Part shown: piece after piece, positions 1 to 64,000 of the stretch
Position numbering within the stretch: position 1 is the first letter of the stretch
Layout of the letters: every line of letters starts with the position of its first letter
NCBI GenBank assembly: GCA_964496365.1
Contig: CAZBZK010000001.1
Location: 18,254-82,253 of the forward strand
Reading direction: 5' to 3'
DNA length: 64,000 bases
From: an uncultured bacterium
GTDB lineage: Bacteria > Fidelibacterota > Marinisomatia > Marinisomatales > AB-629-J13
Notes under the pieces: generated by a model
Seen by the model: the letters and a program-made list of their open reading frames with translations, nothing else
The model's database searches: none
Told to the model about the DNA's origin: nothing
Position numbers and translations under genes: made by a program

Positions 1-1
1 A

Positions 2-403
2 TACAACAAAGGGGAGATCATTGCAGAACTTGACATAGACCCAAATCTTTGGTTTTTTAAATGCCATTTTTTAAATGACCCCGTCATGCCCGGATGTCTT
101 GGCCTTGATGGATTATGGCAATTGTTAGGGTTTTTCCTTTCGTGGAATGGTGGACGGGGAAGAGGAAGAGCTTTGGGTGTGAAGGCATTAAAACTTAAAG
201 GGCAAATTCGTCCGTACCACGATACCATTACTTATCAAATTGATGTCCGAAAATTTATTTCCCGATCTATGTTTATGGTGTGGGGTGACGCTGTGGTAAA
301 AGTCAATGATAAAGAAATTTATTTTGCAAATGACCTTCAAGTTGGTTTGTTCAAAACGTTGGTTTGGGATACCGGAATGGATCCAAATTTAGATCCTTTT
401 TAG
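2..403 (+). CDS. fabA: 3-hydroxyacyl-ACP dehydratase/isomerase FabA, C-terminal ~133 aa (5' end off-window)
   Basis: The frame is open from the window edge. Translation ...WFFKCHFLNDPVMPGCLGLDGLWQLLGFFLSWNGGRGRGRALG... matches the FabA hot-dog active-site block. The ORF track shows only the part from the internal Met at 86. Confidence 0.85.
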   Translation, partial: YNKGEIIAELDIDPNLWFFKCHFLNDPVMPGCLGLDGLWQLLGFFLSWNGGRGRGRALGVKALKLKGQIRPYHDTITYQIDVRKFISRSMFMVWGDAVVKVNDKEIYFANDLQVGLFKTLVWDTGMDPNLDPF

Positions 404-414
404 TAGAGAAAAAT

Positions 415-1509
415 TTGAAATGTGGAATTATTGGATTGCCTAACGTGGGCAAGTCCACCTTGTTCAATGCACTGACTTCGGCATCCATTCCTGCGGAAAA
501 TTATCCTTTCTGCACCATTGATCCTCATGTGGGTATTGTTCCCTTGCCTGATCCTAGGCTTAATCGTTTGGAAGAAATATTCAAACCTGATAAGGTGACT
601 CCAGCTGTTGTGGAGTTTACGGATATAGCTGGATTGGTAAAAGGAGCGAGTCAAGGCGAAGGATTGGGAAACCGATTTCTCGGTCAAATTCGTCAAGTGG
701 AAGCACTGGTGCATGTTGTACGGTGTTTTGAAGATAAAAACATCACTCATGTAGATGGCTCAATTAATCCTGTTCGAGATGCAGAAACCATTGAAACGGA
801 ATTATTGCTTGCAGATTTAGAAACCATTGAAAAAAGATATAAAAAAACTGAAAAATTGGTAAAGACTGGTGATAAAAATATCAAACGTGAGTTTGAGTTT
901 TTGAAAAAACTCAGGGACCATTGTAATGCAGGACTTATGGCTCGAACCATTTCAATAGATAAAAACGAACGGTACATTCTCCATGGGCTTCATTTACTAT
1001 CTGCTAAACCGATTTTATATGTTTCAAATGTAAATGAACAAGAAATAATGTCAGAAACCAGAAGCCCACTTGTTCAGCAATTATTTGATTTTGCTCAAAA
1101 GGAGAAAAACAAGTCTATTCGGATTTGTGGGCAATTAGAGCAGGAAATATCTTCGCTCCCTCCTGAAGAAAAACTGGAGTTTTTAAAAGAATATGGATTG
1201 AGTGAGGCAGGATTGGACAAAGTAGTTCATGCTTCTTTTGATTTATTGGGACTTCAAACCTATTTTACCGGTGGACCTAAAGAGGTACGGGCATGGACCA
1301 TCCCAAAGGGGATAACTGCACCGGAAGCGGCAGGGGTTATTCATTCAGATTTTCAGCGGGGTTTTATAAAAGCTGAAGTGTATAAATTCAATGACTTAAA
1401 TCGGTTCGGTTCAGAACAAGCTGTCAAAGATCAGGGATTAGCAAAAATGGAAGGAAAAGAATATATTGTAAAAGACGGGGATAGTGTTTATTTTCGGTTT
1501 AATGTTTAA
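415..1509 (+). CDS. ychF: Ribosome-binding ATPase YchF (Obg-like)
   Basis: G1 motif GLPNVGKSTLFNALT lies at the N-terminus, with the typical YchF C-terminal block (IHSDFQRGFIKAEV...EGKEYIVKDGD). The track start TTG 364 overlaps fabA. TTG 415 gives MKCGIIGLPNVGKS, the usual YchF N-terminus, so it is preferred, but the start is uncertain. Confidence 0.9.
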   Translation: MKCGIIGLPNVGKSTLFNALTSASIPAENYPFCTIDPHVGIVPLPDPRLNRLEEIFKPDKVTPAVVEFTDIAGLVKGASQGEGLGNRFLGQIRQVEALVHVVRCFEDKNITHVDGSINPVRDAETIETELLLADLETIEKRYKKTEKLVKTGDKNIKREFEFLKKLRDHCNAGLMARTISIDKNERYILHGLHLLSAKPILYVSNVNEQEIMSETRSPLVQQLFDFAQKEKNKSIRICGQLEQEISSLPPEEKLEFLKEYGLSEAGLDKVVHASFDLLGLQTYFTGGPKEVRAWTIPKGITAPEAAGVIHSDFQRGFIKAEVYKFNDLNRFGSEQAVKDQGLAKMEGKEYIVKDGDSVYFRFNV

Positions 1510-1687
1510 ATGTTAGCCCAGTTACTCCAGTTATCAGTTATTAACACTAATTGCACATAAAAATTATTCTCGGAGCATTATGAAGATAATAAAAAACTCA
1601 TTTTTTACTCCAAAACAAAACTATTTTCACATAGTATTTTTTGTGTATTTCCTGGCGAATAATATTGGATAGTTTGCTCTAAATAAA

Positions 1688-2671
1688 ATGACAATTGAAA
1701 CACCAAAAATAGGCGTCGTTGGGGCTGGGCACTTGGGTCAACATCACATAAAACATCTGTCCAAAATGAAAAATGTTCACTTTACAGGGGTCTATGATAC
1801 CAATCAGGAAGTAGGATTAAGCATTGCATCTAAATTTAATTCCTCATTGCATTCAAACTTAGAGTCACTCATTGATGAAAGCGATGGGCTGTCCATAGTA
1901 ACACCTACCGCAAACCACCATGATACTGCATTGAAGTGTATTCAAAAGGGGAAACATGTCTTCATTGAAAAACCAATTACAGATTCTGTTGAATCAGCCA
2001 ATATTCTTTTAAGTGAAGCAAAAAAATCAGGTGTATTCCTTCAGGTAGGACACATCGAAAGACTAAATCCTGCTCTATTGGCAGTTCAACATTACAAGTT
2101 AAATCCTAAATTTATAGAAATTCAAAGACTTGCCCCCTATACCATCAGAGGTACAGATGTCCCGGTTGTTTTAGATTTAATGATTCACGATATAGATATT
2201 CTACTGTATTTCGTAAATTCAAAAGTAAAAAACATTACCGCAACAGGACTGTCCATCATGACAAATTCAGTAGATATTGCAAATGCAAGAATCCGTTTTG
2301 AAAACGGGACGGTTGCGAATATCACTTCTTCCCGGATAGCCAAAGACAAGGTACGAAAAATTAAACTATTTCAAAAAAATATGTATGTCACCATTGATAT
2401 GCTTTTAAATCTCTCTGAAGTGTATAAAGTGGTCAAAGAAAACAAGTTAAATAGTGAGCACTCAGCCAGTTTAGATTATAAGGGAGTGCACCATGATATT
2501 ATTTATGAAAAACCACCCATCGTGTCAAATGACCCTTTAAAAATGGAATTGGAAAACTTTGCCGACTCTATTCGAGGTCACTCAACACCCATTGTCTCAG
2601 GGAAAACCGGACGGGATGTGCTGGCGGTAGTAGAACAGATTCACGATTTAATTTTGGAAGATTTACATTAG
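1688..2671 (+). CDS. Gfo/Idh/MocA-family NAD(P)-dependent oxidoreductase (possible GnnA-like UDP-GlcNAc 3-dehydrogenase; subtype not established)
   Basis: N-terminal Rossmann motif IGVVGAGHLGQHH and the EKP motif (VFIEKPI) are typical of the family. It sits at the head of the lipid A gene run. Confidence 0.75.
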   Translation: MTIETPKIGVVGAGHLGQHHIKHLSKMKNVHFTGVYDTNQEVGLSIASKFNSSLHSNLESLIDESDGLSIVTPTANHHDTALKCIQKGKHVFIEKPITDSVESANILLSEAKKSGVFLQVGHIERLNPALLAVQHYKLNPKFIEIQRLAPYTIRGTDVPVVLDLMIHDIDILLYFVNSKVKNITATGLSIMTNSVDIANARIRFENGTVANITSSRIAKDKVRKIKLFQKNMYVTIDMLLNLSEVYKVVKENKLNSEHSASLDYKGVHHDIIYEKPPIVSNDPLKMELENFADSIRGHSTPIVSGKTGRDVLAVVEQIHDLILEDLH

Positions 2672-2680
2672 GAAATAAAC

Positions 2681-3253
2681 TTGAATATTCAAAATTTCTT
2701 TTTCACATATAGAAGTTATACACCCATTCCAATTGCACTTGCAATCCTATATTTTGCTTCAGTTGACAATGCGGTTTTTTATCTGGGTTTTCCATTGCTT
2801 TTTCTGGGTGAAATTATCCGAATTTGGGCAGTGAGTTATGCAGGAGGTGCCACACGAACCACAGAAGTTGGTGCTCCGTTTTTATGTACTTCCGGACCTT
2901 ATGCGAGAGTAAGAAATCCTTTGTATATAGGAAACATGATTATTTACACCGCCTTTGCATTAATTGCAGGTGCGGAAATCCTGTGGGCAACGTTAGGAAT
3001 GACTTGGGCTTTTTTTTTAGTTCAGTATTTTCTCATTGTTTCCCTTGAGGAAAAAACATTGGAAACACTTTTTGGCAATACATATAATCTATATCGAAAA
3101 AATGTTCCCTCACTTCTCCCCAGAATTCGTCCATGGAAACCTGAACGTGTATTTTCTCCTTCTCCGCTTGGTGTAACGCTTAAAACAGAAAAACGTACCC
3201 TTCAAAATATAACCATTGTCCTTCTACTTTTGTTTTTAAGGTTTCAAATTTAA
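2681..3253 (+). CDS. ICMT/PEMT-family (Ste14-like) integral-membrane methyltransferase
   Basis: Multiple hydrophobic helices and the conserved block RVRNPLYIGNMIIYTAFAL...EEKTLE typical of isoprenylcysteine carboxyl / phospholipid methyltransferase-like enzymes. TTG start. Confidence 0.6.
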   Translation: MNIQNFFFTYRSYTPIPIALAILYFASVDNAVFYLGFPLLFLGEIIRIWAVSYAGGATRTTEVGAPFLCTSGPYARVRNPLYIGNMIIYTAFALIAGAEILWATLGMTWAFFLVQYFLIVSLEEKTLETLFGNTYNLYRKNVPSLLPRIRPWKPERVFSPSPLGVTLKTEKRTLQNITIVLLLLFLRFQI

Positions 3254-3262
3254 GCACATAAA

Positions 3263-4390
3263 GTGAAAAATAAACCGGCACTTACTTTTTTCGTGGTTGC
3301 AGGGGAAGAATCAGGGGACATTCACGGTGCAAAACTTATTCAGTCTTTGAAAACGATATATCCAAATAGCTCATTTGTCGGACATGGTGGAGATCGGATG
3401 AAAAACGAAGGAATGGACATTATAGAACATATAAATTCTCTTGCCATGATGGGGTTTACAGAGGTCGTTAAACATCTTCCTTATATGCTTAACGTAATGG
3501 GGAAAACCATCCAGGCCATTGAACAATTAAAACCGGACCGAATTATATTAATAGATTATCCAGGTTTTAATTTAAGGTTAGCAAAAAGACTTCGGTTTTT
3601 TCCTGTTCCTATTACTTATTTTATTCTTCCTCAGGTCTGGGCATGGAAAGAAAAACGAATTCAAATCCTCAAAAAATATGTAAATCAATGTCTGTGTATT
3701 TTCCCTTTTGAACAGAAATGGTTTGAAGACCGTGGCATTGTTTCCCAATATCCCGGACATCCATTTTCTGAACCCTTTATTCCGGAAGAAAATAGAACTC
3801 AGTTTTTTTCTCGTCACGGATTGGACGAAACCCTTCCTCTTGTGGTACTGCTTCCCGGTAGCAGACAGCAAGAAGTTGACAGACATTGGAACATTTTTTT
3901 AGCTACGGTTGACCAAATTAAAAAGCATATCCCGGAATCCCAATTTTGTGTGGCTAAAACAACACATGTGAATCTCAATCCACTACCGAATTATATTAAA
4001 GTTGAAAGTCATAAAACCCAATATGCAATTTTATATGCTGATTGTGCTTTGGCTTCTTCTGGAACAGCAACTTTGGAGTGTGCAGTCCGAGATACACCAG
4101 TGATTGTTTGTTATAAAATGTCTCTATTCTCTTGGATGATTTTAAAACGATTTGTTCATGTTCCTTTTGCTTCCATGGTAAATTTAATAGCAAATAAAAA
4201 AATTGTACCGGAGTTTTTGCAAACTGCCATGAATCCAAAATCATTATCTGAAGCAATTTTACCCCTAATCAAACCCACACCAGAAAGAAAAAAAATGCTT
4301 CAAAGTTTTGAAACCGTTAGAAGGAGTCTCGGTCTCCCAGGGGTTTATGATCGCTCAGCGAAAGCAATTATTAAGGAAACGATGTCTTGA
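3263..4390 (+). CDS. lpxB: Lipid-A-disaccharide synthase
   Basis: N-terminal FFVVAGEESGDIHGAKLI, 375 aa and overall GT19-like pattern (LLPGSR...SGTATLE). GTG start. Confidence 0.9.
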   Translation: MKNKPALTFFVVAGEESGDIHGAKLIQSLKTIYPNSSFVGHGGDRMKNEGMDIIEHINSLAMMGFTEVVKHLPYMLNVMGKTIQAIEQLKPDRIILIDYPGFNLRLAKRLRFFPVPITYFILPQVWAWKEKRIQILKKYVNQCLCIFPFEQKWFEDRGIVSQYPGHPFSEPFIPEENRTQFFSRHGLDETLPLVVLLPGSRQQEVDRHWNIFLATVDQIKKHIPESQFCVAKTTHVNLNPLPNYIKVESHKTQYAILYADCALASSGTATLECAVRDTPVIVCYKMSLFSWMILKRFVHVPFASMVNLIANKKIVPEFLQTAMNPKSLSEAILPLIKPTPERKKMLQSFETVRRSLGLPGVYDRSAKAIIKETMS

Positions 4391-5031
4391 AGTCTGAAAC
4401 CAAAATGAAATGGAAAGCGTGGTGTAGTAAGTATTTATTAAAATTTTTATATGGTTCATGTAAATGGAGCGTGAAAGGACGACATCAAATTGAAGAATTG
4501 TCTTTATCAGGAAAATCGGTGATTGTTGCCATTTGGCATGGAAAGGTCTTGCCTGTTTTTATGGATTTAGCTTCATACCATTATTATGCCTTAGCTGGTA
4601 TGCACAAAGATGCAGAGCTCATTGCTCAAATTGGACAACAAGTAGGATGGAGGCTGCTGCGAGGTTCAAGTTCAGACAGGGGTAAGGAAGTCTTTAAAGA
4701 AATAATATCCGTGTTATCTACACCGGGAGAGGTAGTCGCCATGACTCCTGATGGACCCAAAGGTCCAGCTAAAATTCCAAAAGCTGGTGTCATTCGTGCT
4801 GCTCAAAAAACCGGGGCTGTAATCATACCTGCAATAGGACAAGCAAAAAATCGATGGGGATTCATAAACTGGGATACCTTTTATGTAGCAAAACCATTTT
4901 CCAAAATTGTCCTTCATTATGGAACACCCATCGTTTTTAATAAAAAGGATGATTTCCTGAAATGCGTAGAAAATCTAACCAACGCCTTAAATCAATTAGA
5001 AACACAAGTTGACGCAGATCTCGAAGATTAA
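4387..5031 (+). CDS. DUF374-family protein (acyltransferase-like domain commonly associated with Kdo transferase/lpxK)
   Basis: Motifs AIWHGKVLP and MTPDGPKGP are typical of DUF374. It overlaps the lpxB stop by 4 nt (coupled). The start could instead be ATG 4405. Confidence 0.6.
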   Translation: MKSETKMKWKAWCSKYLLKFLYGSCKWSVKGRHQIEELSLSGKSVIVAIWHGKVLPVFMDLASYHYYALAGMHKDAELIAQIGQQVGWRLLRGSSSDRGKEVFKEIISVLSTPGEVVAMTPDGPKGPAKIPKAGVIRAAQKTGAVIIPAIGQAKNRWGFINWDTFYVAKPFSKIVLHYGTPIVFNKKDDFLKCVENLTNALNQLETQVDADLED

Positions 5032-5037
5032 TTTCCT

Positions 5038-6075
5038 GTGAATTTAGCCGTACGATATTTGTTATTACCAGTTGGTTTCCTTTATCGGATTATTATTTGG
5101 CTTCGGAATTTCTGTTACGAAAAAAACGTTTTTCGTTCACAAAAACTTCCTTGTAAAGTGATTAGTATCGGTAATATATCTTTAGGTGGAACCGGGAAAA
5201 CCCCTGCTGTCATTTCATTAACAAATCATTTCCAAAAACAAAATATTTCTGTAGCTGTTTTGAGCCGGGGATACGGTAGAAAAACAAAAAATACTGTTTT
5301 AGTTTCTGATGGAAAAAAAACACTATCAGATTGGTTATTGGTTGGAGATGAAGCTCTGCTTTTGGCAAACAATCTTAAATCCGTTCCAATCGTGGTGGAC
5401 GAAAACAGAGTAAGAGGTGGTCAATTTATCGTGAATAAATTTAATCCGGACATTATTATTTTGGATGATGGTTTTCAACACCGCAAGATTCAACGTGATG
5501 TAGATATTGTACTTTTGAATTGTCTGGATTCTTCTAAAGATTACCGTTTAATACCATTGGGAAAATTAAGGGAACCTCTCGCCCAATTAAAAAGGGCAGA
5601 TATTATTTTGTGGAGTAAATCCAATTTGGAACATGCACACAAAATCTCCATTCAACCGTTTACAAATGCACCGGTTTATGAATCCTCTCTTCATACAAAT
5701 TCTCATGTTTGGAGCAGAAAAAAAAATAAAATACCCGTTCATTATTTAATGGGAAAGTCATGTGTACTTGTTACCGGCGTTGGAAACCCCGAAAGTGTTA
5801 TTAAAATTGCAAAAAACATAGGGATAGATGTTCGCCTTCATCTCCAGTATAAGGATCATCACGACTATTCTCCGGAAGACTTATCTCAAATTCAAAACTC
5901 AACGAAAGATTCTACCAGTGATTTTGTTTTAACTACCGAAAAAGATAGAGTGAAACTTATGCCTATCATCTCTTCAAACCCCAGGGTTCACTTTGAATGT
6001 GAATTAATCAGCCTTTCGGTTGAATTTAGGTTTTCTAACGAATCGTTAAAAGAGATTGAAAATTGTTTGTTTTAA
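5038..6075 (+). CDS. lpxK: Tetraacyldisaccharide 4'-kinase
   Basis: P-loop GNISLGGTGKTP and the ILDDGFQH motif. 345 aa. Confidence 0.9.
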   Translation: MNLAVRYLLLPVGFLYRIIIWLRNFCYEKNVFRSQKLPCKVISIGNISLGGTGKTPAVISLTNHFQKQNISVAVLSRGYGRKTKNTVLVSDGKKTLSDWLLVGDEALLLANNLKSVPIVVDENRVRGGQFIVNKFNPDIIILDDGFQHRKIQRDVDIVLLNCLDSSKDYRLIPLGKLREPLAQLKRADIILWSKSNLEHAHKISIQPFTNAPVYESSLHTNSHVWSRKKNKIPVHYLMGKSCVLVTGVGNPESVIKIAKNIGIDVRLHLQYKDHHDYSPEDLSQIQNSTKDSTSDFVLTTEKDRVKLMPIISSNPRVHFECELISLSVEFRFSNESLKEIENCLF

Positions 6076-6223
6076 ATTCCGAACTCCTTTTGTAATATGG
6101 TATGTCCCTTAACAAAAAGTTATTAAACTTCTTCACCAAAAGTTAAACTTTTTTAATTGATGAAATTCTCTTAATTTTCGGGGAACTAATTTTTGAATCT
6201 CTAAACAAGAGGAGAGGAGCATC

Positions 6224-6622
6224 ATGCAAAAAGGAAGTGTAAATAAAGCCATCATCGTTGGACATATCGGTGCCAACCCTGAAACAAAATTCACACCGTC
6301 GGGAACTGCCGTCGCAAATCTCAATATTGCCACAAACGAAACTCGTAAAAACTCAGAAGGTGAATATCAAGACCACACCAACTGGCATCGTTGTGTTTTG
6401 TTTGGAAAACAGGCAGAATTTGCCGGAGAATATTTGAAAAAAGGGCAACTGGTTTCTCTTGAAGGACGAATCCAAACCCGTTCTTGGGAAGATGATGGCG
6501 GTAATAAAAAATACATCACTGAAATCATCGGAAATGAAATCACCATGTTGGGTAAAAGGACAGAAAAGGGTGGTGATTCACAAGAAGCGGATCAAGGATC
6601 CGATGACGACCTTCCTTTTTAA
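6224..6622 (+). CDS. ssb: Single-stranded DNA-binding protein
   Basis: OB-fold N-terminus NKAIIVGHIGANPETKFTPSGTAVANLNIATNE, an acidic C-terminal tip DDDLPF, and a strong SD (GAGGAGAGGAG) upstream. Confidence 0.95.
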   Translation: MQKGSVNKAIIVGHIGANPETKFTPSGTAVANLNIATNETRKNSEGEYQDHTNWHRCVLFGKQAEFAGEYLKKGQLVSLEGRIQTRSWEDDGGNKKYITEIIGNEITMLGKRTEKGGDSQEADQGSDDDLPF

Positions 6623-6757
6623 CTAAACAGTGGAGGTTTGAGAAACAAGCTTTCTTAAATCTTTTTCTAATCGAACACCTATTCAGAAATAGATACTCGA
6701 CAAAAACATAAGTCTCTGAACAGCTATTCACCTAGACCTAAATGGATTCGCTATCTT

Positions 6758-7420
6758 TTGGGTTATTTTGCTCTATTCCTTTGCTCTTTGGGGGGGAGGG
6801 TTAAGGTGTTTGGACGCCACCATGTCCCTGAAAAAGGTCCGTACGTTATCGTTATCAATCATTTTAGTTACGTAGATCCTCCTTTTGTAATTCATGCCAT
6901 TCAAAAACCCATAAGCTTTTTAGCTGCCAGCGACCAAGTTATTGAGCCCCTGTATATTTGGGCACCGTTCATATATGGGTTCATTCCCACAGATCGTACC
7001 CGATTGGCACCTTCCACTATTAAAAAATCAATCCGATCCATTAGCAATGGTGAAATAATTGGAATCTTCCCGGAAGGCACCTCTTTATCCAGAGTATTGA
7101 GACCTGCAAAAAACGGAGCTGCCTTTCTATCAACAACAGGAAATGTGAAAATATTACCCGTTGGAATTGTGGGATTAGAGGATGCCCTTGAGGGGTTTTT
7201 TAAAGGAATTCGTCCGTCGGTTCACATTCGAATAGGAAAACCATTCGGTCCTTATTCTGTGTCCAAATCAAAAAGAGAAAGGGAACAAGATTTATTAAAA
7301 ATTGGTCATAAAATAATGTGTAGAATCGCCGCCCTGCTTCCGGATGACAGACATGGTGTTTTTTCGGGGGAGTCCATGATCAATCACTTTCGGAGACAAA
7401 ATCGTTTGCCTGATTTTTAA
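6758..7420 (+). CDS. plsC: 1-acyl-sn-glycerol-3-phosphate acyltransferase-like (LPLAT family)
   Basis: HX4D motif (NHFSYVDP) and the FPEGT motif. TTG start. The exact substrate is unknown. Confidence 0.7.
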   Translation: MGYFALFLCSLGGRVKVFGRHHVPEKGPYVIVINHFSYVDPPFVIHAIQKPISFLAASDQVIEPLYIWAPFIYGFIPTDRTRLAPSTIKKSIRSISNGEIIGIFPEGTSLSRVLRPAKNGAAFLSTTGNVKILPVGIVGLEDALEGFFKGIRPSVHIRIGKPFGPYSVSKSKREREQDLLKIGHKIMCRIAALLPDDRHGVFSGESMINHFRRQNRLPDF

Positions 7421-8270
7421 TGCCCAATATAAACAATCCTGTCAAAGTAAACACACCTCCAATTAATGTGTTGGAATGTGGTTGTTCCCCAAAAACATAA
7501 AATGCGGCTATAGATGCTATAAGGGGTTCACCTAATGGAACCGAAATAATGATGGATGGTGAAAAATATTTTATAAAATAATTAAATATTACGTGTCCAA
7601 AAATGGAGGGAAAAACGCCTAAAAGGAAAAAGAATAAAAAGTCCATCTTTGAAAAATGAAAGATTGATTCTGAATCAAATAGCGACAGGCCACCTAATGT
7701 TAGTGCCGCCCACATAAACAGGTGTCGGCAGTAAGTAACAGTGTTTGTAGATTGTCTTACTTTTTCTGCAATTAAAAAAACAAGAGCGATACAGAGCGAT
7801 CCGGCTAATGCGTAAAAATTTCCTTTTGACTCTCCTGAGCTAAAATCAATTGTAAAATCCTGAACCACCAACACTCCCAAAAAAGCAAGCATAATAGCAA
7901 ATATTGTGATGAAAGGAAATCGTCTTTTCAATATAAATATTTCTATGATGAGTGTAAAAAGAGGTGCAGTGGTTCCTAATAAAGTAGCGTTGGAAATTTT
8001 AGTGAGTTTAACAGCGGAAAAAAACAATCCAAAATGAAATCCGAGAAAAATACCCGCAACCATCACAGACAATTTCCAAGACGGTTTTAAATTCCCTTGT
8101 TTTTTGAACCCGCTATATAACCACAATAAAAGTGATGCCAATCCCATTCGCCAAAATGCAATGACGTTTGCAGAGTGATCAGAAAGAAATCTTACAATAA
8201 TTGAGGAAGAACTAACAGATAATAAGGCGACCACTAACCAAAGCAGGTGTGGTTTCTTTATTTCATTCAA
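7380..8270 (-). CDS. EamA/DMT-family transporter
   Basis: 296 aa, about 10 hydrophobic helices arranged as two EamA-like halves. The 3' end overlaps the plsC-like gene convergently by 41 nt. Confidence 0.7.
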   Translation of the reverse strand: MNEIKKPHLLWLVVALLSVSSSSIIVRFLSDHSANVIAFWRMGLASLLLWLYSGFKKQGNLKPSWKLSVMVAGIFLGFHFGLFFSAVKLTKISNATLLGTTAPLFTLIIEIFILKRRFPFITIFAIMLAFLGVLVVQDFTIDFSSGESKGNFYALAGSLCIALVFLIAEKVRQSTNTVTYCRHLFMWAALTLGGLSLFDSESIFHFSKMDFLFFFLLGVFPSIFGHVIFNYFIKYFSPSIIISVPLGEPLIASIAAFYVFGEQPHSNTLIGGVFTLTGLFILGIKNQANDFVSESD

Positions 8271-8327
8271 ATGAAAGGAATTGAAATCAGCAGGTTTTGA
8301 AAAAAATAGGAGTCCCCATTTTTCTAC

Positions 8328-9458
8328 TTAAAACTTATAATAAAAAGCGATAAGAGGTCTTTGAAAATGAATTCCAATTCTGAAGTTTTCACTGTATGCG
8401 TAAATAAAACCAAAATCAAAATCTACATCTGAAATGTTATCTTCTTCTGTAAATTCAAGAAGGGAAGTCCAATATGGATCCCAAAAAACTTCAAAAATCA
8501 ATTTAAGGCTTCTCCTGGCATCAGCACTTACCGCATAATATGCCCGGGGCATTGCGTCATAACCGGGATAAGAGGTTACGGTGGCACCAAGCGTGTGGTT
8601 AATTCTGCCCTGTCCGGATTTTTTTAAATTGGAGATGGTATAGGCTGCAAATAATTCATACCACATTTGTTCATCTTCTTCACAATCTGTAAATGCTTCC
8701 TCAACAAAATTGCAACTTTCACCTACTCGTACCCAGTTTTTTCTCATGTGAGTTTCTTCTTCTCCTGTTTCATGATTTATTCCATCCTCTTTAGTTTCCT
8801 CCAACTCATATTTATTTGGAAATCCTCTTAAATGAAAATGACCGCCTATTGAAAATGCCTGTTCAGATTTAACATTTCCTTTTTTAAATACCATATATTT
8901 TGGTCGAAAATTCAGATCGCCAAAAAAATATCCTCCCCATTTGGACATGATTTGAAACTTATCTGTAAGTCCATATCCCCAGGAAAGCCCACTTAAATAT
9001 AATACATTTTCTCCTAACGTATATCCAGTGGGATCAAAATAGATGTCATTCAATTTTTCATCTCCATAATACCACCGTCCGGATTCATCTTGTCCCGGTC
9101 TTTTTATTTCTCCGGAGGCTTCAACCAGACGATTTACAAATTCTACCCGATCCACTTTGTTTCTTTCTATAAACAGCTCTCCAAATTGAGAATTTATTTT
9201 AAATCCCTCGGTGCTTTCCGAAATTAATGTTCCCTTTACCTTGTCTCCTGATCCAAGATAAATAACGATTTCATCCGGTCTAATATCTTCTTTGTTAATG
9301 GTTACTGAACCAAATGCTGTTTCAATTGTATAGGTTAATTCCGTTTCTTTTGTAACAACCCCTGATACCTTATCTCCACTTTTTAGATAAAACTCTTTGG
9401 TGTCCTGTGCAACCAACGACAGACTCATTATGAAGATAAAAACTATGTTTTTAAACAT
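8328..9458 (-). CDS. Hypothetical secreted/outer-membrane protein with duplicated N-terminal motif
   Basis: Signal peptide (MFKNIVFIFIMSLSLVAQ). Two ~35-aa repeats (SGDKVSGVVTKE...INKEDI / SGDKVKGTLISE...IERNKVDRV). Aromatic-rich C-terminal half ending ...FYYKF, a C-terminal Phe typical of beta-barrel OMPs. Confidence 0.4.
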   Translation of the reverse strand: MFKNIVFIFIMSLSLVAQDTKEFYLKSGDKVSGVVTKETELTYTIETAFGSVTINKEDIRPDEIVIYLGSGDKVKGTLISESTEGFKINSQFGELFIERNKVDRVEFVNRLVEASGEIKRPGQDESGRWYYGDEKLNDIYFDPTGYTLGENVLYLSGLSWGYGLTDKFQIMSKWGGYFFGDLNFRPKYMVFKKGNVKSEQAFSIGGHFHLRGFPNKYELEETKEDGINHETGEEETHMRKNWVRVGESCNFVEEAFTDCEEDEQMWYELFAAYTISNLKKSGQGRINHTLGATVTSYPGYDAMPRAYYAVSADARRSLKLIFEVFWDPYWTSLLEFTEEDNISDVDFDFGFIYAYSENFRIGIHFQRPLIAFYYKF

Positions 9459-9615
9459 GAAATTCTCCTGTTTATATTTATGACCAAAAAAACGTTAGGC
9501 AGTTTAGATTAATCTGTTATTCAGTTCCTAAAACAAATATTTATAAAATTAGTTGTATTAAATCATAGAATAAGAAAATTAAGTTCTGAGAAGACATATT
9601 TCAAAAAAGGACAAA

Positions 9616-10431
9616 ATGAGATTAAAAAATTATTTTTATGTTACTCAATTGCTATTGGTTGCTTTTGTTTTTGGACACAAGGCAAAATATTTAAAAAATG
9701 ATTCTGTGTATAAATCAGTTTTACCATTGACAAAAGAAAAAAACATCCCCATAGATTTCGTGAAACAATCGTTTAAATCTGAATCTGTCAAAATTTATGA
9801 AGACATCCCGGACAGGTTTGAATTTGCCTATGAAAAAAAAGATTATCCGGAATATAAAAAGCTTTTCCTCACAGATAAACGAATAAAAGATGGCGTTGAG
9901 TTTTATCTATTAAATTCCGAATTGATCGAATCTATTTCCGATAGTTTGGACGTAGATCCATATTTAATTCTAAGTATTACAGGAATTGAAAGCAATTTTG
10001 GTTCCCATCCGGGACATTATGATGTGTTCAGTGCATTATACACAATTGTCCATTCCATGCCAAACCGAAAAAAGTGGGCATCAAAAGAACTCGCTGAATT
10101 TTTAGATTATTGTTATCGAGATAAAATTCCAGTTCATTCCATTACCGGATCTTATGCAGGAGCTTTTGGGTTCGGGCAGTTTATACCATCAAGTTTTAAC
10201 CGATTTGCCGTTGACTTTGATAAAGATGGCATCCGACGATTCGATGAGTGGGCTGATGTCATGGCAAGCATAGCCAATTATCTTTTAAAGAACGGGTACG
10301 AACCGGGAGGGTCGTTCGAGCGGGATTCAAAAAACTGGGATTCAGTTTATGCCTATAATCATCATGACAACTATGTGATGGCTGTACTTGATCTAAGGCT
10401 TGAGTATAAAAAAAGGATATCAGGCAGATAG
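9616..10431 (+). CDS. Lytic murein transglycosylase (MltB/SLT_2-like)
   Basis: Motifs ITGIESNFG (catalytic Glu region) and GSYAGAFGFGQFIPSSF are characteristic of MltB-type lytic transglycosylases. Confidence 0.7.
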   Translation: MRLKNYFYVTQLLLVAFVFGHKAKYLKNDSVYKSVLPLTKEKNIPIDFVKQSFKSESVKIYEDIPDRFEFAYEKKDYPEYKKLFLTDKRIKDGVEFYLLNSELIESISDSLDVDPYLILSITGIESNFGSHPGHYDVFSALYTIVHSMPNRKKWASKELAEFLDYCYRDKIPVHSITGSYAGAFGFGQFIPSSFNRFAVDFDKDGIRRFDEWADVMASIANYLLKNGYEPGGSFERDSKNWDSVYAYNHHDNYVMAVLDLRLEYKKRISGR

Positions 10432-10436
10432 CTGTT

Positions 10437-11912
10437 TTATCCGTACCAAACCGTAAATAGTTTTTTAAACCACTTTTTTGTTCTATCAGAAACAGGAAAC
10501 CACCATGGTTCTTTTTTCAATCCAAGCCTGTCTTCACACACTGCCTGAACACGGGAAAAGGCCTTGAGTCCTTCCGGACCATGTACTCTTCCCATGCCTG
10601 ACAACCCCACACCACCAAAAGGAAGAGAAGCACAAATATAGTTGGTGTTGATATCATTAATGCAAACAGATCCAGACTTAATTTGTCCTGCAATTTTTCG
10701 AGCTTTTCGAATATTTTTTGAAAACACAGACGCACTTAGACCAAACCCTGTGGAGTTTGCCTGTTCAACTGCCTCTTCCTCAGACCTTACCCGAGTTACA
10801 GTGATGACCGGTCCAAAAATTTCAGACTGCATTAATGAGGAAGAGTTATCATTTGTTTCAACTATTATTGGCGGAAGAAAACAGGAATTATCATCTGGTT
10901 TTATCTCCCCATTAAAATGAAATTTGTTTCCTTCTTTGTTCGCTTCATCAATAAAAGATTTAACGGTTTCTTTTTGTTTGTGGTTTATCATTGTTCCCAT
11001 ATCAGCTTCGTCTTTATCATCGGAAATAGAAAGCTCTGAAACCTGTTTTTTTAGCTGATCTAAAAATGGTTCGGCTATGGAATCCAATACATAAATCCGT
11101 TCCACGGAAATGCAGGTTTGACCGCAATTAGAAAATCCACCCCACACAGCAGCAGAAACGGCTCTCTCCAAATCGGCATCTTCCAACACGACCATGGGGT
11201 CTTTCCCGCCTAGTTCTAATATTGACGGTTTTAGTTGTTTAGCACATGATTCGGCGATGAGCTTTCCAACCTTTACACTTCCCGTGAAACATATTATATC
11301 TGTCAAGGGGCTATCAACTAATGCTGATCCAACATCTCCATAACCATGCACGATTTGAAATACATCCGTAGGAATTCCAGATTCTATAAACAATTCACGG
11401 ATTTTATCTCCGGTAATCGGTGTGTTTTCTGACGGTTTTAAAACAACAGTGTTTCCCGAAATTAGAGCTTCCACGACCGGAGACATTGCAAGAATCAAAG
11501 GATAATTCCATGGAGAAATAATTCCTGCTGTACCATAAGGAAAATATTGAATATGGGCTTTTTTATGTACAAAAATTCCTGTTGATCGTTTCTCCTTCGC
11601 TAAAAGAAAAGGTGCATGACGGCACATATATTTCAGATGTTCCGCTACCGTCATGACTTCCAAAAAACTATCCCAATAGGGTTTTCCGGTCTCTTTGCTA
11701 ATTATTTCGACAAATTCTTGAGTTCGTTTAATCAAGGCTTTTTGTGTTTTTTTTAGCAGACTGGCTCTTTCAAGTATCTTTAATTTTCCCCAATGACCTT
11801 TTACATCGCTACTTTTTTCAAGGATGTGTTTTAGTTCTGCAGGTGTCGTAATAGGTACGCTCCCAATCTTTTGTCCGGAAACTGGATTGATGGAATTTAT
11901 CTTATCAACCAT
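10437..11912 (-). CDS. NAD(P)-dependent aldehyde dehydrogenase family protein
   Basis: ELGGKDP glutamate motif, catalytic Cys block FSNCGQTCISVER, and the C-terminal EIFGPV motif. 491 aa. Confidence 0.85.
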   Translation of the reverse strand: MVDKINSINPVSGQKIGSVPITTPAELKHILEKSSDVKGHWGKLKILERASLLKKTQKALIKRTQEFVEIISKETGKPYWDSFLEVMTVAEHLKYMCRHAPFLLAKEKRSTGIFVHKKAHIQYFPYGTAGIISPWNYPLILAMSPVVEALISGNTVVLKPSENTPITGDKIRELFIESGIPTDVFQIVHGYGDVGSALVDSPLTDIICFTGSVKVGKLIAESCAKQLKPSILELGGKDPMVVLEDADLERAVSAAVWGGFSNCGQTCISVERIYVLDSIAEPFLDQLKKQVSELSISDDKDEADMGTMINHKQKETVKSFIDEANKEGNKFHFNGEIKPDDNSCFLPPIIVETNDNSSSLMQSEIFGPVITVTRVRSEEEAVEQANSTGFGLSASVFSKNIRKARKIAGQIKSGSVCINDINTNYICASLPFGGVGLSGMGRVHGPEGLKAFSRVQAVCEDRLGLKKEPWWFPVSDRTKKWFKKLFTVWYG

Positions 11913-12035
11913 TTAAGATTCTGTATGTGTTGCAAATAAAAACATTTCTCTTTCTCAGATATGATAAACAAATATTGTGTATGTAAATTTAAGAAAATAT
12001 ATGATTATAAAATCAAGTTATGACATGAGAGTTCC

Positions 12036-12785
12036 ATGATTAAAAAAATATCAAAAATGCGTTTATGGTTGATTTTGGTGTGTTTGCTTGTCAATTTAGT
12101 CTGCAGTAAACGCTCCAAGAGAGGCATACCATATTCTTTGCTTATTACCGGAGATCAAGTGAAAAAATCAGGGGAAATGATTCAAGGCTTACCCCTGGGA
12201 CTTAATGAGATATATTTTGATTCATCCAAGTCTGACACGGTTTTTGTCTCTGTTCATGGATACGATTCAAGGGGTTATGAATGGGTATATCCACTAAAAT
12301 CAATGGCAGAATCTGGAAACAGGACCTTTTATTATCGCTGGGATTGGAATCAATGTCCACAGAGAGCTACCGATGATTTGCACGATACACTTGTGGCACT
12401 CTTAAATGAGACCGTGTCCATTAAACATCTTATTATTTTTGGTCACAGTTATGGAGGTGTCATCACAGCAAATTTAATGGAAACCCAGTTGGGTTCCGTA
12501 GAAATCCACAGCATTGCCGCACCGCTGTCTGGTCATCCAAAGTTTAAAAGAAAATGTTCGGTGTTTCCAGATTTTTCGGACATGGTGTCGCGAAATTCCT
12601 TGATCCAATGGAGGACTCAACACAAGCAAGACGGGGCTTTTAAGAATCTTGAAATAAACCCTCAGGTGGTTTCCGTTTCCGGAAGCAAGGTTGTCCAGCT
12701 TCCAGACAGAATTGATGGGAGAAGATTGGGGCATAATTGGTCAATAACGTGGGTTATTGATATGTATTTAAATAAAAACAATTAA
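12036..12785 (+). CDS. Alpha/beta-hydrolase lipoprotein (function unknown)
   Basis: Lipobox-like signal (LLVNLVCS), nucleophile elbow GHSYGG, an HG oxyanion region (SVHGYDS) and a late His (LGHNW). Confidence 0.5.
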   Translation: MIKKISKMRLWLILVCLLVNLVCSKRSKRGIPYSLLITGDQVKKSGEMIQGLPLGLNEIYFDSSKSDTVFVSVHGYDSRGYEWVYPLKSMAESGNRTFYYRWDWNQCPQRATDDLHDTLVALLNETVSIKHLIIFGHSYGGVITANLMETQLGSVEIHSIAAPLSGHPKFKRKCSVFPDFSDMVSRNSLIQWRTQHKQDGAFKNLEINPQVVSVSGSKVVQLPDRIDGRRLGHNWSITWVIDMYLNKNN

Positions 12786-12794
12786 TTTACTAAC

Positions 12795-13118
12795 TTGTTT
12801 ACAACATTAGACATTGGACATCAAACACATTCCTTGGATTCGGCATTATCAATATTAGAAACCGAAGTGAGTAATTTACAGTTTGAAGGCAAAACCAAAT
12901 GTATAAAAATAATCCACGGACACGGAAAAGGTGCATTACGGAATGCAGTGAGAAAATGGTGCGATGACCAGGAAGGGAGGTTTCAGGCCGTTATTTTTGG
13001 TGAGGATTATGACATATTTCATTTAAAATCATCTGCCATGCGGTCAGATTGTGGTAATCCTTACGATTCAGATTTAGGTCAAAAAAACCGTGCGGTTACT
13101 TATCTATGGTTATGGTAA
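12795..13118 (+). CDS. Stand-alone Smr-domain protein
   Basis: The block KIIHGHGKGALRNAVRKW resembles the Smr (MutS2 C-terminal-like) core. 107 aa, TTG start. Confidence 0.55.
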   Translation: MFTTLDIGHQTHSLDSALSILETEVSNLQFEGKTKCIKIIHGHGKGALRNAVRKWCDDQEGRFQAVIFGEDYDIFHLKSSAMRSDCGNPYDSDLGQKNRAVTYLWLW

Positions 13119-13147
13119 AAATAATTAAGTATATCTTGGAAAACTTC

Positions 13148-13177
13148 TTGACATCCGTACTTTTTTCGAAGTAATAT
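13148..13177 (+). promoter_or_regulatory. Candidate sigma70-type promoter (TTGACA - 18 nt - TAATAT)
   Basis: A perfect -35 hexamer at 13148-13153 and TAATAT at 13172-13177, at the start of the 520-bp Smr-motA intergenic region. This is a sequence match only. Confidence 0.3.
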
Positions 13178-13390
13178 TTCTGAACGACAGGAATTGTCAT
13201 TATTAAAGTTTCCGAGGTAATTGCATCGTTATTAAAGCTAAAACATGAATTGGTGTAAAAATGGACATATCATTTTTGCAGGTTCAGGGGTCTGTTTAAT
13301 TTTTGTACCAAAGTTGTTTCATGTTTCAAAACATCTGATTGGTTTTTATTATTCTGTTTCGTCATCAAAATGAATTTTAACAAATATTTA

Positions 13391-13477
13391 GTGGGTGAGT
13401 TCGGTGGGAAAGGAATCAAAATGGGAATCCGCATCCCCCTTACCTCGGACCTTAACCTAAACCTCGAATTCGCCCAC
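13391..13477 (+). ncRNA. Candidate structured RNA element in motA leader (unclassified)
   Basis: 13391-13403 (GTGGGTGAGTTCG) pairs with 13465-13477 (CGAATTCGCCCAC) over 13 bp, including two G-U wobbles that are valid only on the plus strand. The interior has GGGA/UCCC and GUGGG/CUUAC helices, GGA-rich 5' half and four ACCU repeats in the 3' half. Confidence 0.4.
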
Positions 13478-13640
13478 CAATCATAATTTAACTATGAATA
13501 AAGAAATTTACTATTCCGTGTGTTCTAAGGGAGTCATTGTTTAAATTTAACTATATGATTTCAGATAAAATTAAAAACTTGTGCTTCGCATACGACTATT
13601 AAGTAATAGAATGTGAAAAATCTAAAGGAGTAACCATTTT

Positions 13641-14426
13641 ATGGATATTGCAACATTAATTGGAATAATTGCAGGATTGGGTATGATCGGTGGCGGAATC
13701 TTTGCGAATGCCGCCGCCGCTGGTGCTAGTACTGCTGTGTTTATTTCACCACCTAGTTTTATTATTGTATTTGGAGGAATGATTGCCTCGGTAGCTGTCG
13801 CCTTTCCCCTGAATGATATCATGGCTTTGGGTGCAGCAATCGGTGCAACTTTTAAAGGAAGTGGCGATAAATTAGGAACCTACGTAGATGAGGCTGTTGA
13901 TGTTGCTGAAGTTGCCAGAAAGGGAACAACTGAACTGGAAGGCAGGCTTGGTACGGTTAAAAACTTCTTTTTTAAAGACGGACTTCAAATGGTTGTGGAT
14001 GGGTATTCTGAGGATGAAATTTCCGATATTTTATACACCCGCATTGATTACAGGGAGGTCAGGGAAAAAGCACAGGCAGATTTATTTAAAACCATGGGAA
14101 CCATGGCGCCGGCCTGGGGGATGGTCGGTACGTTGATTGGTTTGGTTATCATGCTTGCGGGGTTTGGCGGAGAAGGCGGTGGTACAGATGCGTTAGGTGC
14201 TGGTATGTCTGCTGCCCTTATCACTACATTTTATGGTTCCGTTTTGGCAAATTTATTTTTCCTTCCTATGGCTGCAAAAGTAGGAAGTCGAATTCAGTTT
14301 ACTTCCACTATTCAGGCATTGCTTGTTGAGGGTGCAAAACTAATTCATCAAAAAAAGCACCCCATAATTGTAAGGGAAAAACTAAATTCCTTTATTCCTC
14401 CAAAAGAATGGAAAAGAGAGGGCTAA
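13641..14426 (+). CDS. motA: Flagellar-type stator protein MotA/PomA
   Basis: 261 aa with two N-terminal TM helices, a large cytoplasmic loop and the C-terminal TM3/4 block MAPAWGMVGTLIGLV...ALITTFYGSVLANLFFLPMA typical of MotA/PomA. SD AAGGAG upstream. Confidence 0.8.
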   Translation: MDIATLIGIIAGLGMIGGGIFANAAAAGASTAVFISPPSFIIVFGGMIASVAVAFPLNDIMALGAAIGATFKGSGDKLGTYVDEAVDVAEVARKGTTELEGRLGTVKNFFFKDGLQMVVDGYSEDEISDILYTRIDYREVREKAQADLFKTMGTMAPAWGMVGTLIGLVIMLAGFGGEGGGTDALGAGMSAALITTFYGSVLANLFFLPMAAKVGSRIQFTSTIQALLVEGAKLIHQKKHPIIVREKLNSFIPPKEWKREG

Positions 14427-15224
14427 TTGCCAAAAACTGTTGATTTCAAAAAAGGGTTTAAAGCCGGGGCAAACTCCGTTGACGAGGGTCTACCGGGCTG
14501 GTTTGGTACCTTTGCAGATATGATGACCCTTTTGATGGCATTCTTTGTTTTGCTGGTTGCAATGTCAACCCTTGACCCGGTTAAACTTCAGGAAATGGCT
14601 GATTCCATGGGAAAGTCTGTGGGAACAAAAAAGAAAATGGAAGGGGCAATGGATTTGGCTGATATAAAATCTGAAGTAGTTGCCATGTTAGAAAAACAGG
14701 AAAATGAAGAGTTAAAAGAAAAAATGGAAGTCTATTCCACGCCAAAGGGGCTTGTGATCTCCATTTCTCAAGAAGCCAGTTTTGACCCAGGATCGGCTAC
14801 TCTCAAACCAGAGTTTCAAGGTATTTTAGATAAGCTTGTTCCTATCATAAACGCTCCCAATAATTATCATCCGGTACTTATTGAAGGTCATACAGATGAC
14901 AGGCCAATCCCTAAACGGCTTCAAAAAATATTTCCAACCAACTGGGAGTTGTCTTCGGGTAGGGCAGCATCTGTTGTGCGAAGGCTAATCAATATGGATG
15001 TTGACCCTCTTAGGCTTGAAGCAACAGGCATGGCGGAATTTTCTCCACGAAAAAAACCCCCATTTCCTCGGTTGTTGGATCAGGTATGGATTTCAGAAAC
15101 AAATAACAGCCCTGAGGGTCGAGCAGAAAACAGACGAGTGGAAATCTTGTTTCCTAAAAAAACAGTGAAAGATCAAATGGGACCACAGATTGAAGAAGTT
15201 GTTGAAACCGCATCGGTGGAATAA
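14427..15224 (+). CDS. motB: Flagellar-type stator protein MotB (OmpA-like peptidoglycan-binding C-terminus)
   Basis: N-terminal TM with the conserved Asp (WFGTFADMMTLLMAFFVLL). The C-terminal OmpA-like block is GHTDDRPI...NWELSSGRAASVVRRL...NRRVEILF. It abuts the motA stop. Confidence 0.85.
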   Translation: MPKTVDFKKGFKAGANSVDEGLPGWFGTFADMMTLLMAFFVLLVAMSTLDPVKLQEMADSMGKSVGTKKKMEGAMDLADIKSEVVAMLEKQENEELKEKMEVYSTPKGLVISISQEASFDPGSATLKPEFQGILDKLVPIINAPNNYHPVLIEGHTDDRPIPKRLQKIFPTNWELSSGRAASVVRRLINMDVDPLRLEATGMAEFSPRKKPPFPRLLDQVWISETNNSPEGRAENRRVEILFPKKTVKDQMGPQIEEVVETASVE

Positions 15225-15242
15225 CACAAATTAGTTTAAAGC

Positions 15243-15279
15243 AAAATTAAAAGCCTCAAATATTTGAGGCTTTTTTTTA
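15243..15279. terminator. Bidirectional rho-independent terminator
   Basis: GC-rich hairpin GCCTCA-aatatt-TGAGGC (15253-15270), flanked by an A-rich run upstream and T8 downstream. It lies between convergent motB and the asnB remnant. Confidence 0.8.
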
Positions 15280-16798
15280 TTTCATACAATTATCTATCTC
15301 TCTGGCGGATGGGTCCATAGCGTTTGTCCATTTAGGCATCCAAAAATGAGGGATTAATTTTTCGTGATTACCAAAAAACTGTTGAAAAATTTTTCGACAA
15401 TAATAACTCTCTTTTAGTCGTGGATGACAATAGTTAATTTTCATCGATTCTCTAAAAAACTCCTGATCTGAAATGACCGAGTCCACGTGATTTTGAATAG
15501 TTTTATGCCACGATTCCTTTTCATTGCTTACGCCATCAGAAAACGCACATTTTCTTCTCCAAAGAACATCGTCAGGAAGAATTTTGAACTCTGAAAACGA
15601 CTCTCTCAATATGTGTTTTTCCAGCTTTTTTACACCGTCAAACATCTTTAATTCAGGAGGAATTGAAAGATAATATTTTACGAATGCTTTGTCCAAAAAC
15701 GGTGTTCGGGCTTCCAGTCCATTTGAGCTAATACTCCTGTCTGACCTTAGAACATCAAATAGAAAAACTTATCTTATGAGCCGTTCGCTTTCCTTCTGTA
15801 GTGCTTTTTGAGTGGGTACATTTTTTAGATAGACATACCCACAGCAAGCCTCATCACTCCCCTTTCCATTAAAAATCACTTTTGAATCTATATGTTCTGA
15901 TATGTATTTTGACACTAAATAATTACCTATGCTTGCACGAACCGTTGTTGTGTCAAATGATTCAATGGTGAACAAAACCGTTTCTGTTGCATTTAGAAAA
16001 TCTTCTTTAGTTAAATCAATTTGAAAATGGTTTGTTTTGATGTAATCGGCAATATGTTTGGCATACTCTAAATCGATACTTCCTGATATTCCTATTGAAA
16101 ATGTTTTCAGGTTTTTTGATGATGTGTTTTGAGCAACCAGTGCTGTTATCAAGCTTGAATCCAATCCGCCTGACAATAAACAGGGCACTTCCCTCTCTGC
16201 CATCATCCGCTTTTTCACTGCATCAGTTAAAATCGTTCGTACATTGGCAAATATCCCGGATTCGTCACTCGAATTTATTTTCGACTTCTTGTAAAAATAA
16301 TATTGGTTAAACTGTTTTGGAGAAACAGAACGCCACCATGTTCTGGGGGTAAGGGAGAAATGGTTTTACATAGATTAGCCAAGGCTTTTGCTTTAGATTC
16401 CAAATAAATATTCTGGTTCTCGTAACCAATAAAACCGGGCCTAACTCCAAAAGGATCTCTCCCTGCATAATATTCATTTTTGTTTTTATCATGTATAACG
16501 AACAAAAATACTCCATCCAATTCTTCTACTGTTCGCAATATCCCAAATTTTTTTAAACAAAAATAGAATAAATTCACTATCCGATCCTGTTTTTAGTTTA
16601 AACCCATATCTTTCCGCTAATTCAAGATAATTATATATTTCACCATTACAAACTAAGATTAGGGAATCATCTTCAGGATATGTCATGGGCTGGTTACCCT
16701 CCTCAGTTACACCCAATGATTGCCAAACGATGAAACCCCAAATATTCCTTCGTTTTCCTGCGATGGGATGACCCCATATATGCAAAAATTCCGCACAT
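15277..16798 (-). pseudogene. asnB: Glutamine-hydrolysing asparagine synthetase (AsnB family), disrupted by at least 3 frameshifts and 1 in-frame TAA
   Basis: Collinear AsnB-like pieces lie in different frames. MCGIFAY... starts at 16798 and stops after 31 codons. ORF 16489-16785 carries NGEIYNY...SDSE. ORF 16275-16577 carries GVFLFVIHD...GRDPFGVRP. ORF 15769-16218 carries LLSGGLDSS. ORF 15277-15696 is in the same frame as the previous piece but separated from it by a TAA (LIR*VFLFDVLRSDRS...LEARTPFLD). Confidence 0.8.
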
Positions 16799-16895
16799 GA
16801 TATATGTTAAGTTGAAATTAAACTTTAGTTAGGAATCGTTTAAGATAGTTCAGAATAAAACCACAGAGAAAACAGAATACGTATCTTTTTTAATA

Positions 16896-19592
16896 TTATA
16901 ATTCTGCTTGGGCTGCTGCCAAGCGGGCAATAGGAACCCGAAAGGGTGAACAACTCACATAGTCCAATCCGTTTTCTTTGCAAAAATGTATAGAATCTGG
17001 ATCTCCTCCGTGTTCTCCGCAAATTCCAATTTTTAATTTTGGATTTACGTCTCGTCCAAGTTTAACCCCCATAGAAACCAGTTTCCCCACACCTCGTATG
17101 TCTAAAGACTGAAATGGATCGTGAGGAAGAATGTTTTTGTCTAAATATTCCGGAAGAAAAGACCCTATATCATCTCGGCTAAAACCATACGTGGTTTGAG
17201 TGAGATCATTTGTACCAAAACTGAAAAACTCAGCCTGTTTAGCAATTTCATCGGCTGTTAAACAAGCACGTGGAAGTTCGATCATTGTACCCACAAGATA
17301 TTCAAACTTGACTCCTGTTGACTTAAAAACATTTGTTGCTACCTTTCTAATAATAGTTTCTTGATGAGAAAACTCCGTTACAGTACCCACCAACGGAATC
17401 ATAATTTCGGGGAAAACCAATCTACCTTCTTTTGTCAGTTCTGCGGTCGCTTCCAAAATTGCCCTTGCCTGCGTTTCAGTAATTTCAGGATAGGCGATGC
17501 CAAGCCTGCATCCACGATGTCCCAACATAGGATTCAGCTCATGGAGATTGGAAATTCGTTTTTGCACACCCATTTTATTTTTGCCCACATGATCTGCAAG
17601 TTCTGAAATTTGTTCTTCATTTAGTGTCATAAACTCATGAAGCGGTGGATCCAAAAGCCGAATAGTAACGGGCTTCCCTTCCATGGCAGTTAAAATGCCT
17701 TTAAAATCCTCTTTTTGAAAAGGAAGCAGTTCCATGACAGCTGATCTCCTGTCTGATTCGTTGTCTGCTATGATCATTTTTCTAACTGCTAAAATTCGTG
17801 ACTCATCAAAAAACATGTGTTCTGTTCTGCACAATCCAATTCCCTCTGCTCCAAAGGCAACTGCTTGAATAGCATCTTCCGGTGTATCTGCATTGGTTCT
17901 GATTTTTAATTGACGAATTTCATCAGACCATTTCATCAATATTTTATATTCCGGGTGTGTATCTGGATTTGTAGGAATTAAATTTATTTTCCCCTCATAA
18001 ATATTTCCTTTTGTCCCGTTCATGGTGATCCAATCGCCTTCTTCGAGTGTTTTTCCATTTATAGAAGCCGTGCGATTTTTTATGTCAATATGAAGATCAC
18101 CACATCCAACAATACAACATTTCCCCCATCCTCTTGCCACTAAGGCAGCGTGAGATGTCATCCCTCCTTTAGCAGTAAGTATCGCTTCAGATGCATGCAT
18201 CCCATGTACGTCTTCCGGTGATGTTTCTTCTCTGATTAGAATTACTTTTTTACCACTATTTCGTTGTTCTTCTGCGTCATCTGCAGTAAACACAATCTGT
18301 CCCGATGCCCCTCCGGGTCCCGCAGGCAATCCTTTTCCCAATAAAACCGATTTTTTTTCACTTTCAATATCTAACATGGGATGAAGAAGCTCATCCAATT
18401 GTTCAGGTTTCACCCGCATAATAGCAACGTTTTTATCAATCATCTTTTCGTTTACCATATCTACAGCCATTTTAATAGCAGCGGAGCCGGTTCGTTTTCC
18501 TACTCGAGTTTGAAGCATCCATAGTCTTCCTTCTTGAATAGTAAACTCAATGTCCTGCATGTCTGAATAATGAGTTTCAAGAACCGTGCGAATATCCGAT
18601 AATTGGTGATAAATGTCCGGGATTGTTGATTCTAAAGATGGTAGATTTTGGCTGTCATGTGTTTTTGTATTTTCATTTAGAGGGTTTGGCGTTCGTAAAC
18701 CTGCAACCACATCTTCTCCCTGGGCATTGGATAACCATTCCCCATAAAATTGATTTTCGCCTGTAGCAGGATTCCGTGTAAAAGCAACACCAGTTGCTGA
18801 TTGTTCTCCCATGTTTCCAAACACCATTGCTTGTACATTAACTGCCGTTCCCCATTCTTGAGGAATGTTCTCTATTTTTCGATAACTGACAGCTCGGGTT
18901 CCATTCCAGCTTTCAAACACAGCTTTTATTCCACCCCATAATTGTTCTAAAGGGTCATCGGGAAATTCATTTTTTAGTCTTGACTTAACTTCATTTTTAA
19001 ACTGTTCAGATAATAGTTGTAGGTCATCAGCAGAAAGGTCCGTGTCGTTTTTAACGTTTTTCTTTTTTTTGAAATCACTTAAAATAGATTCGAGGTTTTG
19101 CCTGATTCCTTGTCCTTCTTTTGGTTCGATTCCTGCTGCTTTTTCCATAACCACATCAGCATACATGGTGATAAGCCGGCGGTAAGCGTCATATACAAAT
19201 TTTGGGTTGTTGGTTTTTTTTATCAAGCCGGGAATAGTGTTTGAAGTAAGCCCAATATTTAAAACGGTTTCCATCATTCCCGGCATCGACTGCCTTGCTC
19301 CTGATCTAACCGAAAGCAAAAGGGGATTGTTTTTGTCTCCAAATCCGGAGTTCATAATACGTTTAATTTGAGTAATGGCTTGCATGAGTTGTGGATTCAA
19401 TTCATCAGGAAAAACGTGGTCATTTTGATCATAATAGGTACAGACATCTGTGGTGATGGTAAACCCTGGAGGAACCGGGATTCCAAGGTGGGTCATTTCC
19501 GCTAAATTAGCTCCTTTTCCCCCTAATAAATTCTTCATTTTTGCATTTCCATCGGCACGACCTTTGCCAAAAAAATAGACGTATTTGTTCAT
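16896..19592 (-). CDS. ppdK: Pyruvate, phosphate dikinase
   Basis: 898 aa with N-terminal GGKGANLAEM, phosphohistidine region GGMTSHAALVARGWGK and a C-terminal PEP-utilising block (FFSFGTNDLTQ). Confidence 0.95.
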   Translation of the reverse strand: MNKYVYFFGKGRADGNAKMKNLLGGKGANLAEMTHLGIPVPPGFTITTDVCTYYDQNDHVFPDELNPQLMQAITQIKRIMNSGFGDKNNPLLLSVRSGARQSMPGMMETVLNIGLTSNTIPGLIKKTNNPKFVYDAYRRLITMYADVVMEKAAGIEPKEGQGIRQNLESILSDFKKKKNVKNDTDLSADDLQLLSEQFKNEVKSRLKNEFPDDPLEQLWGGIKAVFESWNGTRAVSYRKIENIPQEWGTAVNVQAMVFGNMGEQSATGVAFTRNPATGENQFYGEWLSNAQGEDVVAGLRTPNPLNENTKTHDSQNLPSLESTIPDIYHQLSDIRTVLETHYSDMQDIEFTIQEGRLWMLQTRVGKRTGSAAIKMAVDMVNEKMIDKNVAIMRVKPEQLDELLHPMLDIESEKKSVLLGKGLPAGPGGASGQIVFTADDAEEQRNSGKKVILIREETSPEDVHGMHASEAILTAKGGMTSHAALVARGWGKCCIVGCGDLHIDIKNRTASINGKTLEEGDWITMNGTKGNIYEGKINLIPTNPDTHPEYKILMKWSDEIRQLKIRTNADTPEDAIQAVAFGAEGIGLCRTEHMFFDESRILAVRKMIIADNESDRRSAVMELLPFQKEDFKGILTAMEGKPVTIRLLDPPLHEFMTLNEEQISELADHVGKNKMGVQKRISNLHELNPMLGHRGCRLGIAYPEITETQARAILEATAELTKEGRLVFPEIMIPLVGTVTEFSHQETIIRKVATNVFKSTGVKFEYLVGTMIELPRACLTADEIAKQAEFFSFGTNDLTQTTYGFSRDDIGSFLPEYLDKNILPHDPFQSLDIRGVGKLVSMGVKLGRDVNPKLKIGICGEHGGDPDSIHFCKENGLDYVSCSPFRVPIARLAAAQAEL

Positions 19593-20145
19593 TGATATCC
19601 CTTTAGTATAAAATCTACATAAAAATTGGGCAGGAATTTAAGGAGGTCTTATAATTGTAAGTAGGTTTAATGGATATAAATTAGTAACTGCACAAACCGA
19701 TCATTCTTACACATATTTGTAAAAATAACTATAAAACTTGTTGAACCGTAACTATTTTAAAATTAGCATTTTTTTGGAAATTGTTTTTTTGTTTTCTATA
19801 TTGTTATTTTTAATTACCTTTACAGGTTTTTTATCAACAGAAACGCCCTTGAAGGAACTTCCCATCTGTTAAATGTAAACCTTACTTCTTTGAGCCCACC
19901 TTCTTTATCCACATCAGAAATCTAATAGGTATCAGAATATCTAATATATTATCCTTGGTGGCTAATATTTGACTTTATTCCTTTCTTTTTATTATTACTA
20001 AATCAGTAGAGAAGCATAAGAACCGGACTTGTGCTAATCCCGTACTGAATGAAGTTGATGACCTCAATCCGATGTCTATGGAACAAGAAACCGAATTGTT
20101 TATCTCTAAGAAAAAGCAGTATAATTATCGTATTTTCATGGTTAT

Positions 20146-21690
20146 ATGCGGTTTTGTTTTTTCAATTTTTTTGCTGTTTTTATACTTTCTTTTTTTATAG
20201 GGTGTTCATCTGATCAGAAAAAAGATGGATTACGTTTGGCTCTTTCTGCAGATATCAGGGGGTTCGATCCGGCTTTAGCAGTTGATGTGCGTAGCGGAAA
20301 ACTTATATCTCTGGTTTATGACAACCTAGTACATTTTGGTGATAGCACAAACTTAATTCCCGGACTTTCTTCGCAATGGAGTCTTTCAGATAATAGAATA
20401 GAATATCGTTTTTTACTTGAGAAGAATGCATACTTTCATGATGGAAGCCCCATAACTGCACAAGATGTGGTTTTTTCATTTGAGCGCATTTTAAATTCTG
20501 AAACACTTTCTCCTCAGCGGTGGTTGTTTACCCGAATTGAAGGTGCTGATGAGTTTATGGATGGCACTATTTCTTCGGTCAGAGGACTTATTGCAGAAAA
20601 TGATAGTTCGTTAATCCTTCGTCTAAAAAATCCCTTTTCGCCATTTATTCAATATTTGGCAATGCCGTCAGCATCAATAGTAAATTATAGACAAACAAAA
20701 AATATAAAAGAATTTCCAGCTGGAAGTGGTCCTTGGATGCTTTCAAAATGGGAACGAGATGGAGAAATACACTTGATTCGAAATCAAAATTATTGGGGAG
20801 TCAAACCAAAAGAAAAAACATTGACGTTTAGAATTCTCTCAGAAGCTATGACACAGTCAGCAGAATTTGAAGCCGGGAATCTTGATTTTATTGATATACC
20901 CTCTACTGAGTTTCACAGATGGACATCCCATCCAAATTGGAGTAGTCGTGTGATTCATCATGAAGACTTAAATAGTTGGTATATTGGATTGAATTGTTCA
21001 AGACCGCCTTTTAACGATGTACGGATTAGGAAAGCAATGAACCTCTCGATAGACAGAGAAAAACATCTTCAACTGCTTATTCCCGGTGGAACGTTAGCCG
21101 GGAGTGCCATTCCTCCCGCATTAATGAGGGGGGATAAAGCCGATCCTTACCCCTTTGACCCTGAACAAGCCCTGCGTCTCCTTGAGGTATCAGGATATTC
21201 AAACGGATTTTCAACCGAATTGTGGGTTGGAGGTGGTTCGGAAATGTTTCACGTGCTGGAAGCTTTTCAATCTGATTGGGCTTCTGTGGGAATAAATGTT
21301 ACTTTACTTCGGAGAGATTGGAATGTGTTTAAATCTGCAATAAAAAGGGGGCAGCCACCAATGTATTATTTAAACTGGACTGCGGATTATCCTGATGCTG
21401 AAAACTTTTTATTTCCTTTGTTTTTTTCAACAGAATCCATGTCAAAAAGAAACCGATATTCAAATCCTAAATTGGATAATCTAATCCTTAAAATTCAATC
21501 GGTTTCAAATGACAGCAATAGGATGAGTCTGGTTCGAGAAGCAAATGACATACTTCACCATGATGTGCCTTGGGTTTTCCTTTGGCATAAGGGAAGTTAT
21601 TCCATGACTCAACACCATATTTCAGGCTATGTTCCGAAACTAGTCTTTAATGCTGAAAGATTTATTCATTGGGTAAAGGACGATGGGTAA
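20146..21690 (+). CDS. ABC transporter substrate-binding lipoprotein, family 5 (peptide/nickel/glutathione type)
   Basis: Lipoprotein signal (FFIGCSS). 514 aa with family-5 SBP features (WxxxDxxTYxFxLR-like: WSLSDNRIEYRFLL; C-terminal NWTADYPD). Confidence 0.85.
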   Translation: MRFCFFNFFAVFILSFFIGCSSDQKKDGLRLALSADIRGFDPALAVDVRSGKLISLVYDNLVHFGDSTNLIPGLSSQWSLSDNRIEYRFLLEKNAYFHDGSPITAQDVVFSFERILNSETLSPQRWLFTRIEGADEFMDGTISSVRGLIAENDSSLILRLKNPFSPFIQYLAMPSASIVNYRQTKNIKEFPAGSGPWMLSKWERDGEIHLIRNQNYWGVKPKEKTLTFRILSEAMTQSAEFEAGNLDFIDIPSTEFHRWTSHPNWSSRVIHHEDLNSWYIGLNCSRPPFNDVRIRKAMNLSIDREKHLQLLIPGGTLAGSAIPPALMRGDKADPYPFDPEQALRLLEVSGYSNGFSTELWVGGGSEMFHVLEAFQSDWASVGINVTLLRRDWNVFKSAIKRGQPPMYYLNWTADYPDAENFLFPLFFSTESMSKRNRYSNPKLDNLILKIQSVSNDSNRMSLVREANDILHHDVPWVFLWHKGSYSMTQHHISGYVPKLVFNAERFIHWVKDDG

Positions 21691-22612
21691 ATTTATAGTT
21701 AAGAGAATTCTTCAAACTATACCTGTTGTTTTGGGCGTATTGGTCATCTCATTTTTTCTCATGGTTATTCTTCCGGGAGACCCTGTGTTATCCATGGTTG
21801 GGGAACGGTATGATGAAAAAACCGTAACACTCATGAAAGAGCAGTTGAACATAGATCAACCGGTAGCAAGCCGCTTATTACAGTTTGTTATTAATGTTTC
21901 AAAAGGAAATCTTGGGAATTCTTTTATCACCGGAAAGCCAGTATTAAAGGAACTGATTGACAAATTCCCAAATACATTTCTTTTGGCTTTAGGTGCAATG
22001 GTTATCGCCATTTTGGTTGGAGTCTCCCTAGGGGTTTGGTCATCATTAGCTCCGGGTTCGTGGAAAGATAAACTCATCATGGTTTTAGCTTTAACCGGTA
22101 TTTCTGCTCCGGTTTTTTGGGTGGGGCTTGTATTTGTTTTGGTGTTTGGTGTTTATTTGGGTTGGTTACCTCCAACAGGATATGGAGGAATTGAATACTT
22201 AATTCTTCCTGCACTCACACTGGGACTTCGATCCGCTGCACAAATAACACGCCTTACCCGCTCATCCATGCTGGATACAATGGGGCAGGATTTTATTCTC
22301 ACAGCTCGAGCAAAAAAATTACCACAGTGGAACATTGTTTTGAAACACGCCATTCCAAATTCTCTTATTCCTGTCTTGACAGTTATTGGTACTGATTTTG
22401 GCAGTTATTTGTCCGGTGCGGTCCTTACTGAATCAATTTTTGGGTGGCCCGGAATGGGCAGATTAGCCCTCGAAGCTATTTTAAAACGAGATTTTCCCAT
22501 CATTCAGGGCACGGTTCTATTTATGGCAATGATGTTCATTATTGTGAACCTTATTATCGATATTTTGTACGGAGTTATTGACCCCCGAATTAGAGCCAAT
22601 AGGGAAACATAA
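21683..22612 (+). CDS. ABC transporter permease (DppB/OppB-like)
   Basis: N-terminal FIVKRILQTIPVVLGV and the EAA-loop region. It overlaps the SBP gene by 8 nt. Confidence 0.9.
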   Translation: MGKFIVKRILQTIPVVLGVLVISFFLMVILPGDPVLSMVGERYDEKTVTLMKEQLNIDQPVASRLLQFVINVSKGNLGNSFITGKPVLKELIDKFPNTFLLALGAMVIAILVGVSLGVWSSLAPGSWKDKLIMVLALTGISAPVFWVGLVFVLVFGVYLGWLPPTGYGGIEYLILPALTLGLRSAAQITRLTRSSMLDTMGQDFILTARAKKLPQWNIVLKHAIPNSLIPVLTVIGTDFGSYLSGAVLTESIFGWPGMGRLALEAILKRDFPIIQGTVLFMAMMFIIVNLIIDILYGVIDPRIRANRET

Positions 22613-23616
22613 TGAAAAAACTTAAATCCAATAACCTTTTCTCAATTCAACTAATGTTAGGTTTCTCTTTGGTTTTTTTAATGGTGTCATCTGGGATCAT
22701 GGCTCCTATGATTTCGCCATCTCCACCCCACACTCAAATCCTTGAATTTAGAAACAAACCTCCCGGCTTTTCTGGAACAGTTATTTATTTTCGTCATAAG
22801 ATAAACTTGCCCATTCAATCGGTTGCTGTACAGTCTTTTAAAAAGGAGACAGAAGGTGTATTTTATACGGATTTTTTAAATCGATCCTTTTTTCTACCCA
22901 ACAATAAACTTGAAAAAGAATGGGTAAAAACATTTACATTTCTCTTGGGAGCAGATCAATTTGGCAGAGACGTGTTGTCCCGAATTATTTACGGGGCTCG
23001 AATTTCTCTTTTGGTCGGAGTATGTGCCAGTACCATTTCCATTTTAATTGGGGTTTTGTTCGGTGGGGTTGCCGGATTTTTTGGTAGCTGGACTGAAACA
23101 ATACTCATGAGGATAACTGACATGATGTTTGGTTTTCCTGTTCTTTTGTTTCTTATATCTATTACTGTTATTTTTAAACCAAGCTTAACGGTTCTGTTTG
23201 TCGCCATCGGTTTGGTATCTTGGCCCGGGGCTGCAAGACTTGTACGAGGTCAGGTTTTGTCGGTTAAATCCCAAGAATATATATTGGCTGCCAGAACGAT
23301 GGGAATTTCTTCAGGTAGAATATTATGGCGTCACATATTTCCAAATTGTCTATCACCGGTGATTATTATTTATGCCTTGGGGGTTGGTTCTGCAGTGTTG
23401 GCTGAAGCAGGGCTATCTTTTCTTGGTTTGGGTGCACAGCCTCCTATACCCAGTTGGGGCTCAATGATAAACTTAGGAAAGGATTTCATCCGAGTTGCTC
23501 CTTGGATCTCCATCGCTCCCGGTGTTGCCATTGCCTTGACGGTTTTGGGCTTTAACCTTGTTGGAGATAGTTTAAGAGATTATTTTGACCCACGCATGGA
23601 AACTAAAATAAATTGA
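22612..23616 (+). CDS. ABC transporter permease (DppC/OppC-like)
   Basis: Motifs GADQFGRDVLSRIIYGARISL and the EAA loop (ARTMGISSGRILWRHIFPN). 1-nt overlap with the upstream permease. Confidence 0.9.
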   Translation: MKKLKSNNLFSIQLMLGFSLVFLMVSSGIMAPMISPSPPHTQILEFRNKPPGFSGTVIYFRHKINLPIQSVAVQSFKKETEGVFYTDFLNRSFFLPNNKLEKEWVKTFTFLLGADQFGRDVLSRIIYGARISLLVGVCASTISILIGVLFGGVAGFFGSWTETILMRITDMMFGFPVLLFLISITVIFKPSLTVLFVAIGLVSWPGAARLVRGQVLSVKSQEYILAARTMGISSGRILWRHIFPNCLSPVIIIYALGVGSAVLAEAGLSFLGLGAQPPIPSWGSMINLGKDFIRVAPWISIAPGVAIALTVLGFNLVGDSLRDYFDPRMETKIN

Positions 23617-24152
23617 AATTGCTAAAAAAATTAATCGAAAACTATCACCGTGTTTATCCAAACGAAAAAGCACCCATGGAAATGTTGAGGTATCTCAGAT
23701 CAGAATCCAATGTGTTTTCAAATATCAATTATAACGGCCACTTTACCGGGTCTGGTTGGGTGGTGAATAGGTCTCGAAACCAACTGTTAATGACTCATCA
23801 TAAAAAGATTGGGAAATGGCTCCAGCTCGGAGGACATGCCGACGGAGAATCAAACCTTTTTTTAGTTGCAAAACGTGAGGTGAACGAAGAATCCGGTTTA
23901 ACTAAATTTCATGCGATGAGTGAAGAAATTTTTGACCTGGATATTCACACAATACCGGCTTTAAATTCAGAACCTGCTCACATTCATTACGACGTTCGAT
24001 TTCTGTTTGAAGCATCCTCAGAATCAGAAAAAATTACTGTATCAAATGAGTCCCTTGATGTAGCATGGGTTCCCATAGAGAATGTAGTGAAATTGAATCC
24101 GGAAAAATCTATGAGTAGAATGATTAAAAAAACAAAACTTCTAAAGAGATGA
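23613..24152 (+). CDS. NUDIX hydrolase
   Basis: Nudix box GGHADGESNLFLVAKREVNEESGL. TTG start overlapping the permease stop (TTGA). Confidence 0.75.
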   Translation: MKLLKKLIENYHRVYPNEKAPMEMLRYLRSESNVFSNINYNGHFTGSGWVVNRSRNQLLMTHHKKIGKWLQLGGHADGESNLFLVAKREVNEESGLTKFHAMSEEIFDLDIHTIPALNSEPAHIHYDVRFLFEASSESEKITVSNESLDVAWVPIENVVKLNPEKSMSRMIKKTKLLKR

Positions 24153-25459
24153 TTCTAACCTTAGAAATACTTAAAGATGAAATACAAAAAGTAATTTTAT
24201 CCAATCTCCGACCCCCTTCTGAACGACGTGTAGGGTTGGAAGTTGAAACCATTTTTTATAATAATAATCTATGCAGGATTCCTGTCAACAGAGGACAAAA
24301 TTATTCTGCATCAGATTTAATGGGAGATCTTTTATCTTTACAATCAAAAGACAGATATCCACCCACTTATTCACTTGAACCGGGAGGCCAACTTGAATGG
24401 GCATCTTCTCCCTTTGTTTCTCTTCATGATATTAATTCACAATTTCAAAATCACGTAAACTTATTAGAAAACCTATGTATCCAACACAATCTTATACCTA
24501 TTGATTTATCAGTAGAGCCACTTTATAATCCTGATGAGATTGGGTTAATAAATATGAAAAAGTATCATCTTATGAATGATCGGTTTTTGTCTACTGGAAA
24601 TCTTGGAAAATGGATGATGAGGAACACAGCTTCAGTTCAGGTTAACATTGATTTTGTTAATAAAAAAGATGCTGAAGAAATGGCCTTTGTCGCCGACTGT
24701 CTTCAGCCCTTCTGTTCTTTACTTTTTTCCCACTCTCCGTTTATGAACAGCCATCCTGCTTTAAATGAAAATTTTCGTCTTCAAATTTGGAACGACACAG
24801 ATGGTTCTCGTTGTGGGTGTTTATTCGAACACGGCATCGACACTAATAATCTGATATCCTCCTATAATGATTACCTTTTGAAAGTCCCTGCAATATTTAT
24901 TCAAGCTAAAAATTCAGAGGTTGAACCTTTTGACGGAACGTTAGGAGAATGGCTTTATAATAAAAAAACACTTGATAGGTTAACTAATGAAAACATCCAA
25001 TCTGTATTGCACCAAATATTTACTCATGTTCGATTTAAAAATGTACTGGAAGTTCGAGGGGCAGACAGGCCTCCTTTTGGGTTCGAACTTGCCCCTGCCG
25101 CCTTTTGGTGTGGACTTCTAACGGCAGAAAAAACAAGAGACGAGCTTTTTGAGAGAGTTCAAGAATGGTCAAGTGCAGAAAAACTGAGCTTAGTTAAATC
25201 TTCTGAAAAACTGGATTTAAACAAACTTGGTCCTGAAGGAAAATCTTTCAGTCAATGGCTTTCCATCATTTCTGATTACGCCATTCAGGGGTTAGATGAA
25301 CGTGCTGTCTTTTTTAATATAAAATCTGAAAGGAAATATCTTGAGCCATTTTTAGAACAAGCTCTTTCTGGGCTCTGGACGTTTAAAGTGCAACACTATT
25401 TTAAAAAAAGCGGCCAAAATATTAAAGGGTTTTTACTGAACTCTTACTCAAAAAAATAG
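24149..25459 (+). CDS. Glutamate--cysteine ligase family protein (GCS2 / plant-type / EgtA-like)
   Basis: The pattern VGLEVET...LEPGGQLEWAS...MMRNTASVQVNID...FSHSPF...HQIFTHVRFKNVLEVRGAD matches the GCS2 family signature regions. ATGA overlap with the NUDIX gene. Confidence 0.7.
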   Translation: MILTLEILKDEIQKVILSNLRPPSERRVGLEVETIFYNNNLCRIPVNRGQNYSASDLMGDLLSLQSKDRYPPTYSLEPGGQLEWASSPFVSLHDINSQFQNHVNLLENLCIQHNLIPIDLSVEPLYNPDEIGLINMKKYHLMNDRFLSTGNLGKWMMRNTASVQVNIDFVNKKDAEEMAFVADCLQPFCSLLFSHSPFMNSHPALNENFRLQIWNDTDGSRCGCLFEHGIDTNNLISSYNDYLLKVPAIFIQAKNSEVEPFDGTLGEWLYNKKTLDRLTNENIQSVLHQIFTHVRFKNVLEVRGADRPPFGFELAPAAFWCGLLTAEKTRDELFERVQEWSSAEKLSLVKSSEKLDLNKLGPEGKSFSQWLSIISDYAIQGLDERAVFFNIKSERKYLEPFLEQALSGLWTFKVQHYFKKSGQNIKGFLLNSYSKK

Positions 25460-25472
25460 GGACGTATTTCAG

Positions 25473-26198
25473 TTGAAAAAGCCATTAATCGGACTCAATC
25501 CTTATTTATTTCATTATCGCAATTCGCTTTGGAACGCAACCAAGGAAACCTATTATAATGCCGTATGGAAAACAGGAGGGTTGCCTGTTACCATTCACCA
25601 TTCTTTAGCAAGCGTTTCAATCAATGCAATAGCAGACACTCTTGATGGTTTAATCATGGTCGGCGGTCCAGACCTTCCTTGTAATATGTATGAAGGAAAA
25701 TATCCTGAATTGTTGGATAAAGACGTAATGCTTCCCGCAAGAGAATCCTTCGACCGAGCTGTTTTTTTGGCTATGAAAAAATTGAGAAAACCAATTCTAA
25801 GCATTTGTGTTGGCACTCAACATATAAATGTCATTTATGGCGGATCATTGTACGAAGATATTAACGTCTTGATGCAAACTCCATTGGACCATGGTGAATT
25901 TAATGGGAGTGTTTCGTTTCATTCTGTAATTATAGAAAAAAATAGTTTCATCTACTCTGTTATCAAAAAACAAACCATAAACGTTGCCAGCACCCATCAT
26001 CAAGGAATCAACACATTAGGAGAGGGTCTTTCTGTTTCCAGCATTGCTCCTGATGGATTGATTGAAGCAATAGAGGATACCAAAAACCCAGATTCATTTA
26101 TTGCAGTACAGTGGCACCCTGAAATAATGTATGACGACGAGGATCAATTAAAACTATTTAAGTGGGTCTGTGGACGTAAAATTGGTAGCGGTATTTAA
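25473..26198 (+). CDS. Class-I glutamine amidotransferase-like gamma-glutamyl hydrolase (peptidase C26, PuuD-like)
   Basis: Nucleophile region ILSICVGTQHIN and the His-Glu motif VQWHPE. Confidence 0.8.
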   Translation: MKKPLIGLNPYLFHYRNSLWNATKETYYNAVWKTGGLPVTIHHSLASVSINAIADTLDGLIMVGGPDLPCNMYEGKYPELLDKDVMLPARESFDRAVFLAMKKLRKPILSICVGTQHINVIYGGSLYEDINVLMQTPLDHGEFNGSVSFHSVIIEKNSFIYSVIKKQTINVASTHHQGINTLGEGLSVSSIAPDGLIEAIEDTKNPDSFIAVQWHPEIMYDDEDQLKLFKWVCGRKIGSGI

Positions 26199-26222
26199 AA
26201 ATCTTACAAATACATTTACTTT

Positions 26223-27047
26223 TTAAATCAATATTCGGTTTTGATAATCTTCAAATGCTTTTAGTACCTCGCTTTTTGTGTTCATCACAAACGGTCCTCC
26301 TCTGGCTACCGGTTCGTTTAAGGGTTCACCGGCTACTAAAATAATCCGAAGTCCTGTCATTCCAGATTGCCATTTAACATCACCTTTCTGATTATAAACC
26401 TGTAATTCTCCTTTAATACGTGTTTGGGGTAACACCATGCTCCCTTCATAAATATAACTGAAACAGTTCCAACTGTCTGGTATTTTACAGAAAAACTCTT
26501 TTCCATGATTCAATTGGATATCTAAATACAGAAATCCTGTATGTGATTTTCCCGGGCCCGAAATTCCATTAAATTCGCCTGAAATTATTTTCACTATTCC
26601 ATCTGAAACCTCAACAACAGGAATCTGGGATCTTGGAATATCTTGATAGCTGGGTTCTATCATTTTCAACCGTTTTGGTAAATTCAACCACAATTGAAAT
26701 CCCCGAGCGAGACCCTTCTTTTGAATTGGCATTTCACTGTGAACAATTCCTTTTCCAGCCGTCATCCATTGAACGGACCCGTCTTCTAACAATCCTTCAT
26801 TTCCAGCGGAGTCCTTGTGGTGCCATTTTCCGTTCAAGATGTAGGTTATGGTTTCAAATCCTCGATGAGGATGGGGAGGAAATCCACCTCTATAATCTTG
26901 GGGGTTGTTGCTTCCAAATTCATCCAAAAGTAAAAATGGGTCCAGCATGTTTAGCCTTGGACCCCCGATGATTCGGGTCAAACACACTCCATCACCATCC
27001 ATCGTTTGGCTACCATTAATGGATTGGATAATTTTTCTATCTTTCAT
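26223..27047 (-). CDS. Pirin-family (bicupin) protein
   Basis: Metal-binding cupin motif GFPPHPHRGFETITYIL...WMTAGKGIVHSE. 274 aa. Confidence 0.85.
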   Translation of the reverse strand: MKDRKIIQSINGSQTMDGDGVCLTRIIGGPRLNMLDPFLLLDEFGSNNPQDYRGGFPPHPHRGFETITYILNGKWHHKDSAGNEGLLEDGSVQWMTAGKGIVHSEMPIQKKGLARGFQLWLNLPKRLKMIEPSYQDIPRSQIPVVEVSDGIVKIISGEFNGISGPGKSHTGFLYLDIQLNHGKEFFCKIPDSWNCFSYIYEGSMVLPQTRIKGELQVYNQKGDVKWQSGMTGLRIILVAGEPLNEPVARGGPFVMNTKSEVLKAFEDYQNRILI

Positions 27048-27168
27048 TTATTCAATATTATTACAATAAACAATCTAGTTTCTAAACATATTATTTTATT
27101 ACAGACTTTGGTTTTTTCATAATGGATTCATTTTTGTCATTATAGAATTACAGTGTTAAGTTCGACGG

Positions 27169-27624
27169 ATGGATGGAAAGCATTATCATAATATCACATG
27201 GATCCCTGTACTGGTAATCGGATTGAGTGCACTTTTCCTTGGTGGTGTTTACACCTCGATAAACCACCCTTGGCTTTTAGATCAAAGGGCAAATGAACTT
27301 CTATTAGGAATTAGGTATGACGACCTTTTTTCACAAAAAATCAATCAATTTCTACCTGGCTATCTAACATTAATGTATCGTTTTTTTGGTTGGTGGCTTG
27401 TTTCGATTGGGTTGCTAATATCTACTTATGTTTTCATTACAAAAATGGGAACCCCTTTGGCTCGGAACGGTCTTCATGTGATCCTTTTTATAATTCTCGT
27501 TGGAATGTACTGTATAGAGTTTACATTTATTCCTACCACTCCATTTTTGTGGCTCACTCATGGTATTTCACTGTTGTTAGTGATGAGTGTTTTTGGTTCT
27601 ATAAAATTAAAAAGGTTTGAATAA
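27169..27624 (+). CDS. Hypothetical integral membrane protein (about 4 TM)
   Basis: The only support is the hydrophobic profile and the position abutting the next gene, whose ATG immediately follows this gene's stop codon. Confidence 0.4.
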   Translation: MDGKHYHNITWIPVLVIGLSALFLGGVYTSINHPWLLDQRANELLLGIRYDDLFSQKINQFLPGYLTLMYRFFGWWLVSIGLLISTYVFITKMGTPLARNGLHVILFIILVGMYCIEFTFIPTTPFLWLTHGISLLLVMSVFGSIKLKRFE

Positions 27625-28041
27625 ATGGGATTAACAGACATTCACCCTTTATTTATTCATTTTCCTATTGCACTTCTCTCTACGGGGTTTATGTTTGATT
27701 TGTTAGCAATCATTTTTAAAAAAGAAGTGTTTCAGCCCGTAGGGTGGTGGAATTTATCTTTGGGGATACTATCCTCTGTTTTTGCCGTTTTAACAGGATT
27801 TGTTGCTGATTGGAATTATGGACATTTTGAGATACCGTTTCCTATCTTTGATACTCATGGTTCTGTTCAGCTTATGTCTATCTTCTGTTATTTTGTGATG
27901 TTCGTTTGGAGATGGAAACTGAATAAAGCCCTACCAATTTCTTTTCGTTCTTTGTTGGGTTATTTTGTTTTGGGTCTTGTCGCAACCAGTTTACTTTTTT
28001 ACGGTGGACATCTCGGAGCAATATTGGCTGGAAGAATATAA
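27625..28041 (+). CDS. DUF2231-like integral membrane protein
   Basis: N-terminal HPLFIHFPIALL and a 4-TM layout with conserved His residues, resembling DUF2231. Confidence 0.5.
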   Translation: MGLTDIHPLFIHFPIALLSTGFMFDLLAIIFKKEVFQPVGWWNLSLGILSSVFAVLTGFVADWNYGHFEIPFPIFDTHGSVQLMSIFCYFVMFVWRWKLNKALPISFRSLLGYFVLGLVATSLLFYGGHLGAILAGRI

Positions 28042-28147
28042 AATTTTTTATTGACCATTTTCTTTTAAACAATTTGGTTTTCAAGTTAATTTTTATCTTG
28101 GATTCAGGTGGTTTTCTTTATTTTAAACACTAAAATCATTTATTAAA

Positions 28148-28993
28148 ATGACCGATTCTAATTACACTACACCTTCAAAAAAATTGCACACCGAAAGAAA
28201 TGATCGTTGGTGGTTCGAACCGCTGTGGACAGGTATCGGTTTTTTTGCGTTTGTTCTGTACACAACATGGGCAATGTTTCAAGGTGATTATTATTGGTGG
28301 AGTGCTTTTCAAGAGGGATTTGGTGGTTATCTTTCTCCGTTTTACTCACCCTTATTTTTTGTGAACCAAAATGTTAGTGGAGCCGCTCCTATTGACCATG
28401 CTTGGTTTGGAGCTTGGCCCCAGTGGATTCCTAATCTCATTCCTGCCACCCCTGCGATTTTAATTTTAGCGGGTCCTTTGTCTTTTCGAATGACGTGCTA
28501 TTACTATCGAAAATTTTACTATCGTTCTTATTTTTTATCACCACCGGCTTGTGCTGTTTCCGGTATTCCACAAAAAAAATACAAGGGAGAAACAGCACTA
28601 TTGGTGTTTCAAAACCTCCATCGTTATACTTTTTACATCGCCCTTGGGCTGGTCATAATTCTTTCTTATGATGGGGTTTTATCCCTGTTTAGGGGAGGAA
28701 AATTTGGGGTAGGTGTTGGTTCTATAATTCTAATAATAAATCCTGTTTTACTGGCAGGTTATACTTTTGGCTGTCATGCTTTCAGACACATGGTTGGAGG
28801 AAACAAAGATTGTTTTTCTTGTCCAAAAGGGAAGCCAACATTTAGATATAAATTGTGGAAAGGTGTTTCTGTTTTAAACAGTCACCACATGTTTTGGGCA
28901 TGGGTAAGCATGATTTGGGTGGCGTTTTCTGATATTTATGTACGAATGGTAGCAAATGGAACGTGGACAGATTTTAACACCTGGGGTTCATGA
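28148..28993 (+). CDS. Putative succinate dehydrogenase/fumarate reductase membrane anchor (single ~5-TM subunit with Cys/His cluster)
   Basis: About 5 TM helices and a 4-nt overlap with the flavoprotein gene. Contains the motif GCHAFRHMVGGNKDCFSC (nt 28772-28822). It resembles anchors of mycobacterial Sdh1-type enzymes by layout. The assignment rests on context. Confidence 0.55.
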   Translation: MTDSNYTTPSKKLHTERNDRWWFEPLWTGIGFFAFVLYTTWAMFQGDYYWWSAFQEGFGGYLSPFYSPLFFVNQNVSGAAPIDHAWFGAWPQWIPNLIPATPAILILAGPLSFRMTCYYYRKFYYRSYFLSPPACAVSGIPQKKYKGETALLVFQNLHRYTFYIALGLVIILSYDGVLSLFRGGKFGVGVGSIILIINPVLLAGYTFGCHAFRHMVGGNKDCFSCPKGKPTFRYKLWKGVSVLNSHHMFWAWVSMIWVAFSDIYVRMVANGTWTDFNTWGS

Positions 28994-30846
28994 TGTTGGA
29001 TATTTCAAACGTACAAACAGTTGAACACGATGTCATTGTCGTCGGTGCAGGTGGTGCCGGAATAAGAGCTGCCATAGAGTGCTCTAAGCAAGGATTAAGT
29101 ACCGGTCTTGTGTGCAAATCTCTCTTGGGAAAAGCCCATACTGTTATGGCAGAAGGAGGTGTAGCAGCAGCCTTGGGAAATGTGGACTCAAGAGATGATT
29201 GGAAAGTCCATTTTAGAGATACCATGAGAGGAGGAAAGTTTTTTAATAACTGGCGAATGGCGGAACTTCATGCAAAACAAGCACCGGACAGGGTCAGGGA
29301 ATTAGAAGAGTGGGGTGCTGTATTTGATCGGACAAAGAAAGGATTAATCAATCAACGCAATTTTGGTGGACACCGTTATCCTCGTCTTGCCCATGTAGGA
29401 GACCGAACCGGTCTTGAAATTATTCGTACACTTCAAGATAAGGGGGTACACCAAGGAATAGAAATTTATATGGAATGTACTTGTTTGGATTTATTAAAAT
29501 CAGATGGGTGTATTTCCGGAATGGTAGGTATGTGGAGGGAAACTGGTGCTTTTGTGGTCTTCAAATCAAAGGCTGTAATTCTTGCAACTGGAGGTGGCGG
29601 TAAGGGATGGAAAATCACTTCAAACTCATGGGAATATACCGGTGACGGATATGGAATGGCGTATGAAGCCGGAGCAGAATTGATGGATATGGAATTCACC
29701 CAATTTCATCCTACAGGCATGGTATGGCCTCCTTCTGTGAGGGGGACACTTGTAACAGAGGGTGTGAGGGGAGAAGGTGGAATATTGGTGAATAGCGAAG
29801 GAAAGCGGTTTATGTTTGAAAACATTCCGGAACGATTTGTTGCAGAGACTGCGGACTCAAAAGAAGAAACTGCAAGGTGGTTGGCTGGAGACAAGGAAGC
29901 TCGCAGACCTCCGGAGCTTCTCACTCGAGATGTGGTTGCCAGAGCTATCAGAAAGGAGGTGAAAGCAGGGAAGGGTTCTCCTCATGGGGGTGCTTTTCTT
30001 GATATCGCAACGCAACGCAGTAAAGAAGATATTAAACGGAAACTCCCGTCTATGTATCACCAATTCAAAGTGTTGGCTGAATTAGATATTACAAGAGAGA
30101 GAATGGAGGTAGGACCAACCCTTCATTATTTTATGGGTGGCATCCGTGTTGATCCCGATTCACAAATGACAAAAGTCCCTGGTTTGTTTGCTTGCGGAGA
30201 ATGTGCAGGAGGGGTTCATGGTGCAAACCGTCTTGGGGGAAACTCTCTTTCAGATTTATTGGTTTTTGGAAAACTCGCAGGGAAAGGTGCTTTTGATTAT
30301 ATTCAAACTAACAAAACCGTGGGCTATTCGAGTGAAAAACAAGTTAGATTTATTATAAAAACCGCCACAGGGATTTTAAATCGAGAGTCTGGAGAAAATC
30401 CATATTTGTTGCACGAAGAACTCCAAGATCTCATGCAAGACAGCGTAGGTATCGTCCGAACAAAAGATTTATTAAACAAAGGAATATTGGCTCTGGATAA
30501 GCTCTGGGATAAATATAAAAACATTAAAGCCCACGGAGCCAGCCAGTTTAATCCGGGTTGGCATGAGGCTTTAGCATTGCGAAACTTATTAATAACATCA
30601 GAAGCTGTTGCCAGAGCAGCATATATGAGAGAAGAAAGCAGAGGTGCTCATACTCGAGTTGATTTTCCGGGAGAACAAGACGAATGGTTGAAATATAATG
30701 TCGTAATTAAAAAAGAAGATGATGGTAGTATGGGCATTCAAAAGGTTTTACGAAAAGAGCCTAATGCTGAGTTAAAACGAATCGCTGATCTGACCATAGA
30801 AGAACTTGAGTCAGAGGTAAGACGGGATCAGTCTGGTAATACGTAA
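28990..30846 (+). CDS. sdhA: Succinate dehydrogenase/fumarate reductase flavoprotein subunit
   Basis: FAD motif VIVVGAGGAGIRAA, HPTG covalent-FAD His region (FTQFHPTG), and the catalytic blocks RGEGG and LGGNSLSDL. 618 aa. Confidence 0.9.
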   Translation: MMLDISNVQTVEHDVIVVGAGGAGIRAAIECSKQGLSTGLVCKSLLGKAHTVMAEGGVAAALGNVDSRDDWKVHFRDTMRGGKFFNNWRMAELHAKQAPDRVRELEEWGAVFDRTKKGLINQRNFGGHRYPRLAHVGDRTGLEIIRTLQDKGVHQGIEIYMECTCLDLLKSDGCISGMVGMWRETGAFVVFKSKAVILATGGGGKGWKITSNSWEYTGDGYGMAYEAGAELMDMEFTQFHPTGMVWPPSVRGTLVTEGVRGEGGILVNSEGKRFMFENIPERFVAETADSKEETARWLAGDKEARRPPELLTRDVVARAIRKEVKAGKGSPHGGAFLDIATQRSKEDIKRKLPSMYHQFKVLAELDITRERMEVGPTLHYFMGGIRVDPDSQMTKVPGLFACGECAGGVHGANRLGGNSLSDLLVFGKLAGKGAFDYIQTNKTVGYSSEKQVRFIIKTATGILNRESGENPYLLHEELQDLMQDSVGIVRTKDLLNKGILALDKLWDKYKNIKAHGASQFNPGWHEALALRNLLITSEAVARAAYMREESRGAHTRVDFPGEQDEWLKYNVVIKKEDDGSMGIQKVLRKEPNAELKRIADLTIEELESEVRRDQSGNT

Positions 30847-30847
30847 T

Positions 30848-31609
30848 ATGGCACTTAGAAAATTTGAAATATTTCGTGGTGATAAATCCAATGGAACCAT
30901 GAAAAAATATAAGGTAAACGTGGAAAAAGGGATGGTAGTGCTCGATGTAATTCACAAAATTCAAGCAGAGCAAGCAGGGGATATGGCGGTGCGATGGAAC
31001 TGCAAGGCTGGCAAATGTGGTTCGTGTAGTGTAGAAATTAATGGGAAACCGAAGCTGTCTTGTATGACTAGAATGAACGAGTATTCTGAAGACGAAACCC
31101 TTTTCGTGAGACCTCTCAAAACATTTCCCATGATGAAAGACATTGTGACTGATGTTTCATGGAATTATAAACAAAATAAAAAAATTACTCCGTTCTCTCC
31201 CAATCCAAAATCTAAAGACAAAAGCGGTAATTATATAATGATGCAGGAAGATGTAGATCGGGTTCAGGAATTTAGAAAGTGTATCGAATGTTACTTGTGC
31301 CAAAACGTATGCCATGTTCTTAGGAATCACGACCACAAAGATAGATTTGTGGGCCCTCGGTTTTTGATTCGTTTAGCAAGTCTTGAAATGCACCCCCTTG
31401 ATAACTCTGATAGAATACCTGCTATAAAAGAGACATTCGGATCTGGAATGTGTAATATAACTCGTTGTTGTACGGACGTGTGTCCGGAACATATTCAAAT
31501 CACTGATAATGGAATCATTCCGCTTAAAGAGAGGGTAGTGGACCGTTATTACGATCCAATCAAGCTTTTATTTAAAAAGCTTTTTAAAAGAAAAAAATCA
31601 GCTTTATAA
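30848..31609 (+). CDS. sdhB: Succinate dehydrogenase/fumarate reductase iron-sulfur subunit
   Basis: 2Fe-2S motif CKAGKCGSCSVEINGKPKLSC, plus the 4Fe-4S/3Fe-4S motifs CIECYLCQNVC and CNITRCCTDVCP. Confidence 0.9.
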   Translation: MALRKFEIFRGDKSNGTMKKYKVNVEKGMVVLDVIHKIQAEQAGDMAVRWNCKAGKCGSCSVEINGKPKLSCMTRMNEYSEDETLFVRPLKTFPMMKDIVTDVSWNYKQNKKITPFSPNPKSKDKSGNYIMMQEDVDRVQEFRKCIECYLCQNVCHVLRNHDHKDRFVGPRFLIRLASLEMHPLDNSDRIPAIKETFGSGMCNITRCCTDVCPEHIQITDNGIIPLKERVVDRYYDPIKLLFKKLFKRKKSAL

Positions 31610-31618
31610 AAACATCTG

Positions 31619-32245
31619 TCAGTTTTTTAACTTAAAGTTAACGGGTATTGATATATAAACTCCTACTGCAATTTCCCGTTGTTTTGCTGGTTGAAATCGA
31701 GTTTTTCTGATGGCTTCCATGGCAGCTTCGTTTAATCCTGTGTTTGGTATTCCTTTTACAATGCTGACCTCTTTTACTCTCCCTTTTTTATCAATAAAAG
31801 CCTTGACATAAACCGTCCCCTCGATTCCTGCTTCCTGAGCAATTTCTGGATATTCCGGTCTGATGGGTGTTTTGGGAACCGGCGGATCGTCATACGGAAT
31901 AAATTTTACCTGTGGGCCATCAGGAGGAGGTGGTGGTGCACCCCAAGCTTCAAAACTTTCTAAATCTAATTCATCCATTGTTAGGTCTTCGGAAATATCT
32001 TCGCTTTCTGATTCGACAGGAATAGAGGGTCTTGCCGGTGGTGGTGGACGGTTAATTTGTTGTGTTTGTGGAATTTCAATTTGTTCAATGACAAATTGTG
32101 CCTGTTCCTCCAGAGCCGTATCCCTTCTGAATCGTGGATAAACAAGGAACATGATAATAATCAAAAAAACCGCCACAAGCCCTGTTGCTCGCACAACAAA
32201 AGGGTTGGTTGTTCTTAATGATCCGGTATGTTCGATGACATTCAT
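31619..32245 (-). CDS. tonB: Energy transducer TonB
   Basis: N-terminal TM, a Pro-rich spacer (RPPPPARPS...APPPPPDGP), and a C-terminal TonB domain (YPEIAQEAGIEGTVYVKAFIDKKGRV). Confidence 0.85.
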   Translation of the reverse strand: MNVIEHTGSLRTTNPFVVRATGLVAVFLIIIMFLVYPRFRRDTALEEQAQFVIEQIEIPQTQQINRPPPPARPSIPVESESEDISEDLTMDELDLESFEAWGAPPPPPDGPQVKFIPYDDPPVPKTPIRPEYPEIAQEAGIEGTVYVKAFIDKKGRVKEVSIVKGIPNTGLNEAAMEAIRKTRFQPAKQREIAVGVYISIPVNFKLKN

Positions 32246-32655
32246 TAATTAACTGCTGTTTTTGTTGAATAATTAAGCTTTAGTGCATCAGCTTTTCTTA
32301 GTTCATTATGAATGTTTGACACAAGTCCCATTCTGGCTTCCTCATCTGATTTTAGAGAAACTACAATCTGAGGATTAGAGGATCGTTTTTCGTACATAAT
32401 GTGTCGTATATCATTCACTGGATATAATTTATCTTCAATTGATATTAACCCTTCTTTAGACACCCAAATATGAGTAGTGTGTCTTTTAGATTTTAACTTT
32501 TCAATCCTTTTAGCTTTGGGCAAATTGATGGGAAGTCCTGAATATTCTCTTAACACTGTGGTTACCATAAAAAAGATAAGTAACATAAAAATAATATCGG
32601 GCATAGATGCTGTTGGGATTTCGGTGTCGAGTTTTATTTTTTTATTAAATTTCAT
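32245..32655 (-). CDS. exbD: Biopolymer transport protein ExbD/TolR
   Basis: N-terminal IPTASMPDIIFMLLIFFMVTT, the typical ExbD TM with its conserved Asp. Confidence 0.85.
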   Translation of the reverse strand: MKFNKKIKLDTEIPTASMPDIIFMLLIFFMVTTVLREYSGLPINLPKAKRIEKLKSKRHTTHIWVSKEGLISIEDKLYPVNDIRHIMYEKRSSNPQIVVSLKSDEEARMGLVSNIHNELRKADALKLNYSTKTAVN

Positions 32656-33047
32656 TAGTTACTCTCAGCAATTGATATTCTTTTGGCATCTGCCATTTTT
32701 AGCTGGTCAATAACTGAAACGTAGTCTTTATAACGGGTTTTTTCGTGTGATTTGACAGAAATAATCAATTTTTCATTTTCCGCAATCTTTTTCTTCACTA
32801 TTCTGCTTATGTTTTTTGTTTCTACCGGATCTCCTCCCAAAAGGACCTTGCCCTGTGAGTTTATAAGACAGTTTAATATATTCTTTTTTCTTATTTCGAT
32901 TGTGTCTCCTTCTGGAGGGAGGACAATTCCCAAACCCTTGTCCATATCAATTGTTGTGGTTACCAGAAAGAAAATGAGCAGAAGAAAGGCTATATCTGCC
33001 ATGGAGGATGTGGGGATTTCTCCCTCTTTAAATCGTCTATTTTTCAT
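32655..33047 (-). CDS. exbD: Biopolymer transport protein ExbD/TolR (second paralog)
   Basis: N-terminal IPTSSMADIAFLLLIFFLVTT. 1-nt overlap with the downstream exbD. Confidence 0.85.
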   Translation of the reverse strand: MKNRRFKEGEIPTSSMADIAFLLLIFFLVTTTIDMDKGLGIVLPPEGDTIEIRKKNILNCLINSQGKVLLGGDPVETKNISRIVKKKIAENEKLIISVKSHEKTRYKDYVSVIDQLKMADAKRISIAESN

Positions 33048-33067
33048 AGCAATAAGATGCGATTTGT

Positions 33068-33697
33068 TTAATTTTCTTTTTGCTCCAGCTCATATAAATG
33101 ATCAACTAATTGAACGGAGTGCTCTTCCATATCAAGCACCAAACTGTCAATTCGGTTGACAAAAATGTTTTGAAATATTTGAATAATCATGGCTGTGATA
33201 AGTCCAAATGCTGTGGTTAATAAAGCCTGAGAAATTCCACCTGCTACAACTGCCGGCGAAATATCGTTTGCTGCTTTAATTGCATCAAATGCTGAAATCA
33301 TACCCACAACTGTACCGGTAAATCCTATCATTGGAGCAATTGTGATTACGGCATTAAGCCAAATCATGTTTCGTTCAAGAAAAGCCATTTCAACGGGTCC
33401 TGCATTTTGAATTGCCTTTTCCACTTCGGAAAGCCCACGGTGTCGTCTGGCTAGTCCTGCGTGAAAAATCGCCGCTACCGGTCCACGAGTGGTTTCGCAT
33501 AATTTCAAGGCTGATTCAACACCGTCACTCTCAAGTGTTTCCGATACTTCATGAAAAAACTTTTTTGTGTTAACTGACGACATCAACAATGAGTAAAGTC
33601 TTTCAAGTGTAAAACATAAACCAAAAATAAGTGATATTAAAATGGGCCACATAAAGTGTCCCCCATCAACAAAATATTCTACCATGTAGTTCTCCAA
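33068..33697 (-). CDS. exbB: MotA/TolQ/ExbB proton-channel protein (ExbB)
   Basis: C-terminal block IAPMIGFTGTVVGMISAF...ALLTTAFGL, in an operon with exbD-exbD-tonB. Confidence 0.85.
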   Translation of the reverse strand: MENYMVEYFVDGGHFMWPILISLIFGLCFTLERLYSLLMSSVNTKKFFHEVSETLESDGVESALKLCETTRGPVAAIFHAGLARRHRGLSEVEKAIQNAGPVEMAFLERNMIWLNAVITIAPMIGFTGTVVGMISAFDAIKAANDISPAVVAGGISQALLTTAFGLITAMIIQIFQNIFVNRIDSLVLDMEEHSVQLVDHLYELEQKEN

Positions 33698-33763
33698 GGT
33701 TCATTATTAAAAATAAAATTTGTTCTTCTCTTTGCGTAAATCACGCTCATTTAGCCTTTGAAT

Positions 33764-35371
33764 TTAAAATGATTGTTTGATGAAAACAGAGGCTTCATCA
33801 AAATATTTTATTCCCTCATTTACTTGGTTATCTACCATAAGTCGAATTCCAACAGCTTCGTTCCTGCCCCAAATAACACCTGCTATTTCAGCTTTGATTC
33901 TTAATGAGAGTAGTGTTTCGTCTTCACGGGTAAAAAGTGAATCCGTTTTAATATCTTCTGTTTCCAAATAATGAAGGAAATTTTGGAATTGTTCAGCTGG
34001 AAGATTCCACGAGTTTTTATAGGAACCATACTCACCAAATTGTTCTTTTGATAGGTTCTCGGCGGAATAAATAGAAGCCCAATTAAAAACGGGTCTTTTT
34101 CCATGACCCAGTATTTTTTGAACGTTTGAACTAATTATTGATGAGTAGGGTATATGAACGTCTGGTGTTATACCTCCGCCTCCATATACCGTTCTTCCGT
34201 TTCGAGTCTTATATTTTGGTCGCAGTTCTTTAAGGGAATCTATTTTTGTTTCTCTGTCTTGAGCATATAGCTCCAAATAATAGGCTCTGTCTTTACCGTC
34301 CTCGTAGGGTCTTTGAATGAGCCTCCCACTTGGTGTAAAATAACGAGCTATGGTTATTCGTATTGCCGAACCATCTTTCAATGGCAACTGTCGCTGAACC
34401 AATCCCTTCCCAAATGTAGTCTCACCTATTATGAGCCCTCGATCTAAATCCTGTACAGCCCCCGAAACAATCTCGCTGGCACTTGCACTTCCTCTGTTAA
34501 CTAAAATAATAAGTGGTAGTTGATCATCACCTTTGGTTGCATTGGCAAAAAACACCTGTCCAGACTTGGCTTTTTTTCCCATTGTATAAACCAAAGTATC
34601 ATCTTTTAAAATAAACAAGTCGGCAATTCCTGCAGCTTGTTCTAAATATCCACCACTGTTGTTTCGAAGGTCCAACAACAACTGTTTCATTCCTTTTGTT
34701 TTTAATCTATTAATAGCGCTTTCCACCTCTTGTTTTGTGGTAGCTGAAAAGCGAGTTAATCTTATATATCCTGTAGAATCATCGATCATGGTTTCTGCCC
34801 AAACACTATAAATTGGAATATTGTCTCTAACAATCTTAACATCAAATGGTTTTGGCAAACCAATTCTTCTCACGGTTACAGTTACAGGCGTTCCTTTTTT
34901 ACCTCGGAGCTTCTTAAAAACATCATCTTTAGTGATTTTATATGCATCTTCGCTGTTTATGGCAATAATTTGATCTCCTGGCTGTAAACCGGCTCGTTCA
35001 GATGGGCTTTCAGCTACAGGAGTAATGACGGTTATATATCCATTTAAAATATCAAATTCAATTCCAATCCCTTGAAATTTCCCCTTAAACTTTTCATCGA
35101 TTTCTTCTAGGTCTTTGGGTGGTATATAAACAGAATGGGGATCAAGCTTTTTCATTATCCCGTCAAAAGCACCCTCCATTAGTTTTCCCAGATCAACCTT
35201 TTCAAAATGAAATTCATTTATATAAGTAATGATTTGGTTCAATACTTGCATTTTTTCTTTGATTGAACTGAAACTACTTTTCCCTTGACTATAAAGAGAT
35301 TGATAATTCGAGGAAAAAAGTAAAATCGTTAACGCAATGCTAACTAATAAAATTGGTTTTATTCGTTTCAT
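33764..35371 (-). CDS. Carboxyl-terminal processing protease (S41 family, PDZ domain)
   Basis: PDZ region (GLQPGDQIIAIN), catalytic Ser block NRGSASASEIVSGA and Lys block TFGKGLVQ. Signal peptide present. Confidence 0.9.
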   Translation of the reverse strand: MKRIKPILLVSIALTILLFSSNYQSLYSQGKSSFSSIKEKMQVLNQIITYINEFHFEKVDLGKLMEGAFDGIMKKLDPHSVYIPPKDLEEIDEKFKGKFQGIGIEFDILNGYITVITPVAESPSERAGLQPGDQIIAINSEDAYKITKDDVFKKLRGKKGTPVTVTVRRIGLPKPFDVKIVRDNIPIYSVWAETMIDDSTGYIRLTRFSATTKQEVESAINRLKTKGMKQLLLDLRNNSGGYLEQAAGIADLFILKDDTLVYTMGKKAKSGQVFFANATKGDDQLPLIILVNRGSASASEIVSGAVQDLDRGLIIGETTFGKGLVQRQLPLKDGSAIRITIARYFTPSGRLIQRPYEDGKDRAYYLELYAQDRETKIDSLKELRPKYKTRNGRTVYGGGGITPDVHIPYSSIISSNVQKILGHGKRPVFNWASIYSAENLSKEQFGEYGSYKNSWNLPAEQFQNFLHYLETEDIKTDSLFTREDETLLSLRIKAEIAGVIWGRNEAVGIRLMVDNQVNEGIKYFDEASVFIKQSF

Positions 35372-35606
35372 TTGATACTATTTGTGTTTACACTTTGTGT
35401 GGTGAACCCCGAATATATTTCATAAATTGTTAATCAATCCAGTATTCATTTTTTTAATCTGTGTACTTGAAGCGATTATTTTTACAGATGAACATTTTAT
35501 AAAAACTTTTTATTTATCGTTCATTTTTTTTTAATAATTATATAGGATTTTTTGGTTTTTGGGGTTGTAATTTTGTCTGGTCAATGGAAATAGGATTTAT
35601 AAAGTA

Positions 35607-36083
35607 ATGGATCGTCTCTTTTCTCCGGAATTTAAAGCAAACCTATTGGTTCGTTGGTTCGGGTTTTGGAACGTTCCTTTGCTTTATTATTGTAAACCAA
35701 GAGTCATCTCTATAGACCAAAAACGGGTTGAAATAAAAATCCGTTTAAGAAGAAAAACAAAAAACCATTTAAAATCCATGTATTTTGGTACATTGGCGGT
35801 AGGGGCAGACATTGCAGGTGGAGTTTTGGCAATGCAGAAAATTCGAGAAAGCGGTAAAAACATAAAATTGCTTTTTCGTGATTTTCACGCTGATTTTAAA
35901 TTAAGGGCGGAAGGTGATGTACATTTTTATTGTTCTGATGGAGAAAAAATTGATCATCTTGTTTCTAAAGTTTTGTCTTCGGGTAAACGACAAAATGAAT
36001 TGCTGAATATTGTTGCCAAAGTACCCTCAATTTCTGATGATGTCGTTGCTGTCTTTTCTGAAACTATTTCGTTAAAACTATAG
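35607..36083 (+). CDS. DUF4442-like hot-dog fold (thioesterase-like) protein
   Basis: The N-terminal pattern (LLVRWFGFWNVPLL...ISIDQKRVEIKIRL...NHLKSMYFGTLAVGADIAGG) resembles DUF4442. The call is weak. Confidence 0.45.
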   Translation: MDRLFSPEFKANLLVRWFGFWNVPLLYYCKPRVISIDQKRVEIKIRLRRKTKNHLKSMYFGTLAVGADIAGGVLAMQKIRESGKNIKLLFRDFHADFKLRAEGDVHFYCSDGEKIDHLVSKVLSSGKRQNELLNIVAKVPSISDDVVAVFSETISLKL

Positions 36084-36135
36084 TTTTCATTCTACATTAT
36101 TTCATTTTCTTTTTTGATTTAGATAATTTTTAATA

Positions 36136-37332
36136 ATGAAAATATTTTATTCTTGGGTTTGTTCGTTTTCACTCGTTTTTGGGCAAGGGCTTTTGTCTTC
36201 TCAATTTATAGCTAGTGGTTTGGATAAACCAATTTATCTGACAGCCCCTTCTGGGTGTGTGGACACTCTTTATGTTGTTGAACAATCGGGGAAAATCCGG
36301 ACAATATCGAATAGTATTTTGATAAAAAAACCATTTTTAGATATTACAGATCGTGTACACAATCCGCTTTTCCCCGGAGATGAGCGTGGACTTTTAGGCA
36401 TGGCTTTTCACCCTCGGTTTTATGACAATGGTTATTTTTATCTAAATTATATTTCTAATGACCAAATGACTATTATTTCAAGGTTTTCCATTCAATCCAA
36501 AACCACTTTAGAAAAAAGCGAAGAAATCATTTTAACGATTGAACAACCGTATTCAAACCATAATGGTGGACAACTTGAGTTTGGTTATGACGGTTATTTG
36601 TATATCGGGGTGGGTGATGGTGGCTCTGCAGGAGATCCTTTCAATAATGGTCAGAACAATAATACTCTGTTGGGATCTATTTTAAGGATAGATGTGAACT
36701 CATCCTTTCCATATAGTATTCCTCCTTCCAATCCTGTTTATGAAAACATAAAAAAACAAAATGAAATTTGGCTATACGGACTCAGAAACCCATGGCGGTT
36801 CTCTTTTGATGCAAAAACAAATGAACTTTACGTTGGAGATGTGGGACAAAATGGCTGGGAAGAAATTCATTTGATTCCTCACGAGGGAGGCGGGTCAAAT
36901 CTTGGGTGGAATATTATGGAAGGAAACCACTGTTATCCTGATGAAAAACTGTGCGACAAAACAGGATTAACCTTACCAATCTTTGAATATCCAAACGATG
37001 CAAATTATATGAAAACGCTTGTAGGGTTTGCTCAAACAAAACCAAAGATTCAGGGCTGTTCTGTTACGGGAGGATATATTTATAGGGGGGCTTTAATACC
37101 TCATTTTCAGGGTCATTATATTTTTGCAGATTATTGTACGGGAAAGTTTTGGAGCTTTGTTTACAAGGATAATAAAGTTACCCATTTCAAAAAAAGAACC
37201 ACCGAGTTGAGAGATGGTACCGGAAAAAAACAATTTTATGTTTCTTCTTTTGGAAAAGATGGTGTTGGTGAACTTTATTTTCTTGATTATGAAGGTTCTG
37301 TCTATAAAATTATAAACGGTTTGCCAAAATAA
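36136..37332 (+). CDS. PQQ-dependent sugar (glucose/sorbosone) dehydrogenase-like beta-propeller
   Basis: Signal peptide and the motifs ERGLLGMAFHP, HNGGQLEFGYDGYLYIGVGDGG and GLRNPWRFSFD. Confidence 0.8.
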   Translation: MKIFYSWVCSFSLVFGQGLLSSQFIASGLDKPIYLTAPSGCVDTLYVVEQSGKIRTISNSILIKKPFLDITDRVHNPLFPGDERGLLGMAFHPRFYDNGYFYLNYISNDQMTIISRFSIQSKTTLEKSEEIILTIEQPYSNHNGGQLEFGYDGYLYIGVGDGGSAGDPFNNGQNNNTLLGSILRIDVNSSFPYSIPPSNPVYENIKKQNEIWLYGLRNPWRFSFDAKTNELYVGDVGQNGWEEIHLIPHEGGGSNLGWNIMEGNHCYPDEKLCDKTGLTLPIFEYPNDANYMKTLVGFAQTKPKIQGCSVTGGYIYRGALIPHFQGHYIFADYCTGKFWSFVYKDNKVTHFKKRTTELRDGTGKKQFYVSSFGKDGVGELYFLDYEGSVYKIINGLPK

Positions 37333-37347
37333 ATTTGAAAAACTTTA

Positions 37348-38703
37348 TCAAAAGTTTGCGACTGATAAATCCCGACTAATTTGACTAATGAATTTGTTCA
37401 CAACCCCTTTTTGTTTATATACTTTTTCAACTTGCGAACAAGCATGCAATACTGTGGTATGGTCTCTTCCTCCAAAAAACAAACCGATTGAATGAAGTGT
37501 GTTTTGGGTTAGCTCCCTGCACAAATACATAGCAATATGCCTCGTTTTTACCAATTCTTTTCGTCGAGAAGGCCCTACTAATAATTTTAAAGGTACACTT
37601 CTTAATTCTGCTACTTTTTTTACTATATCCTCCAAGCTCAATTCTACAATCATTTCTTTCCCTAGCTTTTCCTTAATAACTTGTTCTACTAAGGTTCTGT
37701 TTATTTCAACACCATATAATGAAGAATTTGCCAGAAGACGAATAATGATTCCCTCTAAAACTCTAATGTTTGTTTTAATATGGGTGGCGATAAGTTCGGT
37801 TAAATCATAAGGAAGTTCTAGACCGTTTTGCTGTGCCTTTTCTAAGAGAATTGCAACTCTGGTTTCAAAGTCTGGAGGTTGAATGTCCACTGAAAGTCCA
37901 GACTGAAATCTGGAAACTAAACGCTCTTGGAGTCCCTCCATGTCTCCGGGGTAAGTATCTGCCGATAATACGATTTGTTTGTTCAATTGATACAATTCAT
38001 TGAATGTATGAAAAAACTGCTCCTGTGTTTGTTCCTTGCCTTTAAAAAACTGAATGTCGTCAACAAGTAAAATATCAGCTTTTCTATATTTTTTTGTAAA
38101 CTCGTTGTTTGTGTTTTTTTGAATGCTGTTGATAAACTCTTGAGTGAATTTTTCACTGGTTTCTAACACCACTTTTTTCTTTACATCCTCCGATAAAATT
38201 TGATTCCCAATCGCATGAAGTAGGTGTGTTTTTCCTAACCCGACACCTCCATAAATAACAAGCGGATTGAAATTTGATTCACCCGGGTTTTTGGCAACGG
38301 TTACTGCGGCGGCTTTTGCAAATTGACTATTAGAACCTTCAATAAAATTAGAAAATCTTTGATTTTTATTTATAAATGTAACTCTTTTGGGGGGTGCTAT
38401 GTTTTTCCTATCATTTACGTCTGGCTCATTAATTATTCTACCCGCTTCTGTGGAAACTGTATATTTTATATTAATTTTGTTTCCACGACTATTCATTACT
38501 TTTTTATCGATTATATCACGATAGTGTGTGTCCAGCCATTCAAAGAAAAATTGATTTGGAACCTCTAAGATAAGTTCTGTTTCGTTGAGTGCAACCGATT
38601 TTATAGGAGCAATCCACGTATTGAACGCATGTTCCGGCATTTCTGTTTTTAGTGATGTCCTTACAGAGTTCCAAACCGATTGATGCATCAGTATCTTTTC
38701 CAC
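37348..38703 (-). CDS. dnaA: Chromosomal replication initiator protein DnaA
   Basis: AAA+ Walker A GGVGLGKTHLLHA, box VII/sensor regions, and a C-terminal DNA-binding domain (IAMYLCRELT...IGLFFGGRDHTTVLHA). Confidence 0.95.
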   Translation of the reverse strand: MEKILMHQSVWNSVRTSLKTEMPEHAFNTWIAPIKSVALNETELILEVPNQFFFEWLDTHYRDIIDKKVMNSRGNKINIKYTVSTEAGRIINEPDVNDRKNIAPPKRVTFINKNQRFSNFIEGSNSQFAKAAAVTVAKNPGESNFNPLVIYGGVGLGKTHLLHAIGNQILSEDVKKKVVLETSEKFTQEFINSIQKNTNNEFTKKYRKADILLVDDIQFFKGKEQTQEQFFHTFNELYQLNKQIVLSADTYPGDMEGLQERLVSRFQSGLSVDIQPPDFETRVAILLEKAQQNGLELPYDLTELIATHIKTNIRVLEGIIIRLLANSSLYGVEINRTLVEQVIKEKLGKEMIVELSLEDIVKKVAELRSVPLKLLVGPSRRKELVKTRHIAMYLCRELTQNTLHSIGLFFGGRDHTTVLHACSQVEKVYKQKGVVNKFISQISRDLSVANF

Positions 38704-38706
38704 AAG

Positions 38707-38715
38707 TTATCCACA
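38707..38715 (+). promoter_or_regulatory. Perfect DnaA box TTATCCACA immediately upstream of dnaA start
   Basis: An exact 9-mer consensus 4 nt from the dnaA initiation codon (38703, minus strand). The position is consistent with autoregulation. Confidence 0.5.
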
Positions 38716-38803
38716 TTTCTTTTTCTTCTCATTTTCGGTTTAAAATTAATCAAAAATACGAGTGTTTCCCAATTATATATTTTATGAATTAAAGATATAT
38801 TTG

Positions 38804-38830
38804 ATTGTTTGGGGATTTGTTTGGGGATTT
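38804..38830. repeat. Tandem G-tract repeat ATTGTTTGGGG ATTTGTTTGGGG ATTT in dnaA-rpmH intergenic region
   Basis: Direct reading of the sequence: two adjacent 11/12-nt units differing by one T. Confidence 0.6.
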
Positions 38831-38916
38831 CATGGTTGGAAAATAATTTATTGAAAAAAATTTGGCTTTTTTACATTATAAGTGTAGCTTTGCCGGCTAA
38901 ATAAGAGGATTATTTT

Positions 38917-39051
38917 ATGAAAAGGACATATCAACCTCATAATAAAAAGAGGAAGCGCACCCATGGGTTTAGAAGTAGAATGGCGTCTAAAGCTGGTAGG
39001 AGAGTTTTATCCCGGCGGCGTAAGCGGTGCAGAAAGTCTCTTTCTGTATAA
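38917..39051 (+). CDS. rpmH: 50S ribosomal protein L34
   Basis: Not in the ORF track (44 aa). ATG at 38917 translates to [44 protein letters not shown], the canonical L34 sequence pattern. SD-like AAGAGGA upstream. Confidence 0.9.
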
Positions 39052-39058
39052 AATAGAT

Positions 39059-39304
39059 ATGTGTATAGGGTTTGTTGTCAAAACAATAGACAAGTTTATT
39101 TTGACAGCCCTGAAGATTGTTCTCTTCGGTTACAAACTTTGTCTCTCTCCCTTTTTTGGCTCTCGGTGTCGTTTCAGCCCCACCTGCTCTGATTACGCAA
39201 TGATAGTTTTGACAAAACATTCTTCTTTCATCTCTCTCTTTTATATTCTTAAAAGGTTATTTAAATGTCATCCTTTTCACCCAGGGGGTTTTGATCCGAT
39301 ATAA
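39059..39304 (+). CDS. yidD: Membrane protein insertion efficiency factor YidD
   Basis: C-terminal part YKLCLSPFFGSRCRFSPTCSDYA...KRLFKCHPFHPGGFDP is the YidD signature. The track ORF (38963) would overlap rpmH, so internal ATG 39059 is preferred. Confidence 0.85.
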   Translation: MCIGFVVKTIDKFILTALKIVLFGYKLCLSPFFGSRCRFSPTCSDYAMIVLTKHSSFISLFYILKRLFKCHPFHPGGFDPI

Positions 39305-39306
39305 AC

Positions 39307-40980
39307 ATGGATAGACGCTCCTTATTGGCGCTTTTTCTTATCGCTTTGGTGTTCATTGCGACACCTTATTATTTTAAACTTATTTCCCCCGAACCGCCAA
39401 TTGTAATAAAAGAAAAAGAACCCTCAACAATACCCAATGTTGAGCCTGCAAAACTCATTGCATTACCTAAAGATGACATATCCCCTCAAAATATAGAGGA
39501 AAAAACTATTTCCGTTGATACGCCTTTATATTCCGCTGAATTTTCCACATACAATGGAGGATCCATAAAAAGTTATAAATTGAAAGACTATTTAGGGGCT
39601 GACTCATCTGCAGTAAATCTGATTTTTCAACAAAACCTAAACAATCTATTTATGTCCTTTGTTGATATAAATGGAACTTTTAATTCTTTAAGTAACTCCT
39701 GGAATACCTCTGAAACCAACCATAGTTTAGATGTTTATGATTCTCCTGTTTCTTTAGAGTTTTACCGCACTTTTGGGAAAGAAACAATCGTTAAAACGAT
39801 TGAGGTCGACCCGCAGTCTTATGTAATAAACATTGTTACTGATTTGACTGAGATCAGTGATGATATTTCAGGTAGCACATATACACTGGGTTGGGAAGGG
39901 GGGCTTCCTCCTACAGAGACTAACCTTTCTGACGATGTTTCTTATTTTAATGGATACGTTTTTCAGGCGGACGATGCATATGAGTTTTCTAAAGTAGCTC
40001 CAAAACTGAAGAAAAGCTCAAACGGTGAGCTAGCGGAAATCCGAGGTGCTACTGAGTGGGCTGCTGTAAAAACAAAATATTTTGCTGCTGTTTTGCTGCC
40101 AAAAAATGGTAGTGATGTTTGTTGGGGAGGACAAAAACAAATTCAAATGGGTGATGTTTCTATTCCTTTGTTTAGTATGGCTGTTGGGTTAGAAAAAGAT
40201 CGAGCCTCTACTACAGCTTTATATTTAGGGCCCTTGGAATACAGTTCAATTAAAAAAGTAAATGCGGGAATTCCCTCCATAATGAATTTTGGGTTTTCGA
40301 TAATAAGACCCATTAGTAAGGGTGTCTTATGGCTTTTGAAGTCCCTTCATGTGTGGATTCCTAATTATGGAATTGTCCTTATTTTGTTTTCTATCCTCGT
40401 TAAAATTTTGGTTTACCCTCTTACCAAAAAAAGCCATCAGTCCTCTAAAGAAATGCAAGCTCTTCAACCAGAAATAGCAATTTTAAAAGAAAAACATAAA
40501 AACAACCCTCAAAAACTAAACCAAGCAACCATGGGGCTTTACAAAGAACATGGGGTAAACCCGCTGGGAGGTTGTCTTCCTATCTTGCTACAAATGCCCC
40601 TGCTTTTTTCTTTATTTCAGGTTTTCCGATCTACCATTGAGTTAAGAGGCGCTTACTTTGTTGGTTGGATTACTGACCTTTCTGCCCCTGATGTTGTTTT
40701 TACCTTACCGTTTTCCTTGCCTCTTTATGGAGATGGTGTTGCCATTCTCCCTTTGGTTATGGGAATTACAATGTTTATTCAACAAAAAATGATGCCAACA
40801 CAGTCTTCTGGTCAACAAAAGTTTATGGCTTATTTTATGACAGGATTTTTTGTTTTGCTTTTTAATACTTTCCCTTCTGGACTAAATTTATATTACACTT
40901 TGTTTAATGCTCTTACCATACTCCAACAAAAATATCTTACACCCTCTGTTCCCGAGATTGCATCTACACAGAAAAAATGA
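39307..40980 (+). CDS. yidC: Membrane protein insertase YidC
   Basis: 557 aa with an N-terminal TM, a large periplasmic domain and the conserved C-terminal core (YPLTKKSHQSSKEMQALQPE...GCLPILLQMPLLFSLF). Confidence 0.9.
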   Translation: MDRRSLLALFLIALVFIATPYYFKLISPEPPIVIKEKEPSTIPNVEPAKLIALPKDDISPQNIEEKTISVDTPLYSAEFSTYNGGSIKSYKLKDYLGADSSAVNLIFQQNLNNLFMSFVDINGTFNSLSNSWNTSETNHSLDVYDSPVSLEFYRTFGKETIVKTIEVDPQSYVINIVTDLTEISDDISGSTYTLGWEGGLPPTETNLSDDVSYFNGYVFQADDAYEFSKVAPKLKKSSNGELAEIRGATEWAAVKTKYFAAVLLPKNGSDVCWGGQKQIQMGDVSIPLFSMAVGLEKDRASTTALYLGPLEYSSIKKVNAGIPSIMNFGFSIIRPISKGVLWLLKSLHVWIPNYGIVLILFSILVKILVYPLTKKSHQSSKEMQALQPEIAILKEKHKNNPQKLNQATMGLYKEHGVNPLGGCLPILLQMPLLFSLFQVFRSTIELRGAYFVGWITDLSAPDVVFTLPFSLPLYGDGVAILPLVMGITMFIQQKMMPTQSSGQQKFMAYFMTGFFVLLFNTFPSGLNLYYTLFNALTILQQKYLTPSVPEIASTQKK

Positions 40981-42338
40981 GATCGGCCGATACAATTGTA
41001 GCAGCCGCTACTCCCTATGGTTTTGGTGGAATTTCCGTTGTCAGAATGAGTGGTGCCGATTCAAAAACCATAATTGAATCCCTTTCTCTCTCTAAAAAAC
41101 ACAAACCTGTTTTTCAACACAAAAAAGTTACCCTCGTTAGGATTTTGGATAACAACAGAGTCCCTTTTGAGGAAGGATTGGTTACATATTTCAAAAAACC
41201 TTTTTCTTATACAGGAGAAAATGTGGTTGAAATTTCCTGTCATGGAAATCCATCAATTGTAAATAAAATTATTTCCGTTTGTTGTGATTCCGGTGCACGA
41301 ATAGCTGAACACGGAGAGTTTACAAAACGTGCTTTTCTTAACGGAAAACTCGACTTAATTCAAGCAGAGTCCGTTGCCTCTCTTATACAATCAAAAACCG
41401 ATGTTGGGGCTTCTTTAAATTTTAAAATACTCGATGGAGGTCTGTCCAAAACCATGGGAGAACTAAAAGAGTCTCTGGTTAGTCTGCTGTCAAAGATTGA
41501 ATTTGAGCTTGATGTAAACGAAGAAGACCTACAGCCAAACCTTGAAAAAGAAACTCTAAGGTTTTTAGACACGTGTGAATCTCTACTAAACAAGGCGGCA
41601 TCAAACCATAGCTCATATCGGATGTTAAATGAAGGTGCAAATGTTGTGATTTGTGGAAGACCTAATGTTGGAAAATCTACCCTTCTCAACCTTCTTTCCG
41701 GCTCAAACAGGGCAATTACCAGCCCACAACCGGGAACCACGAGAGACACCATAGAGTCTTCCATTGTTCTTGGAGGCTACCCCGTTAAACTGATAGATAC
41801 TGCTGGGTTTCGCTCTTCTAAAGATGAAATTGAAATAGAAGGCATCGCAAGAACAGAACAAAATATATCAAAGGCAGATTGTGTTCTTGCGTTAACCTCT
41901 GTAGACTGTGATTTGACACCTCCGCCCTTTGATTGTGAGAAAAATACTATGATTTATGTCATTAATAAATCTGATCTGTGTACCCCTGTTTCCCTTGGGT
42001 TATTAAAAAAGAATTATCCTGATGCGTGTGTTTTATCAGCTAAATCTTCTGACGGAATAGAGAATCTATTGCGTGTTATTAAAAACAAACTTGGGCGAGC
42101 TCCATCCCTTGGTAGTTCCGTTCCTTTGGTAACGTCCCGACAAAACCAGATTGTAAAAAACGTTTTACACTGTATTAATGGTGCTAAAAAGCTTATATCT
42201 GCATCCGATAAATCCCCTTATGAACTTATCGCTTTTGAACTTCGTGATGCTCTGGGGTATTTAGATTTAATTATGGGGGAAACCATTACGGACGATATTC
42301 TTGATAGAGTTTTTAGCGATTTTTGTGTGGGTAAATAG
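40977..42338 (+). CDS. mnmE: tRNA modification GTPase MnmE
   Basis: N-terminal TIVAAATP...GGISVVRMSG, G domain GRPNVGKSTLLN / DTAG / NKSD, and the C-terminal FCVGK motif. Confidence 0.9.
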   Translation: MRSADTIVAAATPYGFGGISVVRMSGADSKTIIESLSLSKKHKPVFQHKKVTLVRILDNNRVPFEEGLVTYFKKPFSYTGENVVEISCHGNPSIVNKIISVCCDSGARIAEHGEFTKRAFLNGKLDLIQAESVASLIQSKTDVGASLNFKILDGGLSKTMGELKESLVSLLSKIEFELDVNEEDLQPNLEKETLRFLDTCESLLNKAASNHSSYRMLNEGANVVICGRPNVGKSTLLNLLSGSNRAITSPQPGTTRDTIESSIVLGGYPVKLIDTAGFRSSKDEIEIEGIARTEQNISKADCVLALTSVDCDLTPPPFDCEKNTMIYVINKSDLCTPVSLGLLKKNYPDACVLSAKSSDGIENLLRVIKNKLGRAPSLGSSVPLVTSRQNQIVKNVLHCINGAKKLISASDKSPYELIAFELRDALGYLDLIMGETITDDILDRVFSDFCVGK

Positions 42339-42352
42339 TTTCACGTGAAACA
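42338..42352. repeat. GTTTCACGTGAAACA element, copy 1 (14-bp perfect palindrome) at mnmE/mnmG junction
   Basis: Read directly. It starts on the last base of the mnmE stop codon, and its central GTG (42345) is the mnmG start codon. Confidence 0.9.
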
Positions 42353-44225
42353 TTCTGTCTTTCAAGTGGATGTGGTGGTTGCGGGTGGCGGACACGCAGG
42401 TATTGAGGCTTCTCTTGTATGTGGAAAGCTAGGACTGTCCGTAGCCCTAGTAACAATAGACACCTTGGCTATTGGGAGAATGTCTTGTAACCCAGCAATT
42501 GGAGGACAAGCAAAAGGACAAATAGTAAGAGAAATTGATGTTTTGGGTGGTGTAATGGGTCGGGTGGCAGACATATCTGCACTACAATATAAAATGCTTA
42601 ATAAGTCAAAGGGGCGAGCTGTTTGGTCTCCCCGTGCCCAGATCGATAAAAGACAGTATGAAAAAGAAGTGGTTTGTCAAGTATCCAAAAACAAACATGT
42701 CCATGTGGTTCGTGGGGAGGTTGTAGATGTTCTTGTTGTTGGAGGTGCTGTTTCTGGTGTTTTGTTAAGGTCTGGTGAAAAAATTTCGAGCAAGGCTGTT
42801 GTGATTACGTGTGGAACCTTTCTCGGTGGGCTTATTCATGTTGGTGATCAAAAAATAAAAGCGGGACGAATGGGAGAGACACGCAGCCAAGGAATAACGG
42901 AGTCCCTGTCTCTTCTTGGTTTTCGGTCTGGAAGGCTTAAAACAGGCACGCCTCCTCGGCTTAAAACATCCTCTGTTGATTTTACAAAATGTAGTGTGTC
43001 TTCGGGAGACAAACATCCTGTTCCTTTTTCTCATTTTACCTCCGTTTTTACCCCACCCAACGTGCCATGTTATTTAACCAAAACCAACAAAAAGAGTCAT
43101 AAGGTTATTCAGAAAAACCTTGAGTCTTCCCCCATGTTTTCTGGAGACGTCGGTGGGACAGGGCCACGGTATTGTCCATCCATAGAGGATAAAATATTTA
43201 GATTTTCTCAAAAAGACAGCCATGTTCTTTTTTTAGAACCAGAGTGGTATTGCTCGGATCAAATCTATTTGAATGGTTTTTCTACCAGCCTTCCTGAAGC
43301 AATTCAAAAACAAGCATTAATGTGTGTTTCCGGACTCGAAAAAGTAGAAATATTGAGGCCGGGATACGCAATTGAATATGATTTTTTCCCACCATCACAG
43401 CTTAAATCAACTCTTGAAACCAAATTAATATCTAATCTTTTTTTAGCCGGGCAAATTAACGGCACATCTGGATATGAAGAAGCTGCTGGGCAGGGTTTGG
43501 TTGCAGGAATAAATGCAGCAATGTCTATTCATGAACGAGACCCTTTGGTTTTAACAAGAGAAAACTCATATTTGGGTGTAATGATTGATGATTTAATCAC
43601 CAAAGACACCCTCGAGCCTTACCGAATGTTTACATCCCGTGCCGAAAACCGCTTGTTGTTGCGGTATTCTAATGCGGACAGAAGGCTGCTTGAGTTAGCA
43701 AAAAGAATTGGTGTCCTCTCTAAAAATGAGGTTGTGTTGTTAGAAAAGAAAATTTCTCTTACTGACTATTATATTAAACAAACAAAAACCTCTCTCTCCC
43801 CCCAAACAATTAACCCCGCTTTAGAAGCCAAAAACGAAACACCTGTAAATCAAAAAATTCCTTTTAAAGAGGTTCTTAAGCGTCCATCTGTATCCTTATC
43901 TGATTTTTATCCATTGTTTTTTAAAGAAACACAGGAAGAAGAATCTCTGCCAGGACACCACACAAAAGAATCTTTGCTTGAAGCCGAAACAACCATTAAA
44001 TATGAAGGATATATCAAAAGACAAAATGAGCACTTAAACAGAATAAAATCTAACCGAGAAAAACCAATTCCCTTTGGTTTTGACTATAAAAATCTGGTCG
44101 GTTTGTCTTCCGAAGCCAAAGAAAAACTAATGAACATTAAGCCTGAAAACCTGGGACAAGCCGGGAGGATTTCTGGAATAACACCATCAGACATCTCTGT
44201 CTTGTCGGTATATTTGTACAAATAA
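42345..44225 (+). CDS. mnmG: tRNA uridine 5-carboxymethylaminomethyl modification enzyme MnmG (GidA)
   Basis: FAD motif VDVVVAGGGHAGIEAS, plus MSCNPAIGG and GPRYCPSIEDK. 626 aa. GTG start, forced by an in-frame TAG 9 nt upstream. Confidence 0.95.
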   Translation: MKHSVFQVDVVVAGGGHAGIEASLVCGKLGLSVALVTIDTLAIGRMSCNPAIGGQAKGQIVREIDVLGGVMGRVADISALQYKMLNKSKGRAVWSPRAQIDKRQYEKEVVCQVSKNKHVHVVRGEVVDVLVVGGAVSGVLLRSGEKISSKAVVITCGTFLGGLIHVGDQKIKAGRMGETRSQGITESLSLLGFRSGRLKTGTPPRLKTSSVDFTKCSVSSGDKHPVPFSHFTSVFTPPNVPCYLTKTNKKSHKVIQKNLESSPMFSGDVGGTGPRYCPSIEDKIFRFSQKDSHVLFLEPEWYCSDQIYLNGFSTSLPEAIQKQALMCVSGLEKVEILRPGYAIEYDFFPPSQLKSTLETKLISNLFLAGQINGTSGYEEAAGQGLVAGINAAMSIHERDPLVLTRENSYLGVMIDDLITKDTLEPYRMFTSRAENRLLLRYSNADRRLLELAKRIGVLSKNEVVLLEKKISLTDYYIKQTKTSLSPQTINPALEAKNETPVNQKIPFKEVLKRPSVSLSDFYPLFFKETQEEESLPGHHTKESLLEAETTIKYEGYIKRQNEHLNRIKSNREKPIPFGFDYKNLVGLSSEAKEKLMNIKPENLGQAGRISGITPSDISVLSVYLYK

Positions 44226-44226
44226 A

Positions 44227-47200
44227 ATGGTTTCACGTGAAACAGAGTCGTGGACCATAGACCAATTTTTATATTGGCATAAGAAAAACATATTAAACGA
44301 ACGTTTTGATGAAACGGTTGATATGTCTATTGATGCTCTTTCTGTCGTTCTTTTGTCTTTGATAAACGCTTCTGATGGATTTGCTGTTGTTCTATCTCCA
44401 AAAGAGGCTGATGCCTTTTTGTTTTATTCATCCTGTTATGGTCTTTGTTCTGACTTGTCGTTTTTTTTGCCCGGGCAGAGCATGTCTGGTGTGGGGGTTT
44501 CAGGCTTTATAACCGAAAACCAACGGTTTCGTGAAGAGGCCTGTTTTGTGATGAGCCGTATGAAAAAAAGAGGGCTGTTGTTTTCTTCTCGGGATGCCGT
44601 GGATAGTGTTCTAATGCCAACAGTGTCGGACAATAACAAGCCGCTGAAATTTTCTATCAACACTAAAATAAAAATGTCTTTTGTGGTTCACTATCTCAAT
44701 CTCTGGGGCTATATAAAAACGGATCGGGTTGTTAATCCTTTATATTATTCTGTAAGAGGTGGGATTTTGGACATTTTTCCTGTAAACTCAAGGAACCCCG
44801 TTCGGGTCGAGTTTTTTGGCGATACCATTGAATCAATAAGGTTGTTTAATCCCTATTCACAGCGTACCATAAAAAAAACAAATCGGGTTATGATTCTTCC
44901 CCGTGGTTCGGAAAGACAACAAAAAAAACAACCAATTTCCTCCTTTGTTCGAGAAAAAAAGGAGATATGGGAGTGGGAAATAAAGCAAGCAAACCCTAAC
45001 CTTTACCGTTTAAAATTAAACAAAAAACAGCATGAGTTATCTTGGGGGTCATATCTCCCTTTTTCAAAGAAGCTCATTCTCTCTTTTTCCGAGAACAATA
45101 TAAATAAAACTTGTTTTGTGTTTTCTGAAAAAAACGGTCCCCTAAGGCTCCCTGACCCTTTTCAAAAGCCATCAAACATAAAACGAGTTAATGCAACGAT
45201 TGGTTCTGGGTTTTTCCTTAAAGAAAATGTGGCTGTTTTGGGAACAAACAATATTCCAGAGCTATCCGTTTCCCAAAAATCCCGGTGGATGATTGATGGA
45301 GATGGTGGAGCTTCTCACTCTAAAATATTAGACATTTCTGACCTTGAGTGGGAAGAGCCCCTTGTTCACGAAGATTTTGGCATCGGAACCTATCGTGGTT
45401 TAGAGGTAACCAGCGGGGGAGAGTGTATTAAATTAAAATATGCTGATGGTGGTGCTGTATATGTTCCAGTAGCCAGCTTTCATAAGATCCACCGCCTCGT
45501 TGGCGTTCCTGATGGATCCATTAAAATATCGTCCTTAAAAACAAAACAGTGGGGGCGGAAAAAAACAGCAGTAAAACAATATGCGGAAAGCATTGCTGGA
45601 GATTTACTAAAAACATATTTGGAAAGACAAGCCTCTCGTGGATTTTCATACACCCACAACGGAGACTTATACAAGGCGGTTTGTGAGTCTTTCCCGTATA
45701 ACGAAACGAAAGATCAGCTTGTTGCATTAAAAGATGTGATTCTGGACATGAAACGCTCCGTTCCTATGGATAGATTGATTTGTGGCGATGTTGGTTTTGG
45801 AAAAACTGAAATTGCAATTCGAGCTAGCATAATGGCAATAGAGAGTGGTAAAATGGTTTTTGTCTTGGCCCCAACTACGGTATTGGCAAACCAACACTTT
45901 ATTAGCTTTTGTGGACGGTTTTCCCCTTTGGGGGCTCGTGTTGAGCTTTTATCCAGATTTAGAACAAAAAGAGAACAAAATGGTATTATTGAGTTGGTAG
46001 GTAATGGCAAAATAGATGTTTTAGTTGGTACACATCGCTTGCTCTCTGATGATGTTAATACAGAAGGTTTAGGTTTAATTGTCATTGATGAAGAACATCG
46101 TTTTGGAGTTAAACAAAAAGAAAAAATTAAGTCCCTAAAGGCTTCCATAGACATTTTAACACTTACTGCAACACCCATTCCCAGAACATTGAAACAATCC
46201 TTGACTGGAATGAAAAACATAAGCGTAATAAACACCCCCCCCAAATCAAGAAAACCTATTAAAACTTTTGTCCTTTATTTTGATTGGGAGAAAATATTTA
46301 AGATTATTGAAGCAGAGGTCAACCGAGGAGGACAAGTTTACTTCGTCCATAATAATATTCAGTCTCTACCGTTTATCAATGAAAAAATTGAAACAAAGTT
46401 TAAGAACTGTATTGTTCGCTCCGCTCATGGTAAAATGAACAGTAGGGTTCTGGAGAAAACAATGCTTGGTTTTTTCAATTCAGAAATTGACATTTTATGT
46501 TGTACCACTATCGTTGGATCAGGGTTAGACATTCCTAGTGCAAACACGATGATTGTCAACAACGCCCATTGTTTCGGGCTTTCACAACTTTATCAGATTC
46601 GTGGTCGGGTTGGCAGAAGCGTTCAACAAGGATTTTGCTATCTTTTTGTTCCAAAAGGCAGAGCTGTTGAGGGGGTCGCCTTCCAGCGATTAAAAACCCT
46701 TGAGCAAAACACAAGTCTTGGTTCCGGTTATAAGGTTGCACTAAAAGACATGAATATAAGGGGAGCTGGAGACCTGTTTGGTACGAAACAAAGTGGTGGG
46801 GTTTCAAGCGTGGGGTTTCATATGTATAATAAGATTTTGAAAGAAGCTCTCGATAAAGAACGTGGAATAAAACACGAGAAAAACATCCCAAAAATTTCTA
46901 CTGCCTTTTCTTCCGGAATACCAGAAGACTATATGCCTCTCGCTGAAGACCGTCTATATTTTTACCAAACATTAGCATTGGCAAGCTCACTAAAAAAAGT
47001 TAATGACATAAAAGAGGAGGTAATCGATCGGTTTGGAAGGGTTCCTGTTGGTGTCTTGTTCTTGTTGGAGATTTCAAGGCTTCGTGTTTTGTTAACCAAC
47101 TCTTCTGTTCAACAAGTATATATTCATAAAAAAGGTCTCGATCTTTCCGTTACCTCTTTGTCTCCTTTTACCGAGGTTGAAGATTTTTATACTCAAATCT

Positions 47201-47349
47201 CCTTATCTTTTGGAATCAGAAACAATGACATTTTATTAAAAAACAAAAAAGACAAGCGTTTATCCGTGTCGTTAAACGGAATGGAAATTCAACCCGATAC
47301 TGTGGGCAACGTTATTTCATCTTTTGAAATGATGTTTTTAAACAATTAG
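44227..47349 (+). CDS. mfd: Transcription-repair coupling factor Mfd
   Basis: CarD-like RNAP-interacting region (HEDFGIGTYRGL) and superfamily-2 helicase motifs GDVGFGKTE, VIDEEHRFG, TATPIPRT and QLYQIRGRVGRS. At 1040 aa it is somewhat short, and the N-terminal UvrB-homology module looks divergent. Confidence 0.9.
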   Translation: MVSRETESWTIDQFLYWHKKNILNERFDETVDMSIDALSVVLLSLINASDGFAVVLSPKEADAFLFYSSCYGLCSDLSFFLPGQSMSGVGVSGFITENQRFREEACFVMSRMKKRGLLFSSRDAVDSVLMPTVSDNNKPLKFSINTKIKMSFVVHYLNLWGYIKTDRVVNPLYYSVRGGILDIFPVNSRNPVRVEFFGDTIESIRLFNPYSQRTIKKTNRVMILPRGSERQQKKQPISSFVREKKEIWEWEIKQANPNLYRLKLNKKQHELSWGSYLPFSKKLILSFSENNINKTCFVFSEKNGPLRLPDPFQKPSNIKRVNATIGSGFFLKENVAVLGTNNIPELSVSQKSRWMIDGDGGASHSKILDISDLEWEEPLVHEDFGIGTYRGLEVTSGGECIKLKYADGGAVYVPVASFHKIHRLVGVPDGSIKISSLKTKQWGRKKTAVKQYAESIAGDLLKTYLERQASRGFSYTHNGDLYKAVCESFPYNETKDQLVALKDVILDMKRSVPMDRLICGDVGFGKTEIAIRASIMAIESGKMVFVLAPTTVLANQHFISFCGRFSPLGARVELLSRFRTKREQNGIIELVGNGKIDVLVGTHRLLSDDVNTEGLGLIVIDEEHRFGVKQKEKIKSLKASIDILTLTATPIPRTLKQSLTGMKNISVINTPPKSRKPIKTFVLYFDWEKIFKIIEAEVNRGGQVYFVHNNIQSLPFINEKIETKFKNCIVRSAHGKMNSRVLEKTMLGFFNSEIDILCCTTIVGSGLDIPSANTMIVNNAHCFGLSQLYQIRGRVGRSVQQGFCYLFVPKGRAVEGVAFQRLKTLEQNTSLGSGYKVALKDMNIRGAGDLFGTKQSGGVSSVGFHMYNKILKEALDKERGIKHEKNIPKISTAFSSGIPEDYMPLAEDRLYFYQTLALASSLKKVNDIKEEVIDRFGRVPVGVLFLLEISRLRVLLTNSSVQQVYIHKKGLDLSVTSLSPFTEVEDFYTQISLSFGIRNNDILLKNKKDKRLSVSLNGMEIQPDTVGNVISSFEMMFLNN
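44230..44244. repeat. GTTTCACGTGAAACA element, copy 2, at mnmG/mfd junction
   Basis: Read directly. It is an identical 15-mer beginning 3 nt after the mfd ATG (44227). Confidence 0.9.
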
Positions 47350-47372
47350 GCATGTTAAATTTCCTGCTTTAA

Positions 47373-48191
47373 ATGTTTCAATATAAAAATTTAATCTTGT
47401 CCTTTTTGGTGTGTTTTTCTGTTTTCTGTTCCGATAAAAAAGAAAGCAGTTCTTCAAAAATACTGGCTCGTGTTGGAGACAACTCTATTAGTATCAATAA
47501 CATAGAAAGAATTTATGGTAAATATCCCATCGATAGTTTGCTTGTTTATAATTATCTTTCAAGGTGGGTAGAAAATGAATTATTATTTCAGGGCGGAGTT
47601 TCTCTTGGGCTTCACCATGATGAAAATATTTTACAAAAAACTTCAACATTTAACAAAAAAATGGTCGGGAATGCTTTTCTTGGCCTCAACCAAAAAGAGA
47701 AAAAAATAAAAGCTGATGCCATTAGAAATTACTATAAAGTCAATAAAAATGAATTTAAAAGACAAGTTCAGGAGGTGGACATCGTTCGTTTTACTGCAAG
47801 GGACAGGCCCTTAGCCCTAAAAATAAAAAACCGGTTAAGAAAAACACCCATTAATAAAATCTCAGATTTTATTTCTAAATATAACGGTACCCAAGAAAAG
47901 ATTAGGTTTGGTGGTTTTCCCCCAAACATTAACCAGAAGGTTTTTAGTAAGGATCATTTTAAAAAGGGGAACATTTTGGGTCCTTATTTGGTTGAATCCG
48001 TTTATCATGTAATTAAAATCGAATCTGTTTATAAAAAGGGTTCATTTTTGGGAGTAGATATTGTTTATGATGAAATTTATCAGCGACTAAAAAACTTAGC
48101 CTTTGCATTAAGGTTAAGAGAGGTTGTTGATAGTTTAAAACTAGAATTTAGTGTAACTATTGATAGTCAAAATATTAGGAGTTTGTTTTAA
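47373..48191 (+). CDS. Lipoprotein with SurA-N/parvulin-like (degenerate PPIase) features
   Basis: Lipobox-like signal (FSVFCS). The C-terminal segment GPYLVESVYHVIKIESV resembles a parvulin core strand. The assignment is weak. Confidence 0.45.
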   Translation: MFQYKNLILSFLVCFSVFCSDKKESSSSKILARVGDNSISINNIERIYGKYPIDSLLVYNYLSRWVENELLFQGGVSLGLHHDENILQKTSTFNKKMVGNAFLGLNQKEKKIKADAIRNYYKVNKNEFKRQVQEVDIVRFTARDRPLALKIKNRLRKTPINKISDFISKYNGTQEKIRFGGFPPNINQKVFSKDHFKKGNILGPYLVESVYHVIKIESVYKKGSFLGVDIVYDEIYQRLKNLAFALRLREVVDSLKLEFSVTIDSQNIRSLF

Positions 48192-48192
48192 A

Positions 48193-49467
48193 ATGAAGTT
48201 TGTTTCGTTATTTTTGTCCTTCGGGTTCCTTGTAGCACAGGATGCTGTTTTTGAGGGCATTTCCGCTGTGGTTGGAAATGCTGTTATTTTAAAAAGTGAT
48301 GTATCCCAGTTGGTATCAATGACAGCACTTCAACAAAACATTGATCTAAAAAACAACCCTGAGGCTTTTTCACAACTTCAATCACATGTGCTTCAAGGAT
48401 TGATTGACCAACGAGTAATTATCGAAATGGCTAAGATAGATTCTGTCGAAGTTAAACCAAAAGATGTTGACGATGCGTTGGATCAGCAAATCGAAAAAAT
48501 CATTTCTCAGGCTGGGAGCAAGGCTCTTGCAGAAGAATATCTCGGTCAGTCAGTTAAATCTTTTAGACGAGAATTTTGGCAAGACATGCAAGACCGATTA
48601 ATAACTGAGCAATACCAATTTTCATTGCTCAACAAAATAAAAATTAGTCGAAATGAGGTTGTTCTCTTTTATGAAGACTATCATGACAGTCTTGGTTTTC
48701 TGCCTACTCTTTATAAAATAAACCACATTCAAATACCTGTTACAGCAAATAGTAACGCACTTTCAAAAGCATTAAACACCATTACTGATTTGAGGAATGA
48801 AATTTTATCCGGAGTCTCTTTTCATTCTTTAGCCATTGACCATTCGGACGATCCTGGAAGTGCAAAATCTGGTGGAGATTTAGGTTATGTACAAAGAGGT
48901 TCGCTGGTAACTGAGTTTGAAGCCATCGCATTCACCCAAGATGTAGGAGTTGTCAGTCACCCGGTTTTAACCGAATTTGGATATCACGTTATAGAAGCTT
49001 TGGATAAACAGGGAGAAAAGGCACGTATCAGACATATCTTGATAAAACCAGAAATTACAGAAGCCGATGATGTAAAATCTTATCAATTAGCTTTGTCAAT
49101 AAAAGATTCGGTGAATAACATAGGTTTATTTAAACAGTTTGCAAAAAAATACTCCAACGATAACAGCACAAAAAATATCGGTGGAGACTTAGGGTGGATA
49201 GATCCATCCATTTTTCCCATACCTGAGCTTAATCAGGCCATTCGGTCAATATCTTCTATTAATGAGTGCAGCCTTCCGTTAAAGTCTTCTGTTGGCTATC
49301 ATTTGGTTTGGGTTTCAGACATAAGACCAGGTGGAAAGCCAACTCTTGCTGACCATTGGACAGAAATAGAAGAAATAGCCTTAAACCATAAAAAATCAAA
49401 ATGGTTTCAAGATTGGCTTACAAAGGCAAAATCTGTTTTGTTTATTTCGGTATTTGATCCATCGTAG
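48193..49467 (+). CDS. surA: Periplasmic chaperone/peptidyl-prolyl isomerase SurA-like (two parvulin domains)
   Basis: Signal peptide MKFVSLFLSFGFLVAQ from ATG 48193 (the track start 48160 overlaps the upstream gene). There are two parvulin blocks (SDDPGSAKSGGDLGYV...GYHVIE and NIGGDLGWI...GYHLVWV). Confidence 0.7.
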   Translation: MKFVSLFLSFGFLVAQDAVFEGISAVVGNAVILKSDVSQLVSMTALQQNIDLKNNPEAFSQLQSHVLQGLIDQRVIIEMAKIDSVEVKPKDVDDALDQQIEKIISQAGSKALAEEYLGQSVKSFRREFWQDMQDRLITEQYQFSLLNKIKISRNEVVLFYEDYHDSLGFLPTLYKINHIQIPVTANSNALSKALNTITDLRNEILSGVSFHSLAIDHSDDPGSAKSGGDLGYVQRGSLVTEFEAIAFTQDVGVVSHPVLTEFGYHVIEALDKQGEKARIRHILIKPEITEADDVKSYQLALSIKDSVNNIGLFKQFAKKYSNDNSTKNIGGDLGWIDPSIFPIPELNQAIRSISSINECSLPLKSSVGYHLVWVSDIRPGGKPTLADHWTEIEEIALNHKKSKWFQDWLTKAKSVLFISVFDPS

Positions 49468-49481
49468 TTTTATTAACATCA

Positions 49482-49700
49482 TTATCCACAACGACCCTGT
49501 TTTATGTTTTTTCAGTATTATCCTCATTTCTTTAAGATAATATTCACATTTTCATAATAGTTTTAAACATAAAGAAACCCTTTAAATAAAAACCTTTTTT
49601 AATTGATTTTATTTATTCACAGTTCGTCTTGGATATATTTATCCACATTGTCCACGTGTATATTATTATTACTAATTTAATACTTAGTTAAATTTAAAAA
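49482..49700. other. Candidate chromosomal replication origin (oriC): DnaA-box cluster plus trio-like repeat plus AT-rich unwinding region
   Basis: All boxes are in the same orientation: TTATCCACA 49482-49490 and 49639-49647 (perfect); TTATCCTCA 49518-49526 and TTATTCACA 49613-49621 (1 mismatch); ATATTCACA 49540-49548 and TTGTCCACG 49648-49656 (2 mismatches). ATATTATTATTACTA follows at 49660-49674, and A/T-rich sequence continues to about 49700. Confidence 0.65.
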
Positions 49701-49772
49701 CCTTCGACAATTTGTCTTTTTCTCAATTTGTCTTTAACACAAACCTATTTAAATTTGGGGACTTTATTTGCA

Positions 49773-50888
49773 ATGAAATTTTCAACTACCAAAACGGATC
49801 TCCAAACAGCCTTACAAAAACTCTCAAAAATTGTACCCACGAGGTCAACCATTCCAATTCTTGGAAATGTATTGATTTCTCCTGATAAAGGGTCAATAAT
49901 TATGAGAGCAACGGACCTTGAACAAACCATGGTATTAACCATACCTGCCAGTATTAAAGAAGAGGGAGTTGCCGTTATTCCTGTTGATACATTCTTAAAC
50001 ATTACCAACGAATTGCCTGACGGAAGAATATCGTTGACTGTGGATGACCAACAAAATATTTCATTAGAAAACGAAACAGGAAAATATGATTTAAAAGGAA
50101 TGGCACCTGAAGAGTTTCCTGCACCACCAGAGCCAGATGAACAAAAGCCTATTTTCTTTTCATCAGAATTATTAAAGTCCGTGTTTCAAGTAACAGGTTT
50201 TGCCATAAGCCGAGATGATTTAAAACCAGCATTAACAGGAGTATTATTTCAATTTGGAGAATCTAATCTTACTACCGTTGCGACAGACGGTCACCGGTTA
50301 GTAAGGTTTATCATTAACAATTTTGAGTCGGGAGATTTTTCTGGAGATATTATTTTACCCAGAAAGTTTTTAAGTTTAGCTCAAGCCCTTTTGGTACAAA
50401 CAGACACAGTTGAATTCCAAATTGGCAAGAATCATATCACAGCATCCTTTGGGAGCGATATGATATATACACGAATCATCGGAGAAAGATATCCTAATTA
50501 CGAAAGCGTCATTCCTAATAATAATGATAAATCAATAACCATTGATTCACAAGAAATTGTATCTGCTGTTAGAAGAGTTTCTATCTTCTCAAATAGAACG
50601 ACTCAACAAATTGCGATTAAAATTGATAATGGAAATTTAGAAATAGCAACCGAAGACCCTGAAAAAGCAGCTAAGGCAATAGAAACACTTTCTGTAGAAT
50701 ATTCAGGAGAACCGATTACCATTGGGTATAATGCATCCTATTTGAAGGAATTATTATCATTTATTCCAAGTAAAAACGTTGTATTAAAATTAAACACCCC
50801 CATTAGTGCAACCGTTTTTTATCCGGAAAAAGCAGAGAAAGATAAAGAAATCACCATGTTGCTTATGCCGATTCGGCTAAACGATTAA
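49773..50888 (+). CDS. dnaN: DNA polymerase III beta sliding clamp
   Basis: From ATG 49773 the N-terminus is MKFSTTKTDLQTALQKLSKIVPTRSTIPILGNVLI, the canonical DnaN N-terminus. C-terminal ...MLLMPIRL. The track start TTG 49728 adds 15 unlikely residues. Confidence 0.95.
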   Translation: MKFSTTKTDLQTALQKLSKIVPTRSTIPILGNVLISPDKGSIIMRATDLEQTMVLTIPASIKEEGVAVIPVDTFLNITNELPDGRISLTVDDQQNISLENETGKYDLKGMAPEEFPAPPEPDEQKPIFFSSELLKSVFQVTGFAISRDDLKPALTGVLFQFGESNLTTVATDGHRLVRFIINNFESGDFSGDIILPRKFLSLAQALLVQTDTVEFQIGKNHITASFGSDMIYTRIIGERYPNYESVIPNNNDKSITIDSQEIVSAVRRVSIFSNRTTQQIAIKIDNGNLEIATEDPEKAAKAIETLSVEYSGEPITIGYNASYLKELLSFIPSKNVVLKLNTPISATVFYPEKAEKDKEITMLLMPIRLND

Positions 50889-50945
50889 CAAAAGCACAAA
50901 CAACACAGGAATTGAAAACAGTAATGCTTTTTATTTGGAAGGGAG

Positions 50946-52006
50946 ATGTCCATAAAAAAGCTTGAAATTGAATGTTTTAGAAATCACGATAAACGCTCAT
51001 TCACATTTACCGACGGAATAAATATTATTTTTGGAAAAAACGGATCAGGAAAAACGTCTATCTTAGAAGCAATACATTTACTGTCGCTGGGAAAGAGTTT
51101 TAGGACACCCAACCGACGCTTATTAATTCAAAACGGGAGAACCCAGTTTACAACAAAAGCAGTTTTCGAAAAAACACATGTTAAAAAAATAGAGTGGAGA
51201 CAAAACATTAAAGGGGAAAAAAAAATTAAAGCAGACGAAAATCCCGTGAGTAAGATAAAAACACTAGTAGGAAAAAACCCCACCGTGGTATTGTCTCCTG
51301 ATGAACCGGTCGTAACAAAAGGAAGCCCATCTCAAAGAAGAAAGTATTTTGACAAAGTGTTTTGCACAGGATCCAAAACCTACTTAACCATATTAGAACA
51401 ATTTAATCGAGCGTTAAAACAAAGAAATGCAGGTATAATTTCCCATTACGAAGGAAAACCATATTCCGTATCTGTTGAACCATGGAACGAAACTTATGTC
51501 CAATCTTCTTTTCAATTATGGGAAGAACGAAAAACAATGTTTAAATTGTATAATTCTCTTTTTAAAAAACCACTTAATAGGGAAAAAGCACATAGAGCAG
51601 AGTGTGTTTACTCCGTTAGTTTTCCTGATGATAAAGATAAATTCAGAGTGAAAATTGAAACAGAAAAAAGAAGGGAATTAATTTATAAACGAACATTAAG
51701 CGGACCACACCAAGACAAAATTAATATTAATTACAAAGGGGAGGACATAAGAAATCATGGATCACAAGGCGAACACAAATGGACACTTGTGTTATTAAAA
51801 AAAGCAGAGTTTTCGCTTTTTAAACACTCAAATCATACCAAACCGTTTTTTTTGCTTGATGATCTGTTTTCAGAATTAGATCGAAGCAGAAGCAACGATG
51901 TATTAAGTTTATTAAGAGGAGGAACACAAGCCCTGATCACGACAACGGACGTGGGTCACCTTAAAGAGTTTGGTATTACTGATTTTTCATCTATTAATAT
52001 GAGCAA

Positions 52007-52010
<4 letters not shown>
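50946..52010 (+). CDS. recF: DNA replication and repair protein RecF
   Basis: Walker A GKNGSGKTSILEA, signature region SQGEHKW, Walker B FFLLDDLFSELD. Confidence 0.9.
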
Positions 52011-54252
<2,242 letters not shown>

Positions 54253-54270
54253 TAGATTAGGATACTGACA

Positions 54271-56772
54271 ATGGTTGATTTAAACAGAAACAACACCTTA
54301 CCCAGAGACATCGTGGATGAAATGAGAGAAAGTTATCTTAATTATTCCATGTCTGTTATCGTATCCAGAGCCCTGCCAGATGTCAGAGATGGACTAAAGC
54401 CTGTCCATCGTAGGATTCTGTACGGAATGAATGAATTGGGCTCGCAATGGAATCGTCCATATAAGAAATCAGCAAGAATTGTAGGTGATGTATTGGGGAA
54501 ATATCATCCGCATGGAGATTCGTCTGTTTATGATGCCTTGGTGAGAATGGCGCAGGGGTTTTCAATGCGTTATGGACTAGTTGATGGACAAGGAAACTTT
54601 GGATCCATTGATGGAGATAATGCAGCAGCCATGCGTTACACAGAGTCAAGAATGACACGGCTTTCCAGTGAAATGCTAAAAGACTTGGAAAAAGAAACGG
54701 TCGAGTGGACATTAAATTTTGACGAAACACTTAAAGAACCCTCTGTTTTACCCTCAGCGGTTCCTAATTTATTGATAAACGGTTCAGAAGGAATCGCCGT
54801 TGGCATGTCAACAAAAATTCCACCCCATAACTTAACAGAAGTCATAAATGGTCTCATTGCCCTAATAGATAATGACAACATAGAAACACACGAACTTATG
54901 AGCCACATTAAGGGTCCCGATTTTCCAACATTTGGGTTGATTATGGGGAAGGATGGTCTAGAAAGTGCATATACCACAGGGAGAGGAAAAATAAAAATGA
55001 GAGCCCGGGCTCATGTTGAATCCACAAAGTCGGGAAAAAACAGCATCATTGTTACCGAAATACCCTATCAGGTTAACAAGGCAACATTGATGGAGAAAAT
55101 TGCAGATTTGGTGAGGGATAAAAAAATAGAAGGAATCAGCGATTTACGAGATGAGTCTGATAAGGATGGTATTCGGGTTGTTATCGAAACAAAAAAAGAT
55201 GCTATTCCTGAAGTAATTTTAAATTTATTGTACAAACACACGCAATTACAAGACACATTTGGAATTATCCTTTTGGCCCTCGTTGATGGTGTACCCAAAA
55301 TAATGCCACTAAAAGAGATATTAAAGCATTTTATAGATTTCAGGCATGAAATAATTGTTCGTAGAACTCAATATGATTTAAAAATTGCAGAAGCTCGAGC
55401 ACATATATTAGAAGGACTAAAAATTGCGTTGGATAATATAGATGCTATAATCAAAATCATTAGAGGAAGCAAAGACCCCGTACAGGCAAAAGAAGGTTTG
55501 ATGAACAATTTTAATCTTTCGGAAAAACAATCACAAGCTATTTTGGAAATGAGACTTCAAAAATTAACAGGCTTAGAAACAGAAAAGATAGTGGAAGAAT
55601 ACAAAGAAACCATAAAAACAATTGCCTACCTTAAAGGAATTTTAGATAGCCGCACGCAAAGAATGGATATTATTAAAAAAGAGCTGATGGGAATTCGTGA
55701 AACATTTGGTGATGAACGAAAGACAGAAATAATTCCTGTGTCTACTGATTTTTCAATTGAGGACATGATTGCAGAAGAAGAAGTTGTTATCACAGTTACT
55801 CATAATGGGTATATCAAAAGGACAGCTGTAACGACCTATAGAACACAAAGAAGAGGAGGAAGAGGAGTACAGGGTGCGATATCAAAAGATGAAGATTTTG
55901 TAGAGCATCTTTTTATTGCAAACACTCATAATTATATTCTGTTTTTTACGGACAAAGGGAAGTGTTATTGGTTGAAGGTGTATGATATTCCTCAAGGGGG
56001 AAGAGCCACAAGAGGCAGAGCAATTGTTAATTTAATTGGATGTGAGTCGGGGGAAAAAGTCAATGCGTTTGTGAGCGTGAAAGAATTTGATGATGATCAT
56101 TATATTGTCATGGCAACCCAAAACGGAACCGTGAAAAAAACAGTATTATCTGCGTATGGCAACCCAAGGAAAGGAGGTATTTATGCCATTGAAATAAGGG
56201 AAGGCGACATGCTAATAGAAGCACGAATTACAAATGGGGAACACGATATTCTTTTAGGAACTCACGAAGGGAAATCAATTCGATTTTCAGAAAGTGAAAT
56301 AAAACCCAAAGGAAGAAAAACAATGGGAGTCATTGGCATTACACTTAGTTCAAAAGAAGACAAGGTCGTAGGAATGTTGATTGTGAAAAGAGAAGGAACC
56401 ATATTGGTAGGCACAGAAAAAGGATACGGAAAAAGAACAGATGTGATTCAATATAGAACACAAACAAGAGGAGGAAAAGGAGTTTTAACCATGCGATGTA
56501 CGGAGAAAACAGGTAAGATGGTTAATATTATGGAGGTGGTTGATTCTGATGATTTAATTGTTATTACAGACTCAGGTGTATTAATGCGACAACCCGTAGC
56601 AGACATCCGAACGATTGGAAGAGTAACCCAGGGCGTTAGGCTGGTAAAGCTGGATATAGGCACAACAATTTCCTCCATTACCAGAGTGACTCATGAGGAT
56701 GAAACACCGAATAGAGAAACGGAAACAGACACCGATCTACTAACCAAAGAGATAGACGTTGAACAGGAATGA
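54271..56772 (+). CDS. gyrA: DNA gyrase subunit A
   Basis: Motifs [27 protein letters not shown] and [18 protein letters not shown], the active-site Tyr region AAMRYTE, and C-terminal beta-pinwheel repeats. Confidence 0.97.
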
Positions 56773-57464
56773 CCATCGAAGACAACCTGAAAAAAATTCG
56801 GGAGAAAATTAACAAAGCAGGACAACAATCAGGTCTTTTGCAAAAGACAGAAATAATAGCGGTAACCAAAACACATCCTTTTTCAGCGATACAAACATGC
56901 TACAATTCCGGGGTTTTTTCGATTGGAGAAAATAAAATTCAGGAAGCACAAGTAAAATTTCAATCAAAACCAACACTGCCCAAATTAAAAAAAAGGTTTA
57001 TAGGACATCTCCAGTCCAATAAAGTCAAAAAATGTTTAGAATTATTTGATACAATTGATTCAATTGATACAGTAAAAATTGCTGGAAAAATTAACAAAAC
57101 AGCACAAGTTCTAAACAAAATAATTCCGGTTTTACTAGAGGTCAATATAGCAAAAGAACCGCAAAAGTTTGGATTTTTTTCAGATGAGATTGATAAAATG
57201 CTGGAATGTTTTGAATGTTCACATTTACACATACAAGGGCTTATGGCTGTCGCACCAGCACACAAAACAAAAAAACAAAAACACATTGCATTTAGAATAT
57301 TAAGAGAGACAAAAGAAACCCTAAACAAACAAAAGCCAACAGGATATCAGAATTTGACAGAACTTTCCATGGGAATGAGTAACGATTTCGAATTGGCTGT
57401 GAAGGAAGGATCCACACAGGTTAGAATAGGAACAGCATTGTTTGGAAAAAGGAAAGCAAACTGA
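56769..57464 (+). CDS. yggS: YggS-family pyridoxal phosphate homeostasis protein
   Basis: The pattern AVTKTHP (PLP Lys), [16 protein letters not shown] and [31 protein letters not shown] overlap with gyrA. Confidence 0.85.
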
Positions 57465-57475
57465 AAACCATTGTA

Positions 57476-57994
57476 TTGGGTTCAACCCCGGAACATTTCG
57501 GGTTGGACCTTGCAAACCCCATAGGAAAAAAGGCATTTACTTACTTTAAAGAAGGAAACAAATTCCTTTGGTATAAAGAGAGCCTTCCTTCTTTAGAGTG
57601 TGTTATGGCATCGGTTTCAAAAGAAAAGACCCTTTTGTTTTTTGATAGAATAAAAGGGTCCCAAGAAGCCATTTCCATCAAAGACCATGTGAATATTTCC
57701 GGTTTAAATGGATTGATAGGACAAACACCCATTCAAAATTTTCCCATGTTCCCTGATATGACAAACATTTACATTTCAGCAGAAGGATTCGCTCAAAAAA
57801 CCGTTTATACTGTCGGAAAGAGCAGATTTTCTGAACCAAGGTCATCTAATAAAATTGTGTCTGAAGCTATTGGAATTTTGGCTCCACTATTTAAGTACAT
57901 CGAAATAAAAGTAATGGGAATCGGAATTCCTTACAACATTGCTGAAAACGATAAAACGATTAATAACTGTATTCAGAAATTGGATGTGTACTAA
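57476..57994 (+). CDS. Short, degenerate purine-nucleoside-phosphorylase-like protein (possibly a gene remnant)
   Basis: The segment KDHVNISGLNGLIGQTPIQNFPMFPDMTNIY parallels the PNP/MTAP block DHIN..G.NPL.G.N....G.RF.DMS..Y. The protein is only 172 aa and lacks the N-terminal GSGLG phosphate loop and the GMS motif. TTG start. Confidence 0.4.
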   Translation: MGSTPEHFGLDLANPIGKKAFTYFKEGNKFLWYKESLPSLECVMASVSKEKTLLFFDRIKGSQEAISIKDHVNISGLNGLIGQTPIQNFPMFPDMTNIYISAEGFAQKTVYTVGKSRFSEPRSSNKIVSEAIGILAPLFKYIEIKVMGIGIPYNIAENDKTINNCIQKLDVY

Positions 57995-59001
57995 ATTAAT
58001 TTAGAAATTTCGGTTCCAAGCCGTACATTATTAACAGCAAGAGCTACATTTGTCTCAAGGCATTTACCGTCAGTTTTGTCGTTTAGATCTTGTAGCAAAA
58101 AAGGAGTTAGCTCTGGACCGGATATGCCTGTACTTTTAGCCTTTTTTGCTGCTCTATCTATAACATTGGTTAGTTTACTAAATGGAATCTGATAGTTTTT
58201 GGGTACGGGATTTGCAACTATAAGCCCAGAGCGAACTCCAGAAAGCAGATGGTGTTTCCAAATGTCTGCAATTTCTTGGGGTGTTTTTGCCGTGACGTCA
58301 ACAGGCAAGTCCGAATCTCTGGACCAAAAAGAAGGAAAACGACTGGTTTGATATCCAACAATCGGAACACCAAAAAACTCAAGGGCTTCAAACGTTTTTT
58401 GCATATCAAGAATAGCCTTTGCTCCTGAAGTTATTACAATGATGGGTGTGCGACTAAGAGCAAGAAGGTCTTGGGACATATCAAATTGTTGAGAAAAATC
58501 TCGATGAACACCACCAATACCGCCTGTACAAAACACAGATAATCCAGCTTGATTTGCTATGTGTACCCCAGCAGAAACGGTAGTGCCACCAGACCATTTT
58601 TGAGACATTGCAATTCCTATATTTCTGTATGAAATTTTTTTTAAATTATCTCGATTCATCAAGGTTATTAATTCCTTTTCTGATGATCCGATACATATAC
58701 CTCCGTCTTTCATAGACAAGAAAGCAGGTGAAACACCGGAATCTCTACATGCACGAAAAGCAGAATGTATAAAAATTTTTCCACTTTCTAATGGCATACC
58801 GTGAGTCAGAATTGCTGTTTCAATGGAGACGACCGGCAGACCGGAATCAATTTTTTTCTTCAATGAATGTTTTATTAACAATGCGCTTCTCAAATTTTCT
58901 TTATCAAACACATAGGAGAAATTAGAAAAGATAAGCGGAACGAATGCTTCGTATTTCTTTGATATTTTTGCAAACGCCAACAAGTACCACACAGAGAGCA
59001 T
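57991..59001 (-). CDS. psuG: Pseudouridine-5'-phosphate glycosidase
   Basis: Motifs PVVSIETAILTHGMP, FCTGGIGGVHR, GAKAILD and FGVPIVGYQT...FPSFW match the PsuG/YeiN family. The annotated N-terminus is about 24 aa longer than typical, so the true start may be internal. Confidence 0.85.
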   Translation of the reverse strand: MLSVWYLLAFAKISKKYEAFVPLIFSNFSYVFDKENLRSALLIKHSLKKKIDSGLPVVSIETAILTHGMPLESGKIFIHSAFRACRDSGVSPAFLSMKDGGICIGSSEKELITLMNRDNLKKISYRNIGIAMSQKWSGGTTVSAGVHIANQAGLSVFCTGGIGGVHRDFSQQFDMSQDLLALSRTPIIVITSGAKAILDMQKTFEALEFFGVPIVGYQTSRFPSFWSRDSDLPVDVTAKTPQEIADIWKHHLLSGVRSGLIVANPVPKNYQIPFSKLTNVIDRAAKKAKSTGISGPELTPFLLQDLNDKTDGKCLETNVALAVNNVRLGTEISKLI

Positions 59002-59016
59002 AGCCTACCAAATTAA

Positions 59017-60426
59017 ATGTTAATATCTAAAAACAAAGAAATTTCAAAAGAGATCATAGTTCTTGCCATTCCAGTTATAATTGGAAACGCAAGTCGAGTA
59101 TTAATGAGCCTTGTTGATATGGCAATGGTTGGGAGGCTGGGGGTTGAAGCTCTCGCTGCCACAGGAATGGGTGCTCTGTTGGTTTGGACGATCATCACGT
59201 TTTCTCTTGGTCTTAGGACAGCAACCCAAACCGTAGCCTCAAGAAGACTCGGACAGAAAAAACCAAACCAAAGCGGAACAGCGATGCATAATGGATTAAT
59301 AATGGCAATTATTTATGGCGTTCCAATTTCTGCCTTAGGATTTCTTTATGCTGAATTCTTTGTACCGTTTTTTCTTTCGGGGGAAGCAGGTTTCTTGTGC
59401 CAAGAATACACAAGAATAACAAGCCTTAGTGTTTTGTTTACGTCCATTGGGTTCATTTTTCAAGGTTTTTTCACAGGTGTGGAGAAAACAGAATACCACA
59501 TGAAAGTAACGGTAACCAGCAACATTCTAAATGTTTATTTGAATGCTGGACTTATTTACGGATCGGAAAATCTTTCAAAGATTTTTACCGACATTTATGG
59601 ATACGATTTAAGCTGGTTGTCCTACGTATGGGGATGGACTCATTTTCCTGAAATGGGGGTAGCGGGTGCGGCTACAGCCACTGTTATTTCATCTTTATGG
59701 ATGGTAATACATTATTGTTATTTTTTATTTAAGGCTAATATTAGGAAACGATTTAGTGTGTTTCGATTTCGGTTTGATTTATCGATGATAAAAAAACAAT
59801 TACATCTTGCTATTCCCATGGGAATACAAGAAGTGTTTATAACGGGAGGATGGGCTGTTTTTTACAAAATTGTTGGAATGATCGGCGTAATAGAATTAGC
59901 AGCGACAGAAATAGTATTTCAAATTATGCATGCTTCCATTTTACCTGCCATAGGCGTTGGACAGGCGTGTGCAACCTTGGTTAGTAAACATATGGGAGCC
60001 AATAGTATAAAAAAAGCAGAGAAGAGTATTGTGGAAAGCATTCGTTGGTCGGAAATAATTATGGGATCAATTGGGATAATATTTATTATATTTCCTGGAA
60101 TAATCATTCCAGTTTTTACTACAGACCCAAAGATTATTTCTATTTCAATCGTTGGTTTGAGGGTCATCGGAATTCTCCAGTTTTTTGATGCAGTTGGTTT
60201 GACGCTTTGGTTTGCACTAACAGGAGCAGGAAATACGATATTTCCAGCACTAACGGAGTCAATTTTATTGTGGGGAATTGCATTGCCAGTAAGCTATTTT
60301 TTAGGAGTGAAAATAGGTTTAGGGTTTTGGGTACCATGGACAGCACTATCCTTGCATGTTGTTATTTTTGCTTTTATTGTTGCATGGAAAGTTAAAAAAG
60401 GAGACTGGAAAGAGATTGAAGTCTGA
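59017..60426 (+). CDS. MATE-family efflux transporter
   Basis: 469 aa, 12 TM-like segments and the N-terminal pattern ILAIPVIIGNASRVLMSLVDMAMVGRLG typical of MATE/NorM. Confidence 0.85.
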   Translation: MLISKNKEISKEIIVLAIPVIIGNASRVLMSLVDMAMVGRLGVEALAATGMGALLVWTIITFSLGLRTATQTVASRRLGQKKPNQSGTAMHNGLIMAIIYGVPISALGFLYAEFFVPFFLSGEAGFLCQEYTRITSLSVLFTSIGFIFQGFFTGVEKTEYHMKVTVTSNILNVYLNAGLIYGSENLSKIFTDIYGYDLSWLSYVWGWTHFPEMGVAGAATATVISSLWMVIHYCYFLFKANIRKRFSVFRFRFDLSMIKKQLHLAIPMGIQEVFITGGWAVFYKIVGMIGVIELAATEIVFQIMHASILPAIGVGQACATLVSKHMGANSIKKAEKSIVESIRWSEIIMGSIGIIFIIFPGIIIPVFTTDPKIISISIVGLRVIGILQFFDAVGLTLWFALTGAGNTIFPALTESILLWGIALPVSYFLGVKIGLGFWVPWTALSLHVVIFAFIVAWKVKKGDWKEIEV

Positions 60427-60471
60427 GTGAAGATTTTTTGTAACTTTTAGGTTCTGATTGTTTACTTATCC

Positions 60472-63126
60472 ATGGAAAAAGATACCCAAGACATAGATCC
60501 CCAAGAAACCAGAGAATGGCTGGAATCCGTTGACGACGTGTTGAAAGAAGGAGGACCACAAAGGCTTAAATTTCTTTTAGAAAAATCAATTAAATACGCA
60601 GAGCTTCATGGAACACGTCTTCCTTTTAGCAATACGACCCCATTTATTAACACAATTCAACCACACGAACAATCAGCCTACCCCGGGAACAGAGAACTTG
60701 AAAGAAGAATAAAATCTATTATCAGGTGGAATGCCATGGCAATGGTGGTGAGAGCAAATAACAAATCACCGGGAATAGGAGGACACATTTCTACCTACGC
60801 ATCTAGTGCCAATTTGCTTGAAGTTGCATTTAATCATTTTTTCAAAGGGGAAAAGCATCCATCGGGAAGTGATTTAGTGTTTTTTCAGGGACACTCATCG
60901 CCCGGAATTTATGCCCGGGCTTTTATTGAAGGACGTTTGTCAAAAAAACATTTAGAAAACTTTCGCCGTGAATTATCGCATGAAGGGGGGCTTTCGTCTT
61001 ACCCGCACCCTTGGTTGATGCCTGATTTTTGGCAATTTGCAACCGTTTCTATGGGGTTAGGACCGTTGATGGCTATTTATCAAGCTCGGTTTATGAACTA
61101 TTTAATTGACAGAAAGTTTATGCGAAATACCGGACGAAAAGTGTGGGCTTTTTTAGGGGACGGAGAAATGGATGAACCGGAAGCCATGGGTGCTTTAATG
61201 ATGGCAGGTAGAGAACAATTAGATAATTTAATATTTGTGATTAACTGCAACCTGCAAAGACTCGATGGTCCTGTGCGGGGAAACGGCAAGATAATTCAAG
61301 AACTTGAAGGCGCTTTTCGAGGTTCGGGATGGAACGTAATAAAGGTTATTTGGGGAAAGGACTGGGATCCCCTTTTAGAAAAAGACAAAACAGGATTACT
61401 TCTGAAAAGAATGGAAGAGGTTGTCGATGGAGAAATGTTAAAATATATTGTGGAGGGAGGGAGTTACATTCGAAAAAACTTCTTTGGGAAATATTCGGAA
61501 TTAGAAGAACTTGTAAAAAACTACTCAGATGAAGATCTTCACAGTCTCCGGGCTGGAGGTCACGATCCGGAAAAAATGTATGCAGCCTATAATGAAGCAA
61601 TCCAACACATAGGACAGCCCACCGTTATTTTAGCAAGAACGATAAAAGGGTATGGTTTGGGAGAAGCAGGGGAAGGAAGAAACATTACACACCAACAGAA
61701 AAAATTAAATGAAAATGAATTATTAAGTTTTAGAGATAGGTTTAAAATTCCTTTATCAGATGAAAAAGCATCAAACGCCCCCTTTTATAGCTTTTCAAAG
61801 GGAAGCAGGGAGCTAAATTATGTGTTAGAAAAAAGAAAACAATTGGGGGGGGTTCTTCCATTAAGAAAGAAGCATTCAGATAAAATTTCCTTACCAAGTA
61901 TCGAAATTTTTAATGAACTATTAGAAGGAACAGAGGAAAGACAGATTTCGACCACAATGGTTTTTGTGCGTTTATTGACATTGTTATGTAAAGACAAAAC
62001 CATAGGAAAACATATTGTCCCAATTATTCCGGACGAAGCCAGAACCTTTGGGATGGACCCCTTGTTTAGACAACTTGGAATTTATTCTCATTTTGGACAG
62101 CTATATGACCCGGTGGACTCAGACCAGTTTTTATATTACAAAGAAATAAAAGAGGGACAAATTTTGGAAGAGGGTATAAACGAAGCCGGTGCCATTTCTT
62201 CCTTTATAGCTGCCGGAACTTCTTATAGTAACCACGGCATTAATATGATTCCATTCTACATCTATTATTCCATGTTTGGTTTCCAAAGAGTATGGGATTT
62301 TATTTGGGCTGCTGGTGATATGCGAACCCGTGGTTTTTTGCTGGGAGGAACTGCAGGAAGGACTACATTGAACGGCGAAGGACTTCAACATCAAGATGGA
62401 CATAGCCACCTAGCCGCAGCCGCTACGCCAAACATAAAGGCTTATGATTTAGCCTACTCTTATGAAATCGCCACAGTGATTCTCCATGGGATGAAAGAAA
62501 TGATAGAAGAACAAAAAGACGTTGTTTACTATTTAACAGTTGAAAACGAAAACTATTCCCACCCTTCTATGCCGACTGATGCTGAGGATGGGATAGTAAA
62601 GGGAATGTACAAGATACGATCAACAGAAAATCCAACACTTCGATTATTAGGATCTGGGCCCTTAATGAAAGAAGTTTTACTTGCTGCGGATTTATTGGCA
62701 GAAGACTGGAAAGTTGATGCAGGAATTTGGTGTGTAACAAGCTTTAGCGAGTTGAGAAGAGAAGCGGAAGAAATAGAACGATGGAACCTACTACATCCGG
62801 AAAAACAACAAAAAAAATCACATTTAGAGAAAAAGCTAAAAAATGACCGAGTTCCGACAGTAGCAGTATCGGATTATGTAAAGATGGTATCAGAGCAAAT
62901 AGCTCCATATGTACCGGGACCTTATTATGCGCTGGGTACAGATGGATTTGGGAGGAGCGAAACTAGAGAAAACCTAAGACATTTTTTTGAAGTGGATCAA
63001 TTTTACATTGTCTTGGCAGGAATTCGGGCATTAGCTCTTTCAGGAAAAATTGAAAAGACAAAAATGCATGAGGCGATGAAAAAATATGATATTAATCCAA
63101 AAAAACCCAGCCCCATAACCGTATGA
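60472..63126 (+). CDS. aceE: Pyruvate dehydrogenase E1 component (homodimeric AceE type)
   Basis: 884 aa with N-terminal DPQETREWLES, GGHISTYASSA, and the TPP-binding GDGEMDEPE...NLQRLDGPVRGN. Confidence 0.95.
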   Translation: MEKDTQDIDPQETREWLESVDDVLKEGGPQRLKFLLEKSIKYAELHGTRLPFSNTTPFINTIQPHEQSAYPGNRELERRIKSIIRWNAMAMVVRANNKSPGIGGHISTYASSANLLEVAFNHFFKGEKHPSGSDLVFFQGHSSPGIYARAFIEGRLSKKHLENFRRELSHEGGLSSYPHPWLMPDFWQFATVSMGLGPLMAIYQARFMNYLIDRKFMRNTGRKVWAFLGDGEMDEPEAMGALMMAGREQLDNLIFVINCNLQRLDGPVRGNGKIIQELEGAFRGSGWNVIKVIWGKDWDPLLEKDKTGLLLKRMEEVVDGEMLKYIVEGGSYIRKNFFGKYSELEELVKNYSDEDLHSLRAGGHDPEKMYAAYNEAIQHIGQPTVILARTIKGYGLGEAGEGRNITHQQKKLNENELLSFRDRFKIPLSDEKASNAPFYSFSKGSRELNYVLEKRKQLGGVLPLRKKHSDKISLPSIEIFNELLEGTEERQISTTMVFVRLLTLLCKDKTIGKHIVPIIPDEARTFGMDPLFRQLGIYSHFGQLYDPVDSDQFLYYKEIKEGQILEEGINEAGAISSFIAAGTSYSNHGINMIPFYIYYSMFGFQRVWDFIWAAGDMRTRGFLLGGTAGRTTLNGEGLQHQDGHSHLAAAATPNIKAYDLAYSYEIATVILHGMKEMIEEQKDVVYYLTVENENYSHPSMPTDAEDGIVKGMYKIRSTENPTLRLLGSGPLMKEVLLAADLLAEDWKVDAGIWCVTSFSELRREAEEIERWNLLHPEKQQKKSHLEKKLKNDRVPTVAVSDYVKMVSEQIAPYVPGPYYALGTDGFGRSETRENLRHFFEVDQFYIVLAGIRALALSGKIEKTKMHEAMKKYDINPKKPSPITV

Positions 63127-64000
63127 ATGCGTTGTATGTTTTAACCCTTCCGCACTTAGGTGAAGGAGTGGACTCAGCAGATGTAAGTGAGGTTTTGGTT
63201 TCAGTTGGGGATAAAATAAAAACAGACGATCCTGTTGTTGTGCTTGAATCAGAAAAAGCATCTATGGAAATTCCAATTGATACAAGCGGAACCGTAAAAG
63301 AAGTCTTTGTAAAAGAAGGAACCACGCTTTCTGCTGGCGATGAAATAATTTCAGTTCAAAGAGACAAGGTAGAAAAAGGGACCGATTTAGAATCTCAACC
63401 AAACACCGAGAAAGATACCAAGGATATAAATACACACCCTCCGATAAACACCCCTAATATTTCAATAAATCAAGAAGAAAAAGAAAAAAACTTCAGGACC
63501 AGCCCAAGCGTTAGAAAGCTATCAAGAGAACTCAACATCAATTTGTCCACAACCAGAGGAACAGGAAAAAAAGGGCGAATCACAAGAGACGACCTTATAA
63601 ACAAAATAAAAGAGAAAATGAAAACTCCCTCTGCTGTTGCTCAAAAAGAAATTGATTTTTCTCAATGGGGACCGATCAAAACTCAAGCATTAAACAAAAT
63701 AAAAAAAATTACGGGGCAACGATTAGAATTTGCTTGGCAATCCATTCCACAGGTGACACAATTTGACAAAGCCGACATAACAGAATTGGATAAATACAGG
63801 CGAGAAATAAACGAAAACAAAAAAACGAAAAAAATTACATTTCTCCCTTTTTTAATTAAAGCAGCTGTCCAAACTTTAAAAGAATTTCCAGAATTTAACT
63901 GTTCATTATCCGCTGATAAAGAAACATTAATATTCAAAAACTACTATCACATTAGTATTGCCGTAAACACCTCAGACGGCTTGGTTGTGCCCGTAATCAA
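63123..64000 (+). CDS. aceF: Dihydrolipoamide acetyltransferase E2 component (3' end off-window)
   Basis: Absent from the track because there is no stop in the window. ATG 63123 overlaps the aceE stop (ATGA). It has a lipoyl domain (VVVLESEKASMEIP), an E3/E1-binding domain (SPSVRKLSRELNINL...GTGKKGRITRDDL) and the start of the catalytic domain. Confidence 0.85.
   Translation, partial: MNALYVLTLPHLGEGVDSADVSEVLVSVGDKIKTDDPVVVLESEKASMEIPIDTSGTVKEVFVKEGTTLSAGDEIISVQRDKVEKGTDLESQPNTEKDTKDINTHPPINTPNISINQEEKEKNFRTSPSVRKLSRELNINLSTTRGTGKKGRITRDDLINKIKEKMKTPSAVAQKEIDFSQWGPIKTQALNKIKKITGQRLEFAWQSIPQVTQFDKADITELDKYRREINENKKTKKITFLPFLIKAAVQTLKEFPEFNCSLSADKETLIFKNYYHISIAVNTSDGLVVPVI

Follow-up and report, generated by a model that had tools for sequence, protein, structure and literature searches.

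The window, by which we mean the whole 64,000-nucleotide stretch of DNA analyzed, contains a tightly packed string of co-directional genes with two copies of a short palindrome inside it. The features of this region are:

40977–42338, plus strand: mnmE (trmE), with Pfam domains TrmE_N, MnmE_helical and MMR_HSR1; its stop codon abuts parS-1.
42337–42352, no strand assigned: putative parS-1, AGTTTCACGTGAAACA, 15/16 to the consensus TGTTTCACGTGAAACA; overlaps the mnmE stop and holds the mnmG GTG.
42345–44225, plus strand: mnmG (gidA), with Pfam domain GIDA (E = 4e-152); flanked by both putative parS sites.
44227–47349, plus strand: mfd (transcription-repair coupling factor), with Pfam domains TRCF, CarD_TRCF_RID, UvrB_inter, DEAD and Helicase_C; its 5' end carries parS-2.
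44229–44244, no strand assigned: putative parS-2, GGTTTCACGTGAAACA, 15/16 to the consensus; its first base is the G of the mfd ATG.

A search of the window located exactly two copies of GTTTCACGTGAAACA, at 42338–42352 (mnmE/mnmG junction) and 44230–44244 (mnmG/mfd junction), confirming what an earlier description of this DNA (denoted the sequence-only reading) had reported. Copy 1 begins, as also described there, on the final base of the mnmE stop codon (TAG 42336–42338). This TAG is in frame with the predicted mnmG start and precedes it by 9 nt. This start, GTG 42345–42347, lies at the centre of parS-1 and opens a 626-aa ORF; an independent gene call on a Logan contig yielded the same 626-aa MnmG product. 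Six bases separate the mnmE stop from the mnmG start, and parS-1 fills this gap and enters both genes. The mnmG gene ends with TAA 44223–44225, and the mfd ORF starts with ATG 44227–44229. Copy 2 follows this ATG directly and not at a distance of 3 nt, as had been stated; the 16-bp parS-2 is located 4 nt past the mnmG stop, and in the mfd frame it gives V-S-R-E-T at the N-terminus of Mfd. The reading frame of copy 1 is a different one (F-H-[V/M]-K-H). The sites fall on gene junctions because intergenic DNA is nearly absent from this region in the lineage.

The GTG at 42345 had been considered the only usable mnmG start. In this strict form the claim does not hold, as further in-frame GTGs are present downstream at 42366, 42372 and 42375, but the codon is favoured by the relatives: the central parS GTG is in frame and open in 10/10 of the closest relatives with a site at this junction, and no other ATG, GTG or TTG precedes the GGGHAG motif in the residues displayed for those 10. 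The comparison thus supports the parS GTG as the likely mnmG start, conserved within the clade.

The repeated element has the sequence of a chromosomal parS site. GTTTCACGTGAAACA forms the core of the consensus TGTTNCACGTGAAACA given for chromosomal parS in a review (PMC7022226), and each copy agrees with this 16-mer at all positions but one (15/16); the form TGTT(N)CACGTGAAACA of the consensus likewise gives 15/16 for both. The 14-bp core of the two copies is identical to the published parS of M. smegmatis, the exact 14-mer GTTTCACGTGAAAC, and relative to the parS of S. pneumoniae, AGTTTCACGTGAAACT, copy 1 deviates at position 16 only (both sequences from PMC7022226). Position 1 is off the consensus T in both copies (A and G). 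The two elements bracketing mnmG are thus very probably chromosomal parS sites, that is, centromere-like 16-bp palindromes for ParB/Spo0J dimers. Among its options, the sequence-only reading had listed a DNA element bound by a dimeric regulator; this part stands, as ParB binds the parS palindrome as a dimer, but canonical parS had not been recognised. What had looked like a striking, unknown palindrome would then be a textbook element. The identification has mainly annotation value: it would mark the centromere and help to locate the origin of replication in an uncultivated Marinimicrobia/Fidelibacterota-like bacterium.

Neither further copies of the 14-mer with up to 2 mismatches nor further copies of the 16-mer consensus with up to 3 mismatches were detected in the window. 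The half-like third copy mentioned in the sequence-only reading is present, as GTTTCACGTG at 21246–21255, and GTTTCAC, the heptamer that makes up a half-site, shows no enrichment in the window (12 observed versus 10 expected). Contigs of JGI 3300035250, reached by exact-protein look-ups, extended the region by ∼9 kb on each side, and no additional parS was found in these extensions, giving a copy number of two sites in ∼82 kb. An independent assembly with 99.8% identity retains both copies.

The surroundings of the two sites are those of a replication origin. Two features are relevant here:

37348–38703, minus strand: dnaA, with Pfam domains Bac_DnaA, DnaA_N and Bac_DnaA_C; 3.6 kb from parS-1.
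49468–49727, no strand assigned: candidate oriC, a spacer of 23% GC located upstream of dnaN; DnaA boxes at 49482, 49518, 49613 and 49639.

Distances to the candidate oriC are 5.2 kb for parS-2 and 7.1 kb for parS-1; it is followed by dnaN, recF, gyrB and gyrA. Two more DnaA boxes are found at the 5' end of dnaA (38696–38715), and the AT skew becomes positive from ∼50 kb onward. With dnaA and the DnaA-box spacer nearby, both sites have the origin-proximal location expected of chromosomal parS. The dnaA gene itself is inverted and lies 11 kb from dnaN.

For comparison, we assembled 160 mnmG loci (1.95 Mb) from related phyla and counted sites with up to 2 mismatches. Genome and metagenome scans revealed no MnmG relative above ∼59% identity, so that close relatives are to be understood at the level of the clade and not of the species. 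The 160 loci contained 190 parS-like sites versus ∼0.5 expected; 20 shuffled palindromes used as a control gave 0–4 sites apiece. For 167 of the 190 sites, the nearest mnmG border is no more than 150 bp away. At least one border site was present in 109/160 loci from several phyla, and 27 loci, again from several phyla, carried sites on both sides of the gene. The sites differ from one another mostly at positions 5 and 12 (T/C and A/G), which are the "N" of the published consensus; the asymmetric variant GTTCCACGTGAAAC accounts for 30/190 sites. The synteny of the origin region is conserved as well (dnaA-yidC-mnmE-mnmG-(mfd)-ppi-surA-dnaN-gyrB).

Alignment of the orthologous junctions, a comparison that the sequence-only reading had named beforehand as decisive should the motif be missing there, revealed the motif in the relatives. 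In the closest clade, the 14-mer at the mnmE/mnmG junction is invariant in 11/11 sequences with diverged flanks; at the downstream junction, core bases 1–13 are invariant in 14/14 and the 14th base in 13/14 sequences, with flanks that hardly align. The site on the mfd side is read in two different frames among the relatives, and the 14-mer persists where surA replaces mfd. An adjacent mfd is lacking in 51/55 loci with a site downstream of mnmG, and mnmE is not found upstream in 61/81 loci with an upstream site. What is conserved is thus the nucleotide sequence, whatever the reading frame or the neighbouring genes; the relatives' junctions thereby bear out what had been proposed from the different frames of the two copies.

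Four other explanations of the repeat were weighed against parS. As an RNA, the element could form a hairpin with a GUUUC/GAAAC stem and an ACGU loop that controls translation or processing at the initiation regions of mnmG and mfd. Both copies overlap or abut start codons, and the isolated 14-mer folds better than shuffled versions (z = -2.1). The predicted stability is merely -2.3 kcal/mol, however, and neither minimum-energy fold in a 55-nt context uses the hairpin (z = +0.46 and -0.88); the search for Rfam families returned only noise. The relatives also argue against this proposal of the sequence-only reading: their sites lie anywhere from 0 to ∼90 nt upstream of mnmG or past its stop codon, the bases of the putative loop vary no more than those of the stem, and the variant GTTCCACGTGAAAC pairs C against A with no compensation. 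Lacking a stable stem and compensatory changes, the element does not resemble a cis-regulatory RNA, and we consider the hairpin most unlikely. An operator for a dimeric transcription factor other than ParB, such as an SOS- or repair-type regulator of mfd, would fit the inverted repeat with its CACGTG centre and the copy at the start of this repair gene. The sequence, however, is that of canonical parS, and the site tracks the borders of mnmG and no single regulated gene, as the frequent absence of mfd and mnmE beside it demonstrates. In addition, a scan for promoters and terminators gave no hit of either type, and hence no promoter-like element, at the two sites, and both sites are internal to a packed co-directional gene string. 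An SOS-like operator linked to mfd, as formerly suggested, does not agree with these observations, and a non-ParB operator of any type is very unlikely.

The identical 15-mers on both sides of a single gene might also be direct repeats that mark where a 1.9-kb mnmG cassette was inserted or recombined, again a suggestion of the sequence-only reading. This is contradicted by the conservation: mnmG is a housekeeping gene of universal occurrence that lies within the conserved synteny of the origin region, and the border arrangement recurs in several phyla, including the 27 loci with sites on both sides. The repeat is, moreover, a palindrome with the known variant spectrum of parS, and no further repeat or integrase was found in the flanks; a cassette scar appears extremely improbable. 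Finally, coincidence in an AT-rich 64-kb window has to be taken into account. The rarity of the element had been argued from 4^14, which is valid only for a word chosen in advance, and repeated 15-mers are in fact common in the window (28 observed versus ∼10 expected from Markov simulations). A repeated perfect 14-bp palindrome is nevertheless improbable, occurring in only 3/200 simulations. For the pre-specified parS core, 2.5e-4 copies are expected and the probability of two or more is ∼3e-8; furthermore, the same word recurs at the same junctions in relatives. The likelihood of a chance origin is practically negligible.

Reading the elements as parS sites raises the question of the protein that would bind them. 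Searches by tblastn with Spo0J and Soj sequences as probes detected no parA or parB in the window, and none was found in the ∼9 kb outside each window end or, for the closest clade, at up to 10 kb from mnmG; for this reason, a cognate ParB of the source organism is only assumed. Among the related loci, ParB was seen in L067 and L075 only, and ParA in L009 and L092; the tblastn matches that were checked (L067, L075 and L009) were confirmed by Pfam. In L067, a parS site, mnmG and a second parS site are followed ∼0.75 kb further on by parA-parB, the latter with ParB_N and HTH_ParB domains by Pfam. In L075, ParA-ParB adjoins mnmG, but a parS-like site is not present.

We infer ParB binding and all downstream steps from established ParABS systems. 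By analogy to these, ParB would engage each parS through its helix-turn-helix domain, and CTP binding would close it into a clamp that slides onto adjacent DNA. The two sites, 1.9 kb apart, would give rise to a single ParB domain across mnmE-mnmG-mfd beside the origin. ParA would use this domain for the segregation of sister origins, and SMC condensin would typically be loaded by it too.

A full-text search of the literature, exclusive of the parS survey of Livny et al. 2007, returned no description of a linkage between parS and gidA/mnmG borders in Bacteroidetes or Marinimicrobia. In most of the genomes sampled from the FCB group (here Bacteroidota, Ignavibacteria, Chlorobi, Calditrichota, KSB1 and Marinimicrobia/Fidelibacterota), the parS-like site hugs the borders of mnmG and could serve as an anchor for origin regions in metagenome bins. 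A more far-reaching proposal, which we regard as rather unlikely in its entirety, is that the parS at mnmG borders is deeply conserved in the FCB group and has outlasted the relocation of parAB, and that in the Marinimicrobia-like clade it became a dual-coding element (mnmE stop, mnmG start and ParB loading), with a second copy in the first codons of mfd. In this one clade, parS appears to be squeezed into a six-base gap and to supply the start codon of mnmG, which would represent overlapping information tolerated by a streamlined genome. Should ParB occupancy or clamp loading measurably affect how mnmG and mfd are transcribed or translationally coupled, the centromere would also act as a control point of expression tied to the cell cycle.

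Among known systems, LexA SOS boxes have only the inverted-repeat layout in common with the window sites (half-site, spacer, half-site); their sequence is different. LexA/SOS-type operators occupy promoters of damage genes, whereas the window sites follow mnmG borders, show no link to repair genes and lack a promoter context, so this class was rejected. The Noc-binding site (NBS) is more similar, being a 16-bp palindrome related to parS and read by a ParB-family protein. It reportedly approximates TATTTCCCGGGAAATA (Wu 2009 and Jalal 2020), with A2, C7, G10 and T15 as the discriminating bases. NBS are dispersed, with the terminus excluded, and do not cluster at the origin; Noc is not known outside Firmicutes. 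This identity was rejected too, as the window sites carry the parS-type bases G2, A7, T10 and C15 at the discriminating positions.

In many bacteria, gidA-gidB-parA-parB form an origin-linked cluster, for example in P. aeruginosa (PMC13438810) and V. cholerae (PMC4010829). The window resembles this arrangement in the physical linkage of the putative parS to gidA/mnmG in the origin region, and L067 retains the order mnmG, then parA-parB. Unlike the cluster, the window and the closest clade have neither gidB nor parAB adjacent, and mnmG is followed by mfd or surA. The functional parS1-4 of P. aeruginosa are situated 10–20 kb from parAB and not at the borders of gidA (PMC13438810). Compared with chromosomal parS of ParABS systems (the B. 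subtilis Spo0J sites TGTTNCACGTGAAACA, M. smegmatis GTTTCACGTGAAAC and S. pneumoniae AGTTTCACGTGAAACT), the putative sites of the window differ in having no parAB within ∼82 kb and A or G, not T, at position 1; one of them also forms the start-codon context of mnmG. They share with these parS the same 14-bp core and 15/16 positions over the 16-mer, the degeneracy of the relatives' sites at positions 5 and 12, a low copy number as far as the ∼82 kb show, a location near the origin and tolerance within coding sequence.

The 15-mer GTTTCACGTGAAACA is found in the window at 42338–42352 (copy 1, parS-1) and 44230–44244 (copy 2, parS-2), exactly where the sequence-only reading had placed it; no other copy of the 14-mer with up to two mismatches is present in the window. 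In sequence, the element corresponds to the core of the chromosomal consensus of parS, the centromere-like site of ParB/Spo0J. Table 1 of PMC7022226 lists GTTTCACGTGAAAC as the parS of M. smegmatis, AGTTTCACGTGAAACT as that of S. pneumoniae and TGTTTCACGTGAAACA as that of Hyphomonas, and the parS detector used in another paper is TGTTTCACGTGAAACA with two mismatches. The two copies are the only window sites within three mismatches of the 16-mer TGTTTCACGTGAAACA, each deviating from it solely at position 1. We assign the pair as canonical, previously unannotated parS sites in an uncultivated FCB-group bacterium. The relevant genes, from the gene or ORF listing and Pfam, are:

37348–38703, − strand, dnaA (gene listing and Pfam)
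40977–42338, + strand, mnmE, stop codon TAG at 42336–42338 (ORF listing and Pfam)
42345–44225, + strand, mnmG, start GTG, stop TAA (ORF listing and Pfam)
44227–47349, + strand, mfd, start ATG (ORF listing and Pfam)

According to these coordinates, copy 1 covers the mnmE stop and the mnmG start, and copy 2 starts directly after the mfd ATG. Both sites are also retained in an independent Logan assembly (99.8% identical), where the gene starts were called identically. The last codons of mnmG (44211–44224), 5 nt ahead of parS-2, hold a further perfect 14-bp palindrome, TATTTGTACAAATA; it is not preserved among the aligned relatives and is probably a chance occurrence in AT-rich sequence. The half-like third match proposed earlier was located as the 10-mer GTTTCACGTG at 21246–21255, inside an SBP_bac_5 gene. 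It comprises a parS half plus the CACGTG core and is the third copy of that 10-mer, with 0.07 copies expected by chance. Some ParBs are reported to bind half-sites; heptamer half-sites were not enriched in the window.

To place the sites in a wider context, we counted sites within two mismatches of the parS 16-mer in 160 mnmG loci (1.95 Mb). The nearest MnmG relatives (52–59% identity) come from MAGs of Neomarinimicrobiota/Fidelibacterota and from marine metagenome contigs; most of the remaining loci carry the label Bacteroidota, Ignavibacteria, Chlorobi, Calditrichota or KSB1. The census yielded 190 sites versus ∼0.5 expected; in a control with 20 shuffled palindromes matched in composition, each had 0–4 sites. 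Of the 190, 167 lay no more than 150 bp from either end of mnmG, at a density ∼250-fold higher than in the flanks. One or more border sites were present in 109 of the 160 loci, and 27 had sites at both borders; upstream sites mostly begin 1–30 nt ahead of the mnmG start and downstream sites 0–15 nt past its stop. The main variants were GTTTCACGTGAAAC (n = 74), GTTCCACGTGGAAC (n = 50), GTTCCACGTGAAAC (n = 30) and GTTTCACGTGGAAC (n = 13), a spectrum in which the variation falls on positions 5 and 12, corresponding to the 'N' in the published consensus. This hugging of the mnmG borders extends across the FCB group (for example, loci L008, L009, L039, L067 and L082), with parAB mostly not adjacent. 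The linkage is strong and mildly interesting; we found no description of it in the searchable literature, which did not cover the key survey (Livny 2007).

In the closest clade, the order dnaA(−)-yidC-mnmE-mnmG-(mfd)-ppi-surA-dnaN-gyrB is kept. Among the 12 loci at 54–58% identity, parS coincides exactly with the stop codon of mnmE and the start codon of mnmG in 10, and all 12 have a site 0–15 nt past the mnmG stop. Alignment of the clade's junctions, which the sequence-only reading had called for, revealed an invariant 14-mer upstream (11/11) and, downstream, invariant bases 1–13 (14/14) with base 14 kept in 13/14; flanking columns were far less conserved at both. The subclade lacking mfd retains the downstream site at the mnmG 3′ end, before surA. 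Where mfd is present, its ∼1030–1090-aa ORF runs through the site in two frames, read as M(x)VSRE(T/N) in five loci (window counted) and (L)FHVK in three, which indicates constraint on DNA rather than peptide, as had been proposed from the window.

The claim that the central GTG is the only usable mnmG start fared less uniformly. In all ten clade members with a junction site this GTG is in frame and open, and the residues printed ahead of the GGGHAG motif offer no other canonical start; the window itself has further in-frame GTGs at 42366, 42372 and 42375. The clade comparison supports a dual role in which, within the Marinimicrobia-like clade, parS would also supply the codon that initiates mnmG. 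In the wider set, GTG is in frame at ∼20 of 70 sites, the chance level, and mnmG appears to start at an ATG further downstream. A more distant locus, L098, carries the variant CGTTTCACATGAAACA (∼9999–10014), whose central in-frame ATG is the mnmG start; here the perfection of the palindrome seems to be traded against the strength of the start codon. The dual use, mildly interesting in itself, was likewise not described in the searchable literature, Livny 2007 again not being covered.

Other explanations fit these data poorly. The earlier argument from rarity held only in part: repeated 15-mers are common in the window (28 versus ∼10 expected), whereas a repeated perfect 14-bp palindrome arose in 3 of 200 Markov simulations, and the pre-specified parS word has an expectation of 2.5e-4 copies. 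Simulations and census together exclude chance coincidence. The palindrome could in principle pair as an RNA hairpin, which we reject: its energy in isolation is −2.3 kcal/mol, both 55-nt context folds leave it unused with non-significant z-scores, Rfam gave no match, and asymmetric site variants lack compensation.

We also reject an operator or SOS-like box serving mfd, because the site follows the mnmG borders irrespective of the neighbouring gene: of 55 loci that carry a downstream site, 51 lack an adjacent mfd, and of 81 that carry an upstream one, 61 lack mnmE on that side. Promoter-like hexamers were not found at either site. The gene uvrA lies just outside the window (L164, a JGI contig of the same population, 1–1525; ∼7–8 kb left of window position 1), and it has neither a parS-like nor any other palindrome in common with mfd, which makes an SOS regulon still less likely. 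A recombination or cassette scar is incompatible with cross-phylum conservation around housekeeping mnmG in conserved synteny.

The parS assignment has its setting in an origin region, in which rpmH-yidD-yidC-mnmE-mnmG-mfd, two PPIase/SurA genes and dnaN-recF-gyrB-gyrA follow in this order, all on the + strand. The best oriC candidate, and likely oriC, is the spacer at 49468–49727 (23% GC), directly upstream of dnaN with four DnaA boxes (two perfect); two more boxes lie at the dnaA start (region 37348–38715). The parS pair is 3.6 kb from dnaA and 5–7 kb from this candidate. The inverted dnaA lies 11 kb from the likely oriC/dnaN, and the dnaA(−)...dnaN layout is kept by the closest Marinimicrobia-like loci (L001, L082, L086 and L087). 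A tandem direct repeat (gtttggggatt, twice; 38810–38833) in the AT-rich dnaA-rpmH spacer adjoins two DnaA boxes and may be another element related to the origin or to regulation. Between recF and gyrB (window ∼52010–52285), gene calling on the same organism's JGI contig L162 (1539–1814) yields a short gene of the DciA family (91 aa, PF05258).

No ParA or ParB gene, the cognate parB included, was found in the window or in the ∼9 kb past each end covered by the population's JGI contigs; these extensions likewise contain no additional parS. In the relative L067, the order is parS, mnmG, parS, a ∼0.75-kb gap and parA-parB, with ParB_N and HTH_ParB confirmed by Pfam. By analogy with established ParABS biology (PMC7022226, PMC13438810), we infer that ParB dimers would recognise each palindrome and, closed by CTP, slide as clamps onto flanking DNA; with 1.9 kb between the sites, one ParB domain would form over mnmE-mfd beside the origin, where, as in known systems, it would be moved by ParA and recruit SMC.
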